64,000 nucleotides of DNA from Pristiophorus japonicus (taxonomy: Eukaryota): assembly GCF_044704955.1 (NCBI RefSeq), contig NC_091999.1, positions 48,050,001 to 48,114,000 of the forward strand, given 5' to 3'. How positions within the stretch are numbered: position 1 is the first letter of the stretch; the number at the start of each line of letters is the position of its first letter. Shown piece after piece: positions 1-64,000 of the stretch. Both the position numbers and the translations under genes were made by a program. A model generated the notes under the pieces. That model did no database searches, was not told the origin of the DNA, and worked only from the letters and a program-made list of their open reading frames with translations.

Positions 1-110
1 GAGACCAGAACTATCCACAGTACTCTAAGTGTGATATGGAGAACAGAACTGTACACAGCATTCTAAGTGTAATATGGAGACCAGAACTGTACACAGCACT
101 CTAAGTGTCG
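1..110. repeat. 38-bp minisatellite (gagaccagaactgtacacagtattctaagtgtgatatg), CR1-derived, in the Cmu1-Cmu2 intron of a second IgM cluster
   Basis: About 3 copies visible; the same repeat lies in the same position relative to Cmu1 at 52553-52815. Confidence 0.85.
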
Positions 111-186
111 TCTAACCAAATTTCTGTACAAGTTGAACATACCTTCTCATCTTATCACAGTTTGCCCTGTATCCAACATCACTAAC

Positions 187-370
187 CTGGCATTGCGATG
201 GCCCAGACCGACACACCACGTCAAACCTCGCAGTAGATAGTGCTGCTGCACACCTCTGACTCGGTGATGGTTAACCGGCTCTTTATCTTTCTTCCACGAA
301 AGGCTGGTGATTTTATCTTTCTTCCAGGAAAAGCTGGTAATTTTGGGGGAGTAGTCCATCGCCAAACAGC
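187..370 (-). pseudogene. IGHM: Damaged IgM Cmu1 exon fragment from a second, truncated IgH cluster
   Basis: Translates CLAMDYSPKITSFSWKKDK-ITSLSWKKDKEP and LTITESEVCSSTIYCEV*RG; donor CCAG|GTTAGT at 186; paralogous to 52895-53194; internal deletion, 30-bp duplication and missing 5' end. Confidence 0.9.
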
Positions 371-384
371 GGAAGCAGTTTCTC

Positions 385-820
385 CCTACTCAGCGCACTA
401 TGAGCTGGGCTCTATTCCATCCTATTGAATGGACGTCTCTTGAGTTTCCTCCTTCCTCCCACTCAATAAATAATCCGAATCAAATACCATTCCAAAATCC
501 GGTTAATTGGAAGTTTCTCCTTAAAACGGTCCATTTCAATTCCCATTGTTGTTCTTGTTATATAACAATGACCTGGACTTGGTTATAGGGATTCCATCTC
601 GAAGTTCGAAGATGAAGCAAAACCTGGCAACGTAGCCAATAGTGAGCATGATAGTAACAGACTTGAAGAGGAATCAGAGAGACGAGTGAAATGGGCCGGG
701 ACATGGCAGTGCAATTTAATGCGGATAATTGAGAAGCGGTGTACTTTGGGTGGAACATGGAGAGGCAGTATCATCTAAATAGTATTGTTTTGAGGGGATA
801 CAAAAACAAAAATATCTGGA
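385..820. other. Paralog of the IgM J-C intron segment 53795-54230 (includes an old CR1 fragment)
   Basis: Co-linear high similarity to 53795-54230, e.g. aataccattccaaaatcc and caaaacctggcaacgtagccaatagtgagcatgata. Confidence 0.9.
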
Positions 821-950
821 TATTGCCCCCGTTTCAATATTACTAAAAATGTTCGTAAATGCTCACTGAAAGACGATGTGTATGTGTTTTTATGTGGGGT
901 TGGGGTTGAAGCCCAGATTCTCACAGAGACAGAATCCAGGTTCTCACGGG

Positions 951-1031
951 ACCAGGATAGCCGAGTGGGTGAGGCGTTGGCCTTAAAATTCAATGGTTTT
1001 TCCCGCGTGGGTTCGTACCCCACTCCTGGTA
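951..1031 (+). tRNA. tRNA-Leu-TAA: tRNA-Leu(TAA)-derived, probable pseudogene
   Basis: ACCAGGATAGCCGAGTGG...CTTAAAA...GGGTTCGTACCCCACTCCTGGTA; acceptor and T stems intact, anticodon stem and B box mutated. Confidence 0.8.
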
Positions 1032-1740
1032 TCTCTTTAATTTTACACGGATTTCCTCCCATTCTGATCAGTGAGACCGGATTTTCATCGGTTGAATCAG
1101 CAATTTGCTGTAACAATGTGACACTCTGAACCGATAATGAAATGAAATTGTGAAATGTATCTGTGTCGTTCGGTCTCTGCCTCTCTCTCTCTCTTCAGAG
1201 AGTTTTGTATGTTTGTGTCTTTGTCTCTCTCAGTCTGACTCACTCTGTCTGTCCCTGTTTCTCTGTTTGTCTCTGTCTCTCAATCTGTCTCTTTCTCATG
1301 GTGCCACGTCTGTTCCAATGGGATTCTCTCAGACTCTTTGCCTGACTGGCTCTCTCTTTCCCATCATTTCGCTCTGTCCATGTCTTTGCCTGTCTCTGTT
1401 AGTCCCTGCCTGTAAGCTGAGAAGTATTTCCATCATTTTCTATTTTAGTCTCTATCGCTCTCTCTCTATCTGTCTCTTTCCTTGTCACTGTGTTTATCAC
1501 TGTCTTTCTCTCACTCTTTCCCTCTCTCTCTTAATAGATCACACACACACATCTCTGTATATGTATATGTTTGAGTCTTTTTCTCACTCAGTCTGCCTCT
1601 CCTGCTCAGTCTCACACTTTCTGTCTCTCGTTGTCTCTATCTCGCTGTCTGTCTCTCCCTGTTTGTCAATTTGTCTCTGTCTCTCAATGTGTCTGTCGAC
1701 TTATTTTCACAGCTCGATAACTGCTTTACCACAATCCGTA

Positions 1741-1812
1741 TTCTCATCCGCATAGTGGTGCGTATCCCTGCCTGTTACGTGGGAGAACCGGGTTCAATTC
1801 CCCAATAAACAA
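1741..1812 (+). pseudogene. tRNA-Asp-derived pseudogene (anticodon reads GTT)
   Basis: Aligns to vertebrate tRNA-Asp(GTC) body (ATAGTGGTG.GTATCCC.GCCTGT.AC...GGTTCAATTCCCC); acceptor stem broken. Confidence 0.78.
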
Positions 1813-2031
1813 GCAGCTTTTTCAAAATGTCGAATTTTACTTCTGTTTCTTGGTATCGATTCATATTAAAAAGTTTCAGAGCAATATAGAACAGTAAAGA
1901 TACAGCAAGAGGAGATTGACTCTTCCAGATTTTTTGCAAACGGAGACTTTTTCAGGAATCTGTGGCCGTCTGCTGCACAGAGATGGATGACTGACTTTTT
2001 TCTGAATAACATTTAAAGTGCCAGAGACGCA

Positions 2032-2101
2032 GTAGTTGTCGCCGAGTGGTTAACGCGATGTTTGGGTTTACCCCGCGCAGGAACGAATCCTGCCGGCTCT
2101 G
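2032..2101 (+). pseudogene. tRNA-Ser(AGA)-derived pseudogene, anticodon arm deleted
   Basis: GTAGTTGTCGCCGAGTGGTTAA...CCCCGCGCAGG..CGAATCCTGCCGGCT. Confidence 0.78.
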
Positions 2102-2636
2102 ATTCTCAGCATTTTTCATTCCATTTTACAATTTATAAAGGTTTTTGCAAAACTGATCCTGAGATCGGCGGAAGAACGTCCCACACCTTTCAACACTGAA
2201 ATCTATTTCTCATTTTTTAGGCAATATCTCAATATCTGCAATATTCAGGATGCATACAGATATAAAAACGCAAAAATCAGCCAAAGTAGCGAAAGTGATT
2301 CAGCCTGTCTATCCCTCTATATGTATAAGGCATCTGTGCATGTCCGTTGGTGCATGTATATTTTTGGTTATTTGTGCGTGTGTGTCGCTGTGTCTGTCTA
2401 TCTGTATCTATGTCCCTGTGTATGTGCAACTGTCTGTGGAAATCATCACCATGAATTTGGTATGTTCTGGAACTTTTAAAAAAGACTTGGGGAAAATAAT
2501 ACTGTTGTGAACTTTGTTATCGGCTTTGGTTCAGTGGCAGCATCCTCGACTGAAAAACGCAAAAGCCAGCCAAAGTAGCGACAGTGACCCTGCCTGCCTA
2601 TCCATCTATTTGTCTAAGGCAACCTATGTATATCTT

Positions 2637-3340
2637 GATCTGGGTGTCATGGTACATCAGTCATTGATTGTTGGTATGCAGGTGCAGAAGGCGGTAAAGA
2701 AGGCAAATGGCATGTTCGCCTTCATAGCGAGGGGATTTGAGTATAGGAGCAGGGAGGTCTTCCTACAATTGTACAACTTGGTGAGGCCACACCTTAAATA
2801 TTGTGTTCAGTTTTGGTCTCCAAATCTGAGGAAGGACGTTCTTGCTATTGAGGGAACACAGCGAAGGTTCACCAGCATGATTCCTGGAATGGCAGGACTG
2901 ACATATGAGGAGAGACTGGATCAACTGGGCTGGTATCCACTGGAGTTTAGAAGAATGAGAGGGGATCTCATAGAAACATATAACATTCTGACGAGATTGG
3001 ACAGCTTCGAGGCTGGAAGAATGTTCTCGTTGCTGGGGTGTTCGAGACAAAGGATCACAGTCTAAGAATAAGGTGCAAGCAATTTAGGACCGAGATGAGG
3101 AGAAACTTCTTCATTCAGAGCGTGGTTAACCTGTGAAATTTTCTACCGCAGAATGACGTTGAGGCCAGTTCATTAGATATATTCAAAAGGGCCCTTATGG
3201 CTAAAGAGATCAAGGGGTATGGAGAGAAAGCAGGAATGGGGTGCTGAGGTTGAACGATGGGCCATGATCTTATTGAATGGTGGTGCAGGCTCGAAGGGCC
3301 AAATGGCATATACCTGCACCTGATTTCTATATTTCTATGT
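2637..3340 (+). mobile_element. CR1 LINE 3' fragment amplified with array unit 1
   Basis: DLGVMVHQSL...LVRPHLKYCVQFWSP...LYPLEFRRMRGDLIETY-like ORF2 C-terminus, 3'UTR and (tttctatg)n tail. Confidence 0.92.
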
Positions 3341-3499
3341 TGATGCGTGTACATCTTTGGTTATTGTGTGTGTATGCCTATCTGTATGTATGTCTCTGTG
3401 TACGTGCAACTCTTTGTGGAAATCATCACGATGAATTTGGTACGTCGTGGAACTTTTTAAAAAACTTGCGGAAAATAATACGGTTGTGATCTCTGATAT

Positions 3500-3755
3500 C
3501 GGTTTTGGTTCAGTGGCTCCATTCTCGACTGAATCAGGAGGTTGTGTGTGTAAGTCCCACTTCTGAGACTTGAACACATCATCTTGGCTGACACTCAAAT
3601 GCATTACTTGGGAAATGTTGCATTGTTGAAGCTGTTGACCATCGGCTGAAGTTTTAAATTGAAGCTCCATCTGCACCCTCGGGTGGATGTGAAAGTTCCC
3701 AGAGTCTTAGTCGAAAAAGAATAGGAGAGTTGCGCCCGTGTCAATATAACGAAAA
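3500..3755 (+). mobile_element. DeuSINE (SacSINE1-like) 5' part; a copy recurs in each array unit
   Basis: tRNA-like head ggttcagtgg...gaatcaggaggttgtg..aagtcccac followed by Deu-domain-like ctcgggtggatgtgaaagttccc; similar to the fuller copy at 51525-51946. Confidence 0.7.
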
Positions 3756-3861
3756 ATGTTCGTAAATGCTCCCTGAAATCCTATGTGTCTGTGTGTCGCT
3801 GTGGGCGTGGAGCTGAAGCTCAGATTCTCACAGGCAGAGTCCAAGCTCTGACAGGATCAGG

Positions 3862-3944
3862 AACAGGATGGCCGAGTGGTAAATGCGTTGAACTTAAGAT
3901 CTAATGGGTTTATACCGGCGTGGGTTTGAACACCAATCCTGGTA
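3862..3944 (+). tRNA. tRNA-Leu-TAA: tRNA-Leu(TAA)-derived, probable pseudogene
   Basis: CAGGATGGCCGAGTGGT...CTTAAGA...TCCTGGTA; T arm damaged. Confidence 0.75.
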
Positions 3945-5133
3945 ATTCCTTAATTAAAAGTAGATTTTTCCCATCCTGCTCAGTGATACACGATTCTCAA
4001 ATGCTGAATCTCCAATTTTCTGTAACGATATGACACTCTGAGCCTATAATAAAATGAAATTGTGAAATGTATCTGTGTCGCTCGGTCTCTGCCGCTCTCT
4101 CTCTTTAGAGAGCTGTGTTTGTGTTTGTGTGTTTGAGTCTTTGTCTCTCTCAGTCTGCCTCTCTCTGACACACTCTGTCTGTCCCTGTTTCTCTGTTTGT
4201 CTCTGTCTCTCAATCTGTCTCTTTCTCACGGTGTCTAGTTCTGTTGCAATGGGATTCTCTCAGACTCTCTGTCTGACTGTCTCTCTCTGTCCCATTATCT
4301 CTTTCTGTCCATGTCTTTGCCTGCCTCTGTTAGTCCCTGACTCTAACCTGATAAGTATTTCCATTATTTTCTGTTTTTGTCTCTGATTATCTCACTCTCT
4401 CTCTATCTGTCTTTCTCTCTATATGTCTCCCTCTTTGTCTCTCTCTTTGTCCCTGTCCTTTTCTCTGTCATTTCATCGCTATTTGCCTCCCTCTCTTTAT
4501 GGAGCACGCAAATGCATCTCTGTGTATGTATGTGTTTGAGTCTTTTTCTCATTCAGTCTGGTCCAGCTTTCACACTCAATGTTTATGTCTCTCTTTGTCT
4601 CTATCTCACTGTCTGTCTCTCCCTGTTTCCCTGTTTGTCTCTGGTTCTCAATGTGTCTGTCTCTTTCTCACCGTGTCCAGTTCTGTTCGAATGGGATTCT
4701 CTCAATCTCTCTGTCTGACTGTCTCACTCTTTCCCATCATCTCTGTCTGTCTATGTTTCTGCCTGTCTGTCTCTCTTTGCCTGTCGCTGGTAGTTCCTGT
4801 CTCTAACCTGCTGCGTATTTCCATCATTTTCTGTTTATATCTTTGTCTCTCTCTCTATCTGTCGCTCTCTCTCTATCTGTCTCTCACCTTATCACTGTCT
4901 TTCTCTCACTCTTTCCCTCTCTCTTTTTATAGATCACACACACGCATCTGTGTATATTTAGGTGTTTGAGTCTTTTTCTCGCTGTCTCTGACTGACTTTT
5001 CAGTCTCACCCTTTCTGTCTCTCGTTGTCTCTCTCTCGCTGTCTGCCTATCCCTGTTTATCGGTTTGTCTCTGTCGATCAATGTTTCTGTCGACTTCGGT
5101 TCACAGCTGGATTACTGCTCTGACGCAACCCGT

Positions 5134-5206
5134 TCTCTCGTCCCTGTCGTGCCGATTATGCCCCCCTTTTACGCGGGAGAACCAGGTTCAATTCCCCGAC
5201 GGAAAA
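5134..5206 (+). pseudogene. tRNA-Asp-derived pseudogene, heavily decayed
   Basis: 3' half ACGCGGGAGAACCAGGTTCAATTCCCCGACGG at the homologous array position. Confidence 0.7.
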
Positions 5207-5424
5207 GCAGCTTTTTCTAAATGTCGAATTTTACTTCTGTTTCTTGGTATAGATTTTATTAAAGAGTTCCACAGCAATATAGAACAGTAAAAATACAGCA
5301 AGAGGAGATTGCCTCTTACAGATCTTTTGCAAACGGAGACTTTTTCAGGATTCTGTGGCCGTCTGTTGAACAGAGATGGATGACTGAGTTTTTTCTGAGT
5401 AACATTTAAAGGGCCAGAGACGCA

Positions 5425-5505
5425 GTCGTTGTTGCCGAGTGGTTAAAGCGACGGTCCAGAAATCCTTTCGGTTTTCTGCGTGAGTTTCGAATCCTGCCGG
5501 CTACG
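5425..5505 (+). pseudogene. tRNA-Ser(AGA)-derived pseudogene
   Basis: GCCGAGTGGTTAAAGCG...AGAAATCC...TTCGAATCCTGCCGGCTACG. Confidence 0.78.
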
Positions 5506-6025
5506 ATTCACAGCATTTTTCATTCCATTTTACAATTTAACCAGGTTTTTGCAAAACGGATCCTGAGATCGGCAGAATAACGTCCCACACATTTCAACAC
5601 TGACATCTATTTCTCATTTTTATTCATCTGCAATATTCATGATTCATACGGATAGAAAAACGCAAAAATCAGCCAAAGTAGCGACAGTGATTCAGCCTGT
5701 CTATCCGTCTATATGTCAAAATCATGTCTGTTGGTGCATGTATATTTTTGGTTATGTGTGTGGGTGTGTGTGTCTCTGAGTCTTTCTATCTGTATATATG
5801 TCTCTGTGTATTTGCAACTGTCTGTGGAAATCATCACCATGAATTTGGTATGTGCTGGAACATTTTTAAAAAGACTTGGGGAAAATAATACGGTTGTGAA
5901 CTTTGGTATCGGCTTTGGTTCAGTGGCAGTATCCTCGACTGAAAAACGCAAAAGACAGCCAAAGTTGCGACAGTGACCCTGCCTGTCTATCCATCTACTT
6001 GTTTAAGGCAATCTTTGTATATCTT

Positions 6026-6743
6026 GATCTGGGTGCCATGGTACATCAGTCATTGATTGTTGGTATGCAGGTGCAGCAGATGGTGAAGAAGGCAAATGGC
6101 ATGTTCCCCTTCATAGCTAGGGGATTTGAGTATAGGAGCAGGGAGGTCTTACTGCATTTGAACAGGGCCTCCGTGAGGCCACACCTGGAATACTGTGTTC
6201 AGTTTTGGTCTCCGAATCTGAGGAAGGACGTCCTTGATATTGAGGGAGTACAGCGTAAGTTCACCAGCATGATTCCCGGGATGGCAGGACTGACATATGA
6301 GGAGAGACTGGATGAACTGGACTGGTATCCACTGGAGTTTAGCAGAATGAGAGGAGATCAGAAGAAACATGAAAAATTGTGACGAAATTGGACAGCTTAG
6401 AGGCTGGAAGCATGTTCTCGCTGCTGAGGAGTTCGAGACCAAGGATCACAGTCTAAGAGTAAGGGGTAAGCCATTTAGAAACCGAAATGAAGAGAAACGT
6501 CTTCACTCAGAGAGTGGATAACCTCTGAAATTTTCCACTGCAGAAAGTCGTTGAGGCCAGTTCATTAGATATATTCAAAAGGGAGTTAGATATTGCCCTT
6601 ACGGCTAAAGGGATGAAGGGGTATAAAGAGGAAGCAGGAAAGGGGTACTGAGGTTGAATGATCAGCCATGATGTTATTAAATGGTAGTGCAGGCTCGAAG
6701 GACCGAATGGCATATTCCTGCACCTAATTTCTATGTTTCTATG
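6026..6743 (+). mobile_element. CR1 LINE 3' fragment amplified with array unit 2
   Basis: Same 5' truncation point as 2637-3340; ORF2 C-terminal motifs and tail. Confidence 0.92.
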
Positions 6744-7259
6744 GTGATGCGTGTATATTTTTGGTTATTGTGTGTGCGTGTGTCTGTGTATCTCTCTGTA
6801 TGTATGTCTCTGTGTGTGTCCAACTGTCTGTGGAAATCATCACCATGAATTTGGTACGACCTGGAACTTTTTAAAAAACTTGGGGAAAATCATACAGTTG
6901 TGAACTTTGGTATCGGTTTTGGTTCAGTGGCTCCTTTCTCGACTGAATCAGGAGGTTGTGTGTGGAAGTCCCACTCCTGAGACTTGAACCCATAATCTTG
7001 GCTGACACTCAAATGCAGTACTTGGGGAATGTTGCATTCTTGAAGCTGTTGACCATCAGCTGAAATTTTAAATTGAAGCTCCATCTGCACCCTCGGGTGG
7101 ATGTGCAAGTTCCCAGAGCCTTAGTCGAAAAATAATAGGAGAGTTGCGCCCGTGTCAATATAACGAACAATGTTTGTAAATGCTTCCTGAAATCCGATAT
7201 GTCTGGAGCTGAAGCCCAGATTTTCACAGAGGCAGAGTCCATCCTTTGACAGGATCAAG

Positions 7260-7342
7260 ACCAGGATGGCCGAGTGGGAAAAGCGTTAGACTTAAAATCT
7301 AATGGGTTTATACCCGCGTGGGTTCGAACCCCACTCCTGGTA
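7260..7342 (+). tRNA. tRNA-Leu-TAA: tRNA-Leu(TAA), best-preserved copy, possibly functional
   Basis: 83 nt; acceptor ACCAGGA/TCCTGGT, anticodon TTAGA-CTTAAAA-TCTAA, variable GGGT/ACCC and T arm GTGGG-TTCGAAC-CCCAC all pair; one D-stem mismatch; T-run about 20 nt downstream. Confidence 0.85.
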
Positions 7343-8481
7343 ATTCCTTAATTAAACAGATATTTTTCCCATCCTGCTCAGTGATACCCGATTTTCATCT
7401 GCTGAATCTCTAGTTTTCTGTAACTATGTGACACTCTGAGCAGATAATGAAATGAAATTGTGAAATGTCTCTGCCGCACTCTCTCTTTCGAGAGCTGTGC
7501 ATGTGTTTGTGTGTTTGAGACTTTGTCTCACTCTGACCCACTCTGTCTGTCGCTGTCTCTCAATCTGTCTCTTTCTCACGGTGTCTAGTACTGTTGCAAT
7601 GGGATTCTCTCAGACTCTCTGTCTGACTGTCTCTCTCTTTCCCATTATCTCTGTCTGTCCATGTCTTTGCCTGTCTCTGTTAGTCCCTGTCTCTAACTTG
7701 ATAAGTATTTCCATTATTTTCTGTGTTTGTCTCTATGTCTCTCTCTCTCTATCTGTCTTTCTCTCTATCTGTCGCCCTCTTTTTCTCTCTCTTTGTCCCT
7801 GTCCTTTTCTCTGTCATTCCATCACTATTTGCCCCCCCTCTCTTTTTGGAGCACGCAAATACATCTCTGTGTATGTATGTGTTTGAGTCTTTTTCTCATT
7901 CAGTCTGATCCTCCCTTTCAGTCTCAAACTTTCTGTCTCACTTTGTCTCTATCTCACTGTCTGTCTCTCCCTGTTTCCCTGTTTGTCTCTGGTTCTGAAT
8001 CTGTCTGTCTCTTTCTCACGGTGTCCAGTTCTGTTCGAAAGGGATTCACTCAGTCTCTCTGTCTGACTGTCTCACTCTTTCTCATCATCTCTGTCTGTCT
8101 ATGTTTCTGCCTATCTCTCTCTCTTTGCCTGTCGCTGGTCGTTGCTACCTCTAACTTGCTGAGCATTTCCATCATTTTCTGTTTATATCTGTCTCTCTCT
8201 CTATCTGTCGCTCTCTCTCTATCTGTCTCTCTCCTTGTCACTGTCTTTCTCTCACTCTTTCCCTCTCTCTCTTTATAGATCACACACACACATCTCTGTA
8301 TATGTAGGTGTTTGAGTCTTTTTCTCACTGAGTCTGCCTCACTTTTCAGTCTCACCCTTTCTGTCTCGCGTTGTCTCTCTCTCTCGCTGTCTGTCTGTCC
8401 CCGTTTGTCGGTTTGTCTCTGTCGATCAATGTGTCTGTCGACTTCTGTTCATAGCTCGATTACTGCTCTAACGCAACCCGT

Positions 8482-8554
8482 ACCCTCGTCCGTTTAGTGG
8501 TGATTATCCCCGCTTGTTATGGGGGAGAACCGGGTTCAATTTCCCGACGTCGCA
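8482..8554 (+). pseudogene. tRNA-Asp-derived pseudogene (anticodon reads GTT)
   Basis: CCTCGTCCGTTTAGTGGTGATTATCCCCGCTTGTTAT...GGGTTCAATTTCCCGACG. Confidence 0.75.
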
Positions 8555-8773
8555 GCAGTTTTTTCAAAATGTCGAATTTTACTTCTGTTTCTTGGTTTCG
8601 ATTTTATTAAAAAGTTCCAGAGCAATATAGAACAGTAAAAATACAGCAAGAGGAGATTGCCTCTTCCAGGTTTTTATGCAAACGGAGACTTTTTCAGGAT
8701 TCTGTTGCCGTCTGCTGCACAGAGATGGACGACTGAGTTTTTTCTGAGTAACATTTAAAGTGCCAGAGACGCA

Positions 8774-8855
8774 GTAATTGTGGCCGAGCGGTTAAAGCGA
8801 TGGACTAGAAATACTTTGGGTTTGCTGCGTGTAGGTTCGAATCCTGCCGACTACA
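8774..8855 (+). tRNA. tRNA-Ser-AGA: tRNA-Ser(AGA), best-preserved Ser copy, probably pseudogene
   Basis: GTAATTGTGGCCGAGCGGTTAAAGCGATGGACTAGAAAT...GGTTCGAATCCTGCCGACTAC; anticodon stem mismatches. Confidence 0.8.
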
Positions 8856-9378
8856 ATTCTCAGCATTTTTCTTTACAATTTAACCAGGTTTTGCAAAACT
8901 GATCCTGAGATAGATGGAATAACGTCCCAAACCTTTCAACACTGAAATTTTTTTCACATTTCTATTAGTCTGCAATATTCACGATACATACGGATAGAAA
9001 AATGCAAAAATCAGCCAAAGTAGTGATTCAGCCTGTCTATCCCTCGATATGTCTAAGTCATCTGTGCATGTCCGTTGGTGCCTGTATATTTTTGGTTATG
9101 TGTGTGTGTGTGTGAGTGTGTGTGTGTGTGTCTGTATCTGTCTATCTGTATATATGTCTCTGTGTATGTGCAACTGTCTGTGGAAATCATCACCATGAAT
9201 TTGGTATGTCCTGGAACTTTTTCAAAAGACTTGGAGAAAATAATACGTTTGTGACGTTGCATTGGCTTTGGTTCAGTGGCAGCATTCTCGACGGACAAAT
9301 GCAAAGGCCAGCCAAAGCAGCGACAGTGACCCTGCCTGTCTATCCGTCTATTTGTCTAAGGCACTCTGTGTACATCTT

Positions 9379-10103
9379 GATCTGGGTGTCATGCTACATC
9401 TTTCATTGAAAGTGGGCATGCAAGTGCAACAGGCAGTGAAGAAGGCAAATGGCATGTTCGCCTTCATAGCTAGGTGCTTTGAATTTAGGAGCAGGAAAGT
9501 CTTCCTGCAGTTGTACAGGGCCTTGGTGAAGCCACACGTTAAATATTTTGTTAGTTTTGGTCTCCAAATCTGAGGAAGGACGTCCTTGCTATTGATGGAG
9601 AACAGCGAAGGTTCACCAGCTTGATTCCAGGGATAGCAGGACTGACATATGAGGATAGACTGGATCAGCTCTGCTCGTATCCACTGGAGTTTAGAAGAAT
9701 GAGAGGGGATCTGATAGAAACATATAAAATTCTGACGAGATTGGACAAGTGAGAGGCAGGAAGAATGTTTCTGTTGCTGGGGAGTTCGAGAACCAGGGGT
9801 CACAGTCTAAGAATAAGGGGTAAGCCATTGAGGACCAAGATGAGGAGAAAGAGCTTAATTCAGAGAGTGGTTAACCTGTGGAATTCTCTACCGCAGAAAG
9901 TTGTTGAAGCCAGTTCATTAGATATATTGAAGAGGGAGTCAGATATGGCTCTTACGGCTCAAGGGATCAAGGGATATGGAGGGAAAGGAGGATATAGGTA
10001 CTGAGGTTGAATGATCTGCCATGATCTTATTGAATGGTGGTGCAGGCTCGAAGGGCCAACGGCCTACTCCTGCAACTAATTTCTATGTTTCTATGTTTCT
10101 ATG
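9379..10103 (+). mobile_element. CR1 LINE 3' fragment amplified with array unit 3
   Basis: Same truncation point as in units 1-2; tail (tttctatg)3. Confidence 0.92.
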
Positions 10104-10623
10104 TTGATGCGTGTATATTTTTGGTTATTTTATGTGTGTGTGTGTCTGTCTATGTCTATCTGTATGTATGTCTCTGTGTCTGTGCAACTGTCTATGGAAA
10201 TCATCACCAAGAATTTGGTATGTCCTGGAACTTTTTAAAAAACTTGGGGAAAATAATACGCTTGTGATCTTTGGTATCGGCTTTGTTTCAGTGGCTCCAT
10301 TCAAAAGGTCGTTTGTGTAAGTCCCTCTCCTGAGACTTGAGCGCATCATCTTGGCTGACACTCAAATGCAGTACTTAGGGAATTTTGCATTGTTGAGGCT
10401 GTTGACCATCGGATGAAATGTAAAATTAAAGCTCCGCCTGCACCCTCGGATGGATGTGAAAGGTCCCAGAGCATTACTCGAAAAAGAATCGGAGAGTTGC
10501 CCTCGTGTCAATATCACTAAAAATGTTCGAACATCCTCGCTGAAACCCTCTGTGTGTGTGTGTGTCTGTGGGGGTGGCGCTGAAGCCCAAATTCTGACAG
10601 AGACAAAGCCCGTTTCTGCCAGG

Positions 10624-10706
10624 CCCAGGATGGCTGAGTGGTTAATGTGTTGGACTTAAAATCCAATGAAATTATAATTGCGCGGGTTCGAACCCCACAA
10701 CTGGTA
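10624..10706 (+). tRNA. tRNA-Leu-TAA: tRNA-Leu(TAA)-derived, probable pseudogene
   Basis: CCAGGATGGCTGAGTGGTTAA..TTGGACTTAAAATCCAA...GGGTTCGAACCCC; acceptor mismatches. Confidence 0.78.
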
Positions 10707-11021
10707 ATTGCTTAATTAAACAGAGATTATTTCCCATGCTGCTCAGTGATACCCGATTTACATCTGTTGCATTTGCATGTTTCGGTGACACTCTGAGCAG
10801 ATAATGAAATGTATCTGTGTCGCTCAGTCTTTGCCTCTCTCTTTCGCAAGCTGTGTTTGTGTCTTTGTCTCTCGAAGTCTGCCTCTGTCTTGTTCTCACT
10901 GTGTCCAATTCTGTTCCAAAGGGATTCTGTCTGACCGTCTCTCTCTTTCCCTTCATCTCTGTCCATATCTTAACCTGTCTGTGTTGGTCCCTGTCTCTCA
11001 CCTGATGAGTCATTCCATCAT

Positions 11022-11195
11022 NNNNNNNNNNNNNNNNNNNNNNNNNNNNNNNNNNNNNNNNNNNNNNNNNNNNNNNNNNNNNNNNNNNNNNNNNNNNNNN
11101 NNNNNNNNNNNNNNNNNNNNNNNNNNNNNNNNNNNNNNNNNNNNNNNNNNNNNNNNNNNNNNNNNNNNNNNNNNNNNNNNNNNNNNNNNNNNNNN
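11022..11195. other. Assembly gap (N run) inside the array
   Basis: Run of N. Confidence 0.99.
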
Positions 11196-11892
11196 TCTTG
11201 TCATTCCATCACTATTTGCCTCCCTCTCTTTATGGAGCACGCAAACACATCTCTGTGTATGTAAGTATTTGAATCTTTGTGTCACTCAGTCTGACCCTCA
11301 CTCTCAGTCTAAAACTTTCTGTCTCTCTCTGTCTCTATCTCGCTATCTGTCTCTCCCTGTTTCCCTGTTTGTCTCTGTCTCTCAATGAGTCTGTCTCTTT
11401 CTCACGGTGTCCAATTCTGTTCGAATGGGATTCTCTCAGTCTCTCTGTCTGACTGCCTCTCTCTTTCCCATCATCTCTGTCTGTCTATGCCTCTGCCTGT
11501 CTGTATCTCTTTTCCTGTCGCTGTTAGTTCCTGTCTTTAACCTGCTGAGTATTTCCATCATTGTCTGTTTATATCTTTGTCTCTCTCTCTATCTGTCGCT
11601 CTCTCTCTATCTGTCTCTGTCCTTGTCACTGTCATTAACACTGTCTTTGTCTCACTCTTTCCCTCTCTCTCTTTATAGAGCACACACATATCTCTGTATA
11701 AGTATGTGTTTGAGTTTTTTTCTCCATTCGTCTGCCTCTCGTTCTCAGTCTCACACTTTCTGTCTCTCGTTCTCTCTATCTCGTTGTCTGTCTCTCCCTG
11801 TTTGTCCGTTTGTCTCTGTCTCTCAATGTGTCTCTCCACTTCTCATGGAGTCCAGTTCTCTTCACAGTTCGATCCCTGCTTTGACTAAATCC

Positions 11893-11964
11893 ACATTCGT
11901 TGGAATAGTGCTAAGTATCCCGGCCTGTTATGCAGAAGACAGAGTTTCAATTCCCAACGGGCAG
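11893..11964 (+). pseudogene. tRNA-Asp-derived pseudogene
   Basis: TCGTTGGAATAGTGCTAAGTATCCCGGCCTGTTATGC...TTCAATTCCCAACGGG. Confidence 0.7.
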
Positions 11965-12151
11965 GAAGCTTTTTCAAAATGCAGGATTTTACTTCTGTTT
12001 CTTGGTATAGATTAATATTAAAAAGTTCCAGAGCAATGCAGAATAGTAAAAATATAGGAAGAGGAGATTTTTTCAGAATTCTGTGTCATCTGCTGCAGAG
12101 AGGTGGATGACTGAGTTTTATCTGAGTAACATTTAAATAAATAACGAGTCA

Positions 12152-12233
12152 GTAGTCGTGGGCAAGAGGTTACAGCGATGAACTCGAAAATCCATCGTAT
12201 TTTTCGCCTAAAGGTGGAATCCTGCCGACTACG
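12152..12233 (+). pseudogene. tRNA-Ser-derived pseudogene
   Basis: GTAGTCGTGG...AATCCAT...GAATCCTGCCGACTACG; internal boxes decayed. Confidence 0.75.
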
Positions 12234-12991
12234 ATTCTCAGCATTTTCATTCCATTTCACAATTTAACCAGGTCTCTGCAAAACTCATCCTGGGATAGAT
12301 GGAATAACGTCCCACACCTTTCAAAACTGTCATTTTTTAAATCATTTTTATTAAACTGCAATTTTCACGATACTTACGTATAGAAAAACGCAAAAATTAG
12401 CCAAAGTTGCGACAGTGATTCAGCCTGTCTATCCCTCTATATGTCTAAGACATATAGAGGGATAGACATGTCCGTTGGTGCGAGTATATTTTTGCTTATG
12501 TGTGTGTGTGTCTGTGTCTCTCTATCGGGTATATATATATATCTGTGTATGTGCAACTGTCTGTATAAATCATCACCATGAATTTGGTATGTCATGGAAT
12601 TTTTTAAAAGATTTGATGAAAATAATACGGTTGTGAACTTTGGTATCGGCTTTGGTTCAGTGGCGGTATTCTCGACTGAATCAGGAGTTTGTGTGTTTAA
12701 GTCCCACTCCTGAGACTTGAGCAGATAATCTTGGCAGACACTCAAGTGCAGTACTTGGGGAATTTTGCACTGTTGAAGCTGTTGACTTTCGGAAGAAATG
12801 TTAAATTAAAGCTCCGTCTGCACCCTCGGGTGGATCACAGCATTACTCGAAAAAGAATAGGAGAGTTGCCCCTGTGTCAATATTATTAAAATGTTCCGAA
12901 ATGCTCACTGAAACCCGATGTGTATGTGTGTGTCTGTGGGGTGGAGTTGAAGCCCAGATTCTCACAGAGACAGAATCGAAACACTGGAAGG

Positions 12992-13073
12992 ACCAGGATG
13001 GCCGACTGGTTAAGACGCCAGCCTTAAAATTCAATGAGATTTTCCCACGAGAGTTCGTACCCCACTCCTCGAA
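12992..13073 (+). pseudogene. tRNA-Leu(TAA)-derived pseudogene
   Basis: ACCAGGATGGCCGACTGGTTAAG...CTTAAAA...GTTCGTACCCCACTCCT. Confidence 0.75.
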
Positions 13074-13490
13074 TCTCTTTGATTTATCACTGATTTTGCC
13101 CCATGCTGATCAGTGATACCTGAGTTTCATCTGCAGAATCAACAATTTTCTGTTACTCTGTGACACTCTGAGCCGATCATGAAATGAAATTGTGAAATGT
13201 ATCTGTGTATCTCAGTCTCTGCCTTTCTGTCTTTAGAGAGCTGTGCATGTGTTTGTGTGCTTGAGTCTGAGTCTGCCTCTCTCTGACTCACTCTGTTTGT
13301 GCCTGTTTCTCTGTTTGTCTCTGTCTCTCAATCTGTCTCTTTCTCACGGTGCCCACGTCTGTTCCAATAGGATTCTCTCAGACTCTCTGTCTGACTGTCT
13401 CTCTCTTTCCCATCATGTCTGCCCATGTCTTTGCCTGTCTCACTTTGTCCCTGTCTCTAACCTGATGAGTATTTTCATCATTTTCAGTTT

Positions 13491-15458
13491 TAGATACATA
13501 GAAACATAGAAAATAACTGCAGGATTAGGCCATTAGGCCCCTCGAGCCTGCGCCGCCATTCAATATGTTCATGGCTGACCATTCCTTCAGTTCCCCTTTC
13601 CTGCTTTCTCTCCATAACCCTTCACCCCCTTATCCGTAAGTGCCATATCTAACTCCCTCTTGAATATATCCAATGAACTGGCATCAACAACTCTCTGCGG
13701 CAGGGAATTCCACAGGTCAACAACTCTGAGTGAAGAAGTTTCGCCTCATCTCAGTGCTAAATGGCCTACCCCTTATCCAAAGACTATGTCCCCTGTTTCT
13801 GGACTTCCCGAACATCGAGAACTTTCTTCCCGCATCTAACCTGTACAGTCCCGTCAGAATCTTATATATTTCTATGAGATCCCCTCTCATCATTCTAAAC
13901 GCCAATGAATAAAGGCACAGTTGATCCAATCTCTCCTCATATGACAGTCCTGCCATCCCTGGAATCAGTCTGTTGACAATATCGGCCGAGTCAGCATGGA
14001 TTTATGAAAGGGAAATCATGCTTGATGAAACTTCTGGAATTTTTTGAGGATGTAACGAGTAGAGTGGACAAGGGAGAACCAGTGGATGTGGTGTATTTGG
14101 ACTTTCAATAGGCTTTTGACAAGGTCCCGCACAAGAGATTGGTGCACAAAATCCAAGTGCATGGTATTGGGATTAAGGTACTGGCGTGAATAGAGAACTG
14201 TTTGGCAACTGGTTTGCTGCACTCCCTCAATAGCAAGAACGTCCTTCCTCAGACTAGGAGACCAAAACTGAACACAATATACCAGGTCTGGCCGCCTCAC
14301 TCAGGCCTTGTACAACTGCAGTAAGGTCTCCCTGCTCCTATATTCAAATCCCCTAGCTATGAAGGCCAGCATGCCATTTGCCTTCTTTACCGCCTGCTGT
14401 ACCTGCGTGCCCGCTTTCAGTGACTGATGAACCATGACACCCAGGTCTCGTTGCACCTCCCCTTTTTCTAGTGTGCCGCCATTCAGATAATATTCTGCCT
14501 TTGTGTTTTTGCCCCCAAAATGGATAACCTCACATTTATCCACATTATACTGCATCTGCCGTATAATTGCCCACTCATCTAATCTGTCCAAGTCACCCTG
14601 CAGCCTCTTAGCATCCTCCTCACAGCTCGCAATACCACCCAGTTTAGTGTCATCCGCAAACTTGGAGATATTACACTCTATTCCTTCAACCAAATCGTTA
14701 ATGTATATTGTAAAGAGTTGGGGTCCCAGCACTGAGCCCTGCGGCACTTCACTAGTAGCTGCCTGCCATTCTGAAAAGGACCTGTTTATCCCGATTCTCT
14801 GCTTCCTGTCTGCCAACCAGTTCTCTATCCACATCAGTACATTAATCCCAATATCATGCGCTGGGATTTTGTGCACCAATCTCTTGTGCGGGACCTTGTC
14901 AAAAGCCTATTGAAAGTTCAATACACCACATCCACTGGTTCTCCCTTGTCCACTCTACTCGTTACATCCTCAAAAAATTCCAGAAGATTCCTCAAGCATG
15001 ATTTCCCGTTCATAAATCTATGCTGACTCGGTCCGATCCTGTCAGTGCTTTCCAAATGGGCTGCTATTTCATCCTTAATGATTGATTCCAAAATTTTCCC
15101 CACTACTGATGTCAGGCTAACCGATTTATATTTACCCGCTTTCTCTCTCCCTCCTTTTTTAAAAAGTGCCATCACATTAGCTACCCTCTAGTCAATAGGA
15201 ACTGATACAGAGTCGATAGATTGTTGGAAAATGATCAGCAATGCATCCACTATTTCCAGGGCCACTTCCGTAAGTACTCTGGGATGCAGACTATCAGGAC
15301 CCAGGGATTTATCGGCCATTATTCCCATCAATATCCCTAATACAATTTCCCGCCAATAAGGATATCGTTCAGTTCCTCATTCTCACTAGACTCACAGTCC
15401 CCTGGTACATTTTGAAGGTTTTTTGTATCTTCCTTTGTAAAGACAGAACCGAATTATT
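13491..15458 (-). mobile_element. 5'-truncated CR1 LINE (RT region) with an internal inverted duplicate segment
   Basis: VPQGSVLGPQLFTIYINDL...SKFADDTKLGG RT motifs; (catagaaa)n tail at 13491-13510. Confidence 0.95.
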
Positions 15459-15509
15459 TTCTCTATCTCTCTCTATATCTGTCTTTCTCTCTATCTGTCT
15501 CCCCCTTTG

Positions 15510-17946
15510 AACATAAGAACATAAGAACATAATAGTTAGGAACAGGAGTAGGCCATCTAGCCCCACGAGCCTGCCCCGCCATTCAATAAGATCATGGCTG
15601 ATCTGGTCGTGGACTCAGCTCCACTTACCCGCCCTCTCCCCGTAATCCTTAATTCCCTTATTGGTTAAAAATCTATCTATCTTTGACTTGAAAACATTCA
15701 ATGAGCTAGCCTCAACTGCTTCCTTGGGCAGAGAATTCCACAGATTCACAACCCTCTGGGAGAATAAATTTTTTCTCAACTCGGTTTTAAATTGACTCCT
15801 CCGTATTTTGAGGCTGTGCCCCCTAGTGCTAGTCTCCCCGACCAGTGGAAACAATCTCTCTGCCTCTATCTTGTCTATCCCTTTCATGATTTTAAATGTT
15901 TCTATAAGATCACCCCTCATCCGTCTGAACTCTAAGGAGTAAGGACCCAGTCTACTCAATCTATCATCATAAAGAAACCCCCTCATTTCTGGAATCAGCC
16001 TAGTGAATCGTCTTTGTACCCCTTCCAAAGCTAGTGTATCCTTCCTTAAGTAATGTGACCAAAACTGCACGCAGTACTCCAGTTGCGGCCTTACCAAATC
16101 TTATACAGTTGCAGCAAGACCTCCCTGCTTTTGTACTCCATAACTTTCGCAATGAAGGCCAATACTCCATTCGCCTTCCTGATTACCTGCTGTACCTGCA
16201 AACTAACCTTTTGGGATTAATGCACAAGGACCTCCAGGTCCCTTTGCACCACAGCATGTTGTAATTTCTCCCCATTCAAATAATATTCCCTTTTACTGTT
16301 TTTTTTCCCAAGGTTGATGACCTCACACTTTCCGACATTGTATCCCATCTGCCAAACCTTAGCCCATTCGCTTAACCTATCCAAATCTCCTTGCAGTCTC
16401 TCTGTGTCCTCTGCACAACCCGCGTTCCCACTATTCTTAGTGTCATCTGCAAATTTTGTTGCACTACACTCTGTCCCCTCTACTAGGTCATCCATGTATA
16501 TTGTAAACAGTTGTGGTCCCAGTATTGATCTCTGTGGCACACCACTAACCACTGATTTCCAACCAGAAAAGGACCCATTTTTCCCGACTCTCTGCTTTCT
16601 GTTCGCCAGCCAATTCTCTATCCATGTTAATATATTTCCTCTGACTCCGCGTACATTTATCTTCTGCAGTAACATTTTGTGTGGCACCTTGTCGAATGCC
16701 TTTTGGAAATCTAAATACGCCACATTCATCGGTACACCTCTATTACCATGCTTGTTATATCCTCAAAGAATTCCAGTAAGTTGGTTAAACATGATTTCCA
16801 TTTCATGAATCCATGCTGCGTCTGCTTGATTGCACTATTCCTATCTAGATGTCCCGCTAGTTCTTCCTTAATGGTAGCTTCAAGCATTTTCCCCACTACA
16901 GATGTTAAACTAACCGGCCTATAGTTACCTGCCTTTTGCCTGCCCCGTTTTTTAAACAGAGGCGTTACATTAGCTGCTCTCCAGTCCGCTGGTACCTCCC
17001 CAGAGTCCAGAGAATTTTGGTAGATTATAACCAATGCATCTGCTATAACTTCAGCCATCTCTTTTAATACCCTGGGATGTATTTCATTAGGACCAGGGGA
17101 CTTGTCTACCTTCAGTCCCATTAGCCTGTCCATCAGTACTCCCCTTGTGATAGTGATTGTCTCGAGGTCCTCCCTTCCCACATTCCTGTGGCCTGCAAAT
17201 TTTGGCATTGTTTTTGTGTATTCCACTGTGAAGGCGGAAGCAAAATAATTGTTTAAGGTCTCAGCCATTTCCACATTTCCCATTATTAAATCTCCCTTCT
17301 CATCTTCTGAGGGACCAACATTTACTTTAGTCACTCTCTTCCGTTATATATATCGGTAAAAGCTTTTACTATCTGTTTTTATATTTTGCGCCAGTTACTT
17401 TCGTAATCTATCTTTCCTTTCTTTATTGCTTTCTTAGTCATTCTTTGCTGTCGTTTAAAATTTCCCCAATCGTGTAGTTTCCCACTAACCTTGGCCACCT
17501 TATACGCATTGGTTTTTAATTTGATACTCTCCTTTATTTCCTTGGTTATCCACGGCTGGTTATCACTTCTCTTGCCGCCCCTCTTTTTCACTGGAATATA
17601 TTTTTTTGCGCACTATGAAAGAGCTCCTTAAAAGTCCTCCACTTTTCCTCAATTGTGCCACTGTTTAGTCCTTGTTTCCAGTCTACTTTAGCCAACTCTG
17701 CCCTCATCCCACTGTAGTCCCCTTTGTTTAAGCATCGTACTCTCGTTTCTGATACAACTTCCTCATCCTCAATCTGTATTACAAATTCAACCATATCGTG
17801 ATCACTCATTCCGAGAGGATCTTTTATGAGGAGATCATTTATTTTTCCTGTCTCATTACACAGGACCAGATCCAAGATGGCTTGCTCCCTTGTAGGCTCT
17901 GTTACATACTGTTCTAAGAAATAGTCCCGTATGCATTCTATGAATT
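15510..17946 (-). mobile_element. 5'-truncated CR1 LINE, second subfamily (end of endonuclease through RT)
   Basis: DLVLCNE...SDH, YRPVSLTSVVGK, LDFQKAFDKVPH, KFADDTK; (aacataag)n tail. Confidence 0.95.
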
Positions 17947-18602
17947 GTCTCTCTCTTTGCTCCTGTCTTTGTCCCTGTCATTCCATCACTATTTGCCTCC
18001 CTCTCTTTATGGAGCACACAAACACATCTCTGTATATGTACGTGTATGAGGCATTCTGTTATTCAGTCTGACCTTCCTCCTGTTTCCCTGTCTCTCAACT
18101 TATCTGCCTCTTTCTCACGATGTCCAGTTCTGTTCCAATGGGATTCTCTCAGTCTCTCTGTCTGACTGTCGCTCTCATTCCCAACCTCTCTGTCTGTCCA
18201 TGTCTGTACCTGTCTCTCTCTTTGCCTGTCTCTGTTAGTTCCTGTCTCTAACCTGCTGTTTCATCATTTTCTGTTTATATCTGTGCCTATCTCTCGATCT
18301 GTCACTCACTCTTTCTCTGTCTCTCTCTTTGTCACTGTCTTTCTCTCATTCTTTCCCTCTCTCTCTTTAAAGAGCACATACACACACATATCTGTATATG
18401 TGTGTGTTTGAGTCTTTTTCTCACTCAGTCTGCCTCTCCTTCTCAGTCTCATACTTTCTGTCTCACTTTGTCTCTATCTCGCTGTCTGTCTCTCCCTGTT
18501 TGTCGGTTTGTCTCTGTCTCTCAATGTGCCTGTCGACTTCTCATGTTGTCCAGTTCTGTTCACAGCTCGATTCCTGCTCTGACAAAGCAAATGCCCGTCA
18601 GT

Positions 18603-18674
18603 TCCTCGTTCGTGTAGTAGTTAGTATCCCTTCCTGTCACTCGTGAGGTCGGGGTTCAATGCCCTGATGAGGGT
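18603..18674 (+). pseudogene. tRNA-Asp(GTC)-derived pseudogene retaining the GTC anticodon
   Basis: TCCTCGTTCGTGTAGTAGTTAGTATCCC..CCTGTCAC...CGGGGTTCAAT. Confidence 0.75.
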
Positions 18675-19100
18675 GGAGCTTTTTCAAAATGTTGAATATT
18701 GCTTCAAATGTCCTGGAACTTTATAAAAAGACTTGGGGAAAGTAATACGGATGTGAGATTTGGTTCAGTGGCAGCATTCTCGGCTGAATCAGGAGGTTGT
18801 GTGTGTCAGTCCTTCTCCTGAGACTTGAGCATTTAATCTTGGCTGACACTCAAATACAGTACTTGGGCAATTTTGCATTGTTGAAGCTGTTGACTTTCGG
18901 ATGAAATGTTAAATTGAAGCTCCGTCTGCACCCTTGGGTGGGTGTGAAAGTTCCCAGAGCATTACTCGAAAAAGAATAGGAGAATTGCCCCTGTGTCAAT
19001 ATTGCTGTAAATATTTGAAAATGCTCATTGAAAACCTCTGTCTGTGAGAGTGGAGCTGCAGCCCATATTCTCACAGAGACAAAATCCGAATACTGATAAA

Positions 19101-19184
19101 ACCAGGATGGCCGAGTGGTTTAGGCGTTGGACGTAAAATCCAATGGGTGTGTAGCTGTGTGTGTTCGATACCCCACTCTTGGTA
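19101..19184 (+). pseudogene. tRNA-Leu(TAA)-derived pseudogene
   Basis: ACCAGGATGGCCGAGTGGTTTAGGCGTTGGACGTAAAATCCAATGG...CCCCACTCTTGGTA. Confidence 0.78.
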
Positions 19185-19384
19185 AATCTTTAAATTGAAA
19201 CCGATTTCCTCCCATTCTGCTCAGTAATACGCAAATGTATTCTGTTGAATCTGTACATGTCGATAACTTTATAACATTCTCAACTGACAAAGAAATGGGA
19301 TTATGCAATGTTTCTGTGCCTCTCACTCTCTGTGTTAAGAGAGTCTTCATGTGTTTGTGTTTGAGTCTGACTCACTCTGTCTGA

Positions 19385-22300
19385 GGAATTTCGAGCTGAA
19401 TTTAGGGAGCCTGGAGCTAAATTAACAAATAGGACCTCAAAGGTAGCAATTTCAGGATAGCTGCCACTGACACCTGCTCGTCAGAGTAGGAATCGCAGGA
19501 TAGCTCAGATGAATGTGTGGTGCAGAATGGAGTGATTCAATTTCCTGGGACATTGGAAACGGTTCAGGGGGAGCTGGGACCAGTGCAAACCAGACGCTCT
19601 GCACCTGGGCAGAACCAATGTCCACGGGGGAGAGTTTGCTCGTGTTGTTGGGGAGGGGTTAAACGAATATGGCAGTGGGATGGGAACCTATGCAGGGAGA
19701 CAGAGGGAAGTATAATGGGGGCTGAAAAGTAAAGGTGGAGGGCAGAGAAACCCAAGGCAAAAATCAAAAAGGGCCACATTGAAGCCAAATTATAAAGAGA
19801 CAAGGTGCGGTAAGATAACAAGCCTGAAGGCACTGTGCCTCAATGCGAGGAGTATTCGTAATAAGGTGGACAAATTAACTGCACAGGCAGCAATGAATGA
19901 ATATGATGTAATTTGCATCACGGAGAAATGGCTCCAGGGTGACCAAGGCTGGGAACGCAACATCCAGGGATATTCACCAATCAGGAAGGATAGACAGAAA
20001 GGAAAAGGAGGTGGGGTGGCATTGCTGGTTGAAGAGGAAATTAACGCAATAGTAAGGAAGGACATTCGCGTGGATTCTGTGTGGGTGGAGCTGCGGAATA
20101 TCAAAGGGAAGAAAACGCTAGTGGGAGTTGTGTATCACCAAACAATAGTAGTGAGTTTGGGGACAGCATCAAACAAGAAAGCAGGGATGTGTGCAATATA
20201 GGTACAGAAGTTTATTGGGCGACTTTTATCTACATATAATTTGGCCTAACCACACTGGTAGCAATACTGTGGAGGAGGATTTGCTGGAGTGTATACGGGA
20301 TGTTTTACTTGACCAATATGTTGAGGAACCATCTGGAGGGCTGGCCATCCTAGACTGGTTGATGTGTAATGAGAAAGGACTAATTAGCAATCTTGTTGTG
20401 CGAGGCCCCTTGGGGAAGAGTAACCATAATAAGGTAGAATTCTTTGTTAAGGTGGAGAGTGAAACAATTAATTCTGAGACTGCGGTCCTGAACTTAAGGA
20501 AAGGTAACTTCGATGGTATGAGACATGAATTGGCTAGAATAGACTGGGAAATGATACTTAAAAGGGTTGAGGCCGATAGGCAATAGAAAACATTTAAAAT
20601 CACATGGATGAACTTCAACAATTGGAAATCCCTGTCTGGATTAAAAAAATAAAACGGGCAAGGTGGCTCAACCGTGGCTAACAAGGGAAATAAAGAATAG
20701 TGTTAAATCCAAGGAAGAGGCATTTAAATTGGTCAGAAAAAGCATCAAGCCGAGGACGGGGAGAAATTTAGAATTCAGCAGAGGAGGACAAAGCGTTTTA
20801 TTGCGGAGGGGGAAAATAGAGTATGAGAGGAAGCTTGCTGGGAACATAAAAACTTCTATAGATATGTGAAGAGAAAAAGATTAGTGAAGGCAAACGTAGG
20901 ACCCTTGCAGTCAGATTCAGGTGAATTTATAATGGGGAACAAAGGAACGGTCGACCAGTTGAACAAATATTTTGGCTCTGCATTCACGAAGGAAGACACG
21001 CATAACCTTCTGGAAATATTACGTGACCGAGGGGCTAGTGAGAAGCAGGAACTGAAGGAAATCCTTATTTGTGGGAAATTATGTTCGGAAAATTGGTGGG
21101 ACTAAAGGCCGATAAATCCCCTGGGCCTGATGGTCTGCATCCCAGAATATTTAAGGAAGTGGCCCTAAAAATAGTGGATGCATTGGTGATCATTTTCTAA
21201 CAGTCCATCAAGTCTAGATCAGTTCGTATGGACTGGAGGGTAGCGAATGTAACAACACATTTTGAAAAAGGAGGGAGAGAGAAAACACGTAATTGTAGAC
21301 CAGTAAGCCTGACATCAGTGGTGGGGAAAATGTTGGAATCAATTATTAAAGATGAAACAGCAGCACATTTGGAAAGCACTATCAGGATCGGTCCAAATCA
21401 GCATGGATTTATGAAAGGGAAATCATGCTTGACAAATCTTTTAGAATTTTGTGAGGATGCAACGAGTCGAGCGGACAAGGGAGAACCAGTGGATGTGGTG
21501 CAGTGGGACTTACAAAAGACTTTTGACAAGGTCCCACACAAGAGGTTGGTGTGCAAAATTAAAGCACATGGCATTGGAGGTAATGTATTGATGTGGATAG
21601 AGAACTGGTTGACAGAGTCGGGATAAACGGGTCCTTTTCACAATGGCAGGCAGTGACTAGTTGGGTGCCGCAGGGCTCAGTGCTGGGACCCCAATAATTT
21701 ACAATATACATCAATGAATTAGATGAAAGAATTGTGCATAATATCTCCAATTTTGCAGATGACATTATGCTGGATGGCGGTGTGATATGTGCGGAGGATG
21801 CTAAGAGGCTGCAGAGTGACTTGGACAGGTTCGGTGAGTGGGCAATTGCGTGGCAGATTTCTTTAATAACGATAAATGTGAGGTTATGCACTTTGGTGGC
21901 AAAAACACAAAGGCAGAATATTATCTGAATGGCGACAGATTCGGAAAAGAGGAAGTGCAACGAGATCCGGGTGTCATGGTACATCAGTCATTGAAGGTTG
22001 GCATGCAGGTGCAGCAGACAGAAAGAAGGCAAATAGCATGTTGGCCCCATATCTTGGGGATTTGAATATAGCAGCAGGGCGGTCTTGCTGCAGCTGTACA
22101 GGGCCTTGGTGAGGCCTCACCTGGAATAATGTGTTCAGTTTTGTTCTAATCTGAGGAAGGACGTTCTTGCTATTGAGGGAGTGCAGCGAAGGTTCACCAG
22201 ACTGATTTCCGGGATGGTAGGACTGACATATGAGGAGAGATTGGATCGACTGCGTCTGTATTTACTGGAGTTTAGAAGAATGAGAGGGGACCTCAGAAAC

Positions 22301-22675
22301 TTAAAATTCTGCATGGACTGGGCAAGTTAAATGCAGGAAGAACGTTCCCGATGTTGGGGAAGTCCAGAACAAGTGGTCACAGTCTAAGGACAAGGGATAA
22401 GCCATTTAGGACCGAGATGAGTTGAAACCTCTTCACTCAGAGAGTTGTTACCTGTGGAATTCTCTTCCGCAGAACGTTGTTGATGCCAGTTCATCAGATA
22501 TATTCAAGCGGGAGTTGGATATGGCCCTTGAGGTAAAGGGATCAAGGAGTATGGAGCGAAAGCAGCAAAGGGGTACTGAGGTGAATGATCAGCCATGACC
22601 TTATTGAATGTTGGTGCAGGCTCGATGGGGCGAATGGCCTATTCCTGCAACCTTTTTTCTATGTTTCTATGTTTC
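19385..22675 (+). mobile_element. Near full-length decayed CR1 LINE (3' part of ORF1, APE endonuclease, RT, tail)
   Basis: LCLNARSIRNK...ICITEKWL...GGGVALLV (APE); PQGSVLGP, FADD (RT); (tttctatg)n tail; many stops and frameshifts. Confidence 0.95.
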
Positions 22676-22699
22676 ATGGTGCATGCATCTAATGGCCCA

Positions 22700-25600
22700 G
22701 TGTGCTGTGCCATTTCTTTCAACTGGGTGCTATTTATTGAACCTGTAACTCGCCCGGTTTGTATCTGATCCATATTGTGTCTCACCTGACCAATCAGCCA
22801 TCTACCATCGGCATGACATGTGTCTATTTTCCTGTCCTCGGCATCGTCCTCTCAATTCCTGCTTATTTTGCTCTTTAATTGTTCGTGCATGGCCTTCCAA
22901 TACGGATACACCCTCTAGCATTTTTTTTGGATGTTTTAGATCCTAACTCTGAAGATTCTATCCCAATCCTGGCCTGTTTCCTGATTAGTACCTCCGTTGT
23001 TCCCCTCAAACTATCTACACGTGCCTGTATATCTGGTGCATTTACTAGAAATGTCCCTGTAAAGTTAATACGTCATTCGCTGTAAATCTCCTCTGTCTTC
23101 CTTCTTTGTGTCTCAGCTTCTTGTGTTATCTCTTCCTCCTGATGTGTCACTAGCTATTCTCAGGATTGTGTCTAGCAATCGTATTTACAACGCTTTAGTC
23201 TTGTGGCTAATTTTTTTCTGGCAGGTATAGGGCTGATACATTTATGCTCACAGGTAACATTTCATGCTGCACATTGTCAAATAACAACATTACTTCTGTT
23301 CCAGGTTTAACTACCAGGCAATTTCCCAAGTTTAATTCCCCTGGTTTACATTATTCAGGTAACATTTTTTACACACTTATCTTATGGCTTCAAGACAAAC
23401 GCTCCTGATACTTAGATGTCGCCCTCTAGAGGCTGCTTTACGTAGTTGTTGTACCCTCCGCTGTGGTTAAATGCTTCTGGGCAACCTCGGGGCGGCCTTG
23501 TAGCTTGTCCTTGTAGAATCGGAAGGACGGTGATGATCACGTTTATATTCTGTTGATAAAACACATCCTGGATATTCCAGTTTTAGTTAGAGTCTTACCA
23601 TTTCCATTTCAACCGGATTTTCCTTTCACTAGCCACTGTATTGGTTCTGCAATTGCTGTGGTTAGGCACAAAATTCCTGCAATAGCTAAAGAACCCCAGT
23701 ACCTTACAAAACCCTCAGGCTGGTTTTGGTCTTGGCATAATCCTAATGTCCTCCTTCCTGTCATTGGACATGGTCCGAGTTCCTTGGGATATTTCATGTC
23801 CCAGGTACTGTACCACAGCTTGTCCGATTTGTGCCTTTTTGGGATTTACTTTAAATCCTGCTTTCCGTTATCTTAAATGATTTTTCCATAACTGGAACAG
23901 AGTCTAGCACGGATGCTTTGATTGCTGCTTTCCGTTATCTCAAATGTTCCAGTTTCAAAGCCTTTACGTCTCACTTTCTGTGGTTCTTCAATCACTGTAT
24001 CTGAAGTCACAAGTTCAACTTATATTTTCCTTTGTTCTAAACTGCTAAAGACTGCCGTTTTAACATTTAATTTTTTTCAAAATTCCTTTTACCCTTTCGC
24101 AGATAGCTCCCCACTTGCCCAGGAGTTTGACCTGATCCCTGAAGGTATTTCTATATTGTTTTCAACCATTATAGTTTTATTTTTTTTTTATGAGATCAGA
24201 TTTAACTTTTTATGTTAAATGTATTTCATTTTGTTGTGTATTTTCTTAAACAGTGGTACTTGAAATATTCACAACAAAATTAACTCTTCACTGCTCCCAT
24301 CCTGATTTCTGCTCCCCTTTTGTAGTATTTGTATTTATTGTTGGATTATGAAATGTCAAATATGGTAATACTGTTTTTTAATCGGACTTATCATTTATTC
24401 TTTGTAGTGATTCATAGATCACAGAATGCAAAGTACTTGTTTTATAATTACGTGCCAAACTTCTGTTTTAGAAGCTGAACATCAAAAACTCTAATCTTTT
24501 GCGGTGTAACTTCAATTTTGTGATACAGCATCTCATAAATGTAATCTTTTTGAGCTTCAGCGTCTGACGCAGTATGTTTACTTTTATTAAAAGTCTTTCC
24601 AAACCCAAGATTTTCCAATACAACCAAAATGTTTATCAAGGAGAATCACCAGAAATATCTCAAAATCCCAACTCAAATATGCCAATCTTTTATTTAAAAA
24701 TATTTTTACTGAGCTCGAAGCTTTCGTATCATGATTTTACACAAAGAAATATGGGGGCGTACTTCCCAAGCACGCAGCCTTGAGACACCCACGCAGGATT
24801 CTTTTTTAAGGCATTACAATTTCCCTTCTCCGTTCATTATCTCATTCCTAGACTAAATGTATTGTCTTTCAAACAAATGTAATCAATGATTACATGTTTT
24901 CTTTTGACAAATGAGCGTGTCGAAAATTTTTTTTTAAACCATCGGGACCACACATTTTTTATATTTTGCTCAACAAACCTATCCTTTGTGCATTTCCTAG
25001 CTCCATAACATATCATCTGAATAAATCCACACCTGGGTTTCTAAATTAAAATGTAATTCAATTCTAGGTTCACACTTTCTTAAAACTTCCTTCATACAGG
25101 ACAACACTGCAAAGGGTTAAAACAAATTCACTCTGTCTGAAAAAGTGGGTGGGGCCATAACAACAGATAGCTCTACCACTTTCTGAAGCAGGCTTTCAGA
25201 CACCTGAAAAATTCATTAACTCCCAACTCAAATATTCCGAAGTCCAAAATCACACAAGCACTTTCATTCAAAGACAGACAATCCCAAAAATCTCTCTTCA
25301 TTCAACAAAGCTTATTGTTTGGCCGGCTCTATTTTTGTATCCACACTTCACTTAAGAAAGTCACTAATAGTTTTTGTTGTGGACTTCGGGAAAATATCTA
25401 CTAAGCGAGCCTTCTGGCCCCCAATCAATACTTTATTTTCCTCAGGTCCTAATCATAACCCTATTAGTGGGGGATACAAATTTGGGCCAAATTCCTCTGT
25501 CCATTCGCTTCTGTCATCTATATCTATTTTTATACTTACATCCTGTTGTCTTTTGTCACTTTCGCTGTCCATCTCACCTTCGGGTCTCTTTCTATTCATC

Positions 25601-26597
25601 TTTCCGACTTTTAAAATGATCTTTTTCCCTTCATCATATCCTGCCTTAACCATCTTCATGACATTTTCAGATTTTTCTCTCAGAAACTATTCTGGTAGTT
25701 TATAACTCAGCCGTCCAAGAGCCTTGGCAGATTCCTTTGCCATTTCATACATTGGGGCTTTTTACCCAGTTCCTCTTTTACCATCTTTACTTAAGCAGAA
25801 CTTTTTAAACCAAGGCTTTTTACCTAGTGCTGTTTTTCCGCTTTTACTTATGTGGGACTATTTACACTGAAGCTCTTTTCCTGTATACGTACTTGTTGTA
25901 CCAAAACTTACAGTCTTTATTTACAGTGTCCTGACGCACCCCTCAACTGGATTTACTGGCTGCATGGACTCTACCTCAGATTCGTTGGATCTCTGTTTAC
26001 TTTGCGAGGAGAATTTCTCAAGGTAATTATCTGCTCACTCGTTATTCGGTTGGTTTGGCTTTTTGAGTCTAATCTGCCCGTCCAGTAGATCCTGCTGACT
26101 GCGCCGCGTTGTTCGAGTTAACTTCAAACCATACTCGGAGTCCATTTGCCTTAAAGTAAATGCAGTTTTTATTAATAAAAGATACAAGCTGCCAGTTGAG
26201 CTATCCTTGAATGAATGCGCAGAGAAACTGCCAGAGACATCTTATTTTATACAGTTTCAGATTATAGTCTTACTTAATTATGCAAGTTACAATTAATATG
26301 TGCTGATTGATTAATACATGATTATCTGGTAGGTTGCTTCCTCCAATCTGGCCTCTATATGTTTAATTAGTAATTCAGGATACATGTTGTTATGATTCTT
26401 TTTATTTAACTTGTATCTTATTACAGAATTCAAATTCTATGTTATCTGTGTCTGTGCCCAGCTCCCAAGGCCTTTGCTCTATGAATTGGAACATCTGCTC
26501 CTCTGTGGAAGGCATTCCACACATGCTTCTCACAATCTGAAAAACAGGCTGTGGGATCCATTTTAAAAATCTGTTAACTCCATTTTAAAACATCACA
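22700..26597 (-). mobile_element. Decayed, internally deleted LTR retroelement/ERV with 5' LTR (26107-26597) and tRNA-Ser PBS
   Basis: PBS CGGCGCAGTCAGCAGGAT (26089-26106, -) next to an LTR beginning TGTGATG with TATA and AATAAA; RT thumb remnant KVLGFFSYCRNFVPN..IAEPIQWLVKG at about 23620-23740; left boundary approximate. Confidence 0.75.
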
Positions 26598-26619
26598 ATT
26601 ATTATTATTAATTGTAATT

Positions 26620-27720
26620 ACGATTTGTCATCTGCCCTTTCAGTCTATTATGGGGTATCTTATCGAAGGCCTTTGGAAATCCAAATAAATTACATCTACT
26701 ACATTACGTTAGTTTACGCTATCTGTTACTTCTTCGAAAAATTCAAAGAATTTGGTCAATTCAAGACTTTCCCTTTTATAATCCATGCTGACTATTCATT
26801 TTTGGTTTCTAGTTGTTCTTCCACTTTCTCCTTTAGTAGGGAATCCATTATTTTTCCTCCCAACGACGTTAAGTTGACTGGACTATAGTTCCTCAGACAC
26901 GTTCTACCTCACTTCTTAAAAATTGGTATTACATTAGGTATCTGCCAATCCTCTGGCACTGCACTTTATTCTAGCGAAATAATGAATATGTTTATTAATG
27001 CCTCTGCTATCTCTTCCCTCGATGTAATTTGTCCGAAGCCGGCATTTTATCCATTTTCGGTTTGATTAGTTTACATAATATTGTACTCTTGTTATTTTAA
27101 ATGCAGTTATTTCATTTCTAATATCATCCAATATCATGTCCACCTGTGTTGACTCCCTGATAAATACTGATGCAAAGTAGTTGTTTAATATTTCTTCCTA
27201 TCTCTGTCTGTGGACAACATTGTGAGCCACGTACCTTGGTATGTATTGTGGATGTCCTCCACGCAATCTTTATCCCTATCGTTGGGCAGGAGCATTGTCT
27301 CATTCTCAGCCTCTCCTCAGTTCTCGCCACACGACACCCAATCAACCACGGACTTTCCTGAACCTGCGCTTTTCTGTGGGATGTGACTGTTTTCTGGATT
27401 AAATCACTCCTCCTGTGTGTTTCAGAGTGTGTCGAACTCGCACTCCAGCCCAATTACCCTGAGCCAGAGCGAATAAAGAATACACATTTATTGCAGATGT
27501 GGGAATGTGGGACAGATTTGATGTCCACAAACTCACACACACTACAGTCTCGACTCATTGCCTACCCTGCCATCTTTAGTTATTTTTTATAAATTTATTT
27601 GCTTATTACACACTGAATTAATTTAATTACTTAGTTTTTAGACAATTGTTATTTATAATTATATTAATTAATTAGTAATTATAGTTAAATTATTAATTTA
27701 ATAAAGTATTGTTATTGCTC
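26620..27720 (-). mobile_element. Old CR1 fragments (RT piece and ORF1 N-terminal Cys-rich region)
   Basis: ggactatagttc/atttccaaaggccttcgataa RT motifs; MAG..DCSVCEFVD...HICNKC ORF1-like start at about 27575. Confidence 0.7.
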
Positions 27721-29317
27721 CCAGGTCTTAGTGTGGACCAAGCTTCGAGAAAAAAGGTAATACTCTCCAAACGTATTCAACCTGCTGTATTTTGGAGGCC
27801 AAAGCAGCACCTCCTTCAACCACTGTTCCCATTCAAACTCTCACCAAATTCCGTTTAATATCACTGTGCAGAACACACTGTGCATCAGCAGTTAGTGTTT
27901 CGTTTTATATCTTTGGAGCCACACACAAGTTACAAGTGCTGTCTCAGCTCCATGCCCATTGCTCGCAGTAATTAGCACATATTTAAGACTAACACTTACA
28001 GCTGACTGATAGTTAACTACCACTAACAGGCAGTTTCTGCTAACTTCTGTATTTAAAGTTCTAAGTTCAATTCAAAACGTTAATCTAAATGTCCCTTTTT
28101 ACAGCTAATACTCAGCCAGACTCACCACGGACTTACCACTGAATCTCACTTTCTCTACGTTCCCAAGTTTAACACTCTCTTTGTGCACTCCGTTTAAGAT
28201 CATGATGTGGTGATAGAGTAAGCTCTGACATGCTTTGCTGGGCCGAAAGGTTCGGGGTGGGGAAGGTCGCTCTGTAAATTTGCAGTCCACAGGCAGATGG
28301 GCTGCTAACTCCCAGCACCCCCAGTGAAACCTCAGGGGAACGGCCTCAGACCAGTTTGCAGCCGCGAGCACCGAATGGCCTATTTCGGTGTTGCAGACAT
28401 TAAGTAACTCTATGTAAAGTGAGGTGTGAAGGAGAAGGGATGTCTGAAATGCGATTCTGGATCAACCACAGACCAGGGCATGGTCAGAAGGGCAGATCTG
28501 TGATGTCACAATACTCAGGCACAGTGTCATGTGAGTTTCCCTGCTTTATTACATCACACATACTGCAATAGCGAGCAACAAAGCTCGTTACCACCCTCCC
28601 TGAACACTGCATATTATGGGCTATGTTTAGCACGGAGATTTTACAGAGAGTGAGGAGGAGCTGAGTTTAATGTGTGTCGAGTGTGTGCGGGGAACACTTC
28701 ATCCTGCAGCTCACCGCATTGTTCAGGCAAACTTACAAAGGAACGTTATAGTGGTGAATTTCACTGGAAGATACTCCGTCTGCAGGAGGCCCGTTAATCC
28801 CAAAGGTAGATTATCTGAAACAAGGATACGTCGCTATCACCGGGCGCTGGGGCTGCTCAGGTTAAACCCCACTTGGAGAAAAACACAAGGAGCCTGCAAA
28901 AGGATGAAAGCACTGGCCTTTTGAGCCTTTGAAACCTTGCCTCCCTGGCTGTTGTTTGGTCCCAGGCCATTTCCCCCCAGCTTTCCCTGTGAATGCTGGG
29001 GACTGAGCGGCCCTTCCGCCCGTGGACTGAAAAGTAACAGAGCCACCTTCACCGTGCCGCTCTCTTTGGGTAAACACATCCGACACGAGCCCAGCGGTCG
29101 GGAGCTTTATAAACCCGTCCGAAACCGCAGCAGACGTCTTAGCGGGGATAAAACCTGCAGGAGTCCAACGGGACTGATCTCCGTGGACTTCCCCACCTCT
29201 ACCATTTTTGTGAGTCGCTGAATCCGCGCGGTGAAAGATCAAAACATGCCTCACTCTGTGTATATCACAGAGATGAGCGGATTGGGCAGAACACCCGCCC
29301 AAAACATTGTGTGATTC

Positions 29318-31771
29318 TTATAATTTAATGCATTTAACAATTACAGTAAAGGGATATTTCACCACATTCTTCAACTCCTCTCTGAATTTCGTCTGGGTCA
29401 CGGCATAAATACATGTGTTGGTGCAGCAACTCAGGAGCTGAAGCATTAATCCCATTTCCTGTACATATTTAGGTAGAGATACAGGAATAACGTTTAACGA
29501 ATACAATCGTTCAAAAACAGAATACAACAGAAACACTGCCCATAAGAGCATAAAATTGCCGGATATAACAAACAGTAAAATGATGGATTTCCTTCGTTTC
29601 TCCATCTCTGGGTCACTGGGACTCTCCCCACTGCTGTGGGCCCTGAGTCTCCTGCGGGCTCTGCTCGACACTAAAACGTGTCTGACAGTTAAAGTATTGA
29701 GCAGAAGGATCAGAACAAATGGAATAAACGGTGTTATAATATAATGAAGGAATTCAATTACTGCCCATGATACTGACTCATAGACTTCCAATCGAACAAA
29801 ACAAAACCAGGGACTATTGGAAATATTATACATACCTCCATACATAAAGTACCAGAAAGTGTTCTTTACACAGAACAGCGCACTCACTGTTCCCACAGCC
29901 ACAGTCGCCGTTTTCTCGGTGCAGTATTTGGTTTTGAGCTTCTGACAACAAATGGCTATACATCGATCAAAGGTAAAAGCAACTGTGAACCAGACGGAAC
30001 AGTTCGTGACTGCGTAAAGCAGGATGGCATGGATATTACAAACATTAATCTTCCACATGAACACAAACACGGTTGAATAACGAATAGCAATCTGCCTGGA
30101 TATCAGGTCGAGGATAACGACCAGTAGATCCGCCGCTGCCATTGCCACCAGGTAACGGGTGACACACTTGGAGAGACCGCACCTTCCTTGAGACAGGATC
30201 ATTATCGTCACTAAGTTCACTGTAAGAAAGAGAAAAAGAGGGAATTTATATTTCAGATTGAGAGCAACAACAGCTGTCTCAAAGTATTATGTGTGAAATG
30301 AGTCAGGATTATATGAACCAGCCATTGGGACTTGTGGTGTTTGGGTCAGGACTGATGAAATCATCGGATGGGACGTGTACTGTTTGGGACAGGACTGATT
30401 ACACCAGCGGATGGGACGTGTGGTGTTTTCCAGGGATGGGAATGTAGTATGGGGACAGCGAGGGGGATGAAATCTGTGTCCAGGGAGGAGAATGTAATTG
30501 GGGGCCAAGGGAGGGAATGGAGTCTGTGGCCAAGGAAAGGAATGGAGTCTGTGACAGGGAGGGGAATGGAGTATGTGGCCAAGGAGAGGAATCGATTCTT
30601 TGTCCACGAAAGGGAATCGAATCTCTGTACAGTGAGGGGAATGGAGTCTGTGGCCAAGGTGGGGAATGAAATCTGTGGCCTGAGAGGGGAATGCAGTCTT
30701 TGGCGAGGTTACTGCGGTTGTGTCGTAAGCTGAAGAAGATGACTTGAAATGTATTATGTGTCGAAATCAGAACCTTTCCTACCATTGTTTTGAAAGTACA
30801 CTTTGTAATTGGCTTAAGCTGACTTTCCACGAACATTGCAAATAATCTTTAAAGAAGGGACTGTCGCTTTACGAACGTGTCTGTTTACAGCTGGAACTGT
30901 GTCAACCAACTGCCTTTCACCTGGTGTGAGAAAATTACAGTCTTCCAGTAGACAGAGAGAGTTTGAGACTGGAAATATCAAACTATTTCACAATATAGTG
31001 CTCCATTTTGAATAGTTGCTACCGTGCGGCCCACCCCGAGCTCTCCTGAACTGTGGCTGAACAAGGGAAATAAATCAATTCAAACACAACTGAATAAACA
31101 TTTTACTGGAAGACGTATTGCAGTTTTAACCCTGTCCTGACCATCTGGAATTAGTGACTGTGAGGCAGAGCGGGAGGCGGTGGAAATTGCGACAACTGTC
31201 TATAGCTGAATCATTAGTGGATAATGTCTCATATCTCAGTGTATTTGTGAAGGGTCTCTCAACGCTGATTTCCACTGGTCAGTGTCATTAACAATAACCA
31301 GTGGACCTTAAAACACTTGTTACCGCTGAACACATATTTATTATCCAACACTGGGCATCAGTGCAGAAAGCTGACTGCAAGCTGTTCAATAATATAATCG
31401 TTCACCAACATATCTGTGTCAATAAAATCAAATTTCTCTCAAATCCTGTAAACCACTATCACTGGAAGCAAGTTGTGGAAACAACATACTGTTCATTGAA
31501 CTGGGAGCAGCGAATTAACAAACGATCAAACATTACATGACAGAAACTTATTTGCATTGCCAGACAAAGAACAAGAGGTTTAAATTGATACAATTAATAA
31601 CTAGAACTAAAGGACAAGGACAGCAAATACAGAGAAACATGGGTTACATAATTTATTGCAGATGAAGGACTCACCAGGAACACCAACAGCAGCGAGGAGC
31701 GGGTAATAAATACGTTCTACATCCAAAAGTGCCCACAGGATCCAAAGCTGAGTTGGAATCTCCCAGAACAT
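29318..31771 (-). CDS. Class A orphan GPCR, GPR139/GPR142-like; two exons (31771-31675, 30219-29318), 332 aa
   Basis: Exon 1 MFWEIPTQ...IYYPLLAAVGVP G|gtgagt joins in phase 1 to ttacag|TG AAC (VNLVTIMIL); seven hydrophobic helices; AMAAADLL, AFTFDRC, LSCCTNTCIY motifs; no stops. Confidence 0.92.
30440..30710. repeat. ~26-bp G-rich minisatellite in the GPCR intron
   Basis: Recurring ggggaatggagtctgtggccaagg. Confidence 0.8.
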
Positions 31772-31861
31772 GACTTGACTTTCTGTGAGCTCCAATGATC
31801 GCTGTTCGTTTTAAACAACAACTTCAGTCAAACATTGCTGTACAGACTGAAAACAAATCCC

Positions 31862-31869
31862 TATTTATA
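31862..31869 (-). promoter_or_regulatory. TATA box of the GPCR gene
   Basis: CTATAAATAG on minus strand, about 90 bp upstream of the ATG at 31771. Confidence 0.65.
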
Positions 31870-32227
31870 GCCTGAGGGAACTCTCCAGTGAGACAATTAA
31901 ACTGCATACTGAAGGATATTAATCACAGTCTCTGAATAAACAAGTTGTCCGAACCTTTTCTTTGCATCACTTTCAATTGCAAAATATCTTAAAAGCAACG
32001 TGGCCTTCAGATCAAATAACTTTATCCAAAACCAAGCACTATTGGTAAAAGCAGAAATAGTTAATTCCAAAGAATCACAGCATGCATGTGAAGGGAGCAA
32101 CTTTCATTTAGGCAGTTTCTATTATTACTGAGATGTAAAATAGCTCTGTAATTTCAGATTTTCAATTCACTTCTCGGGGTAACACAAGTGAAATAAAACA
32201 AATGGAAGGATAGAGGCAGGCTAAGTA

Positions 32228-32670
32228 AATGTCAGTAACATACACGGGGACTGACAGTACAGTTCAAATTAAGGATACATGGGCACTGATAATACAGTGG
32301 TTAGTAAGGTTACATGGGGCAGATAATATATTGGTCAGTAATTGTACATGAGGACTGATAATACAATTGTCAGTAAGGGTACATGGGAACTGATAATACA
32401 GTGGTTAGTAAGGGTACATAAGAACTGATAATACAATCGTCAGTAAGCGTACATGGTGACTGTTAATATAATTGTGAGTAAGGATACATTGGGACAGATA
32501 ATACAGTGGTCAGTAAGGGGACATGGTGCAGATAATATATTGGTCAGTAACGGTTCATGGGGACAGATAATACAGTGGTCAGTCAGGGCACATGGGGACA
32601 GATAACATATTGGTCAGTAAGGATACGCGTGTGCTATTATTACAATGGTCATTAAGGATTCATGGCGACC
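32228..32670. repeat. 35-bp minisatellite, about 12 copies
   Basis: Unit like catgggcactgataatacagtggttagtaaggtta. Confidence 0.9.
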
Positions 32671-32714
32671 GATGCCACACTGACAGTCACACGCCATCAA
32701 ATCGTTTATTTTCC

Positions 32715-34834
32715 TCAGAGCAGAGACTGGATGTGAGGAATGGAGATGAAAGGAGCAGAGAGGTGAGGAGAGGAGAAGAGAGAGGACAGGAGGTGGGAGG
32801 GAAGTAGACGAGAGGAGATGAGTGTGGAGGAGAGGAGAGGAGGGGAATAGGAGAGCAGAGGTGAGGAGAGGATATGCGTGGAGTGGAGAAGACAGCAGAG
32901 CAGAGCAGAGGATAGGAGGTGAGAGGAGAGGTGGGAGAAGGAAAGAGTGAAGATGAGCAGGAAGGGGAGGAGAGGTTAGTGGAGGATAGGATAGATGAAA
33001 GGGGAAGTAGAGAGGCGAGCAGAGGAGAGCAGAGCAGAGATGAGTAGAGGAAAGCAGAGGAGAGTTCAAGAGAAGATAGGAGAGGGGAAGAGAGGAGAGG
33101 AGGGGAAAGGAGATGATAGTGTAGGGGAGATGGATGGAGAGGAGAGTGGAATAGAGGTGAGGAGAAGGTAGGGGAGAGGAGAGGGATGCGAGGAGTGGAG
33201 AGGCGAGGGGAGTGGAGATGAGAGTGTAGGGTAGAGGGGTGGAGAGGAGAGTGGAGTAGAGGTGGGGAGAAGGTAGGCGACAGAAGAGAGATGAGAGTAG
33301 CGGGGAGAGGAGGAGAGGAGCGTAGGAGAGAAGGGAGGAATGGAGAGAAGTGGAGAGGTGAGAGATGATGAGAGAGAAGGAGAGTAGAGCAGAGGAGAGG
33401 GGAAGGGCAGTGGGAGAGCAGAGGAGAGACCATCAGAGGAGAGGAGAGGAAGAGAGTGGGGAGAGCAGGGGCGAGAAGAGATGAGAAGGGAGGGGAGGAG
33501 AGGGGTGAAGAGAGGGGAAGCGGAGATGAGAGTGGAGGAGAGAAGAGCTGTGGAGATTCGAGCAATGGAGAGGAGAATAGAGGAGATAAGAGGATAGGAG
33601 AGAAAAGATGAAAGCAGAGTGGAGAGAGGAGGTAGTAGATTAGAGGAGAGGAGAGGAGAAGAGAGGGGACAAGGGAGGAGTTTAGAAGCGAGGGCAGGAG
33701 AGGATAGAAGAGTGGTTAACGGAGAGGGGAGTAGAGGTGAGTGGAGAAGAGGGGAGGAAGTTAGGGGAGAGAAGAGGAGAGAGAAGACAGTGCATGAGAG
33801 GAGGAGGTGAAAAGAGGGTAGAGGAAAGGAGGGAAGAGGGGAGGAGAGTGTAGGAGGGGGAGGAGAGAAGTGGAGAAGAGAGGACTGGACAGGCAGGAGA
33901 GCAGAGGGAAGGAGAGGAGCGGGAAGGAGAGGAGAGGGGAGAACATCAGAGGAAACAAGTGAGGAGAGGAGTTAAAATGAAAGGGGAGAATAGGTGAGGA
34001 GGAGAGGAGAGGGGTGAGGAGAGGAGGGGAGAATTTAGGGGAGAGGAGTCGCGATGATTGGAGTGGAGACGAGTGGGGAGGAGAGAGGAGAGTGGACAGA
34101 GAAGCGACCTGAAAACAGGAGAGAGGAGAGGATAGGTGAGGATAGGGGTGGATCGGGGAAGACAGGAGATGAGAGAGCAGAGGAGATGAGAGGAGAATGG
34201 AGGAGAGGGAAGGGGAGGAGAATAGTGTAGGGGAGAGGGGAGAATGGAGTAGAGGCGTGGAAAAGGTAGGCAAGAGGGGAGAAAATGAGGCACAAGAGAG
34301 TTGAGGAGAACAGCTGAAAGGGAAGGAGAGTTGCGGAGAGTGGAGAGGAGAGAGGAGAGGAGACAGGAGAGAACGGGAAGACAGGTGAGAAGAGAAGTGG
34401 AGAGGAGAGAGGAGGAGATGGGAGAAGGGATGAGCCGAGTGGAGAGGATGGGGGAGCAGAGGGGAGAGGAGAGATGATGAAAGGATAAGGAGGTGAGCAG
34501 AGGGGAGAGGAGAAGAGTGTGAAGGAGAGGAGAGGCGAGAGGAGGAGAGTAGTGGAGAGGGGAGGAAAAGAGAGACGAGGGGAGGAGAGGGGAGAAGAAA
34601 GCAGAGCAGGGGAGGGTTGTGGAACGGAGAGTGGATGTTATGAGAGGAGAGGAGAGGAAAGCGGAGGGAAGAGGGTAGGGAATTAGAGGGGAGGACGGGG
34701 AGAGGAGAGGGTACAGGCGAGGGTGGGAGAGGAGAATAGAGTAGAGGAGGGTAGAAGGTAGAGGAGAGGAGAGGAGGTGCACAGAGGAGAGACGTGAGGA
34801 GAGAGGAGAGGAGATGGAGGGTGAGGAGGGGAGG
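32715..34834 (+). repeat. Degenerate (GGAGA)n polypurine satellite
   Basis: About 2.1 kb of almost only G/A on the + strand. Confidence 0.95.
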
Positions 34835-35433
34835 TGTTGTGGTAAAAAAGAGGCTTCTCTCCCTCGGGATGGACCAACTGATATAGTTAACCGACACCTC
34901 GCCCAGCTTCCCACTGTATGACGAACACGGAAGTAAACAAACGAAACCTCAGGTTTACCGGTTTTATTACGAGCAATGAACGGGAAGGTTCAGTCTTGGA
35001 ACCTCCGAAGTAGAAGAATTTTGAAGCATAATGTATACAGGTGTTGGAGAGGAGCTATCCTCCTCCAAAATCATGGAAAGGTCTATTGCTATCAGCGAAG
35101 TTACAGTGATTTGTCGACTCTTATCAGACGGGCTCTGAGTGGTACATGAAACTGCCCATCTCTCATCATTGTTTTATTGTATTTTGCCCTCCACCCCAGT
35201 CTATTCGACGCCGAGTGTGGTTGTTCTGGCTTATTTATCTCTTCATCAGCGACTTTGAAACAAAACTGCTGACTTTGGCTGTTTCAGTGTTACTAAGGTT
35301 AAGCTATAATATAATGCGTATAAATGTGTTATACCTATATAATCAAGTGTTACATACATCGACAATTGATACGTTCACTACGTTCGGCATAATTCTGACC
35401 CCCTTTCTATAACCTTACTATTTATCCTTTACA
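34835..35433 (-). repeat. 3' LTR of the ERV
   Basis: TG...CA termini; direct repeat of 42895-43492; adjacent polypurine tract. Confidence 0.9.
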
Positions 35434-38400
35434 ATTCCCCCCTAATGGCCCAGGCTATTTGCCCCAGATAGGCTATTTCGCAATTAATTCCACATGGGTG
35501 AGCTTCCAGGGGTGTCCTTTCACTTGGGTAGTGCTACTTCCCGAGATCCTGGATCTACCTGTTGGCTTTCCCATCAAGGTTATACTATGTAAGTCCTTTT
35601 TGCAGGACTGTCTGTTTTCCCTTTCTTCAATGTTTTAACTATAGTACGGGCTAGGGCCTACCTCTTACGTCGGTTACAGCTTTTTAAAGGATAGCAAGGT
35701 CAGCCCCCTTGCACGACAACCAATACATTGAGTCCAGCTTAATTCGTGTATAAGTCCTTTGTAGCCAAAATTTTTTCGGTGTTCGAATTATGCCACGCCT
35801 GGGTTTTCTGCTGTTTCATCTATCTTCCCTCCACTTGGGGTCTTCACTGTTCTGCCGACATTCTGCCCCGCCTGGAGTATCCTCTATGTTGTCGAATGGT
35901 GTTTGTTTCTCTTTCAATTCGAGTATCGGTTTTCCTTGTGGCCCGATGGTCTTCGCATAACCTCCTCAGGCAATGTCCATCATTGTCCCATCGATCATTC
36001 CTCCTTTAGCTCAGGGGTTATAATAAACCCATTTATATCTGTCTCATCAAGTGGAGTAAAGCAGAAGTCAATATCCATAATGGTGCATGAGGTTTTCCTT
36101 CATTCATTTCAGTTGCCGTGGTGCTCACACATCAATCTCCATATCCTCGTACTACAGCGATAATTTAGTAATCCTGTGTTAGTTGGGGTGATACTCAAGG
36201 TGCACCCGTCCACTTGGTTATATCCACAGTCATCTTTGATCATTCGTAGTGGATCTCGACATAAAGCAACTTGGTTATTTTTATAACAATCTACATATGC
36301 TGAGTCTCTTAGTACTGTTGTTCTCTTCAATTAAATTTCTGGTTTTTCATCGTACCGCACGCGAGTTTGATTCCTTATTTCTCCTACATTGTTTGGTATA
36401 GAGGATCTCCTGTTGTCACATCATACTGTCGTATAGATAATACAAAATCTATTTAAATGTCCGGTAACACAGCTGGCCTTTGAAACCCAAGCATGACTGT
36501 TTCTCTGCACCTCGCAGGCATGAGTCATGTTTTTGTCCAAGGTCCAGTTGGTAAATATATCGAATGTTATCCAATCCGGCACCTTTCTATTCTGAAGCTA
36601 CTCTATGTTATGTTGTATTCCATTGAGCAACCATGCTCCATATCCTGCACGTACTAGTTCTGTCTGTATGGTTTTACTTAAGTTGCGTTCTGCTCTATTC
36701 ATTTATAGTTCTGGTGTGGTCTCGCAATGTGTGGGCCACTGTAATAATTCGCTTTATGCGCCATTACCCAGCTGTACCTGTATCTTTTCATTATCCTTAT
36801 CCCTTTCCAGCAATCCCTGTCAGGTTAATGTTAAGGCGTTAACTCAATCATCTATCGTGTGTCGGTCAATAGTGTCGCAGCTCCCGCCACATACACGTAT
36901 CCCGCCGTGTATTCTGCAGTGTATCCTGCCACGTATCCTGCCGTGTATCCTGCCTCGTACCATTTCTAGTATCCCTCTTTTTCCCCTGTCCCGTTTTTTT
37001 TTACCTGACCCTCTTTCCACATTAAACTTCATGGTTTTGGATTCAGCGCCTTTAAGTGCTCGAAGGATCAGGTTTCTATACAGGCTTATACTGTTTAACC
37101 CGCAGATGTTGGGGTAGCTTTATTGTTTAATTTTAGGATTACAGTAATTATTCGCTGACGTACCCTGAAGTGTATCTTATCCTTGGTCTGCCTTATCAAT
37201 TTCTCTTTTGCCCCAGTGTTCACAGTTGGACACGTTTGTGGCGCTGAGGGTGTGATGGTCGAGGCCCTGGTAGCGCTCATTAATGCTAAAGCAGTGGATG
37301 GGGCCGTGTTGGTGGGTCTATCTCTGGAGATATCCCTCCACCACCATTCATAGATGTTCATGAAATCTGCACCCCCTTCCCCTGTTGCAGTATGTTTGTC
37401 CCTCCTGATTAAAAACACACCGCGGTCTTATTCCCACTAATTATGGTTCTATATTATTGGCTCATCCCCAATGTTGTTTCGTTTCCTTGTAACGTTGTTT
37501 TATGCCCGTTATTTAACTCTACTGTTGCTCCGTCCGACACATCAGTGTTTTTGATGTTTTATTAAACTAATGTCGTCCGAGTCCCTGTAATACAGGCCTT
37601 GCCATCCCTCAGTCTGTTGTCTCTGATATGAGGCTGCGTTACTCCACGTTATTTCCATGAGCTCTCGAGTCCTGCAAAAAGCAATATTTTCCGGTCGTCA
37701 CTGGTTAGTTAGTGACCATGCTTTTTGAACTTGGTCCAGTGTTTCCACTTGCCAATACTCCTTATAAGTACCATAACGTACTATGATTACCTGATAGAGA
37801 CCGATCCATTTGGATGCGATCTCGAACCTCTCTGGGGTAATCTCTTGACTGCCTATTTGGGGTGTTTGGAACTTCTGTTTCTTAGTTTCGTTCTCGAAAT
37901 TCTTGATTTGCTGATCTGTAACCTTTTACTCTATATCAATTCTATTATAACTAAGCAGTATGTTTTCCCCCTGTTGCTGGATAATGGTCCAATAAAATCT
38001 ACCAGCAAATTTTCCCAGAGTCCCTTCGGTCGGGGCTAATGTCCCATTCTGACCTTTACTTTCCCCACTGGGTTTTATTTTGTGCATATCACGCACCTTC
38101 TGCAGAGGTCCTCTATATCTCTAAATATTCCCTTCCACCAACAGCATCTGGACATCGAGCTTATCATGCTGGTTCTACCTGTATGGACATACCCGTGGTA
38201 TAAATTTAATCGGCTTCCCTGGATGCATTCCGGGGCCACCACATTCCCATCTTTTCTCCATATCCCGTCGGTCCCTTCTTTGGCCCATCTCTGCTTCCAT
38301 CCCTCCTGTTCCTGCGGATTGTCCTCTCCCTGTACCTCAAGCATATTTACTTCCTCAGGCCTGATTTTACATGCCCTGCCTTGGGCTTCCCCGGCCAGTG

Positions 38401-41400
38401 TACCTGCCACTCGCTTGGTTGCTTCATCTGACCATGCATTCCCCTGTTCATACTGATCATTCTTTTTTACATGTGCTTTAATCTTTATTATCGCAAACTC
38501 CTGGGGTAGGTGGGAGGCTTCCACTAGATGTTTATCAATCTCCTCATGTTTAATCGGTCCTCCTCCTGAGGGCGTGTATCCCCGTCTGCTCCAGGCTATC
38601 ATATAAACATGCACTAATCCGAAAGCGTTTCGACTGTCTGTATAGACGTTTACTCATTTTCCCCTAGCCAGCCTCAGAGCCTCATGTGAGAACCACTAAT
38701 TCAACCACTTGAGCTGATAGATTCTCTTCTAACCGTCCTTCCCCTTTGGCCTGACCGCTGCGATCTACCACGGCCCATCCTGTCTGTGGTGTCCCATTGA
38801 TATAGCGCCAAAACCCATCTACATATAGATCCATGTCTGCCTCCTCAAGCGGGATTTCACTTGCCTGACTACTTCTCGCATCTTCTTCTGTTGTGCTACA
38901 CTGATGCTCCTCTCCCTCTGTATTTTATTATTGTTACCGTCCCGTTGGGTGGGTGGGTGGGGGGGGTGACAGGAGAGGAGGGGGGAGAGCATTATTTACC
39001 ACCTCGCCATTTGTGCATCGAATACCTTTTTAGCCTTCCAGTGTTAAGTAATTCTACTAAGGTACGCTGGGTTTGTAGAATAATGCATCCTGGCATTATT
39101 ATTGGTTCGTTAACTCTGATGGCCCAAGCAGCAGTCGAGGGCAGCAACGCACCTGGACAGTCCTGCAGCTACAGGTTGCGGTTTATCTGAGTAATATGCC
39201 ACGGTCTATGCCTTTCGCCATGTAATTGAATCACTACCGCGTTATAATGATGGTTAATATGGTAGGAAGAGACGTAAAAGGGCCTATTCTGGTCTGGTAG
39301 TCCCAGGGCTGGAGCACTTGTGAGAGTTTGTTTTAACCGCACACATGCAGTTTCTTGATCTAGACCCCAGTTTACTGGCTCTTAGGAGGGTTCCCATCCT
39401 TTGACCTGTTTCTGTATAGGTTCGGCCACCTTGGCATATTCGGGAATAACATTTCTGCAGTAGTTTAATAGCCCTAGTATCTGCCTGACCCCTTTCACGG
39501 TTCCTGGTCTGGGGATTGATTGAATTGCTTCCTTACTGTCCTCGGGCATCTGTCTCTTCCCTTACGATATTATGTATCCCAGATATGTTACTTCGCTCCT
39601 TCTTTCTCCTAAGACTACTGGTTCCAAAATCCATGACAATATTCGATGAAATATGCTCCAGCTGTTATTGAATCCCAGTGGTACCTTGGGCCATGTGTAT
39701 TGTTATTCATTTACCATGAAGAGAAATTTTCCTTGAGACTCTTTGGCTAAGGGAATCGTCCAAGTTCCATTCACTATATCCAGCATGGTGAATATCTTAT
39801 GATTTCGATCCAGGCCATTAAAAATTGTGGCCGGACTTGCCACTATTGGGTGTTGTCCGGAAGTCACCTTATTCACCGATAGTCAGTCGGTAACACCTGT
39901 CGGGTTTCTTCATCAGCCACAAAGGTGAATTAATGGAAGCTATTACATATTTCAATATACTTTGCTCCTCTAATTCATGCACTATCTGACAGACCGCTAC
40001 CTCAGCTTCGGGTGTTAATTGGTACGGTCGGTGAGCTTTGTGTTCGGGTCCAGGAAATTTGATGGGTGATATCTCTGCTAATCCACAATCTTGTTTGCAT
40101 TGTGCCCACAGAGTCGGGTATAATTGGCACACGCTACCCAATACAGCCTTTGAATCCCACTCGGGTTGGATTATGGTTGTTCCTGCCATTCGTTGCTGCT
40201 GGTGTCCCGAGTTTTCGAACTGAGTTCGGTTTTCGTGCTGATCCCCCAAAATTATCCGATTACGCTGAAGAGCTATTCGTACCCCTATCTCCCTTAATGT
40301 ATCGCTGCCTTCTGTATACCTTCTTTATGTTGCCTTCTGTATTCTGACAGCACCAAAACTGAGCAGGTAGCATTACCCCTGTACTTCGACAACACCATCT
40401 CACTTAGGGTTGCTTTCTGATATGCCCCACTCTCTCCTTGTATGTTGATGGTCCTATGGGTCAGGTGCAAATCTAAGTTGGTTATTGGGTGTTCTCTGAT
40501 TGGGGCGGTGGTGGTGGCAGTGATACCAGTGGTGCTGGTACTTGTCTGAGCATGTCCATCAGATCTTCCCTGATTAATGGTATTCCCTTCTGTGCCTGTT
40601 TGTGGTCTCGCCATCCAGCGCCTTCCTCATAACTCCAGCTATCTTTGGCCAGATGTCCACGTTTACCACAATTTTGACATCTCCCTTTAGAATTGCCGAA
40701 ACCTCTGCTTTTCTGCAGGCAATCCCTATTGAACTTGCCTTCCTGATTGCAGTTTAAACATATCAGTGGAGCTGCGCAGGAGTGTGTCTCTTCCTCCTTC
40801 GTCTCTATTGCTAAAGCTGTTGTTGCTATTTTTGCTCTTTTATCCCTTGTTCTATCTTTAACCCCTCTACATGTTCTGCCCATTCCAAAGTTTCATCATA
40901 ATCATCTCCAATCTTAAATAATCACTTAATTATCTTTTGATGTGCCTTTCCTCGTCCATCCTTAAACATTTTCAAGAATGCTGCATCATTTATGTTGCGG
41001 TCATCAGCCCCAGAGTGGTTTTTGTATTCAATCCACTTTCGTTCCCCGTACTCCCCAACACTTTTACCTGCCTTTTGAGTCACAGTATTCTACTCCAATC
41101 TTTTGTCAGAGTTCTGTATCTCTACTATTTTGCTTTAGCGGGTGGTAACTTATTCAATAGAATTTGTCTCCTGTGGGCTGAGGGGCACCTCCTTTATGGT
41201 AATTTGGGCTGCTCTACTCCCACTGGAGCGAATGGTGGTCGTACGTATCAGTGCCACTGATAAATAGCCATTATCATGTGCCGGGGCCACCTCTACTCCA
41301 AACTCATTATCCCTGTCTGATTGACTGTTAGGTTGGGTTTGTGGACTGCACTTACCCACCTTGGGGTACATTATCTCTATTACCGTAGGTGATGGTGCTA

Positions 41401-42894
41401 TGGCTGTGCTCTGCACTATCAATCTGGTCCTGTCTTTTTCTCTGCGAGCTTATTTATCTGAGCTTCTAACTCTTGAATTTGATGTGTTTAAGTATCTATC
41501 TGTCCTCTGCAGCAGGTGAATATTGTTACATAGGCTTTCTTCGTTTTGTTTTCATTCTGTATATCCCCACATTTCTTCTGTCTGTCAGGTGAGTCTTTTT
41601 TCTTTTATTAAGAAATCCAAATTAATAATGTCCAGTATAAAACAGCTTTCAATGGAAAGGGTTAACTCTTTTACAGGTTTGTAAGAAGGCCTGGCGTCAT
41701 TACGTGACTTCGGGTATTGATCTGCAAATTTTTCACAAGTCTTTGTGCTTTCAAAACTTGCTATGAAATTAGGAATCCGTTAAAATAGTAGAAATTACTA
41801 GTTAAGTTGTCAAAATAAAACCTTCTCAGAGGGAAAGGCAGCATTTTAGATTAAACTCCAATTTCTCTACACATCCAATTCAAATACTTGCCAACGAGTT
41901 TTTTATTGATTTAAAGCGAGACCACACATTTTAATAGCTATTTTGTTTCCAGAAATCCAATTTTCACGCAAGCTATATACATTCCAGCATTTTGTTTTTT
42001 TATGGTCCCGTTCACTGAGCAAATCTTGTGTTTTATTTCTCTCAGCACAAAATCTAAACTTCAGTGCCGGTCCATCTTTTTAAGAATCCTGTAATTCCTA
42101 GTTTTTTCTTTCTGTGCTGAGTTCACATAGCTTAGACCTTTTCCCCCTTTTGAATCTGAACTTAATCATTTTTTGATGACCTTACTCCAGTCCATAGTTA
42201 AACATCTTGGTTTCTCTTTCTCGGCACAAAGCGTTGTCGGGTTTAACTCATAAGTTTTTATATTTCAACCAATATCCTTTTCACAGCCAATTTAAATCTC
42301 GTTTCTTCAAATTAGGTTTTGTATTTTGATGATCTTCCTCCAGTCCATTTTCCTCATCATCTTTGTATCTCTGCAGCTTTCAAGGTCATATTTCTATCTT
42401 TTGATAAAAACAAACTGTCCTTTGTAAATTCAATTTGATTTCCAACATTTTTCTTTTCTTTTATTAATTTTCCATTTATCTCAGCGAGCATTTTATCCCA
42501 CTGACCTGTTTTCTTTGGATCCTGGGGTCCCAACCCACGGTTTAGGTTGTATTTCTTCTTGTTTGCACCTCACACGATCAATACCAGCTTCACAGTGTTA
42601 TTACCACGTCACGCTTCAGGACATACGCCTTATATTTCACATAACGATCGCTGGGGTCCACTCCCCCTGCGGTTGCATTCCTTCTTTTTCAGGCATACAC
42701 CGATCCCACCCTTGGTTTTCAGCCATCTGAGGTTCGTTATAAGTTGTCCTACAGCTGACCCCTTCTAATTATTTATACAAATTAACTCCTTCCCCGTCAA
42801 TGCTACAGCTGCATGTGGTAAAAAACATGCTCACTACCATTTAGCTGTCACGTGATCCAGGTCGGAAGGTCTGCATTCGGTTGATGACGCCAAA

Positions 42895-43492
42895 TGTTGG
42901 GGTTAAAAAGGAGGCTTCTCTTCTTTGACGTGGACTAACTGATAAAGTTCATCGACACCTCACCTTTCTCCCACTGTATAACGACCACGGAAGTTAACAC
43001 ACGAAATCCCAGGATCAACTGGCTTTTATTACGAGCAATTGCAAGGGAAGGTTCAGTCGTGGAACCTCCGAAAAAAAAAGTTTTCAAGCATAACTTATAC
43101 AGGTTTTGGAGAGGAGCTATCCTCCTGCAAAATCATCGATAGGTCTATTGATATCAGCGAAGTTACATTGATTTGTCGACTCTTATCCGACGGGCTCTGA
43201 GTGGTAAATGCAACAGACCATCTCTCATCATTGTTTTGTTCCATTTTTCCCTCTGCCCCAGTCTATCCGACGGTTAGAGTGGCTGTACTTGCTTATTTAT
43301 CTCTTCCTCAGGGACTTAAAAAAACTGCTGACCGGCTGTTTAAGTATTACAGAGGTTACGGATTCAGTTCAATGCGTTATACATTTGCGCTGTACCTACA
43401 TAAGCAAGTGTTACCTACGTAGCAATTATAAGTTCAAGACCTTCATCATAATTCTGAGCTCCTATTTGCAACCTTACAATTTATCCATTGAA
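42895..43492 (-). repeat. 5' LTR of the ERV
   Basis: Diverged direct repeat of 34835-35433, followed by the PBS. Confidence 0.9.
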
Positions 43493-44863
43493 GGGGTCGA
43501 TGCAAAGCCTCCATCATTGCTCCCCATGAGTCCTCTCATTGTTTGGTAAGACGTTTATTCTCTCTGCTTAGATCTTCTTTTTACACCTCAAGATTTCCGA
43601 ATTGTTTGCACTGCAGCCCCGACGTGAATTGCATTGATACTCTGCTGTTGGATTACTGCAGTAGCTGAGGCAAATTGACTCTGCAAATTCACAATTTTCT
43701 GTTTAATGTCTGAATCTATTTTCTGCAATTCTTCATTCTTAGCCGATTTTTTTTTTCCAGTTCTGATATTTTATCCTCTAATTCTTTCTTGACCTTTGAT
43801 TGACGTCCTGGGAAGTACGAAGCTGCACAGGTGACTAGACGCATCGCCTTACCCAGCTTCCATTTCTTAGCTTTAATCTGTTCATAAATAAAAGTGACCA
43901 CATCCTTAAGGGATGCATTCGGATTCTTCCCGAGGCAATCTAGCAACAGTGTCTGCACTTGCGTTTCGTCCCATCTTTTTTCTATCTTTTTCTGATACTC
44001 TTCCAAGAGACACTCCTCCGGCATCTGAAAATTTATTATTTTTAAGCAAGCTTCCTTAATGAAGATAACAGTCACTAGCAGTTGACGTAAATCAAGATTT
44101 GATCGGTGATCAAACGATCTGCCTTACATCTGCTGGTGATACACAACAACTTGTTTTCAAATAGACAGAAAAAATTACAAGAGTTCCCAATTAACTTGAT
44201 TAACTTGCATTTTGTTCAATATCTCTTTGTTTTGTTCCTTCGTGGTCGCCAGATGTAGTTTTTATCCAATGAGCAGCTTTTTGCCGCTTTGCTAACTATA
44301 GCAATTCAACTATATTCAGGGTATATATTTAATTCAAACTGGGAGACTCTTGTTCAGATCATACCAAATGCTTTTAATAGAGGTATAGTGAGTAAAAACA
44401 GTGTTTTATCAAGTAAATTACATTCTGTTACAAAAAGTAACACTAAACAAATTATAGTCGCAGCCTAATTCTCGATAACGTCCTCTCGAGCTGACCGTGG
44501 TGCCGACTCCTTATCTCCTGTTCGCTTGATTTGCACTGCCTTCTGAGTAGAAGTGCTGTTACTTTATACCATTTTTCTCCCATTCAAAAGCTGTGAAAAT
44601 TTACAGCTGGTTTAGCCTTACAATAGATCATATTATCTATTGCCTTTGACTTTCTATGTTATCTCTATCTCCCTCCCTCTCTGTGGCACGAATCACTTCT
44701 CTGAGAACAATTATACAGACCATGCTCACACAGAATTCATTACTGAGCTTGGCTTTACAAAGATATTACAAGAACTGGTATGCAATGTGTACCTTTATGT
44801 TATTGATTAATAATTTTGGTCTTGATCTTTCTATTTCTAAATGAAGATTTATCAGCAGTTACA
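43493..44863 (-). mobile_element. 5' fragment of a third LTR element: LTR (44254-44863), tRNA-Arg(TCG) PBS, gag-like coiled-coil ORF
   Basis: TGTA...TACA termini; PBS TGGCGACCACGAAGGAAC (44234-44251) complementary to the tRNA-Arg(TCG) 3' end; ORF 43716-44075. Confidence 0.8.
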
Positions 44864-44899
44864 AAAATGGATAAAATAATAATGACTCAATTTAACGTG

Positions 44900-45870
44900 A
44901 TGCTTTGTTCATGTGTGGACATGTATAAGTATGGTTATGTCGAAATGTTTGGTTATGTTGAGGTGTAAGTATGTTTGAGTTTTCGTGTAACATTGTGTTT
45001 ACATGTAAGTGTGTGTGTGTGTTTTGTGTTAGTTTGTGTTTGGATTTATATGCATGTTCATGCTTGTGTAAGTGTGTTGAGGTGTGTGCTTTCCTGTAAG
45101 TGTATGGTTATGTCTCAATGTTGTTCATGTTTAGATGTAAGTCTGTGTGTGTTTGTGTGTGTATGTTTCGTGTAAGTGTGTGTTTTGATTGATGCGTGTG
45201 TATAAGTGCAATAGTGTGTTTGCATGTAAGCGTGTGTGTGTTTTGTGTATATCTGTATTTGGATTGATGCGTTGGTTTACGAGTGTGTATGTGTTTTGTG
45301 CAAGTCTGTGTGTGGATTGACGTGTATATTTATCTGTGTGTAAGTCTGTTTGTGTGTTTTGTGTAAGTGTGTGTGTGGATTGATGTGTGTGTTTATGTGT
45401 GTGTAAGTTTGCTTTGTGCAAGTGTGTGTGTGGATAGATGTGTGTGTTTATATGTGTGTAAGTATGTATAAGTGTGTTTTGTGTAAATGTGTGTGTGGAT
45501 TGATGTATGTGTTGATATGTGTGTAAATGTGTGTAAGTGTGTTTTGTGTTAGTGTGTGTCTGGATTGATATGTGTGTCTATGTTTTTGTAAGTGTGTATA
45601 AGTTTCAGTTGTGCAAGTGTACGTTTCGATTGACGTGTATTATTGCTATTGTTCAAAGTTTCAGTGAGTACCAATAACTGGATTTGACAATGATAGTTTT
45701 CATTATATTCTAGTTATGTATAATATTATGTGTCAGGTTGTTAGTATATCTTTATATGTAAGTCTATGTGTGTTTATGTGTAATTGTGCACTTACACAAA
45801 AACACAAACTTATACAAAATCATCAAAACACTCACATGTGAACACACACAAACTCACTTTCACATGTATT
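44900..45870. repeat. Degenerate (TG)n-rich satellite
   Basis: Recurring gtgtgtgtggattgatgtgtgt / gtgtaagt. Confidence 0.9.
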
Positions 45871-46536
45871 CTCCTCCGCTCAGTGTAAATGTGTTCTGTG
45901 TGAGGCGCAATGTGACATCAGCCGAACGAATGCAACAATTCAACCGATGGGCTTCAGCAACATCAGGGACACAACTGTGAGAAACCCGCAGAGGATTCAG
46001 TCACCAGTTTAGACATGGCCCATTAGAATTCAACATGTTAGTTTACAATTAACAGGGACTGTTGCATCCCCAACCCTATTTAAAAATATTACGTGGAATA
46101 AATAGTTATTTCAGAATATAATACTCATATGGCAAGTTTAAAATCTTTAGATCATGGGTTAGAACGTACGATGGCAACTTACTGCATTTCAAAGAGAGTG
46201 GTTCACTTCCCATCTCCCTGCGGGAGGGGCAGTGGAGGTTACATGAATTACACCTTTCCCTTTCTCCTCTCGCTGGTGCGTGTGAGAGGTACAGTGAGTT
46301 AAAATTACCCTTTACTCCCTCTCAGCTGAAGTTACCTTCAGGAATCCTGTAATGAGAGAACTCCACCCAATTTCTAACTCATGCTGTATCTGAGCTGGGA
46401 GCGCTGGCTGTACAAGCCTTGGGAACGATATCCGCAAACACGCTACTTCAGATAAACAGCCCTCACATTGGCCAAAATAGGAAACATAATTAATTGTAAA
46501 GGCTGTGTGTTTAACTCACGATTGGAAGAAAAGCCC

Positions 46537-46552
46537 TTTATTGTTTTTTATT
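46537..46552 (-). terminator. Tandem AATAAA poly(A) signals of secretory IgM mRNA
   Basis: tttatt at 46537-46542 and 46547-46552, about 30-40 bp after the tail stop codon. Confidence 0.75.
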
Positions 46553-46580
46553 CAAGAACTGAAATGCAATCGAGACATTC

Positions 46581-46598
46581 TCATTGACAAGAATGACG
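46581..46598 (-). pseudogene. IGHM: Distal end of the IgM secretory tailpiece (SCQ*), separated from Cmu4 by a LINE
   Basis: Minus strand reads ...TCT TGT CAA TGA, the conserved shark mu tail end with penultimate Cys. Confidence 0.8.
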
Positions 46599-48520
46599 AA
46601 GAAAGCAATAAAGAAAGGAAAGATCGATTACAAAGGTAAACTTGCGCAAAACATGAAAACGGATAGTAAAAGCTTTTACAGATATGTAAAACGGAAAAGA
46701 GTGACTAAAGTAAATGTTGGTCCCTTAGAAGATGAGAAGACAGTTTTAATAATGGGAAATGTGGAAATGGCTGAGAGCTAAAACAATTATTTTGCTTCGG
46801 TCTCCACAGTGGAAGACACAAAAACCATGCCAGAAATTGCTGGTCAAAGGAATGAGGGAAGGGAGGACCTTGAGACAATCACTATCACTAGGGGGGTAGT
46901 GCTGGACAGGCTAATGGGACTCAAGGTAGACAAGTCCCCTGGTCCTGATGAAATGCATCCCAGGGTATTAAAATCGATGGCGGAAGTTATAGCAGATGCA
47001 TTCGTTATAATCCACCAAAACTCTCTGGACTCTGGGGTGGTACCAGCGGATTGGAAAGAAGCTAATGTAACACTTCTGTGTAAAAAAGAGGGCAGACAAA
47101 AGGCAGGTAACTATAGGCCGGTTAGTTTAACATCTGTAGTGGGGAAAATGCTTGAAAAATCATTAAGGAAGAAATAGCGGGACATCTAGATTGGAATAGT
47201 GCAATCAAGCAGACGCAGCATGGATTCATGAAGGGGAAATCATGTTTAACTAATTTACTGGAATTCTTTGAGGAGTTAACGAGCATGGTGGATAGAGGTG
47301 AACCGATGGATGTGGTGTATTTAGATTTTCAAAAGGCATTCGATAAGGTCCCACACAAAAACTTACTGCAGAAGATAAAGGTACGCGGAGTCAGAGGAAA
47401 TGTATTAGCATTGATAGAGAATTGGCTGGCTAACAGAAAACAGAAAGTCGCGATGAATGGGTCCTTTTCGGGTTGGAAATCGGTGGTTAGTGGTGTGCCA
47501 CAGGGATCGATGCTGGGACTACCACTGTTTACAATATACATAGATGACCTGGAAGAGGGGACAGAGTGTAGTGTAACAAAATTTGCAGATGACACAAAGA
47601 TTAGTGGGAAAGCGGGTTGTACAGAGGACACAGAAAGGCTGCAAAGAGATTTAGATAGGTTAAGCGAATGGGCTAAGGCTTGCCAGATGGAATACAATGT
47701 CGGAAAGTGTGAGGTCATCCACCTTGAGGAAAAAAAACACGAAAAGGGAATATTATTTGAATGGGGAGAAATTATAACATGCTGCGATGCAGAGGGATCT
47801 GGGGGTCCTTGTCCATGAATCCCAAGATGTTAGTTTGCAGGTGCAGCAGGTAATCAGGAAGGCGAATGTAATGTTGGCCTTCATTGCCAGAGGGATGGAG
47901 TACAAAAGCAGGGAGGTCCTTCTGCAACTGTATAGGGTGTTGGTGAGGCCGCACCTGGAGTACTGCGTGCAGTTTTGGCCACCTTACTTAAGGAAGGATA
48001 TACTAGCTTTGGAGGGGGTACAGAGATGATTCACGAGGCTGATTCAGGAGATGAGGGGGTTACCTTATGATGATAGATTGAGTAGACTGGGACTTTACTC
48101 GTTGGAGTTCAGAAGGATGAGGGGTGATCGATAGAAACATTTCAAACAATGAAAGGCATAAACAAGATCGAGGCAGTGGGGTTGTTTCCACTGGTCGGGG
48201 AGACTAGAACTCGGGGGCAGAGACTCAAAATACGAGTGAGCCAATTTAAAACTGAGTTGAGAAGGAATTTCTTCTTCAACAAAGTTGTGAATCTGTGGAA
48301 TTCTCTGCAAAGGGGAGGAATTGAGGATAGCTCATTGAATGTATTCAATTCACAGATAGATAGATTTTTAACCAATAAGGGAATTAAGGGTTATGGGGAG
48401 CGGGCGGGTAAGTGGAGCTGAGTCCACTACCAGATCAGCCATGATCTTGTTGAATGGCGGAGCAGGCTCGAGAGGCTAGATGGCCTACTTCTGTTACTAA
48501 TTCTTATGTTCTTATGTTCT
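46599..48520 (+). mobile_element. 5'-truncated CR1 LINE inserted in the IgM secretory tail
   Basis: RT motifs; (ttcttatg)n tail; flanked by AATGACG at 46592-46598 and 48521-48527; same subfamily as 15510-17946. Confidence 0.95.
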
Positions 48521-48886
48521 AATGACGTTGTCCATCAGAACAAGGGAAATGCTTTACCACTGGATTTATTGACGGATCTGTTGGTGATTATCAATGGGAT
48601 CGCTTCATATCCCACCACACAGGAGTGAGAGGCGCCGCTGGCCCATTCCTTGGCTGCAATGGATAGCAGGCTGTAGATGAAGAAGGAGCTGCTGCCGTTC
48701 TCCGCCATCACCTCGGTGTTCTTGTAGTTGCCGGAATCCACCAGTTTATCATTGACGGTCCTTTTGACGAAGATCTCTCGGGGGGAGAACCTCTCACTAA
48801 GCAGGTGAGGCTGACCAACCTCTGGGCGGAGACTTCTTCTGCCGAGGGCAGGAGGACAGACATGGCCGGTTCCCGCGGATCTTTCG
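48521..48886 (-). pseudogene. IGHM: IgM Cmu4 exon with proximal secretory tail
   Basis: [33 protein letters not shown]...[11 protein letters not shown]...[17 protein letters not shown]...NKSSGK; frameshift after LVRG and a deletion in the tail. Confidence 0.95.
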
Positions 48887-49803
48887 CTGTAGGACAGTTA
48901 CAACAAAGGCCAATGAACTGGATAGTTCCAGAGACAATGGGGGAATTTCAACCCAATACAGCGGGCGGGTATTGGGCGTGGAGGTTGTTAAATTGGTAAA
49001 AATCAGAATCCCGAACTCAACTCGCCTACTTCCTGTTGTAATATTATATTTGAGTAATATATTTAAATGAGATTGGAATCCTCTATTTTAACCACCATTT
49101 GGTGTTTAACTGTCGCTGGTCCGGCTTGACAAACTGTGTAAATCTCAGCAGTTACAGCAATGCGGGGATTGCTGCACCCAGCTGGTAATTGCCCTTACAC
49201 CGAACTCCTGGATCCAGGGTCCCTGCCTAACCCATCGCCCGCGATCCGCGACCTCCTCACTCGGCTTCCAATCCTCCCGCTCTCACTGGTGGCCTGTGAG
49301 ACCAACGCCCACAACTCGCCTTCCTCATTTAAATTCAGCAATTTTCCGGTGGTTAGATGTGAGAGAAATGGACACTGCGTTGAATCTTAACGTTTTACCT
49401 TTTCCCCTCTGTTGCCTCTCTGGTTTTCCATCCCTTATCCGAGGGAACGTGATCTTTCTCTCTGAAATCTTGAAGCGTTGGACTGGAAAATGACATAGAA
49501 TTTAATGTACAGAACGAGGAGATTTGGCCAACTGGTCTATGCCGGTGGTTGTGATCCACACAAGCCTCCTCCGAGCCCACTTCATCTAACCCTAATAATA
49601 TACGCTTCTATTTCTTTCTCGCTCATGGACTTATCCAGTTTCCCCTAAAATACATAATGTCAGGTCCCAGAGTGCTGAGTTGGTGGAATTACCAACCTGA
49701 ATGATCAGAGTAGCCATTAAACACTTTATATAATCAATTGGCCCTTGCACACGCATCGAAATTGTCGCAGTTGCTCACTTATTGCAACAATCTCCCCGCT
49801 CAC

Positions 49804-50110
49804 CCTTTTCCTTGTGGCTGGAATCTCTGAGAGGAATCGGCATATCCTGATGGCTCACCACGCAGTAGAACTTATCCCCACTCAGCCAGTCTTTTGTCGA
49901 GATGTTTAAGTTGCTGATCACACGTTGGGATCCTCTCCGGGTTGGACGGCAATCTCTGATTTCAAAGTCTCGTTTTTTCGGGTCCAGGTCACGGTGAGCC
50001 CATAAGGAGCGTCAGACACGACACACGTTAAGGTCACCGTCGCCTCCAGTAAAACCTGTTCCAGTTACGGTGGGCGAAGAGTGATTTTTAATCGCTGCAT
50101 GGGACATCCA
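49804..50110 (-). pseudogene. IGHM: IgM Cmu3 exon
   Basis: [26 protein letters not shown]...[12 protein letters not shown]...[15 protein letters not shown]; stop and frameshifts; AG/GT boundaries. Confidence 0.95.
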
Positions 50111-50811
50111 CTGCGAAACAGGAATGAAAGTCAGGAAAAGCCGCATCTTCAGAATCAGGACACCAATAATTAGCCTTAACTCTTTCAAGTGGAAATTCTC
50201 ACTTTTGAGATATCAACCTCTCGCTATTGCTTGAACACCGTCGTTATGGAAGGACAATGAATTGGCAACGATTCCGGGAGGTCTGTAATATTTCCTGTGT
50301 ATTTGAGCCAGAGCCACCTGTAATGGGCTATGAAACAAATGCCTGGCATAAAATGGGAATACATTGGGACGCAATTGTGATAGGCACTGAATAGCGCTCT
50401 TTCTGAAATCCTTTGCTCCTTTATGCCCATCTATAGATTATTGCACCCAAGTGCATCTCCACTGGTTATAATAGCTGAAGCCCGAATAGCCCAAGTTCAA
50501 GAGGTCTACACCAGCATTATACTTGTTCAAAACCAGTGTCAAATTAATTTCAGGATTTATGGGACAACAGGAAACAAAGTTAAGGTTCTAGTCTTTTGCT
50601 GCTATTTTTGTTGCGATGAAAATGTGCACGAACCAGTCACATCCCCCGTCAGAGGAGAAGTGCAAGTTCCGGAGAATGGAGTTGCAAGGAATCTTTTGTG
50701 GTGGGGCATCATTTGTAATGATGTGAGGTAGTTTGTAAATATCTGTAATTACTGAACATTTATCATGTCTGGTGAGAGAGATTCAGAAAGCACTATGACC
50801 TCAGGGCATTA

Positions 50812-51330
50812 ATAGTAACATAGGAATAGGAGAAGGCCATTCAGCCCATCCATTCTGTCCCGCCATCTAGTTATATCATGGCTGATCAACACTCAACACC
50901 ATCTTCACGCCTTGGTTATGTAACCCATGATAACCTTGCCGAACACAAATCTATCAATTTCAGTTTTCAACTTTTCAATTGAAAGCAAGTGTCAGCAGCT
51001 TTTGGGGAGGGAAATCCCGACTTGCACTATTCTTCCTGTGAGAAAATCTTTTCTGACATCACCTCTGCACGGCCTAACTCTAATGTTAAGGTTCTGCTAC
51101 TTGTTGTGGACTCTCACATCAAACTAAATAAATGTTTCTATATCTAATCGATACAATTCCATTTATCAACTTAAACACGTCAATTGGATCATCTCTTGAC
51201 GTTCTATACTCACCACCTGATCATTTTACATTATTAGCCCCGGTATAATTCGGGTAAACCTGCAGTTCAGCACCTCCACGTATATCCTTCCTCAGGTGCG
51301 GAGCCCAGAATTGGGCTCAGTACTCTGAAT
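50812..51330 (-). mobile_element. Old CR1 3' fragment
   Basis: aggccattcagcccatc...atcatggctgatc 3'UTR motif and decayed ORF2 C-terminus. Confidence 0.75.
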
Positions 51331-51524
51331 AGGGTAGATGCCCATTCTTGCAGTGGGTTCCTGGACAGTTAGCATTAAAGGATTCCAGACACCTATTGCC
51401 ATTTCGTATATGATCAGCCAACTCAGGATATACCTGAGACTAAGGACACTTCACTCACTGCCTGACGCCAGAGCAAGGGGAAAGCTACTTTGGCGAGGTT
51501 AATAAACCCTGAGCAATGAGGAAT

Positions 51525-51946
51525 CCTGAACCAGAAGATCGTGGGTTGAAGTCTCACTCCAGTTATTTGATCACAATATGTAAGCTGAGTCTCTCAGTGC
51601 AGTACTGGGGGCGTGGTGCATTGTCGGAGGTGCCGTATTTGGGATCATGTGTTAAACCAAGAATCCGTCTAGCCTCTCAGGTGGAGGTAAAAGTTCCCCT
51701 GGAATTATTTCAATGAAAAGCAGAGGAGTTCTCCCTAGTGTCCTGGGAATATTAATACCTCAAGAAATAACACTGAACAAAAAAAATAGTCGTTATCACA
51801 CTGCTGTTTATTGGGAGCTTGCTGTGCACTAAATGACTGCCGCACTTTATACATTACAACTGTAACCACATTTCACAACTTAATTCATTGCCTGGCAAGC
51901 GCTTTGGTTCAGTCTGTGGTCGCTGAAGGCGCTGTATAAAGGCAAC
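51525..51946 (+). mobile_element. DeuSINE (SacSINE1/AmnSINE-like)
   Basis: gtgcattgtcggaggtgccg...ctctcaggtgga.gtaaaag...gggagcttgctgtgc...aagcgctttgg...aaggcgctgtataaa. Confidence 0.8.
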
Positions 51947-52082
51947 ATTGTATTGCAAAAATACACAAACTGCATGATTGGAAATTAGGAATATTCCTCT
52001 GCTTTCTACTAATTTCAATCAAAGTCCTGACTGAGATCAGCGCTCAGAATGGTCTGGAACCTCCCTGGATTGTGCCTCTTAC

Positions 52083-52403
52083 CCTGAGATCTGCTGAAGT
52101 TACGGCTTTGTGTGCCCCCTTCATGAGTGACCTGGCAGGTGTGGACCGAGCCGGTGAACCATTCCCTGGCGGGGAGTGTCAGCCGACTGGCCGTCAAAAC
52201 GTTTCTGTTCATCTCAAAGGCGGGAGAGGTGGTGAAGCCCGAATCCAGGAGTTGTCCACTCTTCAGCCAATTCACGGTCAGTGACTTTGGCCTTAATTCG
52301 ATGATTGAACACATGGCGCTTGCATATCTGCTGCTGATGATTTGTTCAGTGGAACTTAGCAAGAGGAGAACAATTGGAGGAACGATGATCCGTTCAGGAC
52401 GTT
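52083..52403 (-). pseudogene. IGHM: IgM Cmu2 exon (frame open, acceptor reads TG)
   Basis: MCSIIELRPKSLTVNWLKSG...SGFTTSP...SRLTLPAREWF...TCQVTHEGGTQSRN; donor CAGG|GTAAG. Confidence 0.93.
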
Positions 52404-52552
52404 CACGAGAAGGCATTTTATTGACATTGCTTGTAAACTAAATGATTAAGAAATGCAAAGTGTCCTTATATTTTAACAAGTTCTTTGCTGTCAGATTCAC
52501 ACGAACCTGGCATTTGAAGAGAGCAAGATTGTGCACAGTATACTCAGTGTAA

Positions 52553-52815
52553 TATAAAGACCAGAACTGTGCATAATATTCTAAGTGCGATATGGGGACC
52601 AGAACCATGCACAGTATTCTAAGTGTGATATGGAGACCAGAGCTGTGCATACTATTCTAAGTATGATATGGAGACCAGAACTTCACACAGTATTCTAAGT
52701 ATGAGAAGGAAAGCAGAATTGTAAACAATATTCTAAATGTGATAAGGAAACTAGAACTGTGCACAGTATTCTAAGTATTATATGGAGACCAGAACTATGC
52801 ACAGTACTCTAACTG
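52553..52815. repeat. 38-bp CR1-derived minisatellite, about 7 copies
   Basis: gagaccagaactgtgcacagtattctaagtgtgatatg repeats. Confidence 0.9.
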
Positions 52816-52894
52816 TTGTCTAACCAAGTTTCTATACAAGTTGAACATAACTTCTCACCTTATCACAGTTTGCCCTGTATCCCACATCATTAAC

Positions 52895-53194
52895 CTGACA
52901 TTGTGATGCTCCACGCCGACCCACCACGTCGAACCTCGCAGCAAATTGTGCTGCTCCCCAACTCGGACTCGGTGATGGTTAACTGGCTGCTCAGTGTGTA
53001 GGCTCAATTCCTTTTGAGCAATGACGGGTAGATCTTCAATCCAGTGGTGATCGGCTCTTTATCTTCCTTCCAGAAAAGTCTGATGATGTCAGGGGAGTAG
53101 TCCATCACCAAACAGCCCTACGTGATGGAGCCATCGGTGCTGGGTTGTTCACAGGAGGAGAGCAGGGCGCAGAGGGTGGGGGGAGACGGTGTTA
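52895..53194 (-). pseudogene. IGHM: IgM Cmu1 exon (300 bp, two in-frame stops)
   Basis: [33 protein letters not shown]...[40 protein letters not shown]; AG/GT boundaries. Confidence 0.95.
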
Positions 53195-53984
53195 CTGGGA
53201 AGGAATGGCCCATTGAACAAGTTAGACTCTGTAATCCGTGCTTATAAAAAAAATAAACAAATCGAAATTTGACTGCAGAATAAACTAATTCCACCATTTC
53301 TCCATCAAAGACTACACAGGCATTTGAGCTTCTGTCAGTTCTATCGTAAGCACTTGTCAATGCGCTGGTCAGGAACGCACCTCTCTATCACCGAGCTCTA
53401 TCACATTACACAACAAGAACCTTTGCACAACTCGTCAATAAAGACGCCTTCATTGGATCATACAATAGCAAAACAGAGAAATGTTCCTGTTATTTCGGCC
53501 TGCATTTATTTCTCAATCAGCACCATTTCTTGTCCTTTATTTAATTGCAGTTTGGGGAAATTTGCTCTGTGCACGTTGCCTGCGGTTTATCAGTACAAAA
53601 CAACAGTGACTGCACTTCAAAGTAACATCGGAATTCCTGCTTCGGACGTTAGCAAAAAACCCTCCAAACTTGCCTACCACATAATTCAACAGGTAGCATT
53701 TCCATAGTCTAGTTTCTAAGATGCAAGTTGTAAATGAACCGCGATTGAGTCGAATTTATTCCTTATTTTCTCAGCATTTGAGGGAGAGCGATGTCCTTCA
53801 GTGCACTGTGATCTGAGCTCTATTCCATGCTATTATATGCATTTCTCTTGAGTAGCCTGCTTCCTGCCACTCAATTAATAATCCGAATATAATACCATTC
53901 CAAAATCCGATTAATTTGAAGTTACTCCTTAAATGACCCGTTTCAATTCCCATTGTTGTTCTTGTTGTATAACAATGACATGGA

Positions 53985-54865
53985 CTTGGTTACAGGGAAT
54001 ACAATTTCGAAGTTCAAAAATAATGCAAAACCTGGCAACGTAGCCAATAGTGAGCATGATAGCAGCAGACTCCATGAGGAGACAGATGGACCAGTGAAAT
54101 AGGCTGGGACATGGCAATTACAATTAAATGCGAATCATTGAGAAGCGATGCACATTGGGTGGAAGTTGGAGAGGCAGTATAATCTAAATAGTATTGTTTT
54201 GAGGGGATGCACGAATAGAGAGATCTGGATGTACATATTCACAAATCTTTGAAGATGGCAGGGCAAACTGGTAAGGCTGTTAGGAAAGCGTATGTGATAC
54301 TTGACTTTGTAAATGGGGCATTCACTACAAAATCAAGGTGGTTATGCTAAACTTACAGATCACGTGATAGGCATCAGCTGGACAATTGCGTACAATTTTG
54401 TAACCACAATGTAGTAAGGATGTCAAGCCATTGGGGAGTGTAAAGGGAAGCGTTTTACCTGGATGATACCAGGGATGGGGTCTTCAGTATTGTCGAAAGA
54501 TTGGAGAAGTTGGAATATTCTCCTTAGAGCAGAGGTTAAGAGGAGACCGAAGAGAGATATTCAACATTATGTCAGGTTTTGATATACTAACTCGAGAGAA
54601 ATTGTTCCGCTGGAAAATAGGTGGGTAACCAAATGTCGCAGTTTTAAAATAATTGTGAAAAGATCAGAAGGTAAAATTCAGGTGATTTCTTTCACACAGA
54701 GGGTTGGTAATTTCAGGAATGCTCCAGGCAGTATCTCCTGTACGTCAGGAGGACTCATTTGCTCGTTTATAATGTAAACTCTGGGGAGTTGGACTAAATT
54801 GGACAGCTCTTTCAGAGCCGGCACAGGCTGGATGCCTGAATGGCCTCTTCCAATGCTGTGAGATG
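53985..54865 (+). mobile_element. Old CR1 3' region in the J-C intron
   Basis: Decayed RT C-terminus and ctgaatggcctcttccaatgctgt 3' end. Confidence 0.75.
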
Positions 54866-55589
54866 CTATCAGTCTACACGAGTCAGTGGGAATAGTTCTT
54901 CTAGATTTCATGGAAGGAAACACTTCATATTTTCGATACCTCTACCAGATCTATTTTTATTATTCGTTATAATGAAAGAGGATATTTAAAATAAAGGGAT
55001 CTTATGAATCTGACGCAAATTAGTCAATCGCATGCTGTTAGAAAGGCTTAAATTCATTGCGAATGATGACGTATTGCAGGTTGACTCTCTCTCTTTAAAT
55101 GTTTCACAGAATTGCAGCCCAGCGACTGTGTGCCTTGTGTTGTGACCCAGGCCAATAGCTGCATCTCGTCACAGTTTGTCCCTGCCTTTAACCTTCTCAG
55201 GAAGAATTGGACAACATAATTTTTCTAAACATGAGGTCCCCATGACGGTTATTTGAAGTGGGAGTCTCGATATTCTCTATTTTAATTGTGGAAATAACTT
55301 GTAACCTCCCATCAGATCAGACCAGGCGCTGCTTTCTGGAGCGTTATTCACATCCTCAAACTGTTTGTTCTGAAAGTGAGCTGAGGATCAGGCCAATCAT
55401 GTTCATTAGTAATCTGATACTCAAAATGTTCAAACATTAATAACTCATTAAAAATTGGGCATTTTTTCAGCAAGAATATAAACATCAAAGAATGTGCGCT
55501 TTTTAATCTGGGCAATGGGACGAATTATTGTATATATCTGGCACGAGCAGTTTATCTGCTATCTGTTAGTCGCAGATAACGGTGACTAG

Positions 55590-56105
55590 AACACTGCCTG
55601 ACCAAGCACTCTCAGGTCAGATACAGCACGGATAAGAGAGCAAAGCTCCCGCTATGCTGCCGTGTGGTCAGGACAGGTATAGCAAGTGTTGCACAAAGAG
55701 TAATATGTTATATGTACTATCCCGTCAAACATTCCCAGCTCAAGTACTGCAGAGATGTGCTACGAAATGTCTCCCCATAAAATGCGTTATCAAATTGACC
55801 GATTAATTAAGCACAATTATGACGAGTACAAAGAAAAGCTTCCAATACACTGTCCCATTAAAGCGCACCACCCCTCCAAAGCTCTGATTAAATAGAAGAT
55901 CATTCTATATTGAAGGACGCAATTAAGTTCCACGTCCTTGTAATGAAAAGGTTAAATACTGATTAAAGCTATCTCTGCAATGTCCCATCAAGCACTGCCA
56001 GATAAGATAACGCACGGGTTAGTTGCAGAGTAAAGCTGTCCTATCAAACACTGTCAGAGCAGGTACAACCGGGTTAAAAACTGATTAAAGCTCCTTCGAC
56101 TGTCT
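55590..56105. repeat. Degenerate ~65-bp minisatellite
   Basis: Recurring caggtacagcacgggtta...agagtaaagctc...actgtcccatcaaacact. Confidence 0.75.
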
Positions 56106-59100
56106 CCCCGTGGTGTTTCGGAACTGCTCCTTCTGACTGTCACAATCTGGGTTACTGATCTCATTTCTACGGCGACTCCTCAAGCTTAAAGTCAATCTTT
56201 CACGTTTCTCACATATACCAGTTTCTTAAATAACTGAATTAAATGACACTGCCCGCAATAAAGGATCACAACCCCGAAGGTTTACAACCCGTCAGGAGGA
56301 CTCCTGATTCTCACACAGTGAGCAGGCGCACAGAAACAGAACAGACACAAACGGTGCAACAAGGGTGCTCCAGGCAGAGAGAGACCAGTTCAATCTGTTA
56401 ATTTCAATGAAGCTGTTTGATTTCTAGTTTATTTCTTGTCAATTTCCAACCACCTCAATGCAGCAGATTCTTTGAAATTAATGTGATATTAATTTGAGAG
56501 ACTCTTCAACATCCAGCCATTTCCCCATCTCTGTCAACTATCTTGTAAACCGTGTAAAGATTAACTTCCCTGAAAGCAAGTATCTGGAACTAATTCACAT
56601 TCCACGGGAATTTGCTGCCCGTCACACGGGTCTCGGTGACAGAGTAAGAATGTCGCAATCCAGGAGACATATACAGTGATACCTAATCACCCACTGATTT
56701 TATATGTTTTCATCAGTAAATATAACCTGTAATATCATCGCGGCAAAACAGGAAATTAATTCACTAAAATTTGCAGCGACACCTTGTCGAACTCAGCACA
56801 GCCGAGTTATCAATGCATTGTTTTCTAAATTAATTTATGAATGAATTAAACATTATCTCCAACCCTTGAAACGTTGCAATAATTGTAATACTGACCAGTA
56901 TGCAACACAATTGTAATGGCTCGCTTACGTTTTAATGAATTAGCACTGATGTTACATTCTAATTTAATGTTCATGTTAGCTGAATATTGAAAATAATCTG
57001 AGTGCCAGTCTGGCCCTTCCTCCTCAGAAGCATACCTACCTGGAACTTTTGAAATTAAATTAATGTGCTTGAATTTCAGCCATACAAATACAAGTAATTA
57101 TTAATAATTTTAAAACCTTTTCTGCCTGATAACTTGTGATATATTATGGTTTACTTAACTTACCATAACAATTAATCAATATTACAATATTAAGCAGCAT
57201 ATTAATACATAACTACTCAGAAATATACCTTATTTTTACTTAAATGGAATCAAATTTGAATAATTGACAATAATCACGCATTTCTACTATTGTCCCGCTC
57301 TCGACCGACACTTTTTTAAACTCTGCATGTTTCTAATATCGCATAATCTGCGTCTATTTGCAAAGAACATTTCACATGATGGATTTGGGTGTGGACTAAT
57401 TTAAATAGTTCTCTGTCCAGCCGGGGTCACAACTCCGATGGGCTGTAAACCGCTTGTTTACTAATGCTGGAATCTCGAGCTGAAATATTCTCCTCAACCT
57501 TAATCCCCAAAAACGTTTTTATTAATTAAAATATATCCTTGCAGTTTGCAGTCAGTAGCAGAGCCTCCGCTACTTAATAACACAGACAATCTTTTAAAGT
57601 TCATCGAAACAATAAAATAGCTGCAGGAGTAGGCCATTCGGCCCTTCGCGCCTGCACCACCATTCAATGAGTTCATGGGTGAACACACCAGTTATTCACA
57701 AAATGCCCGTAAGTTGATGATTAAATATATTCTGCTACTTCTTGAAAATAGTTTCCAGAATGGTCAGTGTAAAACTAGAGGATAACAATTCGTTCAGACC
57801 ATCTGGGGCACTGAAACTGAATGAGCAAATGGAGGAGAGACTTTGTTCATCAATTTAATATTAATAAGAATTAAACATAGCACTCAGATATGATTTGTGC
57901 TTTGTCTACCGTTCTATTCCGCATACAGCAGCGTTTTGGGAGATAGGATTTTGTTTCAAATTCAAAATCAGATGAACCTTTTGAAAGTAAATTAATCTGC
58001 TTGAATTTCAATGGATTATTTGCTTTCTCCAGCCATACGCAGTCGGAACCTGCCTTGAATTTCAATATAATTACATAAACAATTCTTTGACTGCCAGCGA
58101 TGCCTCTCTCTCAGCTTTTGTTCTTGCAAAGTGTTCAAGATTAACTTAGTGATAATTTTATCAAACAACACACAATATTGATTCAATAACAAATTTCGGC
58201 AACACAGTGAGAATGTCACACCCCGGCAGATATATTAAATTGACGAAATGCAATTTGCAACACAGCTTTAAGTTATAATTAATTGCACTCAGTCATTCAT
58301 CTGTGTAAACAGGAGGTAGCAAGTAATTGAACTCCCGACTCAAACTGAACACAGCGGTGGAATCAGTATGTTGTTAATGAAATAATTGCAGCCATAATTA
58401 ACAACTGTATCCAGCCTCTAAAAGTTTCTGCTTCTCTTAATGGTGCCCAGTGTAGAGCAGGATTTTTGAAGGTGAATAATATTAAGTAAATGAACATTGG
58501 ACTTATAGCATATTTTAATAACATTCGGAGATATTATTGCATTATAATCGGTTGGTTAATTGTAATTTAATTCAACTACAACCAGAATAAGTTAATTATG
58601 TAGATGGCAACTAGTTACATTTTACATATTAAAATACCAGCATCGTCAACATAGATTAATAGTTGAATATATAATTATCACTTCAATAATTGTGATTTTA
58701 AAATACCTTTCAATGATTTCTGATGTCTAAACCCGTCCTGTTCTTTGCCTACCGACTGTTTTCAAACAGTTTCAAAATACAGATCGTGTTTGGATTCGAT
58801 CAGAAACCTGCTGCTGTCACCGATATTAAACATTGTAGAAACGCCAAACAGCTTCACAAATTCTAGGTATTCTGAGTAACACAGGCACGAACTCTCCTCA
58901 GAAGATCAACACTAAATCACATCGCTGAGGGGCGGAATCCCTCGACAGAACCTTTCATGGAGCAGATCCGTAATTCTATAAACCCTTTCAGCAGAATCAA
59001 ATATATCATTGCAAAAAAATTTCATTATACAATCACCGAACCCGCCTCACACTGAAATAACTAATGATTGAATTCAACAGAAATATAAAATACTGACAGA

Positions 59101-59742
59101 GAATTGTGATTAGATGGATCATGTTAAATACATTAATTTTGATATTATAGCATATTTAAATAATAATTGGTGATATTACTACGTTATAATAATGTTAATT
59201 TAAATGTGTTCCAGCTGGAAGTATGTTAATTTTTCAGTTCTTAATTACAGCTCACGTATTGAATCTGATCATTCGGGAACATTCGGTCAGGAGATGACAA
59301 TGTAATTTTCATGAAAAAACTTAAAATTCCTTAAGGTTATTTACTGATCACTAAGCTTTCTGCTTTGTGCCTACAATGTTCTTTTAAACACATTCAAACA
59401 CAATGTTTGCATTCGATCAGAAAAACTGCAGCAATCAGAGGTCACCAAGATTAAACATTGCAGAAACGTCAAACAGTGTAATAATCATAAGGTATTTAAA
59501 GTAACCTCGACACACAGTCTCGTCAGCAAATAAATACCAAATCACATCAACAACATTTTCTGTGGAGAAACAGTTGAATTCTATAATCACTTTGCAGCAG
59601 AATCACATTGATAAGTGCAAAAAATCTCAAAACAAAATCCACCGAACCCAAGTTTCAGTGAACAAAGTAATTATTAAAATAAACAGAAATATAAAATAAA
59701 GACACAAATACAAGTGTTACTGAATCAGTGAATGCTCCTTAC

Positions 59743-59792
59743 CTGCAGTCACCGTCACCATGGTCCCTTGTCCCCAGTAGCCCATTGCGTAA
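59743..59792 (-). pseudogene. IGHJ: JH segment, apparently fused to D2 (YAMGYWGQGTMVTVTA)
   Basis: WGQG motif; donor GCAG|GTAAG; preceded directly by a 12-bp-spacer RSS. Confidence 0.95.
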
Positions 59793-59820
59793 CACAGTGA
59801 GACACGTTGTGTCAAATACT
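59793..59820 (-). promoter_or_regulatory. 12-spacer recombination signal sequence
   Basis: CACAGTG (59793-59799), 12 bp, TCAAATACT (6/9 nonamer match); no nonamer at 22/23 spacing. Confidence 0.8.
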
Positions 59821-60137
59821 CCGGCGGACTGTTAACTGTAAAATACAGAGATTAAATTCCACACAGCTCTAAAAACCCGATTCCGACTCTCGTAAGAGTG
59901 AATCAGCGAGATATTTCATTTTTTACCGTTCATTATATTTACAAAAATGATTGGAATACTTCTGAAGCATCTGTGCATGTTCAACATGGCAGTCAATAGT
60001 AATAAAGAAGAAAACTGTTATACATTTAAATATATATATATATATAACTTATTTCTAATTATTTTTATTTAAGCCTCAGTTCCTTCGACGCTCCTGGCGT
60101 GGTAATGGTCGCAGGTTTGAGCAAACTCACTGTCTGG

Positions 60138-60175
60138 GGTTTTTGTATGGAGAGCTCGCTCTGTATTTCACCGTG
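60138..60175 (-). promoter_or_regulatory. 22-spacer recombination signal sequence
   Basis: CACGGTG, 22 bp, perfect ACAAAAACC. Confidence 0.92.
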
Positions 60176-60495
60176 ACCCACTCCCGTAGTCCTTCCTTGC
60201 ACAGTAATAGATGGCGGTGTCTTCGCTCCTCATGTTCTTCATGTCCAACGTGAAGATGTTGTTTGAAGTGTCTTTGGATACAGTAACTCGGCTCTCAATC
60301 CCTGGGACGTTATTCTTGTTCGATGGAGTGTAATAGTAAACCAGCCACTCCAGCTCCTGTGCGGGAACCTGGCGGACCCAGTTCATCCCATATCCGCTAA
60401 GATCGAACCCGCTGGTTTACAGGTCAGTCTCAGGAAGCCTCAGGAAATCCTGGTCTTCGCCTCGGGCTGAGTCAACACCACATCCGACTGGACAC
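60176..60495 (-). pseudogene. IGHV: VH exon fused to a D-like segment
   Basis: VQSDVVLTQPEA...*..LRLTCK (1-bp deletion) [15 protein letters not shown]...[16 protein letters not shown]; one stop and one frameshift. Confidence 0.95.
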
Positions 60496-60623
60496 CTGTA
60501 AAAATAATCAAAATACCCCGAGGATCAATCCTCGAAAAATGATTCCTGACTCTGTAAAATTCCAGAGAGAGACTTTCACTGAGACAGTAACAATGAGAAA
60601 ATTGGACAATAAAATCTACTCAC

Positions 60624-60669
60624 GGGAAAGTAAAGCCAGCAACAGAACGAAAGCAATCGCCGACCTCAT
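60624..60669 (-). pseudogene. IGHV: VH leader exon (46 bp)
   Basis: MRSAIAFVLLLALLS C|gtgagt, in phase with the VH exon. Confidence 0.92.
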
Positions 60670-60760
60670 CCTCATGGCAATGTGTGGTGACTGGTTCCGG
60701 CAAGAACTCACTGAGCAAACCCACTCCCAGACTGTTGTATTGCGCTCCCAGTGGCCGGCA

Positions 60761-60844
60761 GCTAAATACCCGGGTGATGGGGGCGAGGTTAAAGGCGCCA
60801 CCCATTGATTCCCTGATGGAAGCGGTTTCTGGATCCACGTCACT
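60761..60844 (-). promoter_or_regulatory. Putative VH promoter: TATA-like TATTTAG and CRE-like decamer AGTGACGTGG
   Basis: About 95 and 170 bp upstream of the leader ATG; shark VH promoters are known to use a CRE/TCR-beta-like decamer rather than the octamer. Confidence 0.55.
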
Positions 60845-62380
60845 CCTTCCACATCACCAACAGAATAGACTCACATCTGGACTGTAAATTAAATCTCTTT
60901 ATTCCTCACTCTTTCACAGGGGATGTAAATCTTTGAGATTGAATTACATAATCAGGATCTAAAGACACGGCCAGTTTGTGCTTTTACATCGACCGCTATC
61001 TATCCATGCAACTGCACCAATAAAGTATCCCCTATAATCTGAATTGATATCAATCTATGTAACCGAGTGCGGTAGATGGCTAATGTGATTCTATTTACAG
61101 TGTACTTGGCTGAAGCTACACTTTTGTTCTGGAGATGAGATCATACTCCTCACATTATAAAATTGTCTCTCACTGCATTTCACTAACTGCCCCTGAGTCT
61201 GTGACTCTAAGACAGCCGTTTGTAAATTTAGCTGTAAAATATGTCCGCTTGTCTGATGATTAAGGAGTGAGTTGACGAAGACACATAAGAAAGTGGGGCC
61301 CGCCCGCTTCAGACCAGCGTTTTATGAGAGAAGCTGGTGAATCAGAATCGATAATGTGATCAGCAAACCTCGACATCCAAAGCCTTGCAGCTAACTTCAA
61401 TAGCGACCGAATGTGTAACAGACACGGGTAACAGGAACACGGTGTATCAGGACATAGTGATATGTTGCAGAATATCACAGGAATAAATGCTTCATCTCCA
61501 GCCGAAACAGATCACAATCTGGGGCCTTTCACCACCCACTGGTAGCCGGGCTATGACAGGGCTTGTTCAGGGATCCAAATCATTTCAAATTACACTGCAC
61601 ACTGCGCGGCTACTAATCACGAATAATGGAGACATTAGTTTAGACCAGGCGCAAAATTCTGTGAGAATATTAAAGAAGTGCAGCTGGCACTTCTCTGTGA
61701 GAATAATTCAAGGCAATTCAACCTGTTTTAGTTAATTTCCGAATCCCACTCATCTCATTACAGTGTGGGGTGAGGACATTAAACCTCTCTCCAGCATTTC
61801 ATGCTGTACTGAATAAATCGACTGAAAGATTTAGAATGGTCTTTATTTGGAAATAGTTTTCATTAGGTACCGTGTGGATCAATTCATTATTTTCCGATCC
61901 TGTTTTGTAATATTGTGAGCATGCAATTTACGTAAAATCATTCTTGAGATGTTATACTATGTAAAATGTTACTTATTTTAAAAGTTCGACTGAATAATGT
62001 AATATTTAAATAGTTAAATACCATCTTTCTCTCATTCTTGTTCACGCTAATCTGACCCGCACAATATTTGGCAGTAACCCAACCGACTGCCGTCAGCGAG
62101 CCTCGAACACCAGTGTCATTTTCAGGAAGCATCTGGGGTTCTGTGCAGTCCATCAAAGGTCAGTTTTCTCACTACTGACCGCATGCCTGGAAGCCAACTT
62201 CAAAACATTCACATTGTCAAAAGAACTATTTATATACACATCTACCCAATAACAGAACTGGTGTTAAGTTAAATTTTTTCGTTGTGTAAATGTGTGTAAC
62301 TGTTCACATATTGCAGGAAAGGAAATATATCCAAAGTCTCAGACACCATGTCAGTAGCAGCAGTCAGCTGGAGTATCAGT

Positions 62381-62585
62381 NNNNNNNNNNNNNNNNNNNN
62401 NNNNNNNNNNNNNNNNNNNNNNNNNNNNNNNNNNNNNNNNNNNNNNNNNNNNNNNNNNNNNNNNNNNNNNNNNNNNNNNNNNNNNNNNNNNNNNNNNNNN
62501 NNNNNNNNNNNNNNNNNNNNNNNNNNNNNNNNNNNNNNNNNNNNNNNNNNNNNNNNNNNNNNNNNNNNNNNNNNNNNNNNNNNNN
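62381..62585. other. Assembly gap (N run)
   Basis: Run of N. Confidence 0.99.
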
Positions 62586-64000
62586 GTGGGATCCCACAAA
62601 GATCAGTGATGGGTGCACTATTGTTCACAACTTATATTAACAATTTAGATTTTGGAGTCAAACACACAATTTCTAAATTTTACAAATGCACTTGGGGCGG
62701 GCGGGTCGGCGTGTAAATACTGTGGAACACTGCAACTATTTAAAAGAATACATGAATTGACTAATTCATTTCAGCACAGACAAGTATGAGCTATTACAGT
62801 TTGGTAAGAAAAATAAGGAGGTCACTTATCACGTTTAAAATAAGAATCTATGCGGGATGGAGGAACACAGGTCTCTGAGAATGCAATTACGCACATCACT
62901 AAAGGTAGCGACGCAGGTTAATAATGCTATAAAAAGAAGAACACCTACACTCGGGTTTATTTCTAGAGGGATAGAATTGAAAAGTGCAATAGTTATGCTA
63001 AACTTGGTTAGACCACACTTGTCGTACTTTGTATAATTGACCAATCCCCCGCCATTTCCCTGAAGCCCTGCATATGTTTCCATTCAGATATGTGGATAGT
63101 GCAGGGAAGGGGAGTTGAGGTAGAAGAGCAGCCATGATCCCGTTGAATGACGGAACAGGCTCGCTGAACCATATGGCCTACTCCTGCTCCCAATTCCTAT
63201 GTTCTTATGTTGTGATTTCCAAGGAAATATGGACATTAGATACTCAATCTCTCCTGATAGAACATCCCCCCGCCCCGCCGCCGTCCCAGGAATCAGATCA
63301 GTCTGATGAACCTTAGATGCACTCCCTCCAAGGCAAGTGTATCCTTCCTTAGATAAGGAGAAGAAAACTGTGCACGATACACCAGGTGTATTCTCAGCAG
63401 AGCCCTATATAAGTGCATGAAGGCTTCTTTTTTCTAATACTCCAATCCCTTTGCAATAAAATGTTGCTTACCATTTGCTTTCCTAATTGCTCACTTTGGC
63501 TCCATGTTAGCTTTCTGTGATTCGTGTACAAGGCCATCCAGGTCTTTCTGAATAACAACATTACCCAGTTTCTCAGCATTCAAAAATTATTATGCGTCTC
63601 TATGTGTCCTACCAAAGTGCGTAACTTCACACTTCTCCACATTATACTCAATCTGCCATGTTCATGCCCACTCACTTCACCTGTCAATATCCCTTTGCAG
63701 CCTCCTTACTACTTCCTCACTGTTTACTGTCCCACCTACCTTTGTATTGTAAAGTACGCTAATTTAAGTCATCTTTCTATACACGTGTAGAAGCTCGAAC
63801 AATCTGTTTGTAGATTATTGATAGCTTATTTAATTTTATATTTTCTCCCATATTATCAGTTGCATGTGCATCTTTTGCAGAATTCCAAAATCTTCCCAAT
63901 TTTTGGGCTTATTACTCTTTTTGTCAACATTCCATGGCTGTTAATTTCATCTAATACTATCTTTAACTTCCCTTGTTAGCCACGGTTGCAGCATTTTTCC
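62586..64000. mobile_element. Cluster of old CR1 fragments in both orientations
   Basis: GIPQRSVMGALLFTTYINNL (+), a CR1 tail at about 63130-63210 (+), decayed RT fragments 63300-64000 (-). Confidence 0.75.

What the first reader, a model, noticed from the sequence alone, without database searches (positions are those of the whole stretch)
59743..60200. Germline pre-rearranged VD1 - D2J immunoglobulin heavy-chain cluster
Seen: VH runs YYCARK straight into a D-like GACTACGGGAGTGGGT and then a 22-spacer RSS. About 370 bp further on, a 12-spacer RSS abuts TTACGCAATGG+JH. Only two RSSs remain. Known: shark IgM clusters are V-23 / 12-D1-22(23) / 12-D2-12 / 23-J with segments 300-400 bp apart, and germline-joined forms exist in elasmobranchs. 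Inference: two RAG-type joins (V-D1 and D2-J) were fixed in the germline, leaving the D1-D2 interval and one 12/23-compatible pair. One further join would complete it. It is a fossil of germ-cell RAG activity and non-ordered rearrangement, and although the gene is dead its RSSs could still be RAG substrates.
Basis: partly seen in the sequence, partly recalled or inferred. Interest (0 to 1): 0.8.

Follow-up and report, generated by a model that had tools for sequence, protein, structure and literature searches.

The report
Dead, partly pre-joined shark IgM cluster
This is a decayed copy of a shark antibody (IgM) heavy-chain gene whose V piece was fused to a D piece in inherited DNA and whose J piece carries a D-type recombination signal. 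Sharks and skates have been known to have this layout since the 1980s-90s, and it recurs in this genome, so it is an ordinary further example.

Summary
On the minus strand lie a split leader and a VH exon. After YYCARK comes a 16-nt D-like stretch, then a 22-spacer RSS (15 of 16 consensus positions). After 317 nt comes a 12-spacer RSS (perfect heptamer, nonamer 6/9) that abuts a 50-nt JH. Four C-mu exons start 6.5 kb downstream. These are the only two RSSs. V, C-mu1, C-mu3 and C-mu4 carry stops or frameshifts.

- Read contigs cover the 12-RSS/J side, and probably the D/22-RSS side, at single-copy depth. The layout is therefore inherited, not somatic.
- The V-D fusion is supported. A paralogous V ends 3 nt after GCAAGG and has a different RSS spacer.
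- The supposed D2 remnant (TTACGCAATGG) is J sequence. It lines up with an unrearranged paralogous J right up to the heptamer.
- A paralogous J in another sample has the same 12-RSS flank.

So the 12-RSS on J is a family layout, not a join private to this cluster.

This scan has already noted the same VD-DJ layout, in intact copies, at several other places in this genome. Reviews list VD1-D2J clusters in horned shark and skate. It is a new member of a known kind and of low interest.

The parts
60624..60675 (-). Leader exon (ATG at 60675-60673, 52 nt, GT donor at 60623-60622)
   Evidence: Read. It is open and hydrophobic, in the usual split-leader layout.
60192..60495 (-). VH exon, through YYCARK. 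It is disabled by TGA at 60442-60440 (FR1) and a 1-nt deletion within 60421-60411 (just before CDR1).
   Evidence: Pfam V-set E=1.6e-13 on the open 75-aa piece. 64-65% identity to shark and chimaera VH proteins. Lesions were located by three-frame reading against P0003.
60176..60191 (-). D-like coding stretch GACTACGGGAGTGGGT, fused to V with no RSS between. The exact V/D border is unknown, and AAG at 60194-60192 may be V, N or D.
   Evidence: A paralogous V in the reads has only 3 nt between GCAAGG and its heptamer-like CACAGCG. Here there are 19 nt (loose end at 60195).
60138..60175 (-). 22-spacer RSS (CACGGTG, 22 nt, ACAAAAACC), of the type found 3' of D
   Evidence: 1 mismatch in 16. The spacer is unlike that of the paralogous V's RSS.
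59821..60137 (-). Intersegment DNA between the two RSSs, with a (TA)n run at about 60035-60057. It holds no further RSS or D.
   Evidence: It is essentially single-copy at 90% likeness or more in the reads (bins 59918-60091).
59793..59820 (-). 12-spacer RSS (AGTATTTGA, 12 nt, CACTGTG) abutting J
   Evidence: The same RSS with the same spacer length is present in a paralog from another sample (X6 record 19).
59743..59792 (-). JH coding segment, 50 nt (YAMGYWGQGTMVTVTA), with GT donor at 59742. It is full length, with no recognisable D2 letters.
   Evidence: It is colinear with an unrearranged paralogous J right up to the heptamer (loose ends at 59785).
52895..53194 (-). C-mu1 exon, with two in-frame stops (53120-53118 and 53006-53004). 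The J-to-C-mu1 intron is 6,548 nt.
   Evidence: Weak C1-set match.
52084..52430 (-). C-mu2 exon (open; the 5' border is approximate)
   Evidence: C1-set E=8.6e-12. It aligns with the second constant domain of mu and epsilon chains.
49804..50110 (-). C-mu3 exon, broken by at least one frameshift
   Evidence: Its parts lie in different reading frames. Weak C1-set match.
48535..48886 (-). C-mu4 exon, with a frameshift and a degenerate tailpiece (borders approximate)
   Evidence: C1-set E=2e-9. Many of the best solved-structure matches are the last domain of mu chains.

Best explanation
This is a decayed copy of an inherited, partly pre-joined IgM heavy-chain minicluster of a shark.

In the germ line of an ancestor, the RAG recombinase made an ordinary coding joint between V (23-type RSS) and the first D (5' 12-RSS). 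That left the D's 3' 22-spacer RSS behind the fused VD.

The J of this cluster type carries a 12-spacer RSS directly on a full-length J. That is the signal that normally precedes a second D. This feature was not made in this copy. It is shared with paralogous clusters. It stems from an older germline event that removed D2, either a D2-J coding joint that trimmed all of D2 or a hybrid joint of D2's 5' RSS to the J coding end.

The cluster type then spread by duplication. This copy later lost function through stops and frameshifts in V, C-mu1, C-mu3 and C-mu4.

The remaining 22/12 RSS pair obeys the 12/23 rule, so one deletional join would in principle complete a VDJ. A flush join would be out of frame, and the product could not encode a chain.

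Shown here: the anatomy, the lesions, that contigs at single-copy read depth cover the 12-RSS/J side and probably the D/22-RSS side, and the paralog evidence.

Inferred: RAG as the agent, the order of events, and spread by duplication.
For: - Anatomy and RSS statistics.
- Cluster context fits shark IgM miniloci. Segments are about 370 nt apart and J to C-mu1 is 6,548 nt, against about 400 bp and 6.3-6.8 kb in nurse shark (PMC2435157). There are four C1-set exons.
- Inherited, J side. In DNA runs X1/X3 a 270-nt contig of depth 119 spans 59751-60016, covering J, the 12-RSS and part of the interval. Flanking unique contigs have depth 99-131.
- Inherited, D side. One contig of depth 84-105 covers 60168 and reaches at least 39 nt to either side. 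It therefore covers the RSS heptamer, the D and the end of V.
- Seven or more disabling lesions are spread over 12 kb. This fits old germline DNA, not a lymphocyte clone.
- V-D fusion. A paralogous V end in the same reads continues after GCAAGG with only 3 letters. Then comes a heptamer-like CACAGCG and a spacer unlike the one here (loose end at 60195).
- J side. A paralogous J has its heptamer 5 letters beyond 59785 and is colinear with this J. X6 record 19, from another sample and study, matches 59751-59857 with 8 differences and one 2-nt gap. That stretch is J, the 12-RSS with unchanged spacer length, and 37 nt of flank.
- Scan notes, used as leads only: many one-D clusters with a 12-RSS on J, and several intact VD-joined clusters, in this genome.
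- Known class.
Against: - No unrearranged or intact paralogous cluster of this genome could be fetched. Homology of 59821-60137 to a D-J or a D1-D2 interval was therefore not tested.
- The V/D border and any trimming or N/P letters cannot be defined.
- All DNA support comes from one sample of one study. It may be the animal that the assembly was made from.
- At 60168 it is ambiguous on which side the contig ends. Only about 16 letters of V are certainly bridged.
- The paralog evidence rests on short contigs and on 22-30-letter loose ends.
- Reads differ from the assembly at about 1.5% of positions in the interval. A second, very similar copy or haplotype therefore exists and is not resolved.
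Confidence: 0.72

Rival explanations
1. A canonical V-D1-D2-J cluster underwent two coding joins of its own in the germ line (V-D1 and D2-J). TTACGCAATGG is what is left of D2, and 59793-60175 is the old D1-D2 interval.
For: The two RSS types left are exactly those expected, the 3' signal of D1 (22) and the 5' signal of D2 (12). VD1-D2J clusters are described in horned shark and skate. This J has 2 letters (TT) next to the heptamer that two paralogs lack.
Against: The letters called D2 are colinear with an unrearranged paralogous J. The coding stretch is 50 nt against 48 nt there, so at most 2 letters could be non-J. A paralog in another sample has the same 12-RSS and flank (X6 record 19). Scan notes report the 12-RSS J in many clusters.
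Confidence: 0.1
2. No D is fused. This is a D-less V/J cluster in which the 22-spacer RSS is V's own, and the 16-19 extra letters are V-encoded or filler left by a deletion of the D region.
For: V segments also carry a long-spacer RSS, and 22 against 23 nt is a small difference. The D-like letters could not be matched to any known D of this genome.
Against: A paralogous V with an FR3 end at least 90% alike stops 3 nt after GCAAGG. Its RSS spacer bears no likeness to the one here. Scan notes give 23 nt for V and 22 nt for the 3' signal of D in this genome (untested). The extra letters read DYGSG, a typical D-type composition.
Confidence: 0.08
3. The configuration is somatic or an assembly artefact: a partly rearranged allele from lymphocytes in the sequenced tissue, or a mis-join of paralogs.
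For: VD-DJ intermediates do occur in shark lymphocytes and thymocytes (PMC2435157). A VDJ-type contig of depth 14 in run X1 shows that some rearranged or joined form is present in the sample. Only one DNA sample holds the stretch.
Against: Short-read contigs cover the 12-RSS/J side at 84-119x and probably the D/22-RSS side, the same depth as the unique flanks. The cluster is riddled with old lesions over 12 kb. The same layout recurs elsewhere in the genome (untested).
Confidence: 0.03
4. The joined VD was not made by RAG at this locus. It was copied in by gene conversion from another joined cluster, or from a reverse-transcribed partly rearranged transcript.
For: Clusters are numerous and similar. 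LINE reverse transcriptases lie nearby. Partly rearranged transcripts exist in sharks.
Against: The leader intron and the J-C intron are present, so the cluster is not a processed copy. Conversion would still need a RAG-made donor, so this only moves the event elsewhere.
Confidence: 0.05

Closest known systems
Partly germline-joined IgM clusters of cartilaginous fish (VD-J, VD-DJ / VD1-D2J, VDD-J), described in horned shark and little skate
   Same: It is a minicluster with V fused to D in inherited DNA and one compatible RSS pair left. It has the same spacing and J-C distance, and is often non-functional. The class is listed explicitly as 'VD1-D2J//C' in PMC2193153 and as 'VD-DJ' in PMC5192425.
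   Different: No D2-derived letters are visible on the J side here. The 12-RSS sits on a full-length J, a layout shared by paralogs. 'VD-J on a one-D, 12-RSS-J cluster type' therefore describes it better than two coding joins. The species differs: one scan note names it as the Japanese sawshark, which was not verified here.
Fully germline-joined shark Ig genes (nurse shark IgM1gj VDJ; NS4/NS3 light-chain VJ), attributed to RAG activity in germ cells (Lee et al. 2000, PMC2193156)
   Same: The same inferred mechanism: an ordinary RAG coding joint fixed in the germ line. Some joined copies are pseudogenes.
   Different: Those genes are fully joined and some are expressed early in life. This copy is partly joined and dead.
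Germline hybrid-joint RSS swap in a horned shark V-D-D-J cluster (Kokubu et al. 1988, as discussed in PMC2193153)
   Same: It is a precedent for RAG changing which signal type sits on which segment in inherited DNA. It is a possible route to a 12-RSS on an untrimmed J.
   Different: That case is an inversion of the D1-D2 interval with both Ds kept. Here D2 is absent, and no test could tell a hybrid joint from a fully trimmed coding joint.
Somatic VD-DJ intermediates of nurse shark lymphocytes (Malecek et al. 2008, PMC2435157)
   Same: An identical topology, arising because the four segments rearrange in no fixed order.
   Different: Those intermediates are found only in lymphoid DNA. Here the layout is present at full single-copy depth and in a long-dead gene.

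Membership tests
Cartilaginous-fish IgM heavy-chain minicluster | Split leader plus V-set exon, and a J with the WGxG motif and a splice donor | tested here: met
   V is 64-65% identical to shark and chimaera VH.
Cartilaginous-fish IgM heavy-chain minicluster | Segments a few hundred bp apart; one set of four C1-set exons about 6-7 kb behind J | tested here: met
   369 nt between heptamers. The intron is 6,548 nt. Four C exons lie at 53194-48535, and many of the best matches of the last one are mu-chain C4. Reference figures come from PMC2435157.
Cartilaginous-fish IgM heavy-chain minicluster | Canonical signal layout V-23 / 12-D1-22 / 12-D2-12 / 23-J | tested here: not met
   Only two RSSs are present, a 22 behind VD and a 12 on J. 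The canonical layout itself is quoted from established knowledge (Kokubu et al. 1988). That paper is not held.
Germline partly joined VD-DJ cluster | V fused to D with no RSS between, and the D's 3' long-spacer RSS kept | tested here: met
   Comparison with the paralogous V end in the reads.
Germline partly joined VD-DJ cluster | D2-derived coding letters between the 12-RSS and J | tested here: not met
   The J side is colinear with an unrearranged paralogous J up to the heptamer, 50 nt against 48 nt.
Germline partly joined VD-DJ cluster | Remaining interval homologous to the D1-D2 intersegment of open clusters | not testable with these tools
The sequence look-up in the scan index came back blank.
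Germline partly joined VD-DJ cluster | Present in germline or non-lymphoid DNA, and in several individuals | tested here: inconclusive
   Full single-copy depth in one sample, but only one sample and one study hold it. The tissue is not known.
Functional RAG substrate pair | CAC-initiated heptamers, A-rich nonamers, and 12- and 23(22)-nt spacers in deletional orientation | tested here: met
   This is a motif-level test only. The 12-RSS nonamer is 6/9. Cleavage was not tested.

The most novel reading that the evidence does not exclude
The 12-RSS on an untrimmed J could record a germline hybrid joint. D2's 5' 12-RSS would have been ligated to the J coding end, deleting D2 and J's own 23-RSS. That would turn a two-D IgM cluster into a TCR-beta-like V23 / 12-D-22 / 12-J unit, which then multiplied in this shark. 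This dead copy, with 2 extra letters (TT) at the RSS/J border, would preserve a junctional footprint of that event on top of a later V-D coding joint.
Probability: 0.2. Interest if true: 0.45.

Novelty: new member of a known kind. Interest (0 to 1): 0.18.

Why it matters
It adds one more pseudogene example to the long-known evidence that RAG has cut and joined antibody genes in the germ line of cartilaginous fish.

Its modest value is as a neutral 'fossil' copy. Placed in a tree with the intact VD-joined and one-D clusters of the same genome, it could help count how many germline joining events happened and roughly when. It could also help show whether the 12-RSS on J arose by a coding joint or by a hybrid joint.

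On its own it changes nothing in the current picture.

Tried and rejected
- Self-BLAST of 59700-60800 against the window found no second V, D or J to compare with. The only other Ig remnant is a C-mu1 piece at 185-368.
- The word search with the open V piece gave only three distant VH proteins, at 64-65% identity. None was from this species.
- The word search with C-mu2 gave nothing in the allowed length range. Under the length rule, a blank there says nothing about full-length chains.
- The scan index gave nothing by sequence or by an eight-word query.
- Kokubu 1988 (PMC454840) and Lee 2008 (PMC2590587) are not held. PMC2191167 is held as an abstract only. The canonical 23 / 12-22 / 12-12 / 23 layout therefore rests on established knowledge, not on a text read here.
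- A 23-spacer RSS on J was rejected: no nonamer lies at that distance. A hidden D in the interval was rejected: no further heptamer.
- I checked whether the depth-14 VDJ-type contig in X1 (joint 59776 to 60196) is this cluster completing its last join. It was rejected, because its 28 letters in between do not resemble this cluster's D and only 27 letters match on one side.
- The C exons were searched one by one.
- The big representative search and the structure tools were not used, because the protein families were not in doubt.

Full report
**What is there.** The gene lies on the minus strand.
- A 52-nt leader exon (60675-60624) is followed by a 128-nt intron and a VH exon starting at 60495.
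- After ...TATTACTGTGCAAGGAAG, the sequence runs without any signal into GACTACGGGAGTGGGT (60191-60176).
- Then comes the heptamer CACGGTG, a 22-nt spacer and the consensus nonamer ACAAAAACC (60175-60138).
- After 317 nt (60137-59821) comes AGTATTTGA, a 12-nt spacer and CACTGTG (59820-59793).
- This is followed directly by a 50-nt J-side coding stretch (59792-59743...YAMGYWGQGTMVTVTA) and a GTAAGG donor.

**More than chance?**
- The 22-spacer signal has 1 mismatch in 16 specified positions. With up to 3 mismatches allowed, shuffled windows give 0.6 matches.
- The 12-spacer signal has a perfect heptamer but 3 nonamer mismatches. As a bare motif it is within chance (0.84 expected). Its weight comes from sitting exactly on a J.
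- No nonamer lies at 22-23 nt from that heptamer (read).
- No other RSS heptamer lies in 59700-60260, except the usual cryptic one in the Cys codon.
- A weak 12-spacer match (TACAGAG) is nested in the 22-RSS. I attach no meaning to it.

**Context.**
- Four Ig C1-set exons follow on the same strand: C-mu1 53194-52895, C-mu2 about 52430-52084, C-mu3 50110-49804 and C-mu4 about 48886-48535.
- Many of the best solved-structure matches of the last exon are the fourth constant domain of mu chains. The second exon aligns with the second domain of mu and epsilon chains.
- The J-to-C-mu1 intron is 6,548 nt and the segments are about 370 nt apart. Nurse shark IgM miniloci show about 400 bp and 6.3-6.8 kb (PMC2435157).
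- The exons were searched one by one. I did not build or search a joined model.

**It is dead.**
- V has a TGA at 60442-60440 and a 1-nt deletion in 60421-60411.
- C-mu1 has two in-frame stops (53120-53118, 53006-53004).
- C-mu3 and C-mu4 are split over reading frames.
- A LINE reverse transcriptase lies about 120 nt behind C-mu4.

**Germline or somatic?**
- Only one sample of one study holds the stretch, so there is no independent animal.
- Within that sample, short-read contigs give a clear answer.
- A 270-nt contig of depth 119 spans 59751-60016, covering J, the 12-RSS and part of the interval.
- One contig of depth 84-105 covers 60168 with at least 39 letters to either side. It therefore covers the heptamer, the D and the end of V.
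- Unique flanking contigs have depth 99-131.
- A lymphocyte-only configuration could not reach single-copy depth, and a gene with seven or more old lesions is not a fresh clone.
- Caveats: about 16 letters of V are certainly bridged. The reads also differ from the assembly at about 1.5% of positions in the interval (59863, 59889, 59923, 60168), so a second haplotype or a near-identical copy exists.

**The V-D side.**
- A loose end at 60195 in run X3 shows a paralogous V. After GCAAGG it has 3 more letters, then a heptamer-like CACAGCG, then a spacer with no likeness to the one here.
- This cluster has 19 letters after GCAAGG, and its signal has a 22-nt spacer.
- That fits a V-to-D coding joint that left the D's 3' signal. 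It argues against the signal being V's own.
- The exact border, and any trimming or added letters, cannot be defined without the free D of sister clusters.

**The J side.**
- Loose ends at 59785 in X3 and X6 (+ strand, GCCGTCACAGTGTTACATTCCC...) show a paralogous J with only 5 coding letters beyond 59785 before its heptamer.
  - That J has no nonamer at 12-nt distance, so it is an unrearranged J of 48 nt with another signal type.
  - The J here is colinear with it up to the heptamer and is 50 nt long.
  - The letters TTACGCAATGG are therefore J, not a D2 remnant. At most the first two (TT) could be junctional.
- X6 record 19 comes from another sample and study. The run is evidently RNA, since two of its contigs show J spliced to a C-mu1 start.
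  - It matches 59751-59857 with 8 differences and a 2-nt gap at 59791.
  - That stretch is J, the heptamer, a 12-nt spacer of unchanged length, the nonamer and 37 nt of flank.
  - At 92% identity this is a paralog, so a 12-RSS on J is a family layout in this species.

**Earlier notes of this scan (leads, not evidence).**
- The same genome is reported to hold many clusters wired V-23 / 12-D-22 / 12-J, with a full-length J.
- It is also reported to hold several intact clusters with V already fused to D plus a 12-RSS J. That is the layout seen here.
- One note names the Japanese sawshark. I did not verify the species.
- My read-based paralog evidence agrees with these notes.

**Literature.**
- Partly and fully pre-joined clusters have been known since 1988.
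- Lewis and Wu list 'VDD-J//C, VDJ//C, or VD1-D2J//C' for horned shark and little skate. They also describe a germline hybrid joint that swapped signals (PMC2193153).
- A 2016 review lists 'VD-J, VD-DJ' and 'VDJ' (PMC5192425).
- RAG action in germ cells is the accepted cause (PMC2193156; PMC8355894; PMC4279169).
- Non-ordered rearrangement, with somatic VD-DJ intermediates, is documented in PMC2435157.
- No paper on sawshark Ig genes is in the held library.
- The canonical 23 / 12-22 / 12-12 / 23 layout is quoted from established knowledge (Kokubu et al. 1988). That paper could not be read here.

**Mechanism, as best supported.**
- An ancestor cluster of the one-D, 12-RSS-J type underwent a RAG coding joint of V to D in germ cells.
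- That ancestor type was itself made earlier by loss of D2, through a fully trimmed D2-J coding joint or a hybrid joint.
- The resulting VD / J unit duplicated, and this copy decayed.
- The remaining pair (22 and 12) obeys the 12/23 rule and is in deletional orientation, so RAG could in principle still cut it.
- A flush join would be out of frame, and V and C are dead anyway.
- Shown: the anatomy, the lesions, inherited status in one animal, and the paralog relations.
- Inferred: the agent, the order of events and the duplication history.

**Verdict.** This is a further, non-functional member of a known kind that this scan has already met elsewhere in this genome. Interest is low.

Noticed in passing
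window 185-368 (-): A second C-mu1-like remnant, 63-65% identical to pieces of this cluster's C-mu1. It is the edge of another decayed IgM cluster. No matching V, D or J is present in the window.
   Followed up: partly
window 59776/60196 (reads, run X1): A contig of depth 14, against about 100 for single-copy DNA, joins a V end to a J with 28 other letters in between, and it is out of frame. It is a VDJ from another cluster. It is either a germline-joined pseudogene or a somatic clone in the sequenced tissue. It is not this cluster's D.
   Followed up: partly
window 59743-59785 (reads, run X6): The small run X6 behaves as RNA. One contig holds an unrearranged J with its RSS flank spliced to a C-mu1 start, which is a sterile germline transcript of a canonical cluster. 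Another shows J spliced to a different C1 start.
   Followed up: no
window 60138-60165 (-): Nested in the 22-spacer RSS is a 12-spacer match (TACAGAG, 12 nt, ACAAAAACC) that shares the nonamer. Its heptamer lacks the essential CAC, so it is probably meaningless.
   Followed up: no
window 59863, 59889, 59923, 60168: Read contigs at full depth differ from the assembly at about 1.5% of positions in the intersegment DNA. In X1 both letters occur. This means either a divergent second haplotype or a very recent duplicate of this dead cluster.
   Followed up: no
window 46782-48418 (+), 14304-17343 (-), 19716-21623 (+): LINE-type reverse transcriptase ORFs (Pfam RVT_1). One lies only about 120 nt behind C-mu4 of the dead cluster, where the membrane exons would be expected.
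   Followed up: partly
window 29321-30286 (-): An open 322-aa rhodopsin-family receptor ORF (7tm_1, E=1e-15) between the two Ig remnants. It is already noted by the scan as a separate finding.
   Followed up: partly
window 32600-35000 (-): Long open frames of Ser/Pro/Leu-rich low-complexity repeats with strong GC skew (0.35-0.67). Their nature was not examined.
   Followed up: no
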